The position numbers and the translations under genes were made by a program. Positions 1 to 64,000 of a DNA stretch of 64,000 nucleotides are shown one piece after another. The DNA is from Chrysemys picta bellii. Taxonomy: Eukaryota. The stretch's first letter is position 1, and every line of letters begins with the position of its first letter. The DNA is taken from assembly GCF_011386835.1 (NCBI RefSeq), contig NC_088806.1:26226001-26290000 (forward strand). The letters are read 5' to 3'. The notes below the pieces were generated by a model, which was not told where the DNA came from, searched no databases, and saw only the letters and a program-made list of their open reading frames with translations.

Positions 1-82
1 CCTGCGCCCCCACCTGCTGCTCAGCTTCCCCCCACCCCACCGGCCCGGGCGTGCTCTGACCCCTGCTCTTTGCTCTCTGCAG

Positions 83-163
83 AAGAGCTATAGTGAGGTG
101 ACCCTGTTGGACTGCATGCGGCTCTTCACCAAGGAGGACGTGCTGGATGGAGACGAGAAGCCG
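83..163 (+). CDS. USP2: USP2 coding exon, 5th from last ([27 protein letters not shown]); the gene starts upstream of the window
   Basis: AG at 81-82, GT at 164-165; peptide closely matches human USP2 ([25 protein letters not shown]); phase 0/0. Confidence 0.97.
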
Positions 164-575
164 GTGAGGGAGGGATGGGTGGGCAATCGGTGGGAGGAAG
201 GGAGGGATGGGCAGGGATGGAGGGAGGGCTGGACGGACGGACAGGCAGACTGCTGTTTAGGGACCAGGAAATGTGGTACAGAGATCGTCACGCTATGGCT
301 CTGGGCCATTTGCCCACATCACAGTTTTGCTGTAGCAGTTGTCCCGCATCCCAGACCCATGGGAACGAGGCCGCCTGCCCTTAAGGTGGATGCCCATCTT
401 GGCTCAGGGACAGGCTTGGATCTGCTTGAGCTGGGCCCCATTTCTGCTAGAGGGTGGGCCTATTTGCTGAAGTTCCCCTGCGGGTGGCACCCTCGGGCCC
501 GGCCCAGGGGTCCTGGGTTCAGCCCCCCGGTGACGCTATCAGGATCCCCCTCTAACCCTGGTTTGTCTCCCCCAG

Positions 576-654
576 ACGTGCTGTCGCTGCAAAACCAGGA
601 CGAGGTGCACAAAGAAGTTCAGCATCCAGAGGTTCCCAAAGATCCTGGTGCTTC
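576..654 (+). CDS. USP2: USP2 coding exon ([27 protein letters not shown]), zinc-finger Cys pair of the catalytic domain
   Basis: cccag| acceptor 571-575, donor GTATCC at 655; frame continuous with flanking exons. Confidence 0.97.
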
Positions 655-933
655 GTATCCATCAGGCTCCCCGGAGCTCCCTGCAGCAGAGATTCCAGCA
701 CCTGGGCAGCATGGGGCGAGGGGGTTCTTGGGGCAAAGGGCTATGGGTGGGGCAAAGGGCTATGGGTGGGAGTAACCCCCCCACCCCCAGACACTAGCAG
801 ATCCAGCTTCTGCTGAGTGGGACATACCAGAGAGAGCCCGGGACCCAGCCCCAAAAGGGCAAAGGGCTCTGTGCTCATCTCCTCCCATCCATCTGTCCTG
901 GCCCAGCCCCCTTTCCTTGACTCCGCCCCCCAG
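655..933 (+). other. USP2: Putative U12-type (minor spliceosome) GT-AG intron of USP2
   Basis: 5' site GTATCCAT (consensus GTATCCTT); branch TTTCCTTGAC at 912-921 with the A 13 nt before the 3' splice site. Confidence 0.75.
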
Positions 934-1041
934 ATCTGAAGCGCTTCTCCGAGGCCAGGATACGAACCAGCAAGCTCACCACCTTCATCAGCTTCCAGCT
1001 GAAGGACCTGGACCTGCGGGAGTTTGCCGCACAGAGCTGCA
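934..1041 (+). CDS. USP2: USP2 coding exon ([36 protein letters not shown])
   Basis: cag| 931-933, |gtgagt 1042; conserved LKRF motif; phase 1/1. Confidence 0.97.
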
Positions 1042-1644
1042 GTGAGTGCCCTGGGTCAAGGCGGGGGCTGGGTGCGCTGGCACAGGGAGACAACATGCCC
1101 GTAACTGACGGGACAGGGCTGGGGCAGCGTCCCTCACAGCATCCCGCTGGCCATCAGAGGCGTGTCACAGAGCACCCCTGTCGCTAACCAGCGTGCCACA
1201 CTGCCGTGCCTGTCCCTTGATCAGACACACACCCGGCCGTGACCCTTCCCCCCTGCATGGATTTATTCTTCACTTACCAAGGTCAAGAAAACGGGTTGCA
1301 GCCTGCCAGCAAAGCAGACTTCCCCATAGCCACCTCTCCTCCATCCAGGCTGCCCCTCTTCAGCCTGCACCCTTCCCCGTGCTGCAGCCACCTCGAATCG
1401 GGCTCGGGCACAGGGAGCTTGGTGGCTGATCAGTCACCCCAAGGGAGCTGCCCCCCCTAGCTGCATGTCCTTGGTTGCCCGTGCACTCATCCCACAGACA
1501 GGGCGTGGGTACGTTCTGTCCCGTCTTGCCCCAGCAGAGGCTGCACAGCATGCTCTGTGCCTTGCTGCACCCCTCTACCCCACACCCTCGAGGGAACCAG
1601 GCAGTGATGGATGAATTCCCCAGCCTCCTAGGGACAGGTCCGTA

Positions 1645-1762
1645 TCATTAGCCTTGTATTTCAGGTGGGGAAATTGAGGCACAGGGCAAGGCAGTGACAC
1701 ACACAAAGCCACATACTAAGCCAATGGCAGAACTAAGAATGGAACTGTAGAGTCCTGGCCCC
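1645..1762 (-). mobile_element. MIR/CORE-SINE-like fragment
   Basis: Reverse of the core motif gcctcagtttcccc (ggggaaattgaggcac). Confidence 0.55.
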
Positions 1763-1999
1763 CCAATCACCTGCTCACTCAAGACCGCACTCCTTCCCCA
1801 AGCTGAGAATAGAACCCAGGAGTCCTGGCTCCCTCCCAGTCTCCTGCTCAGTCCTTGGGGTCTTGCTCTTTCTACCTTGCTAGTGGGATCCCAAGGGCCC
1901 ATTACCTGCCCGGCAGGGATTCCAGCAGCAGTGGTCCGGATGGGTGCCCTGGACCCTGCCCTCGCTAATTTCTGGGTTTGCTGTGCCCCACCCCTGCAG

Positions 2000-2120
2000 A
2001 CCATGCCGTTTACAACCTGTATGCCGTCTCCAATCACTCCGGGACCACCATGGGGGGGCACTACACAGCCTACTGCAAGAGCCCCGTGTCTGGCGAATGG
2101 CACACTTTCAACGACTCCCG
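2000..2120 (+). CDS. USP2: USP2 coding exon with His box ([40 protein letters not shown])
   Basis: cag| 1997-1999, |gtaagg 2121; catalytic GGHY and FNDS motifs. Confidence 0.98.
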
Positions 2121-2249
2121 GTAAGGCTGGCACTTGGCATCCCAGGCACCCATCCCACTGCCCATGTGGCATGGGGTCTGTATCGGCGTGTGGGGAGGTG
2201 GATGGGTATTGTGGGCTGATGTGGGGGACAGCTCTGTGGATTGAGGTGC

Positions 2250-2861
2250 CTGGGGGCTGCATGGTCAATGGGTGTTCTGGGGGGAGCTCTGTAGATGGGG
2301 GGTGCCTGGGGGCTGCACAGGCTAGGAGAGTTGTGGGGGTAGCTCTGTAGATGTGGGGTGACTGGGGACTGCACGGGCTGTAGGTGTTGTGGGGGTAGCT
2401 CTGTAGATGTGGGGTGACTGGGGGCTGCACAGGCTAGGAGAGTTGTGGGGGTAGCTCTGTAGATGTGGGGTGACTGGGGACTGCACGGGCTGTAGGTGTT
2501 GTGGGGGTAGCTCTGTAGATGTGGGGTGACTGGGGGCTGCACAGGCTAGGAGAGTTGTGGGGGTAGCTATGTGGATGTAGGGTGACTAGGGGCTGCACAG
2601 GCTAGGAGAGTTGTGGGGGTAGCTCTGTAGATGTGGGGTGACTGGGGGCTGCACAGGCTAGGAGAGTTGTGGGGGTAGCTATGTGGATGTAGGGTGACTA
2701 GGGGCTGCACAGGCTAGGAGAGTTGTGGGGGTAGCTCTGTAGATGTGGGGTGACTGGGGGCTGCACAGGCTAGGAGAGTTGTGGGGGTAGCTATGTGGAT
2801 GTAGGGTGACTAGGGGCTGCATGGGCAATGAGTGCTGTGGGGGGAGATCTGTAGATTTGGG
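2250..2861. repeat. 56-bp G-rich minisatellite, left arm (~10 units), USP2 last intron
   Basis: ctgcac recurs at 2313, 2369, 2425, 2481, 2537, 2593, 2649, 2705, 2761, 2817 (period 56). Confidence 0.95.
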
Positions 2862-4287
2862 TGTGATGGATTCGGTCTCAGGGACCCCCATGGAACTGCC
2901 ACCTGATGTGCTGAGACTACCTCTGAGCCTGTTTTCCCAGCGCCCAGTGTTCAGCCTTTCTGGGCAATTTGCAACTTGTGCAGTTCTAGCTTCTTCTGAT
3001 TTTCACTCTTACTTATTTTGCTTACTTTTCTGTCCCTTTTTCCCTTGCCCGAAATAAGCAAACGGAAAATAACAAACCGGTAACCACTTGGCCTGTTCTC
3101 CAGCCAGCACACTTAAACCTCACTTAAAATCACTACCAGCATTTCAAAGCAATCATCTGTGTACAGATGCTACTCGACTACACCACTGTGATGGGTTTGG
3201 TCACAGAGACCCCCTTGGGACTGCCACTTGATGTGCTGAGACTACCTCTGAGACTATCCCTGGCAGCTTAGGACTTCAGTACCCTGTCTTGTTGAGCCAG
3301 ACACGTTGCCTGCTGCAAACACAGACCCAGGTCTGAACCACATCCCCCAAAAGCTGCAGACTTAACTGAAAACAGCTTACAAAGTGCTCCTGTCTCTAGC
3401 ACCCAGATACCCAGTTCCCAATGGGATCCAAACCCCAGATAAATCCGTTTTACTCTGTATAAAGCTTATACAGGGTAAACTCATAAATTGTCCACCCTCT
3501 ATAACACTGATAGAGAGGTATGCACAGCTGTTTGCTCCCCCAGGAATTAATGGCTTACTCTGGGTTCATTAATAAACAAAAGTGATTTTATTAAGTATAA
3601 CAGGTAGGATTTAAGTGGTTCCAAGTAATAACAGACAGGAAAGTAAGTTACCAAGCAAAATAAAGCAAAACATGCAAGTCTAAGCCTAATACAGTAAGAA
3701 ACTGATTAGAGATGAAACCTCACCCTCAGAGATGTTCCAATAAGCTTCTTTCACAGACCAATCCTTTCCCCTAACTAGGGGATTTCTCATGATTGCAGCC
3801 CCCTTTGTTGTGGTTCCACCCCCTTATATAGCTTTGGCACAAGGTGGGAATCTTTTGTCACTCTGGGTCCCCATCCCTCCTTCTAAATGGAAAAGCACCA
3901 GGTTTAAGATGGATTCCAGTACCAGGTGACATGGTCACATGTCCCATGAGACCCCAGCCTCCATTCTTCCTGGTCTGACTCACAGGGAGCCTTGCAAGTA
4001 AACAGAGCCATCTACAGTCAATTGTCCTAGTTGATGGCAGCCATCAAGATTCTAAACCACCATTAATGGCCCACACTTTGCATAACTACAATAGGACCTC
4101 ATAGTTATATTTTTATAATCCTAGTTTCAGATACAAGAATGATACATTCATACAAATAGGATGAACACACTCAGTAGATTATAAGCTTTGTAATGATACC
4201 TTACAAGAGACCTTTTCCATGAAGCATATTCCAGTTACACTATATTCACACTCATTAGCATAAAATCATATGGAGTGCAACATCACA
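2862..4287 (-). mobile_element. Internally deleted LTR retroelement: full LTR 4287-3187, PBS 3185-3175, short leader, last ~66 bp of the second LTR 2927-2862
   Basis: TGTGATG...CATCACA termini; 66-bp LTR end duplicated at 2862 and 3187 (7 mismatches); flanks TTGGG/GTGGG; minus-strand TATA ~3830 and AATAAA ~3592; TGGTGTAGTCG next to the LTR. Confidence 0.85.
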
Positions 4288-4742
4288 GTGGGGTGACTGG
4301 GGGCTGCATCGGCAATGGGTTTTGGGGGAGAGCTGTAGATGTGGGGTGACTGAGGGCTGCACAGGCTCTGGGTGTTATGGAGGTAGCTCTGTGGATTGAG
4401 GTGACTGGGGGCTGCACAGGCTCTGGGTGTTGTGGGGGCAGATCTGTGGATGTGGGGTGACTAGGGGCTGTATGGGCTCTGGGTGTTGTTGGGGGAGATC
4501 TGTGGATGTGGGGTGACTGGGGGCTGCATGGGCTCTGGGTGTTGTGGAGATAGCTCTGTGGATGTGGGGTGACTGGGGGCTGCACAGGCTCTGGGTGTTG
4601 TGGGGGCAGATCTGTGGATGTGGGGTGACTGGGGGCTGCACCAGCTCTGGGTGTTGTGTGGGGAGATCTGTGGATGTGGGGTGACTGGGGACTGCACAGG
4701 CTCTGGGTGTTGTGGGGGGAGATCTGTGGATGTGGGGTGTTA
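4288..4742. repeat. 56-bp minisatellite, right arm (~8 units)
   Basis: Same period and backbone (gatgtggggtgactgggggctgcac) with a different variable segment (ggctctgggtgttgtg...agatctgtg). Confidence 0.93.
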
Positions 4743-4827
4743 GGGGGGCTCCTCCTCTACACCCCCCCCCCGGCTCCTGTGTCCACGCTTCCCTTCCTGT
4801 GCTGTGACCGTCGCTCTCTCCCTGCAG

Positions 4828-4915
4828 CGTCACCCCGATGTCCTCCAGCCACGTGCGCAGCAGCGACGCCTACCTGCTCTTCTACGAGCTGGCCAGCCCG
4901 TCTTCCCGCATGTAG
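4828..4915 (+). CDS. USP2: USP2 last coding exon ([29 protein letters not shown])
   Basis: cag| 4825-4827; AYLLFYE motif; TAG 4913-4915; matches the human C-terminus. Confidence 0.98.
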
Positions 4916-5274
4916 CTCCTGCCCCCCCGCTCGGCCCCCCAGGAGTCTGGCACAGCCACGCCGAGACGGGGAGACCCAGGACAGCCACGACTGTGGTGGG
5001 GATTTCTATTAATCAGTTCGTTTTTTTAAAAACAACAGAAGATGCAAGAGAAACCACCCCTAAAACAGGGCCGGCGCCCTGGCTGGGAGATAGGTTTCTC
5101 CTGCGCGGGGGTCCATTGTGGCTGAGGCTAAAGACAAGCAGAGCCCCAGGCCAATCGACGGCACAGACAGCGGAGAGGATGCCGGCACAGAGGGGGCTGG
5201 ACAGCTCGGACGATTCCTGTTGTTAGGGGCAGGGGTTGGATTCTTAGCTTGTTTTGCTCTTTTCTTTGGTGTGT

Positions 5275-5280
5275 AATAAA
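5275..5280 (+). terminator. Candidate USP2 polyadenylation signal AATAAA
   Basis: First AATAAA 360 nt after the stop, preceded by a U-rich tract; a more distal site is not excluded. Confidence 0.5.
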
Positions 5281-8074
5281 TGCCATGGGGCGCAGGAGCC
5301 TGCCTGTCCCGTTAACTCCAAGCAACCACCCCCTCCCCACCCTGGGGCAGAGACGAGTGGGGTTTGGGGACCCAGGAGTGCCTCCGTCTCGTCCTGGTGC
5401 AACCACACCATTTGGACCCTGCTGCTGGGGAACCCCGCCTGGAATTGCACTATGGAAACACCGCACCTGCTCTCCGGCTCGGCCCCACCCTGCTGCCAGG
5501 GCCTGCTCCTCCAAACCAGACTAATAGCCCGCCGCCCTTCTCCAGTAGCCCGTGGCAGCTTGACTGGTGGCTCTGCCTGTGGAGCAGACGTGGCAGCGAA
5601 TTATTGATTTGAAACTCCCTGGCCAGGCTATGACCGGGTTTGCATGGATGACGCCCGGCGGTGCACACAGAGCCCAGGACAGGTCCCAGAGTGACTGTTC
5701 TACCTCTCAGCGCTTTGGGGGACATTCTTGAGTTCATTTGTAATTGACTTTTCTCAGTCCACAGTGCCCATGCTGGTTTCCTAGGAGCCCACCTTGCTAG
5801 GAGCAGCGGGGATGGGGGAAGAGACTCCCTTTGGGTGGGTTTACCGGCCTGCTATACAACCGTGCCTTAAATCGTTTTGGGAGCAGCGAGGGGCATATGA
5901 GCTGAACTAATGTTCCCATAATCCTCTGTGGCATGCCCAGCCTATGCCATAGGGGCCTGCAGCTTTCTGGGAACCAGCTTTTTTGTGGGGGCTGTGAGCA
6001 CCTGGGGATGGTGAGCAGCAGCTTCTCCCTCCCAGAGAGGCATGAAGCCAGCCTCACTGGCCTTGCCCTGGACTGGCCCAGGAATCTCAATAGCCTTTTT
6101 AATCTTTTCTCTAATTTATTCTCTTCCTCCCAGCCACAGTCAGAGCATCTGGCTGCAGGTGGGGAAATCCCCACCAGCCCCTATGGCCGAGCAGCCCCCA
6201 GGCCCGCTCGGAGATACCCCCACTGGCACATTGAGTGGTGCCACTTGCCTGTTCTTGGCACAGCACTACAGGGGTATCCCAGCCTCTTTGCAGAGGCCCT
6301 GCTCCCCTCACCCCCCCTTGCCCCCTGCCCCAGGAACAGCTCTAAGAGGACTGACAGTAAGATTGAAAGGGACATTTCCCAGCTGCTCAGCCAGTGCCCC
6401 TTTCAACATGGCTGGGGCTGGGAGCCCCTGCTGCAGGGGAAGGATCAGGCCCTGTGGCTAGGGGAGCAGCCCAGCCTGCAGCTGGGGGAGGCTGAGCAGA
6501 GCAGTGTTGCTGGTTCGATTATTGCTTGTTTACTGTGTAAGCAAGATGCGGGGGCAGCAGAAGAGTCGAGTACAAGGGCCACTTGTACAGGAATAAATTT
6601 GAGCTTGACCACCACCCCCAGAGCTTTGCCTTGCTGTGTGTGCCCCAGACTAACGCCGCAGGACAGGCCGCCTTCGTCCCACCCTAACGCTGCAGCTCCA
6701 AGGCATGAGCTGAGGAAACCTACTGCAGGGGCAGGTTCGCCCAGCCAGCTAGGGGGCTCCTGCCACCGCTGGCTACTCACTGCTCGCAGGGGGCTACATA
6801 GAGCCATGCTCTGGGCAGAGGCACAGCTCTTGGCTGCCCAGAGGGCTTAGACTCCCACTGCCTACCGGAGCAGGACAGCAGGGCCTACACCAAGCTGGGC
6901 CTAATGCAGGCAGCAAGTTTCCCCTGCAGCCCCCCTGGGCCCTGCTTGGGCAGCATGAAACAGAATGGGAGCTAGGACGCCACTGCAAAAGAGACCCAGG
7001 GCTGGCTAGAGACGCAAAGAGCCAGGCCCATGGCAAAGCCCTTTGCTGTGACCCTCCTCCCCCTCACCACCCATTAACACGCCCCAGGCTTGGGAGCCCT
7101 AAGTACTGGACACTCCCCCTTCAGCTCAGCTCTCCCCAAAGCTCCTGAACAATGAGCCTTTTCTCCACTGCTTAGTAACTGAGAAACAGCTTCGCCTTGA
7201 GGGGCTGCAGGAATGTGACTGGCTGGGCCCTGGCGCCAGGCACTAGGGAAACGCTGCACCCAACCCAGCCAACTGTAAACACAACCAGGGGAATTAGCTC
7301 ACCCCACACCCAGCTCCAGCCCTCCTCCATGCAGGCCCATGGGACACTGGTGGCATCAGTAATGCCCTTAGTTCAGGGGCTATGGTAGCTTTATAGACAG
7401 GAACTGCCACCACAGCAAGCAGGTGCAGGGGACAGGCCGAGGCCTGGACAGAGAGCTTCCCTCACCCCTGGAGGGAGCAAGAGACAGGCCACAGGTGGGG
7501 CCATTGCTGGGGATCTCATGGGTGCACCACACATGAGCCCCTAAGGGGGCCTCTGTCCAGGGGAGCGAACAAGCAGCTTGAGGGCCAGGATCATGTCTTG
7601 GGAGGGACTCGAGACCATGGGAGAAGGCCCCAGGTCCACTTGACCCTGCAGCTGGGTTCCAGGCAGCACCCATCATTGACAAGTATAAAAAGATGCCAAC
7701 TTGAATTCCCAACGACTAATGCCAGTGCAACCAAGGAGGGCTAGGATCGGAGACGGCTGGGTTCTACTGGCTTGGCCACCAACTGGCTGCATTACCTTGG
7801 GCAAAGCAGGTGCACAGATGCCCCAGTGATAGCCACTAGGAAAATCATTTTCAAAAGTACACAAGTGACTTGGGAGCCAATGTCCCATTTTCAAAAGTGC
7901 CTTTGGAGCCATTGGTTTCCTAGGAGAGTTCTGCTCCTAACTGCAGCATCGGGAGAGGGGGGGGCAACAAAAAAAACCTCTATCTTGGTTCTTACAGGGG
8001 CTAACACTTCCTTATGTGCCTCAGTTTCCCCTCTGCAAGGCAGGGATAATAGCACTGACCTACTGACAGCTCCA

Positions 8075-8860
8075 CAGGATCTGTGCTCCACCCCCTGCTT
8101 TGGAACAGTCTCTAGGGAGAACCCTTTGGGGGACAGACCCCCAAGGGGTCTCACTTTTCCTGCAGAGCATAGGCTATGCAGCCTCATCCCCTCCTCCAAC
8201 TCAATCTCTGGGGCACCAGCACTCCTGCTTCACAGCGGGAGCCCTGTTCAGCAAGTCCAACTGGGAGATGTTCCTGGATAGACTTGGAGACCCCGCACCC
8301 CACCTTTGCAATGATTCAAGTAGCATTGTCAAAACAGTAGGTTTATTAGTCAACTGGAACACAGCACAGCAAGTCCTTAGGTTAGCAGTCTCCAAGGTCC
8401 TTCATGTTAGCCCAGAGCCCAGCCAAGCTGCAGTGAACCCCCTTTTCCAAGCGCTGTCATCTCTTTCCTCAGATCCCTGGTGAGCACCCAGATGCCTTCC
8501 AGCAGACTTATTCCCCCTCCTTCACACCTTCCCAGTCCTTGGTTCTTGAGCTCAGGGATTCTGCTCAGCTTCCCTGCAGAGATGTGGGGAAATCCATCTC
8601 CCTCTGGGGCATTGGTTGCTAGGTGTCCATGTCCTGGTGACGGGGTTTGCCATTGTCCTCTCAGATTCTCCATCGACAGGGGGTCAGCCTCCGCCAGTCC
8701 TTTAAGGACCCATTCAGGTTCTGACAGCTAGACACCAACCATGCTTATGTCTCTTAGCCTGCCCTGAGACAACAGTCTCCCCCAACCCCAGTAACCATGC
8801 AAAATAAAGGGGAAACTGAGGCACACATTGGCTAAATAAAATGACAAAACTCCATAGACA
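8075..8860. mobile_element. Solo-LTR-like element, same family as 17414-18151
   Basis: Shared blocks tggaacagtc, ggtttattag..ctggaacacagc and ggggaaactgaggcac; ends approximate. Confidence 0.6.
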
Positions 8861-8963
8861 CTGCTCTCTACATCTCAAGGATGGCAGAGGCTTCATAGAG
8901 CAATGTAAGATAGGGGCTCGGAGATGCTCCTAAGGAAGGTACTACATGATAAGCCTACCTTAC

Positions 8964-10007
8964 TGTCCCATTCTGGGGTGCAGTCCAGACCAGTGAGGGG
9001 TTGGATCACCACTTGCCCTGTAACCCTGAGTGCCTCACAGCTTTGCTGCTTTAGCTCCCAATTTGCCACTCCCAACCAGACTTCTAGTCACACCACAAGT
9101 GCCCGTTCATAGCTGCAACCTGGTGCAGCAACACCAGCTTTCAGCAGCCTTGGTTACTACTCTCAGGATGACCCCACCACACTCCCAGTCCCAGCTTTCC
9201 CCAAAGACGTGTGTTCTGCCCTGCCCAGCCCGCTCTTGGACAGTTCGGATCTTCATGTTTATTGCCCCGTAAAAGAGTCAACATTCAGTTTGTTGCTTTA
9301 AGTGGCGTTAAACAAACAGTTGGGTTTACAAACAGCACTGGATTGTTTTTGATTAACCACAAAACAAAGACGTAGGATTAAGTGAATTTGAGTGTAAGAG
9401 GTGAAATTAGCTACAAGCAAAAACGAGTGAACACATCTGCAAGTCTAACCGTCTAGCAAGTTTTGGTTCAAAACTTGGTTTGAGATGGTCTCACCCCCAG
9501 CCTTCCAGCAAGATGGGGACTGTCCCTTTCCTGGGTCAGGCTCCCTTCCAGAGACAAAGGTGCAGGTGCCTTGGTCTTCTTAGGCAAAAGAGATCGCTTG
9601 GGGTTCTCTGCCCTTTTATAGTCCAGGGAACCTTAGGAGTGGGTCCTGCTGAAGGTTACCCCTCAAAGCAAAGTTTCTGCAAGCTGTGAGGAAGGCAACA
9701 TGGAGTCTGGTGGGCAAAGAGGCCTCACGCTCCTTACAGTTCAGCCAAAAAGAAGGGGAAATTCTTCTGTTTCCTGCCATCTCCTCCCCCTGCTGTTTTG
9801 AGGACCCTGCTGCCCTCAATTTGCACACAAGTAAACACATTCCCTTCTTCAGGACAGACCACTAACACCTTTGCCTAGGCAGGACTGTGGCATTTTGAAC
9901 ATGTCCCATTGTACAGGGGGATTTCATAACTTTACATCAAGTTATTAGTTTTCAAATGATCCCTCACACGACCTATTTTGTGCAATGGCATGTAAGGGGT
10001 GACTACA
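8964..10007 (-). mobile_element. Solo LTR just upstream of MFRP
   Basis: TGTCCCA start, GACTACA end; minus-strand TATAAAA ~9620 and AATAAA ~9260; no TSD or PBS recognised. Confidence 0.6.
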
Positions 10008-10259
10008 GGGGTGCTTTCCACCACCACCACTAATACCACAGTGTAGCCACTTCTGGGGTGGAACACGACAGCCGCTTACCATCCCTCAGCACCACTGCAC
10101 AGTGCAGGGGAAGCAAGGCAGGTCATCTCACCCACGTCATGGGGGACCCCTCTGTGCATCCCAGATCTGGCTGCATGAGCCACTAGGGTCCTCAGATCCC
10201 GGGGAGCACCAGTCCAACCAAGGCAGCTCAACGGTGCTGTCCCTTTAAGACGCCTGTTT

Positions 10260-10724
10260 GCCATGCCAGGGGACTTGACCTCAGCATCCTCAGCTGAGTT
10301 GGATTAAGGGGGAGGAGGGGTTGGTGCTTGGGCTGGTTTTTTAATGCTTTTAAAATTCTCACTCCCAAGCCGCTTTCCCAGCCCCCTCCCCCTGGAGCCC
10401 AGGACAGCCATTCCTTGGCTTCCAAAGTTTGGTACCAGCCAAAGCCGCCAGCCTGGCCATTTACAGTCCCCGCAGCAGGCGGACTGAGCTCACCCAGAGC
10501 TGAGTTTCCTTGGTTAGACTCCCAGGGCTGTGGATGTTCCTGGTGAAGGATCGAACCCCAGTCACGGCCCTTGGAAGTGGCTTTGCGCTGTCGCAGTGAT
10601 TAGGAGCAACCATGCCCATGGCAGAGGGGCCATGGAAGGGGGCCAGGGCCCACCAGATCCAGAGGGCAGGGAATGCATCGGGGGAGCAATTCTAGCCAGA
10701 TCCTGCCAGGAATCACCCCCAGCG
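10260..10724 (+). promoter_or_regulatory. Putative MFRP proximal promoter / 5' leader with OTX2/CRX-type sites
   Basis: TTAATCC (reverse, GGATTA 10301-10306), CTAATCA (reverse, TGATTA 10597-10602), E-box CAGCTG 10291; directly upstream of the ATG. Confidence 0.45.
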
Positions 10725-10778
10725 ATGAAGGACTTCACTGAAATCACGCTGTGCCCCGACAGGCTGGAGCAGAGTAAG
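10725..10778 (+). CDS. MFRP: MFRP exon 1 (MKDFTEITLCPDRLEQSK)
   Basis: ATG 10725; 18 codons like human MKDFSDVILCMEATESSK; donor AG|GTACGG. Confidence 0.93.
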
Positions 10779-11830
10779 GTACGGGCGGCGGCAGGTGCCA
10801 CTGGGGAGGGAGCTACATGGGGTCTTAGCAGTGAACCCGCTTGGCCCAGAGCTCCCACTGCTGGTGCCACATCCTGCCCCTGGGCCTGGCAGTCATCTCC
10901 CAAGCCTGGACCCCTCAGTGCCATGTGTTCCCCCCAGCTCACCCTCAAGACCAGGCACCCTCAGTCCCCTCCCCCAAGCCCTGGCACTGACCCCCATCAT
11001 GGGATCCACTCACCATTGAGGCACCTGCTTGGGGTCTCTCCTTTCAGGTCTGACGCTCCCCCCATCCGACAGCTGCTCCCGCTGCATCCCACCTCGCTCT
11101 CCAGGGCTCCTGCTGCTTCCTCTGGGACTCAGCCAGGTCACTGTACTGTCCGCCCCTCCTGGATCCAGTGTCCCAATGCCATTCCAGACAGTCCTCCTGC
11201 ACCACAGCCAGGCCCTGTCCCACTTTCCCAGCAGCAGGGAAGGGAGCCAGGCCTGCCCACTACCCCAGGTTCCAGCCCTGGAGCGCCATGCCCAGCAGCC
11301 ACTGTCTGCTTGCTCTGAGGCCCCAGCACTATTGCCCTGGACTCCTTCCTATGCACTCCCCACCCCTGATTTACTACCCAAACTCCCTCCCCCAGGGAGC
11401 AACTGCTTCCCCAGCAGCCCCTTCTGCTCTCAGCTTCATCCCTTTAGACCACCCCACCTGAAAGTCATCTTCCACTCAGCTTTACTGAGCCCTGGCTCTC
11501 CTCCTAGGGCAGCCCATGAGGTTAATTGAACTAATTTAACATGCTTTGCCTTGTGTGGGGGGGACACCCCATCACATCCCCCTCCCACCATGCCTCCTGT
11601 TTCAGCTCCCCAGCACTGACCCCTCCTGCCATGTGCGCCTGTTCCCAGCACCCAGGGCTGGCCCCCTCACGCACACCCCAGCAGGGCACAGACTCCCAGC
11701 ATGCCCCATGTTCCCCCCACAGCCACCACAAAGCACTGTTCACCTCCCTGCAGCCCCATACTGCACTTCTGCCCCATGTGCCCCACCACGGGCACACCAG
11801 CCCCTTGGCCACCTGCTCTGTGTCTTGCAG

Positions 11831-11951
11831 ACGGAGTTTTGCAATCCCATCTTCGAGCCCGAGAGCGAGGGGGCTGGCTGCGCACCCCCCACCCCACACC
11901 AGACAGAGGGGGAGAACGGGACCAGCGCTGGATCCCCCTGGGATGGCCTCG
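11831..11951 (+). CDS. MFRP: MFRP exon 2 (TEFCNPIFEPESEG...PWDGL-G)
   Basis: tgtcttgcag| acceptor; TEFCNPxFEPES conserved; donor G|GTACCA gives the phase 1 needed by exon 3. Confidence 0.9.
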
Positions 11952-12513
11952 GTACCAGCCCCCTGGAGGCCCTAGCACCAGTGGGCAGCCCCTGAGGGGA
12001 GCAGGGAGGAGAGGCAGGGGAGCCCCCTCTGCCCAGGGGAGATGGGCCCAGCAGACCTTGGGGTCCTCCCCAAGGGGGTCATGTGTACAGTACTGGCAGG
12101 GGGCCGCCACCGTCACACCAGTGCCTTCAAGCTGGGGCACCCTGTACTCTCTGTACCCCAAGGAGCTGGTCCTGTGCCCTCCAGCTGCACTTTGTAAACC
12201 CACAAGCACCAGAGGGTGAGCAGTGACCCACAGGTCCCACCCAGCACAGCGCCCACTGGATATTGGGTATCCCAAGACACTGGAGGGAGGGAAGCATTGC
12301 ACCCTTAGCTGCAGGGGTCCTGTGCTCATACCCAGAGCCATGCGTACCCCACAGGGTCCCTTCCCCAGTTCTTCCAGTCCTGTCCCCCTGCCCTGAGCAC
12401 TGTCAGGGCTGGGTGCCCCACAGACCTCTCCCGCAGGGCTCTGGGAAGGAGGGGGGCTCCCCCCAGCCATGCTCACCAGTGACCCCTTGCTGTGCACCCA
12501 GCTCCCCCCGCAG

Positions 12514-12642
12514 GCCAGCCGCTCTGGAGCAGGGGGGGCAGGAAACACAGGCCCGACTGCACCTTCTCCTGGCTGTGCGTAGCGCTGATGACCGCCTTGC
12601 TTTTGCTGCTCCTCGCCTTGCTGCTGGGGATCATCATCTCCC
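12514..12642 (+). CDS. MFRP: MFRP exon 3, transmembrane helix (RPDCTFSWLCVALMTALLLLLLALLLGIIIS)
   Basis: cag| 12511-12513, |gtgagt 12643; matches human [29 protein letters not shown]. Confidence 0.96.
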
Positions 12643-13058
12643 GTGAGTACCTGGGCAGGGGCAGCTGGGGCGTGGGGGGCAGCATGACCCAGCTCCAGCC
12701 TTACACACCAGCAAAGCGCCAGGGTTCAGGGCAGTGTGTGGGGCTGGGAGCACACACGGGGGGCTGGAGTAAGGGTTAGCTCCTACTACCCCATCAAGAT
12801 CCTGGCCCCACCCGGTCCGCCCTCCAGCTGGAATCACTGACAGCCTGAAATCCACCGAGGTTGGGGTGGTGGGAATAGATGCCCCCCCCCCCACGTGGAT
12901 GGGTGGGATGGCGAGATCTGGGGTGCCAAACAGAGGGGACAGCTGCAGCCTGGGACTCCGCCCAAGCATCTGATCCCCGCATGAGTCTCCCAGCTCCCTG
13001 CCCAGACACCCCCATTCCACTACCTGACCCCCACTCCTCGCTCTCCCTGTGGAAGCAG

Positions 13059-13208
13059 AGCTGCAGTCCTCACGCCCGGCCGGCCCTTCCTCTGCGACTG
13101 CATCCGCCCACCACAACGACGCCGCCACCACGGCACCTGCTGGCACAGCCGAGCCCATGGCCACCGAGCCACCGAGAGAGCCACCCCCAACCACTACACC
13201 AGAGCCCT
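13059..13208 (+). CDS. MFRP: MFRP exon 4, Thr/Pro/Ala-rich stalk
   Basis: aagcag| acceptor, |gtgagt 13209; phase 1/1, 150 nt. Confidence 0.88.
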
Positions 13209-13696
13209 GTGAGTACCTGGGGCCAAGCACAGAGCCTCTCCCCAGGCCAGGGGACCCAGAGATTTACCCCCAACCCTACTGAGTGTGGGGGGGCATCAGA
13301 CCCCAAACAGAGACCCCATTGTACGGGGGGGAGCACAGGGAGCCACATTCACAGCCCCCCTCCTCACCTCCCTGACTAGCCCCATGTTAATCCCAGTAAG
13401 GCGGAGCAGTGGGGAGGGCAGCTAGGAGCAGAGGGGATCCCCATCCCTGACCAGGGTAAGCATTGAGCCCCAGGGCTAGGGGCACAGAGAGGAGCCCCAC
13501 CCCCTCCCACAGCTTCCCCCCACCCCTGGGCTGGGGGCACAGAGAGGGCCCCCGCCACTCCACCCCACAGCTTTCCCCCCTCCTGGACTGAGGGCACAGA
13601 GGGGACCCTCCCTCCTGGGTGATATGGGAAGAGAACCCCTTCTTAACTCAACCTACTGAACCTTCCCTCTCCAATGTGTCTTGTCTCCCTGTGCAG

Positions 13697-13931
13697 CCTG
13701 TGGGGGGACCCTGCAGGGCCCCGAGGGCTCCCTCAGCTCCCCCAGGTACCCTGCCCCCTACCCACCCAACACCCTGTGCATCTGGCGCATCCAGGTGGAG
13801 GACGGGCTGGCCATCCAGCTGAAGATTGAGTCGCTCAGCCTGGAAGGCACGAGGTGGTGCCTCTTCGACCGGGTGGAGCTGTACGAGGAGCTGGGGGCGG
13901 CCAGCGGCTCCCCTTGGGGAGGGACATCCAG
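13697..13931 (+). CDS. MFRP: MFRP exon 5, CUB1 first half ([33 protein letters not shown]...CLFDRVEL)
   Basis: cag| 13694-13696, AG|GTAGGG 13932; CUB motifs. Confidence 0.96.
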
Positions 13932-14921
13932 GTAGGGACCCCACTGCCAGGCTGGGTGAATCACAGCCCCCCACTATCCCCACCCATCCAGGCTCAGATC
14001 AGCCACCAGATCCTCAGACTTTGGGCCATGGGTTTGCCAATTGCAGAGGGCCCTGGATTCCCATCTGCCAGGGTGGGCAGCTTGCCAAAGCAAGCAGCCA
14101 CCTCTGCTCAGGCCAGGCCCAGGTCTAGCTAGGCCTGCAGAAGGTCCAGGGGAGGTGTGTTGGTAGAGCGGGGGGCGAGTGGGAGAAAAGAGAGACACCA
14201 CCAGGGCTGCCTGGCACTCAAGTAGGGCTGCAGCAGGTTGTCTCCCTCCCCAACATCCCTTGGTCAGTTACAATTTTGTCTTGGGGGGGGGGGGCAGCCC
14301 CTTTTCTGTGGTTCACCCCCCCCCCCCGCTGGGTCATACAAGCCAAGCCACTCCTTCCACGGGGTCCCCAAAGAGACACCAGTCACAGAGAAATCTTCCA
14401 GCACCCAGAGACTTCAGGGCTTTCCCCTTGGTTTCGGGGACTTGGGCTCTGGGCCCTTGGCCAGTCAGGGGCTCCCCCAGTTGGATTCTCCCCCAAGGAG
14501 AGGGCTCCTGTGGGTGCCATCTTTTGGAGTGGGTGGGGGACCCCAGGCCCACCCTTTCCCCCAGGCTCCCATACAGGGCCCAATGGTGGGCAGCCAGGCT
14601 CTGCACCTTGGGGTGCTAAGTAGCCACCCCCCAGGTCACTTCCTACCCACAGTCCCTGTCCCCAGAGGAAGTTAAAGAACCACAAAGTTTCTGACCTGCT
14701 CGCTGGGTCTCTCCAGTCTCTGCTTTGCAGCCTTGGTCAGGGCTATATGGGTAGCATTTTTCCAGCCCAGGGATCTGCCCCAGCCCCTCTGTCTCCCTTT
14801 TATACCTTCCCTCCAGCTGGGCAGGCTTTGCAGGTGCCTCCACCTAGGCCCAGAGCTTAACCCCTTCATATCCAGTGCGGACTTTGTACATGCCATCACA
14901 GGAGCCCAGCGCAGGAGGCTG

Positions 14922-15400
14922 TGGGTCAGGATTGAGGGGCACTGGCAGAGCTGTGGGGGGACAGGGTGACCCAGGGCTGGCATGGCAGGGGGCTGTGTGT
15001 CAGGATTGAGGGTCACTGGCAGAGCTGGGAGGCGGGGGACAGGGTGTCCCATGGGTGGTGTGGCAGGGGGTTCTGGGTCAGGATTGAGGGGCACTGGCAG
15101 AGCTGGGGGGCACAGGGCATCCCAGGGCTGGTATGGCAGGGGGTTCTGGGTCAGGATTGAGGGGCACTGGCAGAGCTGGGAGGCGGGGGACAGGGTAATC
15201 CAGGGCTGGTATGGCAGGTGGTTCTGGGTCAGGCTTAAGGAGCACTGGGGGGGCAGGGGACAGGGCGTCCCAGGGCTGGTATGGCAGGGTTCTGGGTCAG
15301 GATTGAGGGGCACTGGCAGAGCTGGGAGGCCGGGGACAGGGCGTCCCAGGGCTGGTATGACAGGGGGTTCTGGGTCAGGATTGAGGGGCACTGACAGCTG
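14922..15400. repeat. Minisatellite of ~7 units (68-78 bp) in MFRP intron 5
   Basis: gtcagg(a)ttgagg starts at 14925, 14999, 15077, 15150, 15228, 15296, 15374. Confidence 0.92.
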
Positions 15401-15734
15401 GGAGAGAGAAGCTTATCCACCCTTCCTGCCTCCAGCCAGCACTGACATGCCCATGAGTCTGAAAGCGCCCCCTGCCCTGGGCCTGCGGGTCTCTCCCCCA
15501 GAGCAGCACAGCAGGAACGGAGTGGAGGGAGCCCAGTGGGGCTGTCCTGTGCTCTGCTGCTGCCCCGAGGGCACCCTGGCAGATCCAGCCTCCCCCACCC
15601 CACGGGATCCAGGCCACCCCAGCCACGTGGGCCCAAGGGGTTAATGGGAAAGTGCCTGCTTCTGCTCCCCGCCCCACTTGCCAGGGTCTCTGGGGCAGGG
15701 GGCACCAGTTGCACACACTTGCTGCTCTCTGCAG

Positions 15735-15865
15735 GTTTTGTGGGGACGTGGCGCCCCCGACAATCAACACCAACTCCAACCGGCTGCGCGTCACCTTCGT
15801 CTCGGACAACAGTGTGGGTGCCCTGGGCTTCACCGCCCACTACCGCGCCATCCTGCCCAGCGATA
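15735..15865 (+). CDS. MFRP: MFRP exon 6, CUB1 second half (FCGDVAPPTINTNSNRLRVTFVSDNSVGALGFTAHY)
   Basis: cag| 15732-15734, |gtgagt 15866; 131 nt. Confidence 0.97.
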
Positions 15866-16288
15866 GTGAGTGCAGCTCCACACAACCACCCTACCCCCCG
15901 GGGCTTCACCCTCCCAGGGCAGCAGGGGCCCTCTGATGCAGGACCACCCCCAAGCCCTGGGCACCTGTGGGCAGCTTCAAGTGCGGGTCACCAAGTCTCT
16001 TACTCGGTTTGCACAAAATGGGGTGCAGATGGGCACAGGGGCTGGGGCGGAGAGGGGTCCCACTTTGAATAGGGCCTCGGCCTTGAGGGGGCAGGGGGGC
16101 TCTGTTATACAGCTGATCAGAGCAGTCCCTTCTGGCCTTCAGAACTGTGAATCCACAGGAGATAGGGCCCTGGCCCTGGGCAGGGAGCTGCTGACAAAGG
16201 GGCATTGCCAGATTCATAGGCCCTCGCCCAGCCACGGGTTCCTGCTTTCAGCAGCCACGCCTCTTCCTCGTCCATCTGTCTGTCCTAG

Positions 16289-16414
16289 AGAGCTGTGCCT
16301 GGGACGAGTTTTTCTGCGACCAGGGGCTCTGCCTCCGCCTGGGCCTTGTCTGTGACGGCTTCCACGACTGCACAGACAAGAGCGACGAAGCCAACTGCAG
16401 CTCGAGACACAAAG
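16289..16414 (+). CDS. MFRP: MFRP exon 7, LDLa1 (SCAWDEFFCDQGLCLRLGLVCDGFHDCTDKSDEANC)
   Basis: tag| 16286-16288, |gtaccg 16415; six Cys plus the DxSDE motif. Confidence 0.97.
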
Positions 16415-17042
16415 GTACCGGCAGCCGGGTGGCCTCCAACACGGCTCGGCAACGCAGGGGCTGGGCCGGGGGGGGCCAGGCCTGGGCTAGCAGGGCAGAG
16501 TGAGGGGCAGCAGCAGAGCTGGATGGGGCCCTGTACTGGAGTTGCAATGGGGTGTTGGGGGTCAGGACTGAGGGACATTGGCAGAGCTGGCAGGCAGGAC
16601 AGGCTTACAGGACACTAGTGAAGTGTGGGAGCCCAGGCCTGGGACAGCAGGGGGATGGTGCCTGTAATGGTTGAGGGGCATTGGCAGAAGTGGGTGGGGT
16701 CCAGGACTGGAAAAACAGGGGATGTTGTGGGTCAGGACTGAGGGGCATGGGCAGAGCCATGGGAGGAAAAGTCCATGCGTTGGGGGCTGAGTGGGGTGGG
16801 GGGATTTCTAACAGACTACGTGGGGCCTGAGCAAATCCCTCAGCTGAGACAGGCTGAAATGTTCTTGCCCGGGTGCTGCAAGGTGCGGGGAGCCAGGACT
16901 GAGTCAGACAGCGGGGGGAGGGGGGCGGGGGGGAATGGGGAGAGCCCATGGGTCACAGGGCTGGAGGCAGAACAACCAGCATGCACCAGTCACAGCCGGG
17001 TAAGAGCAGAGATCCAGCCCCATGGTGTCTCTCTCGTTCCAG

Positions 17043-17119
17043 AATGCGGTGGGTCATTGACCAGCTTGGAGGGGCAGTTCTCCACCCCCAGCCACCCCCA
17101 GCCGTACCCACATCAGCAG
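17043..17119 (+). CDS. MFRP: MFRP exon 8, CUB2 start (ECGGSLTSLEGQFSTPSHPQPYPHQQ)
   Basis: ttccag| 17037-17042, |gtgagg 17120. Confidence 0.96.
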
Positions 17120-17413
17120 GTGAGGGAGGAGCTTGGGGCAGCAAGAGTGCTAAGCAGTGGAGGCTACGGGGAGGGGTGTCATGTGGCCCAGCTGGCACAA
17201 GAGGACAAGGGTCAACCTCCACCATGCAGCTGTTGGCGCCAAAGGAGAACCAGGGCTAGGGAGGGTGGGGGAGGTGGAGTGGGTCAGATTGGCCCTGTGC
17301 TGTCCAAGCCCCAGAGGAATGGGGCCCCCCATTGTGTCCGGAACACCAGGGAGAGCCAGAAATGCCCCAGTCTGGACCACCCTGGCAGCTCCCCCATCCA
17401 GAGGTGAGCAGAG

Positions 17414-18151
17414 TGTCACGGATCAGGTCCAGTGCTCTCGAGTGGCTCTGGAACAGTCCCTGGGAGGAGCGCTTCAGTGTGCCAGCCCCCTTAGGGTCAC
17501 ACTCTTTCACTAGGGGAGCCACTTGGCTTCCCCGCCTCCAGGGACTGAACCTCAGAGCCTTCAGCACCCCTGCTTCCCGCCGTGAGCTCCCTGCAGCGAG
17601 TCCGCCTGCGGGAGACGTGTGCACCCAAAGGGATCCATGCATTCCCCGCTCCCGCCTTCCTTATAGTGCAGTGACTCAGCTAGAACTGTAACAGCAACAG
17701 GTTTTATTAGATATCTGGAACACAGCGTAGACAGTCTTGGTTAACACAGGGAACAGAAAGTTACAGCATAGAGCATCTGCGTCCGGCCCAGAGCCCTCCG
17801 ACCCCTCTTTAATCCCAGTCCAGGAACGTCTCTGCCACTTCCAGCAGCCCTCCACTTAGCAACCCCACCCGGCCCCGCCTCCATCCTTTGTCCTTGTTCC
17901 CCTGCTGGTCACACCCTGCTGGCATCCATGGTTGTTAGTTGCTAGGTGCCCAATGTCCATCCAGTTGGAGTGGCTGTTGTCTTCTGGGACTCCAGGCAGC
18001 GAGGCGTCAGACATTCCCAGATCTCGGGGTCTCTGCAAAGAGGAAACAACCGTTTCCCACCACCTACTTAACCATACACCACATAGGGGAAACCGAGGCA
18101 CGCACACATGCTTCATACAAAATATCATGAAATAATTCCCACGCCATCCCA
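17414..18151. mobile_element. Solo-LTR-like element in MFRP intron 8
   Basis: TGTCAC start, ...ATCCCA end; similar to 8075-8860; no clear TSD. Confidence 0.65.
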
Positions 18152-18236
18152 CCCGGTCTGTGCCCGGCTGGCAGTTCCCCATCTAGACAGGGGCAGGGAT
18201 GTCTGGCGCAGGCTCATTGGCATCGGTCTCTTCCAG

Positions 18237-18385
18237 CTCTGTCTCTGGCAGATCGCCGTGCCCGTGGGCCATGTGATCGATCTGCAATTCCACAACTTCA
18301 GCCTGGAGTCGCAGGAGGACTGCACCTTCGACTTTGTGGAGGTGCACGACAGTGCAGGCACGGACGCCCCCAGCCTCCTGGGCAG
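18237..18385 (+). CDS. MFRP: MFRP exon 9, CUB2 ([38 protein letters not shown])
   Basis: ttccag| 18231-18236, AG|GTACAG 18386. Confidence 0.97.
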
Positions 18386-19022
18386 GTACAGGCGCCCACA
18401 GCTCAGCAGTCCGCCACAAGATATTGAGGGAATGGGGCGGGGGCAGAACTGCCTGAGCAGGGCTGCCTTGCAGAGCCACCTCCTGGGGGAGGGGGCACCT
18501 CTCTCCTACCCGACTGAATGCCCTCCTCAGCACTGGAGAGACCCAGGTCCTGCCCCTCCCAGACCCAGCACTAACTGCCTCTCGTCAGCCATACATCTCC
18601 AGGCGCTGTACGAAGCAGGTCGGTCTTACCCTCTCCGTTTCACACAGCAGGGAAGTGACTTGCCCAAGGCAGGTTGGTGGCACAGCTGGGAAAAGGCACT
18701 CAGGGCTCCTAAGTGCCAATCCAGTGCTCTATCCACTAGGCAACAATGCCCTCCCACGGTACTAGCCAATATTCTGCACACAGCAAGAAGATGGGCTGCA
18801 CGGGGAGGGGGCAAAAGTCTCCAGCGGCATTTGGCATGGCCACAACTTCCCACACACCATCCATCCTCATCCCCATCTCTGCTCCTCTCTTCTTTTCCCT
18901 CTCTGTCTCACTCGCCCCTTTTTCTCCATCTCGCTCCCCCTTCCACTCCCCCCCCCCCCGCCACGGTCTTTCTTCCCCACTCCTCAGCCCCCTCACTCCC
19001 ATCACATTTCCTCTCCCGGCAG

Positions 19023-19153
19023 GTTCTGTGGCTCCCAACTGCCGCCCGTCCTGACCTCCTCACGACACGTCATGACCGTCCTGTTCATGGCAGATGAGGG
19101 CGTGGCGGAGGACGGGTTCTTTGCCACCTACCGTGCCCGGAACGCCACGGAAA
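19023..19153 (+). CDS. MFRP: MFRP exon 10, CUB2 end ([36 protein letters not shown])
   Basis: cag| 19020-19022, |gtaggt 19154; 131 nt. Confidence 0.96.
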
Positions 19154-20067
19154 GTAGGTCCCTGGGTCTGAAACGCACCCTCCCTGCTGCCTGGCTCTTT
19201 CTCCAACTGGGTGGCAGGGTCACCCGTCTCTGAGCGGCATGTCCCAGTGCCGAGCAGACCCATGTGCACTCTCTACCAGGGTGATGCTCAGCAGTGGGTT
19301 CATCGCTGGCACGGAGCTGGGCATCCAAGGGTCTCGCCCATTGCTCTGCCTCCCCAGCTGTGGGATTGTCCGGGGGAAGGGGCCAGAGACCTTCTCAGCG
19401 AGGCTGATCACAGGGTAGTTTTGCTCTAGGAGGGGGAACAGCCTTGGGGTGTTTACCAAGGGAATGGCCTGACACCCTGTCATTTCCCTGTTGCTGCCCA
19501 GTACGTAGCTGATTGCAGTTACCAAGGGAGAACAATGGGATCGCCTCCCTAACCCCACCCCCGGGGAATCACTGGGGTAAACAGAAAGCAGCAGGGCCCA
19601 GAAATCTTAGCAGTGACCATCAGGAGAGTCCACTCCACCACCCTCCAGGTCTGCCTTTCCCCCGTTTCGTCTTTCCAAGGTACTTCCCAGGGGACCTTTG
19701 CTCCTCCTCGGTGCATTTCTCCGGTGAAGCAGTGCTGTTGTACAGGCTTGTCTGTATGGGAAGTGGTGAATTGATACCACAGTAGCTATCCTGGCATGTG
19801 GACACTCGCTATAGTCACCATATGATAGCGCTGTCCAGTTGGGTCTGTGATCCAGTAACCATGGTTATATTGTAGTTACACTGGAGTTGGGCACTGCTTC
19901 CCATTGTAATTACAGTCGCTGACTGCTCGTGTGTCCCCGGTTGGCTCTGCAAGTGCAGGGTCACCATGGCGACTATAGTTACGCCGCAGCCCATCGCATG
20001 TAGGCCCCATCGCTGTACTCAGCCAAGTACCTGCTCATTCCAACATCTTTCTCGCTCATCCGCCAAG

Positions 20068-20202
20068 AAACATGCAGCCCCTCGGAGTTCTCCTGCAGCA
20101 ACGGGGAATGTCAGGCGCGGGAGTCGGTGTGTGATGGCTGGCACGACTGCCCGGATGGGAGCGATGAATTCAACTGCACGAGTGTCTCACCCCCCTCCTT
20201 TG
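20068..20202 (+). CDS. MFRP: MFRP exon 11, LDLa2 ([36 protein letters not shown])
   Basis: AAG| acceptor 20065-20067, |gtgagt 20203; LDLa Cys pattern. Confidence 0.94.
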
Positions 20203-20522
20203 GTGAGTGAAACCCCTAGCTCAACCCAGCTCCTGCAATGACCAACACTTGGCTTATGGGGTGGGGAGATTCAATCCACCAGTTTCCCTCAGGCGGTTCA
20301 GGTCACAAGTGGAATGAGTTTGGTAGGTCTCAGCCCTGCACCCAGGGAACATCTGTCCATACACACCGACGTGACAGTACACCAACTCTGAGGCACCTGC
20401 TGGGCTGGGATCCAGATTTTGGAGCCCATGGGCTCTGCAAACGTTCTTTGCAAGGCCGAGCCAGTGCAGCCCCCCAGCTCAGATACAGCTGCCACCTGTA
20501 TCACCTGCCCTCCCCCCTGCAG

Positions 20523-20650
20523 AGTCTTCCTGCCAGCAGATCCAAGTGGAGATGTGCTTGGGCCTCAGCTACAACACCACCTCCTTCCCCAACATCTGGC
20601 TGACCATCCCAGACCAGCAGGGAGCAGCCACCATGCTCCGAGACTACAAG
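20523..20650 (+). CDS. MFRP: MFRP exon 12, Frizzled CRD start (SCQQIQVEMCLGLSYNTTSFPNIW...DYK)
   Basis: cag| 20520-20522, |gtgagc 20651. Confidence 0.97.
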
Positions 20651-20885
20651 GTGAGCCCAGCACAGGGGGCCGCGGGGGAGACTGCGCTGCCCAGCTCGGG
20701 ATTTGTCAGCTGGGTGGGAAGGAAACCCAGTGGGAAGCGAGCAGGCTGGGTGGAGAATTGGCTTTGGGTGGAAGGAGGGGGCATAGGGTATATCCAGGGG
20801 AAATGCACCCATAAATGGGGAAGCCAGCCCCCAACATCGGTGCCCCAGGCCTTGTGGTGCTCACTGCCTCCCTCTCTCCCCGCAG

Positions 20886-21110
20886 ACCCTGATGGAGCTC
20901 TCCTGCTACCAGCACCTGCGCCTGCTGATCTGCAGCCTCTTCGTGCCCAAGTGCACGCCGGACGGGGGCGTCCTGCAGCCCTGCCGCGCCGTGTGCCTGA
21001 CGGCGGAGCAGCGCTGCCAGCAGGCCCTCAGCCTCCTCAGCATCCTCTGGCCCATCAACTGCAACGTCCTCCCCGACTCCAACGACCCTGTGGAATGCTT
21101 CAAGCCGTGA
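20886..21110 (+). CDS. MFRP: MFRP exon 13, CRD end and stop; spliced CDS totals 1791 nt = 596 aa
   Basis: cag| 20883-20885, TGA 21108-21110; the CRD has all 10 Cys; the 13 exons join in one frame. Confidence 0.97.
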   Translation, partial: TLMELSCYQHLRLLICSLFVPKCTPDGGVLQPCRAVCLTAEQRCQQALSLLSILWPINCNVLPDSNDPVECFKP

Positions 21111-21285
21111 GGGGGCGGTGGGGCCCGACAAGCAGAGGGGTGCGGCTGGCTCTCCCCCGCAACCTGTCTGACTTTGGGGCGGGTGGGGACTCGAATCCTT
21201 CTCTGAGCTATGCCCTCCCCTTCCTATGCGTTTCCCTTCGGGGACCTGAGGACACAGGGAGAGCCTGTGGGGCCCAGGAGCCCCA

Positions 21286-21291
21286 AATAAA
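21286..21291 (+). terminator. Candidate MFRP poly(A) signal AATAAA (others at 21907-21912 and 22433-22438)
   Basis: AATAAA 176 nt after the MFRP stop. Confidence 0.5.
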
Positions 21292-21835
21292 GGTGCTGGA
21301 GAAGAAACCCCCCACCCTGAGTCTGAGAGCCTGCTGCCCTATAACTCCCCTTGGTATCCCCCATAACAGTCCCCTAAGGGAGCCACCAGGGGTGGCCCTA
21401 AGTGCCTGGAAGGCGACTGACTGGCTGTTGGGGTCCCCACACTGCATAGCCACAGTACTTCGGCAACGCCTGGCCCCACCTCCCCAGTCCTGCAGTGGGG
21501 CTAAAGCGTCAGCCGGCTCGTGGCTTCTTCTCACCCACCACATCCTCCGATACAGCCCGTCCGAGCAGAGGGGGAGGCGACTCTCTATTCCCCCCACCCC
21601 AGTCTACTTCCTGCAGCAAGGTGACAGCTCCCTCCCAGCTGACCCAAGAATGGTACCTGCACCTCTGACATAAGGAGCCCAGGGGCGGCCCTCTTTGTCC
21701 TAATGTCCCCAGTCCCAGCAGAGCACACACCTGGGCCTGGCTGAGCGGCCATTGCCCATCGCCCACCTCGTGCTCGGCACACGGCAAGGCCCAGCGCTGT
21801 CGAAGGGGGAAAGGCTGCTTTTGGACTGGGCATGA

Positions 21836-21990
21836 GACTCAGGAGAGCCGAGGTCAGTTCTCAGCTCTGCAATAGACTCCCTGCATGACTGGGGGGAAAA
21901 GAAAAAAATAAATCCTTCTATGACTCAGTTTCCCCATCTGAAAAATGGAAACAATACAACCAGGGGATTGTGAGGATAAAAGCATAGCTC
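21836..21990 (+). mobile_element. MIR/CORE-SINE-like fragment
   Basis: ctcagtttccccatctgaaaaatgg...gttgtgaggataaa-like core. Confidence 0.6.
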
Positions 21991-22479
21991 CATGGGGCCC
22001 TGTTGTGATGGGGGGGAGGGAGTATGGAAGTATCTAGGTAGATGAATGACAAAAAACACCTTAAGAAATGGCACCTACCCCAGCATCACGCTTCATTCCA
22101 CAGACCTTCCGGTGCCCACGCCCCTAACTTGACATCTCATCCGGGCTGCTTCCCCAATGCCACAGCAGCTTAAGACATAGCACCCATTGGCACGCTTCAG
22201 TTCCCTGGCCCAGTCCTGGCACCGGACAGCTGTCTTTCCACCTTACTCGAATGCCACTTGTGCCCAGGGTAAAGAGTTAATGATCTCACCGCGCAGACCT
22301 GTGGGTAAGGCAAGGCCCAGTGCACTGTGCTCCACTTGACTTGGCTGGCAGTGCCTGGGGAAGCCTGCACCTGGGGTGCTGGCCAGAGCAGCAGAGCGGG
22401 CTCCAAGGCCTTTGGCACGACTCTGGGTGTCTAATAAACAGCTGCGGCATTTTGCAACTACAACCTTTCAAAGAATAAT

Positions 22480-22640
22480 TTGGCCTCACACCCGCCTGGG
22501 GGGCAGGTCAATATTACCCCCATGTCAGCGCTGGGGAAATTGAGGCACAGAGAGGGGAAATTATTTGCCTGCAGGTCAGGGGCAAGGCCAGGATCAGAAC
22601 CCAGGAAGCCCATGGCTGAATCCCCAGCTCTAAGCACTGG
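22480..22640 (-). mobile_element. MIR/CORE-SINE-like fragment
   Basis: ggggaaattgaggcacagagagggg...ggatcagaacccagg. Confidence 0.6.
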
Positions 22641-22767
22641 AATATGTCTGGGCTGGATGGGATCACTGGAAGGGGTCACTGGGAACTGAGACCTAAGGGG
22701 TCCCTGGGCAAGGAGCTGGGAGTGAGAGCAGGAGCCCTCGTCTCTCTGAAGCAGACATGGCTCATAG

Positions 22768-22930
22768 CTAGGGCCCTACCAAATTCATGGTCCATTTTAG
22801 TCAATTTCCCGGTCATAGGATTTTAAAAATCATAAATGTCATGATTTCTCCAGCTATTTAAATCTGAAATTTCATGGTGTTGTAATTGTAGGGCTCTGAC
22901 CCTAAAAGGAGTTGCGGGGGGGGATCAAAA
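22768..22930. mobile_element. Truncated non-autonomous DNA transposon (hAT-like left end TAGGGCCCTACC)
   Basis: Terminus resembles recalled turtle MITE ends; no right TIR found. Confidence 0.45.
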
Positions 22931-23457
22931 GCCAAGGAGAAGATCTAGGCCCCTTTGTTATCCGAACCCCTCCCATTTCAGGGAGGGGGGGTGGGAGAGG
23001 TTCCTGGCTCTGCACTGGCCTGGGATCATCTCACCCAGAGCAGGGGGGGGGGGTATTCTCCCCCAGGTGTAAATACTGAACCCCTCCCCAAGCGGGAGAG
23101 GGCGGGAGGAACTGGGGAGAGGGTGGAAGCGGTTCCACTCCTGAGGAAGGTGGATTCTGCTCTGGAGCAGGGGAAGGGCCGTAGCTGGAGCTGCCGGCTG
23201 GGTTAGGAATCCTGGCCTGACTCCTGACCACTCCACTCAGGCTGGCTGTGCCTTAAAGCCACAAACAAGCTTCTCCTGACCAAAGACAACATCCTGTTTT
23301 CCCATCCACTGGGAGGATCCACAGGCCACTGTGGCTGGCTGAACACCACCCCTGTGATCCAGAACGCGGGCACTGCCCCCCACCTTGCCTGGGGCCTCTG
23401 CTGGGAAGGGCACAAAGGGGCTATCTCAGCATAGGCTCAGAGCAGGGCTTCCCTCCG

Positions 23458-24760
23458 CTAGTGCACAGCTCCTGGGAACCCCTGGCGCTGAGACGTGACC
23501 GTGTCCCCTCCGCTAGTGCACAGCTCCTGGGAACCCCTGGCGCTGAGACGTGACTGCGCCCTTCTCCCTGCTAGTGCACAGCTCCCAGGAACCCCTGGCA
23601 CTGAAACGTGACCATGTCCCCTTCACTAGTGCACAGCTCCCGGGAACCGCTGGCACTGAAACGTGACTGCGCCCTTCCCCCTGCTAGTGCACAACTCCTG
23701 GGAACCCCTGGCACTGAGACGTGACTGCGCCCTTTCCTCTGCTAGTGCACAGCTCCCGGGAACCCCTGGCACTGAAACGTGACCGTGTCCCCTTCGCTAG
23801 TGCACAGCTCCCGGGAACCCCTGGCACTGAAACGTGACTGCGCCCTTCCCCCTGCTAGTGCACAACTCCTGGGAACCCCTGGCACTGAGACGTGACTGCG
23901 CCCTTTCCTCTGCTAGTGCACAGCTCCCGGGAACCCCTGGCACTGAAACGTGACCGTGTCCCCTTCGCTAGTGCACAGCTCCCGGGAACCCCTGGCACTG
24001 AGACGTGACTGCGCCCTTCCCCCTGCTAGTGCACAGCTCCCGGGAACCCCTGGCACTGAAACGTGACCATGTCCCCTTCGCTAGTGCACAGCTCCTGGGA
24101 ACCCCTGGCACTGAAACGTGACCATGTCCCCTTCACTAGTGCACAGCTCCCGGGAACCCCTGGCACTGAGACGTGACTGCGCCCTTTCCTCTGCTAGTGC
24201 ACAGCTCCCGGGAACCCCTGGCACTGAAACGTGACCATGTCCCCTTTGCTAGTGCACAGCTCCCAGGAACCCCTGGCACTGAAACGTGACCATGTCCCCT
24301 TCACTAGTGCACAGCTCCCGGGAACCCCTAGCACTGAGACGTGACTGCGCCCTTCCCCATGCTAGTGCACAGCTCCCAGGAACCCCTGGCACTGAAACGT
24401 GACCGTGTCCCCTTCACTAGTGCACAGCTCCCGGGAACCCCTGGCACTGAAACGTGACCATGTCCCCTTTGCTAGTGCACAGCTCCCAGGAACCCCTGGC
24501 ACTGAAACGTGACCATGTCCCCTTCACTAGTGCACAGCTCCCGGGAACCCCTAGCACTGAGACGTGACTGCGCCCTTCCCCCTGCTAGTGCACAGCTCCC
24601 AGGAACCCCTGGCACTGAAACGTGACCGTGTGCCCTTCGCTAGTGCACAGCTTCCAGGAACCCCTGGCACGAAACATGACTACGTCCTCCTCCCTCCTCC
24701 CCATCCCACTAGTGCACAGCTCCCAGGAACCCCCGGCACTGAGATGTGACCGCGCCCCCT
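23458..24760. repeat. VNTR of ~23 units mixing 55-bp and 58-bp variants, between MFRP and C1QTNF5
   Basis: CTAGTGCACAGCTCC(C/T)(G/A)GGAACCCCTGGCACTGA(A/G)ACGTGAC core at 23 positions from 23458 to 24709. Confidence 0.98.
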
Positions 24761-25589
24761 GTGCTACATTACAGCTCACTACCTCATGCTGCCTTTGCAC
24801 ATTGCAATAACACTTTGTTGCCAAGTCTCCGGAGGAAAGAAAAGCAGCACTGCCTTTCCAAACAAGCCCAGGCCGTTTCAGAGGGAGGACGGGAGGTGGG
24901 GGCCGTAATCCAAATTCCAATTTTTGTAGTTCTAGTTTTGTTGCATACAAGTTACACATGAAAACTATTAAAATAATACGTGTGTGTGTACTTCCATTCT
25001 TTAAAAAGGTCATTCTCCCTCTTTCCATCCTCCGTGGTCTCTGTTGCCTCAGTGTGGTACATTCCCGTGTTGAACCGTTGAAGCATATCCTGGTGTGGGA
25101 CAAAAAATTGGCACATAGGATGTGTCAAGGAGCGGGCCACAAAGTTCATGAATTTGGGTGTGTTTTCTTAATTGAACAGGAGTGGGGACAGGAGGATTCT
25201 CAAATTCTGACGCTGCTCAATCACCGACACCACATTTAAACTCGAACTTTGTGTTGAAGTCACCTATTGCAAAAAAGGCCCAAGTAAGCAACCTCCAGAG
25301 GAAACAAGGCCCAAACCTCTGCAATCCGCAACTCTCAAAATATTTAAGCCGCTTTTTAGTAAAAAACAAGCCCACCAGAGTAAAACCTGCTGCACATGTC
25401 AACAGGAGGGGGAGAGAGAATTCTTCACTGTATTGCCTTTGGGGGGCAGTGGAGGAATTGTTACTGGTGTCAGGAAATCAGGCAGATGGACTGTTTCAGC
25501 CATTGTGTGTTTTCTGTACCTGGAGGGTCTGCCTCTAGCTCTGAGAGTGGCCCATTCAGTTCATAGCCTTTGGGACAATTGTCAAAAGG

Positions 25590-25800
25590 AGGCAGTGTGA
25601 CCGAGCAGTTAGAGCAGGACTCCGGACTTCAGGGGTCTACTCCCAGCTCTGCTGCAGACTGTCTGCACAAGTCACGTGACTGTCCCCTGCCTCAGTTTCC
25701 CCAATCTGTAAAAGAAGGATGCTGAGGCTGACCTGCCTCCCAGGAGGGTTGTGAGGATCAGTGTATGGCTGAAAGCACTAGAGCAGGATAGATTATCGCT
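25590..25800 (+). mobile_element. MIR/CORE-SINE-like copy carrying a perfect GTCACGTGAC at 25671-25680
   Basis: gcagtgtg..agcagttagagca...gcctcagtttcccca..ctgtaaaa...gggttgtgaggatca. Confidence 0.7.
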
Positions 25801-27239
25801 GTTGTTAATTTCTGCCAGTGGTGAGCCGGGCTTTTTGGTGATGGGGACACCTCTCCCATGGGAAGCTCCACAAACTCATTGGGCACACAGGTCTTTGCCT
25901 GGCTATCAGCCCTCTGGCTGGCTCCTTCTCCAGGGAATTCTCCTTGGCTGGAGCACCTCTCCCCCATCCCCATGCCAGGCAGAGCTGGGGCGAGAGGCTG
26001 AAATGAGTTAAATAAGAGTTTCAAAGGCCCACCTCAGGCACCGTGTCCCGTGCTCCAGCGATGGGGGAGAGACCTCCACTCACATCCGTGCTGGTGGTTT
26101 CCTCCATGGCGTTTCTGTAGCCGTCTGCAGAGCTGGCCGTGGCCTATTCCCTGGGATTGTGGGCACACACGGGTCAGCTGCACCGAGTCCTGCTGACAAC
26201 TCAGCCCCAGCTCCCAGAACTCAGCATATCTGGAGCTGGGGAGCCCAGCCCGTGGAAGCGATCAGGGACCTTGCTGGGGTCTTTGTGATGCTGCTGTCTG
26301 TCCGGCTCCAAGGAGAAACCTGCAGCGACCTGGGGAGCTGAAAGAGAGAAATGTGAGCCCAGGCCAAGTAACAGGTCGGTGTTTCACATTAGTAGGGGAG
26401 AGTGTTTGTGTGTTGTGCCAGCGAGGGTGTGACCCCTCCCCCCCCGTGCGTGTGTGCACTCCACGTTTGTGTGTTGTGCTGACGTGCGTGGCACCCGTGC
26501 TCAGCGTTAGTGGGTCTGTGCGTGTGGTCCGTGGCATTAGAGGTGTGTCCGTGGGTGGCGTTCGTGCATGCCATGTGGGCTTTGCTGCTCGCATGTGTGA
26601 CGTGGACAGTAACAATCGGCGCGCTGAGCGTGTGCCGTCCGTGGGTGTGTGGTTTAGTTCGTGTCTCATGACGCCCCAAGCAGGACCGAATTACAGGATT
26701 CCTCACGCCCTTTGCTCTTCACTCCCACCTGCCCCACCCGCAGCCTCTCCTCCTCCAAGACCTTCCACAAAACACCCGCCTGGCCCAAACACCTCACTGC
26801 TCCCCTCCAAGAGGCCAGTTTTCGGCTTGCCTCGCATTCCCCCTCCTTCCCCAGCCCTGTCACTGGGGCTCCGCTCCGTCCAGAGAAATCACCACAAAAA
26901 TGAGCCAACCCGTCTCTGGCCTGGCAGCACTCCCCACAGCACAAAGACTGGCCTGGTGCTTCCAGAATGGGGGAGCTGACACATTCATGGCTACTTACAT
27001 GATCTAGAGGATGCAAGCCACCTCCTTCACCCTCCTCTCGCTTTTCCTGTCCTTCCCTGTTCTGCCATTCCCCTCGCTGCTTTTCTTTCTCTGCCTCTTT
27101 CCCTTGGCGGCTCCGGTAGGGAGATGTGTTAAGTCAAGGAGTTTTTCTAGTCAGGTCTGTGGTTCTCTCTCCCGCCCTCCTCCCACTGGTTACAGCATTT
27201 CCGACACTGGGATATTTCCCCCCTCCTCTTGTAGCTCTT

Positions 27240-27400
27240 GGCTCTGAAAGTCACTGATTTCCTTTGGAGTTTGGGAGGAGAGACACAAGGAGGGGAAGGG
27301 GGGGCAGAGAGACAGCCTTTCCTCAGAGCTGAAGTGGCCAGGAAGAGCTCACAGGACAAGGGGACGCAAAGCAGGCGCAGCAAGAGAGCCGGGATACACA
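27240..27400 (+). other. Putative non-coding first exon of C1QTNF5 (5' end uncertain)
   Basis: Strong donor ACA|GTAAGT at 27401; ATG-free purine-rich sequence; next suitable acceptor is the C1QTNF5 coding exon at 30865. Confidence 0.4.
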
Positions 27401-27946
27401 GTAAGTAAAGCTAACCAGCTCCAGCTGCTCCGAACAAAGTTGGCGGTGTAGCTATGGGGCCAGACGGGCCATGGGATTTCCCTTAGCAACTCGGCCAGGC
27501 CCGGGAGCTCGGCTGAGTCCCAGCTCCAGTCATGACACATTCCAGCAGCAGGCTCTGTTTTTCTTCATTCCCTTTTATTTGGAGAAAGTGGCCTGCAGGA
27601 GTCCGGAAGGAGAGAGACCTGCTCCCCTTCCGCTCCCCAATGGATCCCCGCTCATCTGGGCGCTCTGAGCCAGGCTGGGGCGAGGCCTGTGTGGGGCAAT
27701 GCAGGGGAGGCCAATGCTGAAGTGAGTTGGATAGCAGCCCTGCTTGGGGGAGCGGGGGGAATGCTAGCCTTGCAGGCAGGGGGAAGGGCTGGGTTCTGGC
27801 CCCGCTGGGAAGGTGGTAATGCTGCAGAAGCCGGGAGGGTGTCCCCACACTCCACAGCCTCGCGGGGGGGCGGGGAGAGGTGCTACCCTGCCTCTGAGTG
27901 CGGTGCTGCAGCCCCTGGGTAACTCGCCCTGGAGCCGGGAAGGGTC

Positions 27947-28290
27947 CACAGGTGCCAACTTTCACATGGTAAATAAGCACCCTGACTTTCACAATAAGCC
28001 AAAAATCGAGCTAATCCCGTTTCAAAACAAGGCCAAAACAAGAACCCCAACACTCCATGTGGCTAGATCCCCCCGGCGTGAGTCTGGGACTGTGGTGGGC
28101 CCGCGGTGCACCCCTGACTCTCTCCCCTCCTTGCCCCTGCTTGCCAGGAGCCCATAAAAAAAAGAAGCAACAAGCTACAAGCCAAACAAGCTACAAACCA
28201 AAAACTAGCCAACAAGCGACTCACAAGCCAATTAAGCCAAAATCAAGCCCAATTTCTGCGTTGTTTTTTTCCGTGGGTTTGGCATGTCTG
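27947..28290. mobile_element. 344-bp non-autonomous hAT element
   Basis: 8-bp TSD GAAGGGTC at 27939-27946 and 28291-28298; imperfect CA..TGCCAA termini. Confidence 0.8.
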
Positions 28291-29283
28291 GAAGGGTCCT
28301 GGCCTCGCGCCCCGTGTGAAGGGAGAGTTAGGAGCATGGGAGTCACCGTCAGCACAGCAGGAGCCCCCTTGGGGAACGAGCACAGAGTGGAGGGTGCAGG
28401 GCAAAGGGACCCCTAGAGCAGGAGTCCAGAGGGGCTGCCAAGCAGGGTCAGTGTTAGACTCACTGGAGCCCCGACGCCCTGAGCTCTGACACCTGGGGCT
28501 GAAGTTGAAGCCTGAACAACTTAGCTTTGCGGGGCCCGCTGTGGTGTGGGGCCCCAGGCAAATTCCCTGCTTGCTGCCCCCTAACGCCGGCCCTGGTTTT
28601 ATATGCAGAAAACCAGTTGTGGCGGCACAGCTGGGCTGGGGAGCTTTTATAGCATGTTGGCGGGGGGAGGGGAGCTCAGAAAGAAAAAGGTTGAGAATCC
28701 CCTGCCCTAGAGGGCAAGAAAATAGAGACAGGATCCTTGACCACAACCCACAACCACCCACCCCACAGCCCACAACCACCCACACACCCCACACTCACAA
28801 CCCAGGACACACACAGCCCACAACCACCCACACACCCCACACTCACAACCCAGGACACACAGCCCACAACCACCCACACACCCCACAGCTCGCAATCACC
28901 CACCCACCCTCAGCTCACAACCCAGGACACAGCCCACAACCACCCACCCACCCCACAGCCCACAACCACCCACACATCCCACGCTCACAACCCAGGACAC
29001 ACACAGCCCACAACCACCCACACACCCCACGCTCACAACCCAGGACACACAGCCCACAACCACCCACACACCCCACGCTCACAACCCAGGACACACAGCC
29101 CACAACCACCCACCCACCCCACAGCCCACAACCACCCACACACCCCACGCTCACAACCCAGGACACACAGCCCACAACCACCCACACACCCCACGCTCAC
29201 AACCCAGGACACACAGCCCACAACCACCCACACACCCCACAGCCCACAACCACCCACACACCCCACGCTCACAACCCAGGACA

Positions 29284-29421
29284 TGTCTTGCATCTGAAGA
29301 AGTGAGGTTCTTACCCACGAAAGCTTATGCTCCCAGTACTTCTGTTAGTCTCAAAGGTGCCACAGGACCCTCTGTTGCTTTTTACAGATTCAGACTAACA
29401 CGGCTACCCCTCTGATACTTG
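29284..29421 (+). mobile_element. 138-bp Penelope-like element end fragment
   Basis: Abrupt composition change; recalled PLE tail (ctgttagtc..aaggtgccac...agactaacacggctacccctctgatactt); flanked by an 11-bp duplication AACCCAGGACA (29273-29283, 29422-29432). Confidence 0.85.
29290..29330 (+). ncRNA. Minimal type-I hammerhead ribozyme motif (PLE-associated)
   Basis: Stem I GCAT/ATGC; core CUGAAGA 29294-29300; stem II GUG(A)GGU-UCUU-ACCCAC; GAAA 29319-29322; palindromic AAGCUU helix III; CUU cleavage triplet after 29326. Confidence 0.8.
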
Positions 29422-30883
29422 AACCCAGGACACACAGCCCACAACCACCCACACACCCCACGCTCACAACCCAGGACACACAGCCCACAACCACCCACCC
29501 ACTCCACAGCCCACAACAACCCACACACCCCACGCTCACAACCCAGGACACACACAGCCCACAACCACCCACACACCCACAGCTCACAACCCATAACACA
29601 CACAGCCCACAACCACCCATACACCCCACACCCACCCACCCAGAGCCCACAACCACCCCCACAGCCCACAACCCAAGACACACAGCCCACAACCACCCAT
29701 ACACCCCACACCCACCCACCCAGAGCCCACAACCACCCCCACAGCCCACAATCCAAGACACACAGCCCACAACCACCCACACACAGCCCACGCTCACAAC
29801 CCATGACACAGCCCACAACCACCCACACACCACAACCCACAGCCACCCACACACCCCACAGCCACCCACACCCCACAGCTCACAACCCATGACACACACA
29901 GCTCACAGCACCCCACAGCTCACAATCCCCCAAACACCCCACACCTCACAACCCATGACACACAGCCCACAACCATGCACACACCCCACGCTCACAACCC
30001 ATGACACAAAGCCGACAACCACCCACACACCCCACACTCACAACACATGACACACAGCCCACAACCACCCACACAGCCCACAGCTCACAACCCATGACAC
30101 ACACAGCTCACAACCCCACACAGCTCACAATCCCCCACACACTCCATACCATACAACCCATGACACACAGCCCACAATTACCCACACACCCCACAGCTCA
30201 CAACCCATGACACACACAGCTTACAACCACTCACACAGCCCACGACCACTCACACACCCCACAGCTCACAACCCATGATGCCCTCCACACAGCTCACAAC
30301 CCGCGACATGCCCTCCACACGCAGCTCACAACCACCAACACACCTCACAGCTCACAACCCATAACACACAGAGCTCAGAACCACCCATGTCTCACAACCC
30401 ATGATGCCCTCCACACAGCTCACAGCCTACAACTCACCACATACACACCCCTCAATCCAGCTCACAACCAACCATGCACATACCCACCGCATAGCTCACA
30501 GCACACTATACACACAACTCACACACACACACCCTTTCCAGCCCAACACACGCACCTGGCCGATCTAGCCCATTGTCCTCCCTCCTGTTGTGCCATGGTT
30601 CTCAGATACCCTGGTGAGGGGAAGATTGGACTGGACTGACCAGGCTCGTGGCCTACCCAGGCCAGTATCCCATACCTCCTACCTTTCTGGGCCGGACCGC
30701 TGGTCCATCAAGTTCGGTGTCCAGTGTCTCTGGTACCCAACCTCAGTCGGAGCGTTGCTGTGGAATGAGGGAAACGTACAGCCCACACACCCTAATCAGA
30801 GCTGTCAAGCCAGGGCCTCCACCTCTCAGACCGCTAGAGACATAACGGTTCACTCTCCTCCCAGCCCCTCCATGGCAGCTGAG

Positions 30884-31094
30884 ATGAAGCAGCTCCTCTT
30901 CCTCTTCCTCGGGCTGATCGCCAGTTCCATCCAGATTGAGGACAACAAGATCCCGAGCCTGTGCTCTGGGCAGCCCGGAATCCCAGGCACACCCGGCATC
31001 CACGGAAGCCAGGGTCTTCCAGGCAGAGATGGACGCGACGGCCGGGACGGAGCAGCCGGGACGCAGGGAGAGAAGGGAGAGATCGGGCAACCTG
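30884..31094 (+). CDS. C1QTNF5: C1QTNF5 (CTRP5) first coding exon: signal peptide and start of the collagen repeat (in-frame upstream ATG at 30872)
   Basis: Acceptor cag| 30862-30864; [36 protein letters not shown] matches human; G|GTAAGG 31095. Confidence 0.96.
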
Positions 31095-31472
31095 GTAAGG
31101 AGACCTCTCTGCTGGAGAATGCACCAGGAACTGGAGCCCAGCTCCCAGTGAAGAAGGATCTAATGGCAGACCCGCACGGGGCCAGTTGGGTTAACCAGCC
31201 AGCCAGATAGATCCAAAGGGGCTAAGCACCTGGGTCTCCATGTTCTTCCTTCAAGGGGAAATAAATTAGATAGCATGGAGTTGATGTGAGCTGGGGAGTA
31301 GGTCCTATCTGATCTGTTTGGGATCCATGACACGCAGCCAGGGGCACAGATCCCATGGGGATGGGTGTATCACGAATTAGATCCAGAGATGGATGGGCTG
31401 GCTGGTTATTAGTGGCTCCGGTGCACTGGGCATCTCTCCTGCCCCTGTGATGTTCTCTCTCCTCCCCCTCAG

Positions 31473-31990
31473 GAGTCCCAGGTCCCCGCGGGGACAGCGG
31501 CAGCCCCGGCATGAATGGTCTGAATGGGGAGAAGGGGGTGCAGGGGGAGTGCGCGGTGGCTCCCCGCTCAGCCTTCACCGCCAAGCGCTCGGAGTCGCGC
31601 AGCCCGCCCCTGGCGGACCAGCCCATCCGCTTTGACGTGGTGCTGATCAACGAACAGGGCCACTATGACGCGGACACGGGCAAGTTCACCTGCGAGATCC
31701 CCGGCGTCTACTACTTTGCCGTCCACGCCACCGTGTACCGTGCCAGCCTGCAGTTTGACATCATGAAGAACGGCCATTCGGTGGCCTCCTTCTTCCAGTT
31801 CTACGGCAACTGGCCCAAGCCCACCTCGCTGTCGGGCGGTGCCCTGGTGCGCCTGGAGCCTGAGGACGAAGTGTGGGTTCAAGTCGGGGTGGGTGACTAC
31901 ATCGGCTTCTACTCCAGCATCAAGACAGACAGCACCTTCACCGGCTTCCTGGTGTACACCTACTGGCAGAACTCCGCCGTCTTCGCCTGA
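31473..31990 (+). CDS. C1QTNF5: C1QTNF5 last coding exon: collagen end and gC1q domain
   Basis: ag| 31471-31472; [54 protein letters not shown]; TGA 31988-31990. Confidence 0.98.
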
Positions 31991-32119
31991 GACCCGAGCT
32001 GCCGGGGGCGGGGGGAGCGACCGAGGAGTGCCGTCCCCTCGGCGCACAGCCCAAACCCCGTCACGTCCCCTGGGGAGGGACCCCCAAGAGGCATCCGGGT
32101 CCAGTGGCCTAAGCATGGT

Positions 32120-32270
32120 CCTGGGAGCCAGGACTCCTGGGTTCTTCGCCATTGACGCTTCCCACGACTGCGTACAGTGGGGATAATGATGCTTCCCTAC
32201 CCCAGAGTGGGACTCTGTGAGGATTCATTAGTTAGTACTGCATAAGAGCTAAGTATTCTTATTATCACTG
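32120..32270 (+). mobile_element. SINE-like fragment in the C1QTNF5 3' UTR
   Basis: ggagccaggactcctgggttc...ggggataatgatgcttccctacc..tgtgaggattcattag. Confidence 0.55.
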
Positions 32271-32990
32271 GTGCATGAAGTTTGGGAGGTCTCAGCCCAG
32301 CCGGTCTCCTGGCTCCCTGAGGCACTCGCTGTCTGTGCGATGGAGACGCATATTCCCTGAGGTGTGAGCGTTGCATCCCAGCGAGACTGGGCAGCATCCG
32401 CGGCACAGACCCCCCGGTGTCTGTGGGGCTCACTCGCCCCCTATCTCAGCAGAGAAGCCAAGGGCTGGGTGGGCCGTGGGGACTGAATGCCCGGCATGTT
32501 GCCGGGGCTGTGCTGGGGAAGCCTGCCGCGGTGCCCTCCCTGCACTGAGCATAAACAGGGCTCTTCGGGGGCTTCCGATGCACAGCCCAGACCCTCAGCT
32601 GCTGTAAATCACATCGCTCCTCTATGGAGCTATACGCCAGCTGAGGATCTCGCCGGATCTTCTTCCCACGGGGATACAGAGAAACCCCATTGAAGCCAAT
32701 GTGGGGGCTCCAGGCGGACCCAGTTACAACAGGCTGGACCCTGCTCCCACTATGTGCTGCCATTTGACAAACAGACGCCACATGTGGCCTGACTCCAGTA
32801 CCCGCTAGACCTGCTCCAAACGCACCCTGCATAGGCCGTGGCTGGGACGTGGAGCAGGGGCTTGGTTGACAGACGGTAGCTTTGCCGGCTCAGCCACCCA
32901 ACCTCATCTGTGCTAGGTGCAGGGACCACCCTGCTTTCATGCCACCCAGACGTCGCTCTCACAGTGTATATGACCTCCCTGTGAACCCTC

Positions 32991-32996
32991 AATAAA
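32991..32996 (+). terminator. Candidate C1QTNF5 poly(A) signal AATAAA
   Basis: First AATAAA after the stop (1.0 kb), followed by GU-rich sequence. Confidence 0.6.
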
Positions 32997-34654
32997 TGGG
33001 CTCTTAACTGTTCCTCAGCCTATTAGCGTGTCTGCTCTGGAACACGTGTCGGGGCATGATCATATGTTTGGGTTCTTGTACATCCATCAAAGCGTGTTAG
33101 CATGTTGTATGCCTGTCAGGGCATGTTTGTGCGCATCATCTGTATGCTCACCAGGGCGAATCTGTATTATCAGCTCACAGATGCACGTCTGAGGGTTGTG
33201 TTTTCTCTTGTATGCAGGACTAGGTGTGTTAGGATCTTCTCTTGCATGCATGTCAGTGCATGTTAGCCTGCGTTGGCTCCTGTATGCACATCAGGGCATT
33301 AGCATGTGTCAGCTTTTTTGTGTCTTTCCTTGTATGTGTGTCAGGGCCTATTCATGTGTCTTCTCTTCTAGGTATGTTAGGGTGTTAGCATGTCAGCTCT
33401 TTTCTGCATGTCAGGACGTGTTAGCATGTGTAGTCTCTTCTCTGTGTGTTAGGGCATGTTGGAGTGTGTCAGCTCCATGCAGCTACATAGCAGGGCCTGT
33501 TTGTGTGTCACGTGGTACCATAGGGTGGAAGGAGACATCTTTACACTTCATAGCACTGTTCCCTTTCCCCTGGTTCTATAGTCACGTGAGCAGCACCGGG
33601 TCCCTGCCTCCACTGGGTCAGCCCGGGAGCTCCGGTTAGTGCTGCTTGGCAATTCTCCTTTCACACACACAGCAGTGAGCCAAGCTGTCCTCCCTCACGC
33701 CAATAGCAGATACCTGGAACTCGCCCCCGGAGGACAGTTACAGAGTGCAGAAGACTACTCTCAGTCACCCCTGGTTTTGCTGCTGGAGTCACCCGTGGAA
33801 TGTATTTCTAGCACCGCGAGCTGCTGTGGACCCCAGCTCCTTGAGGGGGGAAGAGTCACCTCTGAGACCCGCATGCTTGGCTTGGGGGAGGCGCAGTACC
33901 AAGGCACACACCCCTGCCCTACACTCAGCGTGCACGCTGACAACATCCATCCCCTTTCTCCCCACGGGCTGGCACCCGTGTGCAGGGCCAAGGCAAGATC
34001 TTCTCGCCGCTTGCAGCTTTGACTACACTAAGGTGATAGCTGAGGGCTCCAGCCCCAGCCCTGTCTGGGATCTAGGGACAAAGCAGCCCTATGGCTCACA
34101 GCCCACGCTATCCCCCTGTCCTACGTGCTGGGGGCTTGGGTACAGAAAAGAAACATGGACCCAGCCCAGAAGGCCAATGTATCTCTAACCAGCTACAGTC
34201 CCCATGCCCATCTGCTCATAGGGCCACCTCTATAGATGTAGAAGCCCTTCCCCCTGCCCCCCAAAGTAGGATGGTGCTGCCCATAGAAGGGGTCTCATTC
34301 TATAAACAGGCCTTTCTGCCATCTTGGATTGGATCCTTTCTCCACTGGGAAGCAGCCTCGGGCAGGGGAGTTGCGCTAAGGCAGGAGAAGAGCCAGGAAG
34401 TGCCTGGAGGGAATGTGCATGCTCTGTTCCAGCTGCCCGCTCTGGCCTGGGAAGGGGGAAGAAGCCAGCCTTTGGAGCTCTCCAGGAGGGTGGCATTCTG
34501 CGTGCCCGTGTTCCCCTCTGGTACAAGGATGGGGAGAGGGGAAAAGTGTCTCCCCCATGACCGGTCTCTGCTAGCAGGGACAGAGAGAGAGAGGCAGCCC
34601 ATGGTCTGATCTCCTCGCCAGCAGCCTGAGCACCAGCAGATGCCAGTCCTCTTC

Positions 34655-34790
34655 AGTGATGTTTTATAGATGGAAACTGAGGCACAGGGAGTGGAAGTGA
34701 CTTGCCCAAGACTGCACAGTGAGTTAGTGCCAGAGCTGGGCACAGAACCCAGGAGTTGACTCCCCCCCTCCCTGCTCTAACCACTAGACT
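34655..34790 (-). mobile_element. MIR/CORE-SINE-like fragment
   Basis: ttttatagatggaaactgaggcacagggagtggaagtgacttgcccaag...agagctgggcacagaacccagg. Confidence 0.7.
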
Positions 34791-37275
34791 GGCTGCCTCC
34801 TGGCCTTTGACAGAGGGACGCATGCAGCAAGCCCCATTTACAGACGCTTCTGTCAACGCTGCCTGCTCCTGTGGGCAAGGGCTGTCCCTGCTTGCACCCA
34901 AGCTGGCAAGGCCAGGCCCTTGTGCTTTGCTGACTCCCCACCCCCCAATCCCAAACTGCAGTTTTGGGCAGATGCACAGAGCCCTCTCTCCCCTAGGGGG
35001 CACCAGCTCCCCACATTGGAAGGGTTCTCGTGCAAAGCATCAATTCAGCAGAGCTGGGCAGATTAACCCACCACTAACTAGCTCCTGCTTCTGTTCAGTA
35101 CCAGCCCCGCTGCCAGGGCACGGCACTCCCCACATTCTGCACAGCAACAGGGCACATCAGCCAGCGCCTTGCGAGCCTCTCGGAGCAACCTGCAGGGTGT
35201 GGAAGTCGGGACTCCCAGTTCTAGTCCCAGTTCTGATATTGACTCGTTTTGGGCATGTCGTTTTGCAGCTCTGTGCCTCAGTTTCCCTTCTGCCCAATGG
35301 GGCTCACCCTCTTCAGCGACCTGCCATGAGAATTAGTGGAGTTGGGAGGTGTGTTGAGATCCAGAGCTGGAACAGTGCCCTCGCTCTCTGAACTCCAGAG
35401 CTCCCCCGGAGAGTGACGCCTGGTTCCCCTCATTGCCTCCCTGGGGGCAGGAGTTGCTGAGACAGCACTTTCTCACTTCCCTTCCCTCTCTCCCCCTGCA
35501 GATTTCCAGTGTGAATGTTGTGACCTGGCTTAGGAAAAGGTCCCTATTTTTAGCAAGGGAAGGAAGAGCCCGCTGCGCTTCTGTCCAAGAGAGCCCTGGT
35601 GCTACTTTTCCAAACTCCACTGGATTGCGCCCAGCTGGGGACTGCTTCCCATTGTGAGAGCCCAGAAGGGGGACAGCAAATGAGTCTGGGCCCTGGGAGC
35701 TCCCAGGGGGGAGCAGTATCACAGATCTCCCCAAGAGGACAGCTGTGATCATCCAGCCTGAGCTCATGTGTGTCACAGGCCTGAGAATCAGGGCTGCCCA
35801 GACAGGGAGCAGAGCATGGGAAGAGGCAATGCATTTCATCCCCCTCTCGCCTGCCTGCTCTGCTCAGGTGGTGGGCTCATTAGATGATCTGCCAAGCTAA
35901 GCCGTGCCTGGGTGGGAGATCTAGAGAGCGCCAACATATGGTTGTTATTAAAACACTGCAGGGGACAGCGCCCAGCAGTCTGTGTGCAGCGCCCAGGTGC
36001 CAGACTGAATGCTTCATGCCCCCCGGCGTGTAAAAGCAGAGCTTGACTCGGTCTTTTAAAAGACATTCCCAAGAAGCCAGTCGGGCTCAGGAACGAGCCA
36101 GGTTCACAGAACAGGGAGGGGAGCAGTGTTGCGGGGCAGGAGAGAAATTGCTAATGTGGGGAGTTGACAGCATGATCTGGGAAGGGGGACGTAGCAAGGG
36201 AGTGTGGCCAAGTGGATAGAACGAGTGGGGGACCGGACTCCTGGGTTCTATCCCCAACCATGGGAAGGAGTCAAAGGGTGTCAGTGATTAGAGGTGGGGC
36301 ACTGGGAGGCAGGACTCCTGGGTTCTCTCCAACTCTGGGAGTGGAAGGTGGTTGGAGCAGGAGAAAGCTAGAACTCAGACTCCTGGTCCCGGCTCTGCTG
36401 CCATTGTGTGGGGTTGAGGGACATTTTGGGGATGGTTGAGGGGAGTTAGAGAATAAGGATGAATTGGGGGGAACGCTAACAACATCTGATTGGTGCATCT
36501 CCCATGCTACGCCCTGCTGTGCTCAGTGATGGCCTCAGCGCTCCACAAGAGGGCACCCCTCTCCTCCCATGAGCGCATCCAGGAGCAGGAGGTTTCCAGG
36601 TGGTCTGGGGACTAGGAGCAGGACCCCCTGGAGAGGGGAGAGGCCCAGAAAGCTGGGGGGGTGAGCCGAGGAGCCGGTCTGCAGGGACGAGGGCTGAGGT
36701 GGGGGGCTCATAGCAGGAGATCTGGGAGTGGGAAGAAGGCAGCAGGGTGGCGGTACATGGCAGCCCAGGAGGGAAGGAGACAGGGAGAACATAGGATATC
36801 CCAGGGGTCCAGCTCAGAGGCCCTGCTCTCAAGCCAGGGAGCAGCCCCAAACCTGACCTGTTCCTCACTGCCTCCCTGCTGAGGGTAGAAGCTGGCCATG
36901 GTGGGTGCTGGTCAGCTGTGACAGGAGGCAGCTGCTCCACACCCAGCACTGGACAGGCAGGTCCTGAGGCTGTGGGCATAGACAGATGGCCCATGCCCTG
37001 CACCACCCCCACACCCCTGAGCTGCAGGCTCTGAAAGCAGCCTGGGAGCATACCCTGGGTCTGGGAAGGAGCATGGGCTAGTGCTTAGAGCGGTGACTGT
37101 GAGCCAGGACTGCTGGGTTCTATCTCCACCCCTAAGACTCCTATATCCCCCGTCCTTTCCCTAACCTCTTAACCAGAAAAGCCATATTCTGCACCCTGCC
37201 TGGTCTGTTCTGCAGCCCCCACTCCTGGGCCAGGGTCCCCTATGGGGCCAGCCTGACAGTGTACTCCCTGGCCTC

Positions 37276-37388
37276 TAGGGTGACCAGATGTCCTGATTTT
37301 ATAGGGACAGTCGCGATTTTTCTTATATAGGCTCTTATTACTCCCCAACCCTGTCCTGATTTTTCACACTTGCTGTCTGGTCACCCTA
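37276..37388. mobile_element. 113-bp hAT MITE
   Basis: Perfect 13-bp TIR TAGGGTGACCAGA/TCTGGTCACCCTA; 8-bp TSD CTGGCCTC. Confidence 0.93.
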
Positions 37389-38217
37389 CTGGCCTCACCT
37401 CTTAGCCTCCCAGAGTCCCCGGCTGTGATGAGCCAAGAGGCAGAACACACCTCAAGGAAATATTAGCCCAAGGTAAATAAGCCACCCCTCCTCTGGTTAC
37501 CTGCCCAGATGGGAGCTAGGAAGCAGGACAAGGAGATGTGGGGCAAGGAGCCAGGGCTGCTGCCTGTGAGGAAAGGGGCTCAGATCATTATCCAGGGTAT
37601 GGGCTCCTCCTACCTCCCCCTGATCCTCCCCAGGGCCCCAGGCCAGCACACACCGCCCCAAAGGGTTGGCGGGAACCCTGCCAGCGAGTGCTGGGGAGCT
37701 CCTAGCGCTGCAGTCCCAGGGCCCCCCAGCAGGAGACGCTGGAGGGAATGGCATTGGGGCATTGCCCATAGGGGAACGCTCTGCTGTTCCACCCCTGGGC
37801 CCCCCAGCAGGAGACGCTGGAGGGAATGGTATCTCTCCCTTCCCCATCCCAGCTATGAACGCCAGGGGTCTGTATCCCTCTGCTATGCTAGCTGGCAGAT
37901 CACCTCTGTCTGCAATGGGGGCCATGCCTGGAGCCATCCCAGGGAGGAGAGCTCTCTCTGGGGATCCGTCAGATGCCCCGTAGTGGGGGCTACCATGGGC
38001 TGAACAGCCCCTTCCCACCGCCCAGCTGAGTCCCAGAGGGGTTTGCGGATTAAGCTGAAGGTTAGGCCTAGGCTGTGGGGCTTGGCTGGGAAGCACAGTA
38101 TCTCCTGCTAGGTGACCAGAGACCCCTTTGGAGCAGGCTTCTACCTCAACCCACAGCAAGAGAGAATAGGGCCGCCTGCACCTGACTGGGGGCTGTGTTA
38201 GGACTTGGTAGGTGACC

Positions 38218-38777
38218 TGTCACAGGCTGCTCGACTCACCGCCAGAGCGCCTCCTTCTGGCCACATCTGCAGATGCACTCTGTGGGTCAAAACCCCTTCC
38301 TGCAGGGGCACTCCATCACTTCTCTGGGTCTGGCTCTCAGGACTCGACTGCTCCCGCTTCATGGCTTGCCCCTTCCCAGGTCACTGTAGTTTTCCCTGCC
38401 AGGAGGGGCATGTTCTCAAAGTGTCTCAAGACCCACCATCTTGGGCAGTTTTCTCTTTCACTGACCCTTAACAGCACCACCACCCAGTGGCAGGCCAGGG
38501 AACCCAGCCCAGCCCTCTACACTGAAACAGCCCAGAGACTCTACAACAAGCAGCCAGGGTCTGGACAGCTCTAAACCATAACTAGCCAGCCCTTCCCTCA
38601 CCTTGAGAGACTACAGCCCCCTTGTGCAGGCAAGATCCTGGGCTTTATACAGGCCCCTCCTGTTCCTGTCCAGCTGAGCTTCGTCCCTAATTAATCCCTG
38701 CTCTGCTCCTTGGTGCAGCCGGGGCTGGTAACTGGCCCACGTGGCCAGGCCTTGTGTGGAGTGGATACCCCATCACA
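38218..38777 (-). mobile_element. Solo-LTR-like element
   Basis: TGTCACA...CATCACA termini; flanks GACC/GGCC; minus-strand TATAAA ~38650. Confidence 0.6.
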
Positions 38778-40179
38778 GGCCTGTGGGCTGCATAGGATCT
38801 TACAGCAATGGGTGTCACTCAGGGTTCCATTTGGCTCGTGTCTGTCCTGAGACCTAGAAATTGCTGCTTGTTAGAGTCCCTGCAGCCGACACCTATGGGT
38901 ACAGGCTGGTGGGCTGCATGGCAGGTCTTGGGGGTCCCACATTGGACCCCTGGGCTGCCCCTGACCATAGCCCCCAGAAAGGGAACACAGGACCAGAGCA
39001 GCTCTGCTGCTGCGGAGGCCTCAGCAATGGGGCCCTGGGAGCAGGACCAAGGCATTAGTGAGAGCATTAGTGAGAGCAAGTCTGGCTTCAGCGGCTGCTC
39101 CCCGCAAAAGGGCCTGGAGCCGCTCCGTCTGGCTGCTGGTGTGAAATGAGCCAGAGGCCAGGCCTGGCTGGGAGCCGTTCTCCTCCAAGTTCTCCCCTGT
39201 GGAATGAGCTGGCCAGGTCTCAGTCCAGTTCCTAGCAGCCGTAGAACCACAGGTGCTAACTGGGCCTGAGTCAGGAGGGGGCCAAGGACTGAGCAGGCCA
39301 GGGAGACAGACCTCCCCTCTCTCCCCAGGGGTGCGTCTCCTCCCGCGCTGGGCTGCGGCTGGCACGAACGAGCAGAGGGGTTCCTTCCAATCAAGGCCTG
39401 TGCGAGGGGCTGGGAAGCTGTGGACTCCTGGCCCGGAAGCTCAGGAGCTAGGGATTGCAGCCGGTCTCCTAGGCCCAGCCCGAAGAGGGGCTCCAGAGAC
39501 ATGGCTGAAGGAATTCTAGCCCGATATTCCCCTCAGCGGGCGAGCCCACCCCAGCATGGAGCGCCCCTTGGGTCCCCTGGGAGAGGCCTCGCCTGGGGCT
39601 GCCCTGGCTAATTAGTCGCCATGCACGGCAGGCGCCGGCCAAAGTGGCGGCTGTCTCCAGCTGCCTCCGGATGGGGGCCCAGGCTGAGATGCCCTGGGCC
39701 TGATCTTGAGCGAGAGCTGGGCCCTGCAGCTCCCGCTGACAGAAGGGAGCCCAGCAGCTCTAGGCTCTCTTGGTGGGCACCCACCATCAGTGACCATGCT
39801 TGAAAATCCAGGCTGGACCCCAGGGCTAGCTCTTCAGCCCCAATTGCCCTCGTGGGAGGGAGTCACGCACCAACTGGGGAGATCTCTAACCAGAGATCCA
39901 AGAGTCTATGGGCTATGAGATTTCACAGCTCCCTCCAGCCTTGGGCTCACCCGCTCTGAGTTTCATGTTCATTTAAGATGCTCCTGGTCCCCCAGAGCAA
40001 GCAGTAAGGTACCCTCCCTAACCCAGAGCTTTCAGTGCTCCCAAGGGCCATGGACTCCTCCCAATGGATGTGTCTGACATAAGTCGTTGCGGTGGAGGGC
40101 AGTCTAGTAGTTAGCGCGGGTGGAGTGGACACTGGGAGGCCTGGCTCTGGCAGAGAGTGGGGTCTAGTGGTTAGAGCTG

Positions 40180-40400
40180 GAGATTAGGGTTCAGGACTCC
40201 TGGGATCTATTCCCAGTTCTTCCACTGACTCACCATGCAACCTTGGCCTTAACCGCTCTCTGCCTCAGTTTCCCCATGTGTAAAATGGGGATAATGCTCT
40301 GCAGGAGGAGAGAAGGGGCACTCTGGGACTCGACGGATTAATGCACAGTGCTTTGAGAGCCTAGGGTGGTGGGTGCTACAGAAGAGCGAGTATGTACCAG
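40180..40400 (+). mobile_element. MIR/CORE-SINE-like fragment
   Basis: caggactcctgggatctattccc...gcctcagtttccccatgtgtaaaatggggataatg. Confidence 0.7.
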
Positions 40401-43400
40401 ATGTGACAGGCAACGGGTGCTGCCCACAGAGGTGCCCCAGCACGGGTGTCCACACCTCTCTCCCACCGGCCCTGTGGCTGCAGCGCAACAGTTGGGGATG
40501 AGATGGGGGATGGTTGCAGAGTGTTAGGAGGCTGCTGGGTGCTCACTGCAGAGCCCTGGGTCCCCTAGAAGCTAGGCTGGGGCTGGTTAGCCAGAGCCCC
40601 GGGTATCCGAATGCTCTGGCAGCAGCACCTCCTTCCTGGAAGCAGCCTGAGGACAGCAGGGGACTTACGACTTCTGTCTGCCTGGGTCTGATCTGTTTCC
40701 GTAAGCGGAGCTGCCTGGGGGGCTAAATGGATCCACGGATCGATGGCAGGAGCTGCTTGCTCTTGGAGATGGACAAGCCTCTTTTGCAGCTGAGCTCAGC
40801 TGCTGTGTTGGGCTGGGGGGGGAGGGGGGCTGCAGAGGATGATGTAGGGGGAGGGAACCTCGCTTCCTGGCGGGGTGGGGGGATGAGGGTGGGCAAACAG
40901 GAAGGGTGGGGAAGCCCCTGGAGCAGTGGTACTCAACCTTTTCCATGCTGGGACCCCCCAAACTTCCTTCCCCTCTCACTGGAAATCCCCCTTCCCCTTA
41001 GCAATATGGGGAGGGGCGGGTGGCCGTGACCCCTTGACATCTGCCTGAGACCCCGAGGTTGGGACCCCTCCTAGAGGTTCAGCTGCTCAGAGCTCTCCTC
41101 AAAACGGGCAACTTGCAGCCGCCCTGGGTCCCATCGCTGTGGAAAGCAGCAGCTCCCTTCACAGCCCCAAGCAGACATGGGCCTTAGCTGCAGGCGCTGG
41201 ATCCGGATTCTGGACACCCCAAAGTTTGCATCTAAGGGTTTAGTTTTGCTATTTGCAGCAATGAGGCCATTTGCCAGACCCAGATGTAAGATCTGGATTC
41301 CCACGTCCCGAGCTGAAGGAGGCTGGACCTGGGCTCACTGTTCTGACCCATCAACAGCTGAAGGAGCCTTGTCCGGGATGCCAGACGGTGCCATCAAAGA
41401 GCTTCCATGCACACAACTACATTCCTGCTCCGCCTCATTCCCTGCCTCAAGCCCACCACTGCAAAGGTCCCCGGTGGTCCAGCTGCCATTTGTCATCTGC
41501 TGCCCATAGCATCGTTAGCCAGCCTCCCTGCTGGGCACGAGACAACCTGCCTTGTGGAGAAAGGCAGCAGGAGGGTGAGAGCAGGTGGATCTGTCTGTCC
41601 TCCCCACACTGCTGCTGTCTCTGGAGCATGGAAATCACCATCTCATTCAAGCTGGGGCCATGATTAGACCCCATGGCATCTTGCCCACACAAGGCAGCAG
41701 CTGCTAGAGAGAGGGGCTACTGTCCAGGGAATAGGAGCCAGATGAGCTGTGGCTCGTCCAGGCAGAGTTTGCCTGTAATTACTATCCCCTCCTTGGGACC
41801 CGTGACCAAGCCCCGGTGGCAGAGGCTGCATGACCAGCCCAGTCACTCCTTGGCCCTTCTGAGACCGCTGGTGCCAGCAGTTGGCGGTTCTGTGATGTGC
41901 AAGCCAGAAGCTGGATTGACACCAGACAAACTCAGTCCGTGCATGGGGCCCTTCATTGGGGCCAGGGATGGGCCAGCGACCCAAGCCTGATCCCAAGGAG
42001 CAACCCAGTCCCCTGCTTAGTACCTCAACGCCGCCTCATCAGGTCTCAGCTGAGGCGTCCAGCTCCCCAGCCTCAAACTTCCACCTGTGTTCCAGTCAGG
42101 AGGGCATCTCCCCTCCCAACTCATCTCCCGTCCTTCTGCTTCATCTTCCCTCTGAGCCACGGAGCCAGCACTGGCTGCTCGGGACCCCACAGCCTGGTGG
42201 GGCTGAAGCTGCCAGGCCAGAGGACGAGAAGAGTCTCCAGGCCGCTCTGGATCCACCTCCAGGTGCAGGAGTGTGCCAGAGGCTGGGAAGCCCTTTGGGA
42301 GGAATTAATGGTATCTTGCCTGCAAATCTGCCCCCATTCGTCTTCAAGCTATGCATGTAGGGATCAACGCCCTGCTGAAATGCAACCGCCTCTGGGGAGT
42401 TGCACCGTGGCCAGTGCATGTCAAAACAGTGCAGGGGGGTGGATTTTAGCCAAGGCCCCCAACTCCTACCATAAATGCCACGTGCTGGTGAACCCCTGCA
42501 CAGAGCCTGGATTGTTAAGGGTTCCACCCAAACACTCCCCAAGGCTACCTGGAATTCGATTCCTCCCCCTCCACTGGACAAAGGACCCAGCTGTTGTTCC
42601 AGGGTGGGGGCGGTGAAGCCTGACGCTTAAACCCTAACCCATGCCCTGGCTGGAGTAGGATGGCAATCTGACCGGAGGGTGTAAACAGATCTCCCCCACG
42701 TGCCACCAGACCAAGGCCTTCTCCAGACAGGAGAGTCCAGGCTCTTGTACAGCTCCAGCAGGGAAACACTCAGTGCAGACAGACAAAGTCCGGATTTGCA
42801 CCAGGGAGGCTCAGGCATGATTGGAACCGGGCTAAGCGGCACCACTGCAAATCACTGTCTATAGCAGCTTTGCCTGCCCATGCCGGGGTTTGCAATGGTG
42901 GCTAGAACTGGGACAAATCCCCCAGGCTAGCCTAGGTCTCACTGTCCCAAAGGGGCACAGGAGAGCTGCCTGGTATTTGCTCAAACCAGGACCGTTGTTT
43001 GCGCTGAGGGATCACAGTGCAGGGTCACTTTCCCACCCCTCGGCTGGTCTGCGTTCCAGCTCTCGGCCCATGAATATTTCACTAGCCCTGTGCTAACACG
43101 AAGCCGGCTGGAAGGTACATTTTTCACAGCAGCCTGAACAGCGAGTCCAGGAGCTGCCACTTAATGGGTGAGTTATTACAGGAAAACGTTGAGTGCAGGT
43201 ATCAATAACCCCACGATCTGCCTGGACTCGCTGGGAGCAGGGCGGCGGGGAATGTACAGTTGCATTTTTCTGTTAATTGCCTGCTGTAACAGCCAGGGAG
43301 TAAGTCAAACCACAGGCCCGATGGGTCCCAGGGGAAGAGCCGGCCTTCCAAATCCAGCTCTCTGCTGCTTGTAATAACGAGTCTTAATGGGCTACAGGAA

Positions 43401-46400
43401 TATTAGCCAAAAAATAACTTCCCTCTGCTAGGCCAGCAGCCGCTGCAGGGTGGGTGGGTAGAGAGAGCCCCACCAGGTTCCAGCAAGGTCCAACAAGCCT
43501 TAGGCTGACTCGGGAGGTCGGTACTGATAGCATCTGCACAGAAAACCAGACCCTCAGCAAAGCCGCTCTAATCCCTGCTCTGCTGTGGATTAGCCTTGGG
43601 CAAGCCCTTTAGGCTCAGGGCTTCAACAGTGGCCTCTAAATGTGGGGGTCTCTATTTTGGGGTGCAGAAGTGCTGAGCACCTCCACACCTTGCAGTTCTA
43701 CCTGAATTCATTAGGCACTCTCTGGAAATCAGGTGTGTTGGACTAATGGTGGGCACCCTGGAAAATGCGGGGCTTAACCTTGCAATGCCTCAGTTTCCCC
43801 AGCGAAGAAGAGGGTGGGGGATAAGTTAGCTAATATTCAGAGTTAGGAAGTGCTGCGTAAGTGCCGAGAGGTGGGGGTGGGAGTTAGCCCACACAAGGGC
43901 TGCAGACAGATGAGGCAGCAGTAGAGACATCCATGTCCCAAAGGAACACAGACCTTTGTAGTGGCTAGACCGGGCACTGAGAGCCAGGACTCCTCGGTTC
44001 TAGTCCTGGCTTTGGGGGGGGGGGGCGGGGTTTCTATTGGTTAGAGTGGGGGAGACTGAGCTTTAGGGCTCCTGGCTTACGTTCCTTACTCTGGGATTGG
44101 GGTTGTCAAGCGTTTAGATCAGGGAACTGGAAGCCAGAACTCCTTCCCATTTCGTGGCTCCAAACTATATGCAAGAATAGTTCACCCACTAGTGAAATGC
44201 AGCCACCTCTGGGTTGAAAAGCAGTGGGTGCTTACCCGTGCATATCCGTCCAACAACTCAGGACAGGACATGAAGGATAACACATCCAACAGCCACTGCA
44301 CTTTCATAGACCTCAAAGCATAATTGATAGGAAGCCGGATAGTTGTGGCTTCCATATTGTCACAAGGAAATGTTACCTAGACACATAATAAGTGAAACAT
44401 CCTCCTTTCTGGGTCTTCTCTCTCTCCACTTATAGTGCCTTCTAGACATACCCTGGAGTGTCACATTTTGCAGACATGCATAAATTAGCCTCCCATCCAC
44501 CCTTGGAGAGTAGGTCTGGATCATCATCCCCATTTCACAGCTGGAGAAGCTGAGTCACTGAGAAGGGAAGCACCGTGCCCAAGGCCACCCGGAGTATCAG
44601 ATAAGGTGACGTCTGTGCCGAGCCACATGTCTCCGCATGCTCAGAAATTTCTGCAAAGCCTTCTGTGGGGCTTGAACTTTTCCATGCTGTGCTGAGCTTA
44701 AAGGGAGATTTCTCTTTGGAAAGCTAGAGCAAAATCTAGCCACTATTTTATTATATTAATTATTATTATAAGAGGGTGAGGGGAAAGCTTTTTCCTGCTG
44801 GGAAAACAATTAATTAATTTCCGATTTTTTTTTTTTTGTTCCCTTCCGTACAGCATAACTCAAAACCCAGCTGACTTGTAAATGCTGAAGCTTTCCTGTT
44901 GGCTGGGTTCTCCCCGCTGCCCAAGGCCTGATCTCTGTTTGCAAGAACATATATAGAAATAACAGAGACCAGTGAGTGAGGGAACATAGCTCTGAAAGAA
45001 GCTGGAGGGCAGGGACATTGACCGAGAACTTGGCCGGTTTTTATTGCCTGCTCCTTTTGTTTCACACAACCGGGAAGCGGGGGGAAGGACAGCGCAGGGG
45101 GGCACTAACGTAAACGACAGCAGTGGCTGCATTTGTGCATGCTAGTGACCAAAGCTTCCCCAGTTGAAGGTTAACTGTGTGTTACACCCAAGCACACCCT
45201 TGACACACCATCCCCAGATCCGCCTAGGGCCTGAACACACCCCTGAAGTGTCCCCTCCTCACCCTCTCTGGTTGTGTGCACGACCAGAACACGCTTCTCC
45301 CAGCCACCTCTCTGCCTACCCCAACCTGTTCTTCACCTTTGTCGTTTCTGCTCAGAACTCTCCTGCTAAACCTGCAGGTTCCCTGCTGATTAAAGCCTAG
45401 GATCTCTGGCTGCAGGGCTTTCCCCCTTTTCCAGTGGGCCAGAGATGAGCGGAAATGAAGTTCAACACCAGTATCCCCGTGGGGAGGCGGCCCTCCCCCA
45501 ATTGGAGCACTCTCAAGAACGGGGCCGTGGGCAGTTTGGTTTTTGCAAAGGAGACTTTAATGTGCAGAGTCAGGTTCGTAGTGCAAAGAGTTAATCTTAA
45601 AACACACGGCTTTTCTGGACAGCAAATAACAGCCCCTAAAAAGGCAAAGAGACTGACTTTTAAAACATCAAAAAAGATTGGGTAGGAAGGGAAGCAGCAG
45701 TGAGCTCGGGGAAGAGAAGTCCCCCAGAAAGCCTGATACAAAACTCTCGCCCTCAGGGGACTGCATTAGAAAAGCAATCGCTCAAAATAAACCCCCGAAG
45801 CAGAGCAGCCAAAAAGCAGCAGTGAGGGAGCCAGCTTTTTACAAAGGCACAAATCGGGAGGGTCTGGCTAACTTTACAAAGGGGGCCGGGTTCGCAGCGC
45901 AGGACTCTGGCTGCCTCCAACGTCCAAGGCGGCTGGTTAGGAAGAAGAGGAATAGCCTCGTCTGTGCTGGGGCAGGTGGAAAGCGTTACGCACAGTTACG
46001 GACACTGCACCTCCCTAAGAGCCTAAGAAGCCTCCTCGGCCAGATCCTCCTCAGGCTGAAATGGGCGTAGCTCTCTGCCCATTTACACCAGCTGACCCGT
46101 GCTATTGTATTAGATTGTGCCCGTGCACTTGTGGCATGAATAAAATTTACTTGGGCTTTTAGCGATGCAGTTACTTCCCCCTTCTTTTTATTTGGCATGG
46201 TCTTCCCCCGCCCCAGCCAGTCAGCACTAAGGCACTGGAACACTTTCTGAAGGGACAGAACAAATGGACCACTGGGAGAGAGCTTTGGCCCAGCCCCGCA
46301 GCCACCATTCTGCTGCGCTTCGAGACACTCTTGTGGTGATTGCGGGGGTTTATACAAACTCTACAAATCAATCAGAGCGTTTCCAGGGGAATTCACAGAA

Positions 46401-47380
46401 AATAAACAATTCTCCGTTCGGATTTCAACATCCCCAGCAGTGTTTGCAAATGCAGGCGAGGTGGAAAATGAAAGGGACTGGCCAGATGGAGAGGAAAGCA
46501 ACATTTGAAACAGACTGCAGCTGGGGGAAGAGGGAAACCTTTTTTTTTTTAAATAGCAAAGTAAAAGATTGTAAACACAAGGACTGCAAGCCTGGCTGTG
46601 GGTCAGAAAAGGCAGGGCCCACATTGTACCGCTGGCTGCGTGGGTTACAAGCGAGGGCAGAACTTGATTCGGTGACATCTTGCTTTTGCCACCCTAGATT
46701 TCAAGTGTAAGGTGCTCAGAAGGGGCGGAGAAGGATATATTTTCATCCCCTTGCCAGCAGCATCACACAGCAGCCATTCAAATGCTTGTCTATGATTCTT
46801 TTTTTAATCGATCAGAAAGTGAAAGCTGTGTCATTTTATGTCTCCGTGGCCCACTAGCAGCACTGCTCCCTTGCAGCTTTCGAGGTTAGAAGCTTAACCT
46901 CGCAAGTTCTGCATCTCACCCTTCACGCTTGTCTGCCAGATGACGCTCCAGCCCGAAACATGGCAACTCTCCACCAATGCCTGGATCAGCCTCCCCAAGA
47001 CCATCAAGCACACAAATATGGGTGGTTTCCTGCAGGCTGTTGTGTGGCGTGCTGTGCTCTGCCCTTCGTAGAACTGTTTGGTTCTGGCCTCCATGCAGGG
47101 ACCGTCCCATATACTAATGCCTTAGAGAGACCAGGGGTAAATCCTGCACCTAAAGAAGTCAATTTTCCCATTGCCATCAGTACAGCCAGCATTTCACCCT
47201 GAGGCTGTAATACCATCCCACGAAGTGCATATAACTATTCAGTTACATTCACACCGACTAGCCCGCATCTCGTTATGACATAGTAGAATTCTGCAGTGTA
47301 AACAAACTCATTCGATCCTCCCCAAGTGCTCTCTGGCCTTAATACAGGGCTTCATTTGGGGTTAGACCAACTATCAATTA

Positions 47381-47386
47381 TTTATT
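47381..47386 (-). terminator. Candidate RNF26 poly(A) signal (AATAAA on the minus strand)
   Basis: TTTATT on plus, ~2.0 kb past the RNF26 stop; alternatives at 46187 and 45040. Confidence 0.35.
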
Positions 47387-49420
47387 AGCTTGAGAGAGAA
47401 CAAAAACATCCCTCAGCCTCTTGTCTTGTGGTCCAGGGGCTCTTTCCAATTTAAGCACTGACGATTAAATTGATTCTGGCACTCTTATAACCCATCTCAA
47501 GCATCCGGGAACACGAGAGGGTTTTAGTTTAAATATCTAACTGTCGGCTCACTGATCTCTTGGAATTACGCTTACTGGAAAAATGTTGACAGGCCCTCCA
47601 GACCTCCCAGTCCAGACACTATTGCTAAGTTTCACTGCAGGGGGATGGTGCAAAAGCAAAGGAGATCTCAGGATACATTTCACATTTCAGGCCGTCGGTA
47701 AAACACAACACTATATCATCCCACTCTAAATTACAACCCCTCTATGTGCAATCACAGCTTCATCACACATGGAAAAGCACTTGCTCCCCAGAGCCTGCAC
47801 GTCTCAGAGGTCCAGCATTGGGATTTGGAGTTTCCCCCTCGGAGACCTCTCCTTCAATCCCAACCCAGACTGGGAGACAGTGAAAGCTGTTACAACAGGA
47901 TGGCTCTAGAGCAGTCTCAGTAAAGGCCATGGGTTGAGTAGGCCACAGAGAATAAAAGTCCCTTCTAAAGGGGACCGTCTGAGTGTGCAGGGAGGTACAG
48001 CGAGGTGTGGATGCTCGCTGCCCACGCTGGACCTGTTCTGTGGATAAATGGAGGCCTTCAGTCTCCATGGCTGTTAAGACAGCACTACATTCATGAGAAG
48101 AATCAATCTTCAAAAGGAAAAAAGAGTCAGCTTGCCTCTCCCCCACTCAAACCCCTCCCCCCCAAAAAAGCTGTGCAAGGAGTCTGGAATGCGCTATCTT
48201 GCATAGGTGATCTGTGCTAATTACGTGCTTGTGTATCCAAGGAGGTGCTGACTTAACTCTACCGTAAGTTAAACTGGGAAGAGTTTGTGTTCTCCCCAGT
48301 AGCAACATTTGGCTTCTAACCGGCGGCTCTCTCGAGGAGGTGGGGCCCTGAGAGAAGTGAGAAAAAGTGAGCTGGAAAAATCCCACAGCCTAGTAATTTC
48401 CCCCCTGCATTACCGGTTTTTGAAGGGGAAAAAAGAAAAAATAAAGACTCCAGATGGCACTAGGATCCAAAACACTGTGACGGTTTCTGAAGGAACAATT
48501 AAAGATTGCACAGGGTGTGCTTCTGCAACCAAAAGCCAAATCGGCCTCTTGCTGTGGAGATCACTAGCCAGTCTTTTGGATCAGGCTTGCCCACTCATTA
48601 GGGGCTGCAGCCGAGATCCTCAAAAGTATTTAAGTGCCCAACCCCCACTGAAATTGATAGGTGTTTGAGACCTAAATATCTTCCAGAATCTGGGCCTGTG
48701 AAATTGACAAGACAGCACTGTGGTTTGCTGTGAAAATGACAGAGAACTTGTCAATTTCACTCTGCTGCTGCAGGCTCTCAGCCACTCAACTCCTTTCCTG
48801 CCTCCCTACAAGAAAGCAGGAGAGTAAGTGGGCACAAGAAGAGCTCCCTCTCCCTCTCAACAGCTGAGAGAAGAGGAGAAATGCCAAGATTTTCAGGCAG
48901 TCGCTAGCCAAGCCTGCCACAAGTGCCCTCCCTTGCTCCTAATAGCAGGGTTGGAATCCCAGAGTTTGCCCTTTCCTAACAGCTGAGTTTCTTACCAGGG
49001 CACAGCCTCCATCTTTCATAGCAGACTTTGGCTAGGAAGTGTCTGGATCCTGTTTCAAGCCCTGCTTTGGATACTCTGTATGACGAGCCAACAGAGGAAG
49101 ATTCTGCATTCCGGGCAAAAGTCCTTGAAATATGGAAGTTTCAACTGCCAAAACCTTCCAGTCCATGATGGAGATCGGCTACTGTGCTTTCCAGCGGCAG
49201 CGACAAGCGAGTTACACCATAATATTAGTGAAACGAAGCTTCTAACGTTCTCATGGTCAGTTCTTTGGAAAACGCCTGGTGGCATAGGAAGTGTTGAGCT
49301 GCTGCTGGGTACCTGGCACAGAAAGTAACACCACCATGAAGCTGGGGTCCCAGGATTCTCCTGTGCTGGCTGGCACTACGGGTAAGCCCGGTGGAATGTA
49401 GATTAAGCAACACCCTGAGC

Positions 49421-50932
49421 TCACAGGTACACGTCCAGAGTCTGCAGTATCATCTGCCGGCAGAGCGGGCAGTTGCGCTGGTAGATGGTCTGCTGTAGTA
49501 GGATTTCGGTGCATTGTTGGCAGAGGCACAAGTGCCTGCAGGGCAGGAGCAAGACTGTCTTGGTTTGGTCCTGGCAGATGACACATTTTTTACGTTCTTC
49601 TTGTTCTTTCAGGAGCATCCACGGGTCGTTCTCTGGAGCGACATCCTCGCTGTCCTCCTCCGAAGCATTCAGCTGCTCTTTCCTCAGAGCTTTGGCTCGT
49701 GACGTGCTTGGTCCTTCGCCTGGAGGCTGGAGACGCTGCCCTGCTGTGGCGTTTCGACCAGAGGCTGGTTGCGCATTTGATCCTTGCTCAACGTTCGTGT
49801 CATGTTGGTCCCCATGTCTTCTGGCTGCCGGCTGCTGCACCTGACGGGCGCCACCTGCACCCTGCTGATTGGCTCCAGGCAGCCCTGGTCTTCCCTGTTG
49901 AGCTCCTCCAGGAGCAGCTGGCCTATGAAAGACTGTAGCTGCCCCTTGCCTGCCTTGGTTGGCCTCTGCACCTTGTTGCGCTTGATTGACCTGTTGGTTT
50001 GTTGCTCTGCCTCCTCCATTCCAGTTGGCCATTTGGAGACTCCAGCCTGCTACCCTGCGCCAAGCATGGGAGCTCACGACCATCCCCAGCGACAAGAGCA
50101 CAATCTGATAGAGGCGCCAGATGTCCCTCCGCAGGCGGTGGTAGGAAGGCAAGGTATTCAGGTATCCCAACACATGGTTTGCCAGGGTCCTTGTCAGCTC
50201 AGGGTTGAGGACTAAGGTGCTGACGGTGACAATTAGGGCCAGCAACACTAGGCCATAAAGATTCAGGAAGAAGACGTTAACCAGGAGCTTGCTCATGGAC
50301 TCTAAGAGTTCGAATGCCAGCTGGCAGGGTGACCACACGAGAATGGACATGGCAATGGCACTGCTAGACATGTGAGCAAGGAAGGCAGCGAGGAGGTCTG
50401 TGACTCTTAAGAAAGGGCTGATGATGGAGTCCCACAGGGCCAGCACCAGATTCTGGGTGCCGATCAGGCAGATGTTGATGATGCTGTTAACGAAGTAGGC
50501 GAGGAGGCTCATGACAATGGTAAACACTTCGCATACCTGCCTCAGGAGCGACTGGCCAGAGCCAACCACATTCCAGAGCCCTCGGTGCACAAGTTCCTTG
50601 CTTCTCAGGACCAGGTGCGAGAACAGGTTCCCAACCACTTTCAGACTCTCCAGGCTGGAGCAGAAGCCTCGGAACAGGCCGGTGACAGTTTGGACAGAGC
50701 CCAGGGCCAGGCAGCAAAGCGCCTCCACTAGGTACACCAAGGAGAACAAAGTCCCATTCCAGCAGTGGATCACACTAGTCACCAGTGCATTGGGCAGGTT
50801 GTAGATGAACGTGATGAGCCAGACCAGCACTGAGACCAAGGTGGAAACCAGGAAGAAGTTCACGTTGAGCAGGAGACCCAGGAAATCCAGGGCCATCCCT
50901 ATGCCGTTGATGACCAGGAACACTAGATCCAT
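49421..50932 (-). CDS. RNF26: RNF26 E3 ubiquitin ligase, 503 aa, single coding exon (N-terminal multi-TM region, C-terminal RING)
   Basis: gccATGG at 50932; MDLVFLVINGIGMALD matches human MEAVYLVVNGLGLVLD; DPW.LLKEQEERKKCVICQDQ.KTVLLLPCRHLCLC..C...RNCPLCR..ILQTL.VYL; TGA 49421-49423. Confidence 0.98.
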   Translation of the reverse strand: MDLVFLVINGIGMALDFLGLLLNVNFFLVSTLVSVLVWLITFIYNLPNALVTSVIHCWNGTLFSLVYLVEALCCLALGSVQTVTGLFRGFCSSLESLKVVGNLFSHLVLRSKELVHRGLWNVVGSGQSLLRQVCEVFTIVMSLLAYFVNSIINICLIGTQNLVLALWDSIISPFLRVTDLLAAFLAHMSSSAIAMSILVWSPCQLAFELLESMSKLLVNVFFLNLYGLVLLALIVTVSTLVLNPELTRTLANHVLGYLNTLPSYHRLRRDIWRLYQIVLLSLGMVVSSHAWRRVAGWSLQMANWNGGGRATNQQVNQAQQGAEANQGRQGAATVFHRPAAPGGAQQGRPGLPGANQQGAGGARQVQQPAARRHGDQHDTNVEQGSNAQPASGRNATAGQRLQPPGEGPSTSRAKALRKEQLNASEEDSEDVAPENDPWMLLKEQEERKKCVICQDQTKTVLLLPCRHLCLCQQCTEILLQQTIYQRNCPLCRQMILQTLDVYL

Positions 50933-51379
50933 GGCTCGCACCCTGACGAGGGTGGTCCCGGCGTGAACTAGAGCAGATGGGTTGGAGAAGAAGAGAAGGG
51001 TCAGGCTTTGATTGGAAAGGTGGGGAGATGGGGATGGTTCCCAGGGGATGGGGAGGGTCCTGCCATGCAGCTGGGGGAGAAGAGGATCCTCTGGTGGCTA
51101 AATGTGCCTAGGGAGGCGAGGTGGGGGTCACTTTAATGTTTCAAGGTCTGAGGGGGGTAATTCCCTTGCTACCAGACTGGGGGGTCTCTCAGACAGGGGT
51201 CCCAGCAGGGGTACGGGTGTAAAATCGCTCAGGCTTGGGGGTCCTCTGGCTGGGGAAGGGGGGGCTGGCTTCCAAGTATGGGGTTCGTCTCTGGATCGAA
51301 GGGGTCTCAGTTTCTCAGAGGGAGGGGCTCTGTCTCTAATCTGGGGGTCCCCTGGGGTGGGAGCGGGGGAACCGCTGGG

Positions 51380-51960
51380 TTTGGGGGGTCCTGCCTCCCC
51401 GCACCCCCTTCCTGTCAGCGGCGACTCCTTTAGGCGCCGCCCCCCCGGGCGATCCCATCCCTCCGCGGCGGGGGGAGCAGCTCCTCACCCCGCACTCCCA
51501 CGGGGGGATCCCGGCTCGCTTCCCCCCTCTCCCCCCCCCCCCGCGGGGGGTTAGTCTTATCCACGTCCCAAGGCTTCCTCTGCTCGGATGGGCGCCACCA
51601 TCTTGAGTGGGCGTGGCTGGATGCCGGCCAATGGGAGGCGAGATCCGCCCTCCTCGCGCTCTGATTGGGCTGTTTGAAGGACTCCGGGAGGGGGTTGTTT
51701 ACGTTCCGACGGAAGGGGCGTGGCCCATGGGTCCCGAGGCTCCTTTTGATTGGCTAATTCTGGCTCCGGATGGGTGGGTGGGGCTAAGACCACGCTCTGG
51801 GCTGAGGATTTAAAGGGACAGTGTCCTACCTGGGCAAGGCTCGACTCGGCTCGGCCCGGCCCGGCCCTGGTGACCTCTGGTAGCGCTGCCACCCCCAGGC
51901 AGAGTCTGGGCTCATGGCCTCTGGCTGGTGTCGGGCACCCACTGCGGTACTGGGTCAGCC
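51380..51960 (-). promoter_or_regulatory. RNF26 CpG-island promoter and probable non-coding exon 1 (donor GGG|GTGAGG at 51488; acceptor TAG| at 50968)
   Basis: CpG-rich; CCAAT at 51628, 51664 and 51749; GGGCGTGGC boxes at 51610 and 51717; YY1-like CAAGATGGTGGC 51605-51594; pyrimidine tract 50971-51000 on minus. Confidence 0.75.
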
Positions 51961-51999
51961 AGGGGTGCAGATAGCCCAGGGTCCGCTCTGCAGACAGTG

Positions 52000-52454
52000 G
52001 CTGGGGCCAGATGCAATGACCAGAACAGGGCAATTATCCAGTGATCCATCCCCTGTCGTCCACGCCCAGCTTCTGGCCGTCAGAGGCTGAGGGACACCCA
52101 GAGCACGGGGTTGTATCCCTGACCAGCTTGGCTACTAGCCACTGATGAACCTATCTTCCATGAACGTCTCTATTTCTTTTTTGAACCCAGTTGTACTTAT
52201 GCCCATCACACATCCCCGGCAATGAGTTCGACAGGCTGACTGTGCACTATGTGAAGGACTGCCTTCTGTTTGTTTTAACCCTGCTGCCTATTAATGTCAT
52301 AGGGTGACGCCTGATTTTTGTGTTATGTGAAGGGGTAAATTACACGTCCTTATTCACTTTCTCTACACCATTCATGATTTCATAGACCTCTATCATAGTC
52401 CCCCCTACCCCAGTTGTCTCTTCCAAACTGGACTGCCCTTGTCTTTTTTAATCT
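52000..52454 (-). mobile_element. CR1 LINE 3' fragment
   Basis: Recalled CR1 3' text (gaacccagttgtactt..ggcaatgagttc.acagg..actgtgc..tgtgaag; tcatagacctctatcat). Confidence 0.65.
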
Positions 52455-52889
52455 CATTCAAGGTGAAGTGGCCCATTAAAACCCCTGCAGTCATAGCACA
52501 AAAAGAGGGGGTTAGTGGGTTACAGATGGTTGTAATAAGCCATAAATCCAGAGTCTATGTTCAGTCCATGATTTTTGTTGTCTAGCTGAGAAATGAATTT
52601 AAGCTCCCAAACTCATCTTTTGAAAGTATTGTGCAGGTTTCCTTTCGGGAAAAGGAATGGTCCTTGAATGATCCATTACAATATGTGCTAACTACTTATG
52701 CTAAACAATCTGTTCCGCCTTGCATTTTGCTGTGACGCTTAGCAGTTCCTTTCCCAGACCTGAAGAAGAGCTCTATGTAAGCTTGAAAGCTTGTCTCTCT
52801 CACCAGCAGAAATTGGTCCAATAAAAGATATTATCTCACCCGCCTTGTCTCTCTAATATCCTGGGATCTACAGGGCTACAACTGCACTG
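52455..52889. mobile_element. 5'-truncated, internally inverted Penelope-like element with a GIY-YIG C-terminal remnant (52648-52520, minus)
   Basis: Minus translation PKGNLHNTFKR*VWELKFISQLDNKNHGLNIDSGFMAYYNHL*; plus-strand tail from ~52654; CCTTGAATG at both inversion breakpoints. Confidence 0.85.
52756..52796 (+). ncRNA. Second minimal type-I hammerhead ribozyme motif (different PLE family)
   Basis: Stem I AGAC/GTCT; CUGAAGA 52760-52766; stem II GAGCU/AGCUU with G-U at 10.1/11.1; GAAA 52785-52788; AAGCUU; CUU site after 52792. Confidence 0.75.
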
Positions 52890-52949
52890 TCTGTTTAGGT
52901 GTAAATTAAGTATTCTATGGTTCACAATGGAGGATTGTGAAATCTTCAA

Positions 52950-53640
52950 AAAAGAGGAAATTAACAGGAAGAGGTAAATGGGTGTGTGGGATGGCCTGAT
53001 GTTCAGGTGAACATCAAAGGTCTGTTCTTGAGATTTGGGCGACACCCTCTGGGATCCTTCGCCTTGGAAGTAAACTGGCAGTGAGTTGGTTTCGGAAAAA
53101 GTGGGTCTCAGCTAAGCTTGGTTGAAGATACGGGAGAGAACTTTGGGGGAGAGAACTAATAAGTTTTCCCCCTGTCTAAAGAAGTTTAAATTTTAGATCA
53201 AGAATGAGTGAAATGATGTTGCTTTAAATGTAACCATGTATTGCCATCTCTCACGCTGGTTTATATTTGAATCTCTATTTTTTCTTAAATAAATGTCCTT
53301 TTGTTTTATCATTGAACTCAAGTGCTGTGTGTGAGAGAGACGGGGTGGGCTAAGGTAAAACTAGTAAATTGGGATACATTGTTCTTTGGGAACAGAGGCT
53401 CTGGGATTTCTGTGGGTATCCAGTGATCAGGGGCTGGAAACCACAGCGGGTCACTTTGAAAGGAGTCATGGGCTGGGGTATGTGAATTGTCAACCTACAG
53501 GGCAAAGGCACGGCTGGTGTAGCCCAGAGGAACATGCTTGAACTAACATCGAGCTGGCACAGGCAAGAGCCCCACACGCTGGAGGCAGGTGGCAACAAGA
53601 TGACTCACAGCCCAGGCTGCCCTGAGAAGTGTGTCAGTGC
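52950..53640 (+). mobile_element. LTR-like fragment
   Basis: AATAAA 53288 followed by a U5-like tract resembling the reverse complement of 8964-9260; ends approximate. Confidence 0.45.
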
Positions 53641-53991
53641 CCTCTGCCAGTTCCTGGGTCACAACTCCCCTCTATTCCCCTGGGTACACCCCCCCCCCCC
53701 AAAAGGTAGGGAATGGTGCCTTCCTCCCATTTCCCTGGGTCTCCTTTTATTTCCCTGGGGAGTGAAGGCAGACCCCCATTTATTCCTAACCCGAAATCCC
53801 CCCTTTTACTTCCCCCAAGACAAGGGCAGCTAACCCTCTTTATTCCCCTCCCTGAGGAGAGGTGTCTTCCCCCACCCTGCCCTGGGATCCCCAGCCACAT
53901 GTAATCGCCATAGTATGGCCGTGTCACAGAAGAGGTGGCCCTGATTGTACCAGACCAGGCTGCAGCAGGACCACAGGCCTCTCACCTTGGC

Positions 53992-54836
53992 TAGGGTTAC
54001 CATATTTAACAAATAAAAAAAGAGGACCCTCCACGGGGCCCTGACCCTGCCCATTTCCCACCCCCAGCCTCGCCCCAACTCCGCCCCTTCCCCGCCCTAA
54101 CTCCGCCCCCTCCTCCCTCCCACTCCCGGCCACGCGAAAAGGGCTGCCCGAGCGCTACCGGCTTCACAGTTTGCCGGGCAGCCCCCAGACCTTGCGCCCC
54201 CGGCCGGCGCCTCCCCAGCACAGCTGGAGCCCGGGAGGGGAAGCGCCCAGCCGGGGGCGCAGGGTCTGGAGGCTGCCTGGCAAACCATGAAGCCGGTAGC
54301 ACTTAGGCTTCGGGCAGCCCCTATGCCTCCGGACCCTGCGCCCCCGGCCGGGCACTTCCCCTCCCGGGCTCCGGCGGCGCAGGGTCCGGAGGCATGGGGG
54401 TTGCCCAAAGCCCGTAGTGCTCGGCTCTTAAACAGAGCCGAAGAGTCAGGGGAGGAGCAGAGCCGCCGCGGCTGGAGGCTCTGCTCCTCCCCTGACTCTT
54501 CGGCTCTGTTTAAGAGCCGAGCTGCCCGAGCGCTACCGGCTTCGGGCAGCCCCCATGCCTCCGGCCCCTGTGCTGCCGGAGCCCGGGAGGGGAAGTGCCC
54601 GGCCGGCGGCTGGAGTCCGGAGGCAAGGGGGCTGCCTGAAGCCCATAGCGCTCGGGCAGCTCGGCTCTTAAACAGAGCCGAAGAGTCAGGGGAGGAGCAG
54701 AGCAGCCGCGGGAGGGGAAGTGCCCGGCCGGCATTTTCCCGGACATGTTCGGCTTTTTGGCAATTCCCCCCGGACGGGGGTTTGATTGCCGAAAAGCCGG
54801 ACATGTCCGGGAAAAAACGGACGTATGGTAACCCTA
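53992..54836. mobile_element. 845-bp CpG-rich non-autonomous hAT element with nested internal palindromes
   Basis: Perfect 13-bp TIR TAGGGTTACCATA/TATGGTAACCCTA; 8-bp TSD ACCTTGGC (53984-53991, 54837-54844). Confidence 0.95.
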
Positions 54837-55730
54837 ACCTTGGCCATCCTGAGCCACTGCCTTATCACTGCAAGTGCAATACAAATCCTAATGGGACAGA
54901 TTTCCCAATTCTCAGCCCACTGCCCCTAGCAAGAGCACATTCTGCTTCTTGTTAGGGGTGGTGGTTAAGCAGCAAGCATGAACTATGAAGAAAGCAAAGC
55001 AGACGTTAAAATTGCTTTGCTTTTAATCATCTCAACACAAGAAGGAATTATTATTTTTAACATATAAAGATTGATGCTGCCAAAGTTCCCCTCAAAAAGC
55101 TGGGACTGGGGTCAGCCTCGGGTGGTCACCAACCAATCCAAACTACACAGGCAACCTGTCATGTCCTGCAAAATCTTGCTTGCAAAAAACAACAACAAAT
55201 CCAGGAATACAGCTTGGGGAGGTGGGGGCGGAATCCCTGTGTTGCAACATTTTGCATGGTCTCTCCACATTCTTCACCTCTCACCCCTGAATTCCTTGCC
55301 CCTCCCCTGTGCAAAATATGTGGGGGAGGGGAAGCGTTCCAGGGGGAAACTAAGGGGTTAATTGCGATCCGATGTCATGTGCTAGAACAATTTCTCGGCT
55401 TCAGTTTTGTCCTGCAGTGCAAACTGCCACCTCTAGCAGCTGCCCCTATCACTCCAACCCCGTGATTTTCACCCCGGTGTTGCCTGGGCTGTCCCATTGC
55501 ACAGCTGGGATTGGGTTTTTCCATGAGGCGGAGATGTTTGTATTCTGTTTACACAGGTGCCCTTTCTCCAAAGCCCCAGCTCTCTGGGAGAAGCGAGGTT
55601 TTAATAGATTGAACAGAATTTATTAGGCCTGCTAAAACCACATACCTCAATCTCAGGGCTGCTTGTTAGCGTGCTGTCCTGCGTTTCCTCCCCTTGCCCT
55701 GAGCTCTGACAAGCCCTACTCCTGTAGCAT

Positions 55731-55854
55731 TAGAGTGACCAGACAGCAACTGTGAAAAAATGGGACAGGGGGTGGGGGGTAATAGAAGCCTATATAAGAA
55801 AAAGCCCCAAAAAACAGGACTGTCCCTTTAAAAACGGGACATCTGGTCACCCTA
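55731..55854. mobile_element. 124-bp hAT MITE, same family as 37276-37388 in the opposite orientation
   Basis: TIR TAGAGTGACCAGA/TCTGGTCACCCTA; 8-bp TSD TGTAGCAT. Confidence 0.93.
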
Positions 55855-58800
55855 TGTAGCATCCTCGGCTGAGGATTAGAGGGTATGCAAGACGCTGACG
55901 CAAAACAGCCAGAGAGCAAAGCTTTGCCCCATGGCCAGGGACAACTGCCCCAGGGTAGCTTTCTCTGACCCCATTGCTGGTTCACCTGAGTCCCCCTGGG
56001 CTTCAAAGCGCCATAGCTAATTAAAGGGCAGCAATATAGTCGAGTGGTTATCACAGGTCTGGGAATCAGGACTCCTGGGTTCTATTCCCAGCTGTGCTGC
56101 TGACATGCTGATTGATCTTGGGGCAAGTTACAGCCCCTTCTCATGCATCAATTTCCCCATCTGTACAATCTGGGGATGTTTGGATCTGGGATAATGGTTT
56201 AGGCTTGTCTCTAAATATGAGGCTCGTAGCTGCTTTGCATTGTGGTTGAAAGGGGTGCTTGTGAGGGCTGGGAGTGATGGTTTGTTATTGTAGGGTCTGT
56301 TCAGGAGCTCTGCTGGCATTGGCATCAGTTTAGAAAGCATTTGTCTTGACGGGGGGGGGTGAGAAATGAGGAGCTTTGCTGATGCACATAAAGAAAAGGG
56401 GAGGTGAGCTTTGAAGCTCGCATGCTGGTCTGAGCCGCCCCCTGCAATCTGGCGACCGGACTGTTCTATGGAGAATGACCTCGACCTGTGCCACGCAGTT
56501 AAAAAGTTCCTCCTTCTAGGAACACCAAAAAGTGGCACTGGCTCTGCCCTGCTGTGCGCAGCCCCTTGATGGCCTGTGTGCCGCTCAGGCGGGTTTGCAG
56601 CTGCTGCCGTTCCCACTGGGCTTGGGAATATTTTCAGCCTTCGGAATGTCAGTCGGTGCAGGAGGAAGTGTCTGGGGCTGAAGGGAAACCAGGTGTTTCG
56701 CTACAGGGGGGTCCCAAGTGTGATCTCGATGCAGGACTCCTTGTACTCAGTGACCGCTCGGGGGCAGGTTTGCAGAGCGATCAAACAAAGGAGGGAGAGC
56801 GGATGAGGTGGCGGGGAGCTGCCGCCGAGGCCTCTCTCGTCTTGGATCAGTGTCTGAGAACCTGCTGGGGGGCGGAGGGGGAAGGTCTCTGCAGCTTCTG
56901 GATCCATGTCTGTGCAGCCAGTAGGTTAAGATGAAGCAGAATTGGAGGCTGCATTATCTGCTGGACTTCAGGCTGGTGGTGGTGACGGGGGACCCAACAG
57001 AACAGTGATCAGAGGCCTGCGAGGTGACTGATGGGAAAGCTGGATTTCCAGCATCGGGGGACAACATGAGACCCCAGCCTAAAGGACTGGGGCAGAACCA
57101 GCGGGTAACCGCCAGGGCTCGATGACCAGCTGGCCTTCTGTTCTGTTCAGGTTCTCACTCCAAGCCCATCACCGTGGCATCCGAGCTCATGGGCACCAGT
57201 ATTGTCATCCCAGCAGCGTGCTGCACTCTCTGGCTCTCCTCTGTGAGACGGTGACACTCAGCTAGCTGAAGGAGAAAGGGGGAGGGTGGCAGGATCGGGG
57301 CGGCGCAAGGGGTGTTAACTCGCCAAGCACGTGCCTCAGGCGAGCTGGCTTCGATGTATGGTTACGATCACCAGCGACATGAGTGTAGTGAGTTCTCATC
57401 CTAGTCACGGGAGAGGTTTGTGCTTGTCACAGAATCCCTGCACCGTCGGGCACAACTGGCAGTGACTGATTAGAGAAGCAAGAATAGCAGGAAAGTTGGG
57501 GTGAGTGGGAGGCCAGGCCTGGACTACCAAGGGGGGCTTCAGGTCAGGATTGAGGTGCCCTGGCAGAGCTGTGTGGAAGAGCCAGGACTGGAATAATAGC
57601 AGGTGGGGGTTGAGGTGTATTTACAGAGCAGGGGGAGGAGCGGGGGAGCTTGCACATTGCCTGCCTGCGGCATTGCCTGGCTCTAGCCAATGTTATCAGC
57701 TTCTCATCACAAGCATTAAATTTATGGCCAGCTTCCAACTGCTCCTGCAGTCAGAAGAACCCACGGTCTCTGGGTCTGGCAGCAGAGGCTCAGCATTGGC
57801 TGCTGGGAAGGATATTTTTACTTTAACTCCCCAGTATCCAAAATAAGCCCCATGCCACCCTGGCTGTGCCAGAGGCTCACCCCAAGGGACATTCCAGCCC
57901 CTGGTTCCCAACACAACGCTCCCCTGCCCCCCACTGCACGTTCAGAGGTTGCACAGCAAACTGCAAACGGACCCTGAGCCTCCCCGGGAGACGCATTCCA
58001 GGCCCGTCAGGCTTTGGAGCCAGTGAGGACAGGCCGTTAGCTCTGTGTGCGAGACCTGGAGCCCAAGGCTTTTTAAGGAAAGGGAAAGCCGTGAACTGGA
58101 TGAGCCATGGGAAAGTTATCCAAGGAGCTGACTGCTGCACTCCTGGCTATGAGCAATCCGGGACCTGCAGCTATTCAGCCCGAGGAGCTGCTCTGGCCAA
58201 GAGGTACCAGGCGTTAGGAGGCATTGCTGGTAATATTGACAGGGAGCGTAATCTACTCAAGCCCAGGACTGAGGGGTGGGTCTCCTGGGTTCTCTCACCT
58301 CTGGGAAGTGGTAGTGGTTAGAGCTGGGGGGCTGGAAGGCAGGACTCCTGGGTTCTATTTCTGGCTCTGCTGCTGGGTGACCTTGATGCAGGACGTGCCA
58401 CCTCTTCCAGTGCCTCTGTTTACCCTGCTGTGGAACGGGGATAGTGCCAAACATGCCCGTGCTGTTGAAGTGTTTTGCCATCCTAAAGGGGAAAGGGGCT
58501 TGCGACGGGCCGAGTCCAATCTAGAAATGCTTTGTCCAAAGGAGCAGTGTCCTGTCCCAGTACTCTGCCCTTCCCTAGCTGCTTCCCAGACTTCACTAGC
58601 CAGCACTGCCACTTGCCCCAGGGCTCATGCCAGCCCCTGAACAAACCCAAACAGTGCAGAGTTAACTCCCGGGCACTCTTTATTGCTGGTCACTTTCAGG
58701 ATCATTGTCTTAATTATTGGAGCAGCAAAACCTACCCTCTCTCGCCCCCGTCCCTCTGGATCCTCCACTCTCCTCCTCCCCAGGGTTCCCTTCTGCTGCT

Positions 58801-60099
58801 CAGACTTTCACCTTGCGCTCCCCATGTTTGGATTTCCAATTTTTTAAAAAATCTGAGGCAACCTCTGTCAGTTTCATTCGCTGATTTCTTCGGGCCCCTG
58901 AGCTGGGGAAACGGGAGACAAGTCCTCCTGGGACGAGCAGGCACCATGTCAGCCCATCCCGCACTGCACCTGCTTCCCTCCCTTCCCCTTACCTCTCCTC
59001 CCTCTCCCGCACCATCTCGCCTCTTTCTTCTGGGAGCCAGTCGTGATGGACCCTCTGCTTACTGTGCTGCTCCGTGGCCACATCTCCTGCCCACAGCCCA
59101 GTCTCCTTGTCCCTCCTGACATCAGGCAGAGCTAGAGCCAGAATCGCCACTCCCCAAACCCCTTTAGCAAATGCAGGGTCACTGTAGCTGCAGCCCACGC
59201 CCGGGGCGTGGCGTGCGTGCATCATCCTTCCATTGGAAAGGGAGGGCGGGAGGTGGCTGCTTCGAATGTGCTGACACCTCCCTCCTCCAGTGGGGGCGCT
59301 TCACCCCTGGGAGCTGCTCTAGGGCGGAGACACCCTGGTACTGACTGTTGTATCGCAGCATGAAGGAACTGCCAGCACGAAGGCATGACTGTATTCCCAC
59401 TGTCCACCAGTACACTGCAGTGTCTGGGAATCCCGGTCGCTGATGACTGCATCAGAACAAGTAGATCACAGCATCCAGGAATTCTTGTTGCTAAGCTCTG
59501 ACTGCATCCCATCTGCCTGGAAACCCCTGTCCCTGAAGTTCCTTGGTGTCACCTCCATTATAGCCCAGCACCAAGTCCGTCGTCATCCCCCGCCCCCCGC
59601 CCCAAATTCCTCCACATCTCCGAGTACTGAGCCTGACCCCCAGAGGTTGCTGAGCTAGCTCTTCTTATTGCAGGCCGTGCTAGACAGTTGCTAGAGGTCA
59701 CGCTGATTTGCCTTGGAAAAGGAATCGACAGCTGTGCTAACGACAGCGTTAGCAGGCACTAGCCCCTCGCCCTCGTCTCTGGATATAGCCCATCGACCCC
59801 ATGTGCCCCGCACAGCAGTAACGCGATTACTGCCGCCCACCAGAACTGAATGAACTCACCGCTCCGTGTTCTCATCAGCCTTCCAGGCCGAACAAAATAA
59901 TTAGCCTCCCCTAACCTCATTAGAAGTCATTTACGCTCATTCAGATGTGGGCAGGCCAGTGAAACAGACCCAGAGCTCAGCTGGCATGACGGGTAGCTGG
60001 AGTTCCAGCTCACAGCAGCTACTGCTGAGCCCCAGGAGAGGAGGGAACTGGGCCTCCCTGGGCAGACTCGTGATTGCCTGGTTTTAACACATACATAGA

Positions 60100-60237
60100 C
60101 AAAGGTGCTGGAACTAGGGGTGTTGGGGGTGCTGCTGCACCCCCTGGCTTCCAGTGTTTTCCATTATATCCAGGGTTTACAATTTGGTTCAATGGCTCTC
60201 AGCACCCCCACTATACCCATTGTTCCAGCCCCCCCTG
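60100..60237. mobile_element. 138-bp hAT MITE
   Basis: CA..GGTGCTGGAAC/GTTCCAGC.CCCCTG termini; 8-bp TSD TACATAGA (60092-60099, 60238-60245). Confidence 0.88.
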
Positions 60238-60469
60238 TACATAGAACGTTTCATCTTCCGAGCACTTAGTAAACCTTAGTCCCAGCTCACAGAGATGTTG
60301 CTAGGTAAGGAGGGGTGGAGAGACTGACCCTGCCTCTGGAATGCAGCCACCTCTGGGGGTGGAATGTGGCAGCTGCTCCGCAGCTCCCTGTGTAATTGTT
60401 TCAGACAAGAAACGAAGCCGCTTGTCTCCGGCTGAAGCTTCGCAAGGAGCTCGGATACGCAGACTGTGG

Positions 60470-60640
60470 AATCAGGAGACTTGTGCTCAGTTCCCAGTTC
60501 TGCCACTGACTCATTGTGTGACCTCGGGGGAGTCACCCCTCCCTGTCTCCGTTTCTCCCGCTGTAAAATGGGGATGTTGATCCAGCCCTGAGGTCCCTGG
60601 ATGCAGCGTGCAATAGAAGGGCTCAGTATAAACATTACTT
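60470..60640 (+). mobile_element. MIR/CORE-SINE-like fragment
   Basis: tcagttcccagttctgccactgactcattgtgtgacctcgggggagtcac...ctgtaaaatgggg. Confidence 0.65.
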
Positions 60641-62984
60641 TCCAAGAGCCAAGTCTTCAGGACCCCATTTCTACACCTCATCTGCAGAAGAACATCCCCC
60701 AAGCGGCACTGAGGTGCGGAGGGCATGGTTACCGGGCACAGGCAGAGCTGGAATAGTGTGTCAGGATCGGGGGGCACTGGAAGAGCTGTTAGGGGGAAAA
60801 TTGCCTAGAGCCGGCTTGCTCTACACTTCACTCTAGCTAGGGCTCGTATTGAGGGGACTGTTGGAGGATTGCAAAGCTGGGGTAAGGACCAGCTCTTCTG
60901 GGTCTTGGCCTGATGAAATTCTGAGCCCCGACCCATGCCTGCAGCCAGCTGTCTGGGCTATGGGTGCACGCCCTGGGCAGAGCCCAGCAGGGATGCTAGG
61001 AATGAGCTGGGGGATGTCCGCGGAATGGGAAGAATGAGCCTGGACAAAGGGCCGGAGATTGGAACTTCCAACAAATCCTGATGGATGATGAATGAGATCC
61101 TCAGAGGAAGCCAAAGCATTGTCCAAAGCATCAAAGCCCGAGCTTCCTGGTGGGGGGCCCTGTGCTCTCTGGGCAGGATGCCTGTAGCACACGCTCTGCC
61201 TGGAGAGGTGACTCTAGCTCCCGGGGCCCACCTACGGAATCTCGTCTTTCCCTGATTTCCCCTAGGACGCCAAAGTTTTAACCGTCCTAGGCTAGAAAGG
61301 GTTAAACGGAATGAACCCCGAGCGGTCGTTCTCGCCGGTTTATATTGCTGTGTAACTCCAGGGGCATCAGGGATCTGCTGCAGGATTGTGGCCGTAAACT
61401 CCATTTATTATGAATTATTCTGGGGTGAAAATCCAGCCGCTCCGCTCCTGCCTGGGCATGAGTCTCTCTGCTCCATCCCGTTAGCAATTCTATCCCAGCT
61501 CCCGGGTCCACGTGCGGCTCCCAACTCGCTGGATCTCTGCTCTGGGCAAGCGGCACTCCTCACAACAGACGCACACACTGCCTGCTGGAGAGGGGATTAT
61601 AAACACACACAGGTCTCCCCTTCCCTCCCCATCACAGCTTCCCTGCAATGCTTTGGAGGAGCAGAGAGCCAGCAAAGCGCTGGCCAATCTCACCCTGCTG
61701 ATCGGTCTGGGGTTGGCTACTTTGAGTTCAGTTCTCCTCTGGAATCCTCCCTCCCCTATTACTTGTGAACGTGTCCTAGGGGGTGGGAGCTTCTCCCAGA
61801 TCCCTGTCTCTGAAGCGGAACACAGCAGGGTTAATTTTTTTCTGACTCATTTAAAACAATGGGTGATTGTGCTGTATCTGCTCTGGGACTGGGGAAGCCC
61901 TTGTTTTCCTGTTTCCTCTAGCATGGCCTATGGATGTGAGCAGAGATACTAAAGATGACCACACTGCGCTTTGGGGCAGGCCCAGGAGTGACACAGCGGC
62001 AACACAGCATGGTGTCGATGTTGAAACAAGCCTGCTGAATGGAGAGCCGGGGCGGGGGGGGGGGGGGGGGGAGAGGTGTGTGGGCAGCCTAGTCCCTGTC
62101 GGATTTGCTTCCAGTTTACGCCAGTGCAGGTGAGAGGGAACCCAGCCCATGGAGAAGCCTTTCATTTCTCAGGGCCTTACTTTCCCCAGCACCTGTCATC
62201 CAAGAGGTGAGCCCCAAGGTATAGGAATCCTTTCACCCACCACTAAGATGCAGCCACCTCTGGAGTGGGACACGGCAGCTGTTTTAACAGCCCCACAGCC
62301 ATGAGGCACAACAGGTTAGGATAGGATGCAAAGAAGAAAATTGTATGCAGTTGATTTAGGGCCCAGTCCTGCAAGGTGCTGAGCTCCCTCAAGTCTTTGG
62401 GGTCTGTGGGAGTGGAGGGTGCTCAACAGTTCCATGCAGGGTCAGGCCCTTAGAGAGGGTCCCCAGAATAAAGCCGATAGGATCTGTCTTTTCCACAAAA
62501 AGAATGGGCTTTCCTTCCTCCTGCCCCTTTGTTCAGACTGGCAGCCTTGCGGATCTCTGCCAGCCGCAGCTCCGAATATGGGGGTTTCCGGAGCAAGGTT
62601 TCTGAAGCAGGGGGATGGCTGTCCCGGGGAAGCTGGGGCACTAATATCCTTTCTGGAAATTCTCCAAAGAGCGCTGGGAAACGCATGCAAAATCCATGGG
62701 AAAAACCTGCCCGGCTAAATCCCACTGTTCTGAGCCAGTGGGCTTCCATTCCCCTCTGCCCCTTTTTACAGCCCGCCTGATGGTTTTCTAATGTTCACCG
62801 GCCTGAGATATTAGCTGTTGAGCTGAGACTCTCTCTCTAGGCCACAGGGATCAGAACTCGGTCTGGCTGCAGTGACCAGAGCAAGGCAGGGAGCAGCTGC
62901 AGAACCTCAGCCATAAACAGGATCATTGAGAAGAGATAAAAGGGCCATAGCACGGCCCAGGGGCTCAAGCATCAGACTGCGATC

Positions 62985-63110
62985 TGGCTTCCCGCTCTGA
63001 CACTGACTGACTGGGTGGCCCTTGGCAACGGACTAGCCCTTTCTGTGCTTCAGTTTCCCCCTCTGCAATGGCGGTGACCTGCCTTTATAAAGCACGGGGG
63101 GATCTGCAGA
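62985..63110 (+). mobile_element. MIR/CORE-SINE-like fragment
   Basis: gctctgacactgactgactgggtggcccttggcaa...gcttcagtttccccctctgcaa. Confidence 0.6.
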
Positions 63111-64000
63111 GGAAACGGGCTGGACAGGAGTTAGGCAGTCACTGTAAATGCAAGTTCAGGGGAGAGCTCCGTGCAGTAGCCCTCTCCTTATCACTAGTCA
63201 GCATGTCCTTGGCTGAGTCTTGGCTGGGGAGGAGTGTGGGAATTGGCCGGGCAAAGCCACTGGAAAATCGCCCGGCCTTTACACCGCATCTCAACTATTT
63301 CACCAGCCTGTAAAAAAACCCTGACTTGCCCTAAGCTGGTGAATTTAGCCAGGCTGCCTCCAACCTGCCCCAGCCCAGAGCACGATACAAGAGCCGCCTT
63401 CCCAGGATACCGGACAGAATAAAGCCCTGCAAGGAAACTCAGACCTAGGGACAGCAAAGCGCAGGGGCTGTTGTGAGTACGCTCCAAACCCAAGCCTGCT
63501 AACGCAATGGACCTTAATAAGGGGCTCTGGCACCTGGAGAGGATGGAGCCAGGCAGGGCACACAGTCCGCTCTGGATCAGCGGCAGCAGGAAAAGGGGAC
63601 AGAGGGTGTCGGTGGTTCTACCTCGGTGGGCTTAAGGGGCTGTGTTCCTGCTGCATGGGGCAATCGGCAAATCTTGAGACTAGAGCTAGTCCTGGGGAGC
63701 AGAGCCCCTTCCGCCACCCCAACCCCGCCCCACCATCCCCCCACTGTCGCTGCTGCTGCCACCGGGCGCCATTTTTCTTTCCTGCAAAAATTAAGCTTTA
63801 TTCCTTTTGTCCCCAGTCCAGCGCAAGCAGCCCAGTGACGAGCCCTGGCCACTTGGCCAGCGACGAGCCCTGGCCACTGGGCCAGCAGACCCACTAGCCG
63901 TGAGGCCGCTGGGATGGGAGACGTGCCATATAACTGAGACCCAGGGCATGGAATACACCCAGCAGAAGAGTGATCAGAAGTAAACAGAGGTACCAGGGGA

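What the first reader, a model, noticed from the sequence alone, without database searches (positions are those of the whole stretch)
29290..29330. Intact-core hammerhead ribozyme, sense-oriented, in the putative C1QTNF5 intron / MFRP read-through path
Seen: GCAT-CUGAAGA-A-GUGAGGUUCUUACCCAC-GAAA-GC-UU-AUGC. All core nucleotides and the G10.1-C11.1 pair are present, stem I is 4 bp, helix III is the palindrome AAGCUU, and the predicted cut is after 29326. It lies in a 138-bp insert with an 11-bp target duplication. Known: Penelope-like retroelements carry minimal type-I hammerheads that cleave mainly as dimers through a palindromic helix III (Cervera and de la Pena 2014; Lunse et al. 2017). Inference: the host pre-mRNA could be cut when it pairs with another same-family transcript. 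That would make a trans-acting, concentration-dependent switch on CTRP5 pre-mRNA or on MFRP read-through. The CUU triplet and the single copy may make it slow.
Basis: partly seen in the sequence, partly recalled or inferred. Interest (0 to 1): 0.75.

Follow-up and report, generated by a model that had tools for sequence, protein, structure and literature searches.

The report
Solo Penelope-type minimal hammerhead relic
The motif is a real minimal hammerhead-ribozyme sequence, but it sits in one 5'-truncated copy of a retrotransposon tail present some 20,000 times in this genome, a kind described in 2014, and nothing here suggests it cuts the neighbouring gene's RNA.

Summary
At 29290-29330 (+) lie GCAU / CUGAAGA / unpaired A / a 6-bp helix II with a bulged A / GAA / AGCU / U17 / AUGC. 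They sit in a 138-bp insert (29284-29421) flanked by an 11-bp duplication, inside a C/A-rich minisatellite. A full minimal-hammerhead descriptor hits once in the window and never in 300 shuffles. Genome contigs of three related organisms lay 20,000-25,000 pieces on exactly 29285-29422. The 3' end is fixed, and other copies continue further 5'. So this is a 5'-truncated solo copy of a very abundant retroelement tail, with the ribozyme on the element's sense strand. Every sequence feature matches the Penelope-like minimal hammerheads of Cervera and de la Pena 2014, which mention turtles. This scan holds 140 notes on such motifs in the same genome.

The proposed trans-acting switch is not supported. 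There is no second copy in 64 kb. The double-hammerhead dimer is predicted to be unfavourable (+3.7 kcal/mol). Published single motifs do not cleave, and tandem ones cleave poorly. Transcription of this site is not shown. MFRP ends 8.2 kb upstream with three AATAAA signals soon after its stop. The C1QTNF5 start codon lies 1.5 kb downstream, and no upstream exon was shown. The finding is ordinary and of low interest.

The parts
28754..30361 (.). C/A-rich (on +) minisatellite with a basic unit of about 46 bp; this is the target into which the element inserted
   Evidence: Tandem Repeats Finder; GC skew -0.46 over 28001-30000
29273..29283 (.). Left copy of the 11-bp target-site duplication, AACCCAGGACA
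   Evidence: the minisatellite register resumes only after the right copy
29284..29421 (+). 138-bp insert: 5'-truncated tail of a very high-copy Penelope-type (or retrozyme-type) retroelement, sense strand on +
   Evidence: 20,289, 20,601 and 25,515 contig pieces per genome run lie on 29285-29422 only. Loose ends behind 29419-29422 are random flanks, so the 3' end is fixed. Loose ends before 29289 share ...TTTCACTCCA, so other copies continue further 5'.
29284..29288 (+). Five junction bases (TGTCT) not shared with the family. With T29289 they read TGTCTT, a 5/6 inverted copy of the adjacent target AGGACA.
29290..29293 (+). Hammerhead stem I, 5' strand (GCAU)
29294..29300 (+). Core box C3 U4 G5 A6 A7 G8 A9
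29301..29301 (+). Unpaired A between A9 and G10.1, typical of PLE minimal hammerheads
   Evidence: feature listed in PMC4209133
29302..29318 (+). Helix II: 6 bp with bulged A29305 and loop UCUU, closed by G10.1 (29302) and C11.1 (29318)
   Evidence: MFE fold
29319..29321 (+). Core G12 A13 A14. C29318-G29319 is a CpG that is mutated in roughly a quarter of the family by depth.
   Evidence: table 3: 29318 C>T at 14-18%, 29319 G>A at 10-12.5%
29322..29325 (+). A15.1 G15.2 C16.2 U16.1: the palindrome AGCU. It cannot close as a monomer and forms helix III only with a second copy.
   Evidence: dimer model in PMC4209133
29326..29326 (+). U17; the predicted scissile bond is 3' of this base
   Evidence: position in the motif; cleavage not tested
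29327..29330 (+). Stem I, 3' strand (AUGC)
29331..29421 (+). Remainder of the element tail down to its fixed 3' end. Contains a 3' splice-site-like tract, CTCTGTTGCTTTTTACAG.
29422..29432 (.). Right copy of the target-site duplication, AACCCAGGACA
20787..21110 (+). Last MFRP-like coding exon (Fz domain) with its stop codon at 21108-21110; context only
   Evidence: Pfam Fz, E 6.5e-15; stop-to-stop ORF
30872..31094 (+). C1QTNF5-like first coding exon (signal peptide plus collagen repeats). ATG at 30872, donor GT at 31095, acceptor-like CTCTCCTCCCAG ending at 30864. Context only.
31511..31990 (+). C1QTNF5-like C1q-domain coding region; the exon starts somewhat upstream of the ORF start. Context only.
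   Evidence: Pfam C1q, E 1.4e-37; translation

Best explanation
The insert is one solo, 5'-truncated copy of the 3' tail of a very abundant Penelope-type retroelement, either an autonomous PLE pseudo-LTR or its non-autonomous retrozyme-like derivative. It was copied from the RNA's fixed 3' end by target-primed reverse transcription into a C/A-rich minisatellite, leaving an 11-bp duplication. The tail carries the family's minimal type-I hammerhead. In the element's own life cycle that motif is thought to process multimeric or tandem element transcripts. There, two adjacent copies swap strands to build a shared AGCU helix III, forming a double hammerhead. At this locus the motif still looks intact but has no partner. 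It lacks helix III and any loop-loop contacts. It is most likely an inert passenger with no ribozyme effect on C1QTNF5 or MFRP RNA. Shown here: the motif, the insert boundaries, the TSD, the copy number, the fixed 3' end with 5' truncation, CpG decay of the core in other copies, and the gene orientation. Inferred: PLE ancestry, dimer-dependent cleavage in the element's life cycle, and inertness at this site.
For: The motif is present and non-random. About 20-25 thousand contig pieces per genome lie on exactly 29285-29422. Flanks after 29419-29422 are random, and a shared family sequence continues before 29289. Head-to-tail joints with linkers of about 23-28 nt (29409-29421 back to 29287-29291) exist elsewhere in these genomes (table 5c). 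So tandem partners occur for some copies but not for this one. All published sequence features of PLE minimal hammerheads are met: helix I of 4-5 bp, a long helix II, a base between 9 and 10.1, G10.1-C11.1, and palindromic 15.2-16.2. Turtles are named in that paper (PMC4209133). PLEs are typically 5'-truncated, carry the hammerhead in the pLTR and show a microsatellite insertion bias (PMC8557442). The only variants above 10% inside the ribozyme across the family are CpG transitions that destroy C11.1 or G12, so inserted copies are not kept functional. No second copy lies in the window. The dimer is predicted to be unfavourable. Single motifs are inactive in vitro.
Against: No full-length copy with an RT/GIY-YIG ORF was available, so the link to Penelope-like elements rests on motif architecture, insertion anatomy and literature. 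No Rfam hammerhead model matches. Cleavage was not and cannot be tested here. The secondary-structure energy model ignores hammerhead tertiary contacts, proteins and local crowding. This copy keeps an intact core, including the mutable CpG, and is near-identical to much of the family: about 30% of the laid pieces are at least 99% alike. Residual activity therefore cannot be excluded.
Confidence: 0.85

Rival explanations
1. One reading: the host pre-mRNA (a C1QTNF5 intron or MFRP read-through) is cut at 29326/29327 when its hammerhead half pairs through AAGCUU with another same-family transcript. This would give a concentration-dependent switch on CTRP5 or MFRP expression.
For: The core is intact and lies on the same strand as both genes. 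Family transcripts exist in an RNA library: 380 contig pieces in X15. PLE hammerheads are reported to act as dimers. Retrozyme-type sequences are somewhat depleted from introns in Xenopus, so a cost of genic copies is conceivable.
Against: Transcription of the site is not shown: X15 has no depth on the flanks. Three AATAAA signals lie within 1.4 kb after the MFRP stop, and no upstream C1QTNF5 exon was found. The double-hammerhead dimer is +3.7 kcal/mol relative to two monomers. Its helix III is only 4 bp and stem I only 4 bp. Even cis dimers cleave poorly in vitro, and mostly at non-physiological Mg2+. From my own knowledge, a CUU triplet is a poor cleavage site. With about 20,000 copies per genome, an efficient trans reaction would hit very many transcripts.
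Confidence: 0.03
2. The insertion matters to the host through ordinary transposon effects rather than catalysis. One route would be the sense-oriented 3' splice-site-like tract CTCTGTTGCTTTTTACAG in the tail acting as a cryptic acceptor. Another would be disruption of the minisatellite upstream of C1QTNF5.
For: The tract is visible and is oriented with the gene. The insert lies 1.45 kb upstream of the C1QTNF5 ATG, within a strongly strand-asymmetric repeat.
Against: There is no RNA evidence for any exon or junction here. Whether the site is intronic or upstream of the promoter is unknown. Most such insertions are neutral.
Confidence: 0.07
3. The motif is a chance look-alike and not a hammerhead at all.
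For: Rfam's hammerhead models give no hit even at E<=10. The fold is not unusually stable, z = -0.7. The bare core boxes are expected 0.29 times per window.
Against: The full descriptor gave 0 hits in 300 shuffles. The motif is part of the consensus of a family of about 20,000 copies. It carries features that were not searched for: the extra base after A9, G10.1-C11.1 and palindromic 15.2/16.2. These are exactly the ones listed for PLE minimal hammerheads.
Confidence: 0.02

Closest known systems
Minimal hammerhead ribozymes of Penelope-like elements (Cervera and de la Pena 2014, PMC4209133; Lunse, Weinberg and Breaker 2017, cited in PMC6765202)
   Same: Type-I topology. Stem I is 4 bp with no defined loop 1. 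Helix II is long, 6 bp with a bulge. There is an unpaired base between A9 and G10.1, a G10.1-C11.1 pair, no helix III in the monomer, and a palindromic 15.2/16.2 pair. The motif is massively repeated and mostly occurs as solo copies from truncated elements. Turtles are named as carriers.
   Different: Nothing substantive was found. The link of this family to an RT/GIY-YIG ORF was not checked here, and the cleavage triplet is CUU.
Animal non-LTR retrozymes (Cervera and de la Pena 2020, PMC7229834; Li, Clavereau and Pollet 2026 preprint, 10.64898/2026.07.22.740005)
   Same: Short non-coding units carrying type-I hammerheads and related to PLE pseudo-LTRs. Reptile consensus units average 176 bp. 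Monomer copies are dispersed, many in introns. Head-to-tail joints of this family exist in these genomes.
   Different: This locus holds a single unit, not a tandem array. No circular RNA evidence exists. The fixed 3' end with variable 5' end looks like target-primed reverse transcription of a linear RNA.
[quoted passage not shown]
   Same: A sense-oriented type-I hammerhead that may lie within a host gene's transcription unit.
   Different: From my own knowledge, those have a stable helix III and loop 1-loop 2 contacts, act as monomers, and are conserved at orthologous positions. Here helix III and the loops are absent, no Rfam model matches, and the sequence is one copy of a repeat family.
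Double-hammerhead satellite and viroid ribozymes (newt satellite 2, ASBVd; Forster et al. 1988, cited in PMC6765202 and PMC4209133)
   Same: An unstable helix III, so that activity needs two copies forming a shared helix III.
   Different: Those partners are supplied in cis by tandem or multimeric transcripts. This copy has no partner within 64 kb.

Membership tests
Hammerhead ribozyme (catalytic core) | Conserved boxes C3-U4-G5-A6-N7-G8-A9 and G12-A13-A14 | tested here: met
   CUGAAGA at 29294-29300 and GAA at 29319-29321
Hammerhead ribozyme (catalytic core) | A15.1-U16.1 pair followed by H17 (not G) at the cleavage site | tested here: inconclusive
   A29322 and U29325 are present and U29326 is H17. 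But only G and C lie between them, so the pair cannot close in a monomer. It is possible only in a two-copy double hammerhead.
Hammerhead ribozyme (catalytic core) | Three helices around the core | tested here: inconclusive
   Helix I is 4 bp and helix II is 6 bp plus a bulge. Helix III is absent in the monomer. In a dimer it would be 4 bp of AGCU/AGCU, with a predicted +3.7 kcal/mol relative to two monomers.
Hammerhead ribozyme (catalytic core) | Match to a curated Rfam hammerhead covariance model | tested here: not met
   No hit at gathering score or at E<=10 on 29200-29480. By my recollection these models expect a helix III; the library's content was not inspected.
Hammerhead ribozyme (catalytic core) | Site-specific self-cleavage giving 2',3'-cyclic phosphate and 5'-OH ends | not testable with these tools
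   All runs laid were assembled contigs, which cannot show RNA ends.
PLE minimal hammerhead (Cervera and de la Pena 2014) | Short helix I (4-5 bp) and long helix II (6-8 bp) | tested here: met
   4 bp, and 6 bp with one bulge; criteria from PMC4209133
PLE minimal hammerhead (Cervera and de la Pena 2014) | [quoted passage not shown] | tested here: met
   A29301; G29302-C29318; criteria
PLE minimal hammerhead (Cervera and de la Pena 2014) | Palindromic positions 15.2-16.2 that allow a dimeric helix III | tested here: met
   G29323-C29324 within AGCU
PLE minimal hammerhead (Cervera and de la Pena 2014) | Large consensus families of copies in the same genome, mostly solo and truncated | tested here: met
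   20,289, 20,601 and 25,515 contig pieces in three genome runs lie on the insert
PLE minimal hammerhead (Cervera and de la Pena 2014) | Compensatory changes in helices I and II across family members | tested here: inconclusive
   At the 10% threshold, only the CpG sites 29318 and 29319 vary within the motif. A subfamily with helix II GUGGG...CCCAC is seen in loose ends, but linked changes cannot be read from this output.
PLE minimal hammerhead (Cervera and de la Pena 2014) | Located in the pseudo-LTR of an element encoding a telomerase-like RT and a GIY-YIG endonuclease | not tested
   There is no full-length copy in the window, and no eukaryotic genome collection could be searched. Scans of metagenome and prokaryote contigs found nothing. 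Only indirect support exists: 5' truncation, TSD, fixed 3' end and head-to-tail joints (PMC8557442).
Non-LTR retrozyme | Tandem array of hammerhead-bearing units at the locus | tested here: not met
   There is a single unit here. Head-to-tail joints occur at other loci (table 5c).
Host-gene regulatory ribozyme (in the sense of the intronic HH9/HH10 or CPEB3 ribozymes) | Transcribed in sense as part of the host transcript | tested here: inconclusive
   It is on the same strand as MFRP and C1QTNF5. But the RNA contigs laid give no depth on the unique flanks. AATAAA signals follow the MFRP stop, and no upstream C1QTNF5 exon was shown.
Host-gene regulatory ribozyme (in the sense of the intronic HH9/HH10 or CPEB3 ribozymes) | Self-sufficient active fold as a single copy | tested here: not met
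   No helix III is possible in the monomer, and stem I is 4 bp without a loop. Single minimal motifs are inactive in vitro.

The most novel reading that the evidence does not exclude
Solo Penelope-type half-hammerheads embedded in host pre-mRNAs are cut in vivo after pairing with a second RNA. The partner could be abundant family transcripts. At this locus it could also be a second transcript of the same locus. That pairing would use the 14-nt G-U-tolerant palindrome 29277-29290, created by the target duplication plus the inverted junction bases. The palindrome abuts stem I and is predicted to homodimerise at -14.8 kcal/mol in a 101-nt context. That would make thousands of retroelement relics a dose-dependent RNA-cleavage network, with C1QTNF5 as one target.
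Probability: 0.02. Interest if true: 0.75.

Novelty: already known. Interest (0 to 1): 0.1.

Why it matters
It matters little as it stands. The result is a clean annotation: one more dead-end copy of a retroelement tail whose minimal hammerhead was described in 2014. It warns against reading function into intact-looking ribozyme cores in repeats. C1QTNF5 and MFRP are retinal-disease genes in humans, and a genome-wide ribozyme network would be new biology. The evidence here points the other way.

Tried and rejected
- **Rfam scans.** At gathering score on the whole window and at E<=10 on 29200-29480, no hammerhead model hit. The only match was a chance Six3os1 alignment (E 3.3), which I rejected.
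- **Exact-pattern scans.** Searches for the tail and for a degenerate hammerhead pattern found nothing in metagenome contigs or in prokaryotic genome contigs. This is unsurprising for an animal repeat.
- **Literature string search.** Searching for pieces of the motif returned only unrelated primer coincidences.
- **Papers not available.** Lunse et al. 2017 is not held, and the supplement of Cervera 2014 is not held. I could not compare this family with their published turtle sequences.
- **Empty-site test.** Read laying joints that skip 147-151 bases (29280/29282 to 29430-29432) looked at first like empty-site alleles. I rejected them, because the flanks are minisatellite units and any other unit junction gives the same joint. 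Presence of the insert at the orthologous site in organisms B, C and D therefore remains unknown.
- **Reads over the gene region.** I did not lay reads on the wider region, because 28754-30361 is a long tandem repeat and the tool says it turns such stretches away. The exon structure upstream of 30864 was therefore not resolved.
- **Earlier scan notes.** Searches by sequence and for a full-length Penelope RT gave nothing.
- **Conservation contrast.** Variants above 10% number 2 of 41 positions inside the ribozyme and 8 of 91 outside. I did not test this difference and read no constraint from so few sites.

Full report
**Observation**

The window reads GCAT CTGAAGA A GTGAGGTTCTTACCCAC GAA AGCT T ATGC at 29290-29330 on the + strand (coordinates rechecked).

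In hammerhead numbering the parts are:

| Part | Coordinates | Sequence / pairing |
|---|---|---|
| Stem I | 29290-29293 with 29327-29330 | 4 bp |
| C3-A9 | 29294-29300 | CUGAAGA |
| Extra base | 29301 | unpaired A |
| Helix II | 29302-29318 | G-C, U-A, G-C, bulged A29305, G-C, G-C, U-A, loop UCUU |
| G12 A13 A14 | 29319-29321 | GAA |
| A15.1 G15.2 C16.2 U16.1 | 29322-29325 | AGCU |
| U17 | 29326 | predicted cut after this base |

The minimum-free-energy fold reproduces stem I and helix II. It is not unusually stable (-10.8 kcal/mol, z = -0.7).

The insert runs from 29284 to 29421 (138 bp). AACCCAGGACA occurs at 29273-29283 and again at 29422-29432. The surrounding 46-bp minisatellite (28754-30361) resumes its register only after the second copy. 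This is what a target-site duplication predicts.

**Is it more than chance?**

The two core boxes alone are expected 0.29 times per window. I then scanned with a full minimal-hammerhead descriptor. It requires stem I of at least 4 bp, an optional base after A9, G10.1...C11.1 closing at least 4 bp, GAAA, complementary 15.2/16.2, U, and H. It finds this site only, and nothing in 300 dinucleotide-preserving shuffles of the window on both strands.

Rfam has no match at gathering score or at E<=10. A monomer of this motif has no helix III, and by my recollection the curated hammerhead models expect one. I read the blank as uninformative rather than as evidence against the motif.

**What the insert is**

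I laid the assembled contigs of three genome runs from close relatives and one RNA run on 29250-29455 at 80% likeness. The runs came from the search and hold 52-70% of the stretch's sampled words.

- Each genome run placed 20,289-25,515 contig pieces on the stretch, and about 30% of them were at least 99% alike.
- Depth rises from almost nothing to millions between 29285 and 29291 and falls back between 29418 and 29424. The repeat's homology therefore coincides with the insert.
- Sequences that run on behind 29419, 29420 and 29422 have no consensus (agreement 0.36), so they are unrelated flanks. This is the element's true 3' end.
- Sequences that run on before 29289 share ...TTTCACTCCA in all four runs. 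Other copies therefore continue further 5', and this copy is 5'-truncated one base before stem I.
- A fixed 3' end with a variable 5' end is the signature of target-primed reverse transcription. It makes the window's + strand the element's sense strand, so the hammerhead is sense in the element.
- A few contigs join 29409-29421 back to 29287-29291 through linkers of about 23-28 nt (table 5c). Head-to-tail units of roughly 165 bp therefore exist elsewhere in these genomes.
- There is no second copy in this window, in either orientation (blastn with word size 7).

**Decay of the ribozyme in the family**

Inside the 41-nt motif, only two differences reach 10% of the family's depth. These are 29318 C>T (14-18%) and 29319 G>A (10-12.5%). 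They are the two transitions of the CpG formed by C11.1 and G12 (table 3).

Roughly a quarter of the family, by depth, has therefore lost an essential core base through ordinary CpG decay. Inserted copies are not being kept functional. The copy in this window still has the CpG.

**Comparison with what is known**

Cervera and de la Pena 2014 (PMC4209133) defined minimal hammerheads in the pseudo-LTRs of Penelope-like elements. Their features are:

- helix II of 6-8 bp
- an unpaired base between A9 and G10.1
- a conserved G10.1-C11.1 pair
- palindromic 15.2-16.2
- little or no helix III
- thousands of mostly solo copies from truncated elements

They state that similar motifs are conserved in turtles and snakes. 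Every sequence feature on this list is met here.

Craig et al. 2021 (PMC8557442) describe PLE insertions as heavily 5'-truncated. They are often tandem or inverted, carry the hammerhead in the pLTR, and show a microsatellite insertion bias in some clades. A 2026 preprint relates animal non-LTR retrozymes to PLE pLTRs. It gives a mean reptile unit of 176 bp, finds no PLEs in birds or mammals, and reports that 44% of retrozyme sequences in Xenopus tropicalis overlap introns.

I could not test one feature: linkage of this family to an RT/GIY-YIG ORF. No full-length copy was within reach. I therefore file the insert as a Penelope-type or retrozyme-type tail on architecture and insertion anatomy, not on the ORF.

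This scan already holds 140 notes on hammerhead and Penelope motifs in the same genome. One follow-up reached the same classification.

**Gene context**

- MFRP-like exons (CUB, LDLa, CUB, LDLa, Fz) lie on the + strand. They end with a stop at 21108-21110.
- AATAAA occurs at 21286, 21907 and 22433.
- The C1QTNF5-like first coding exon starts with ATG at 30872 and ends at 31094 before a GTAAG donor. The C1q domain lies in the ORF 31511-31990.
- The hammerhead is thus 8.2 kb past the MFRP stop and 1.5 kb before the C1QTNF5 ATG, in the same orientation as both genes.
- An acceptor-like CTCTCCTCCCAG ends at 30864, so an upstream non-coding exon is possible. None was shown.
- No CpG island marks a promoter.
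- The RNA run laid has no depth on the unique flanks. The RNA runs found hold only 6-9% of the words of 29255-32000.

Whether the site is intronic, promoter-proximal or intergenic remains open. I did not lay reads on the wider region, because it contains a 1.6-kb tandem repeat, which the tool says it turns away.

**The proposed trans switch**

In a double hammerhead each molecule supplies the enzyme strand for the other's cleavage site. The inter-strand pairs here would be two 4-bp stems I and a 4-bp AGCU/AGCU helix III.

- Evaluated with nearest-neighbour energies, this structure is -15.9 kcal/mol against 2 x -9.8 for the monomer ensembles. That is +3.7 kcal/mol at 1 M standard state.
- The best unconstrained dimers of the 41-nt and 57-nt RNAs have predicted Kd values of about 20 mM and 0.3 mM.
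- The model omits tertiary contacts and proteins. Even so, it puts a bimolecular reaction many orders of magnitude above the picomolar-to-nanomolar level I would expect for a single pre-mRNA (my own estimate).
- Experimentally, single minimal motifs gave no detectable cleavage. Dimeric or trimeric constructs cleaved weakly, mostly at non-physiological Mg2+ (summarised in PMC6765202).
- From my own knowledge, CUU is a poor cleavage triplet, and minimal hammerheads without loop-loop contacts need high Mg2+.

I therefore rate the switch at about 3%.

**Verdict**

The motif is real, and the insert and duplication are real. The classification as a Penelope-type minimal hammerhead is well supported. 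The functional inference is not supported. This is an ordinary solo relic of a known kind.

Noticed in passing
window 29277-29290: The five or six bases at the 5' junction of the insert (TGTCTT) are a 5/6 inverted copy of the adjacent target AGGACA. Together they make a 14-nt G-U-tolerant palindrome, CAGGACAUGUCUUG, abutting stem I. This may be a trace of template switching or fold-back at second-strand synthesis, as in the inverted PLE arrangements described in the literature. ViennaRNA predicts a strong homodimer (-14.8 kcal/mol) for the 101-nt context.
   Followed up: partly
window 28754-30361: A 1.6-kb minisatellite with a unit of about 46 bp lies just upstream of the C1QTNF5 coding exon. 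It is C/A-rich on the + strand (GC skew -0.46) and G/T-rich with GGG runs on the - strand.
   Followed up: no
window 29383-29417: In RNA run X15, summed contig depth over the last 40 or so bases of the element is 40,000-68,000, against about 900-4,000 over the rest. Nearly all of that depth carries 29390 T>C. One or a few highly expressed RNAs in that sample carry just the extreme tail, or another repeat shares it.
   Followed up: no
window 29370-29387: The element tail contains a 3' splice-site-like tract, CTCTGTTGCTTTTTACAG, followed by GACTAAC. It is in sense orientation relative to C1QTNF5 and could act as a cryptic acceptor if the site is intronic.
   Followed up: no
window 21108-30871: The MFRP stop and the C1QTNF5 ATG are 9.8 kb apart, with AATAAA at 21286, 21907 and 22433. 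By my recollection the two genes are described as dicistronic in mammals, so the pair looks uncoupled here.
   Followed up: partly
family copies elsewhere, seen via window 29289/29326 joints table 5c: Contigs in X3 and X12 join 29326 to 29289 through CAGA. This reads as the perfect palindrome CTTCAGATGCATCTGAAG, a head-to-head fold-back of two copies meeting at the start of the ribozyme. Another fold-back joint, 29383/29418, is shared by all three genome runs.
   Followed up: no
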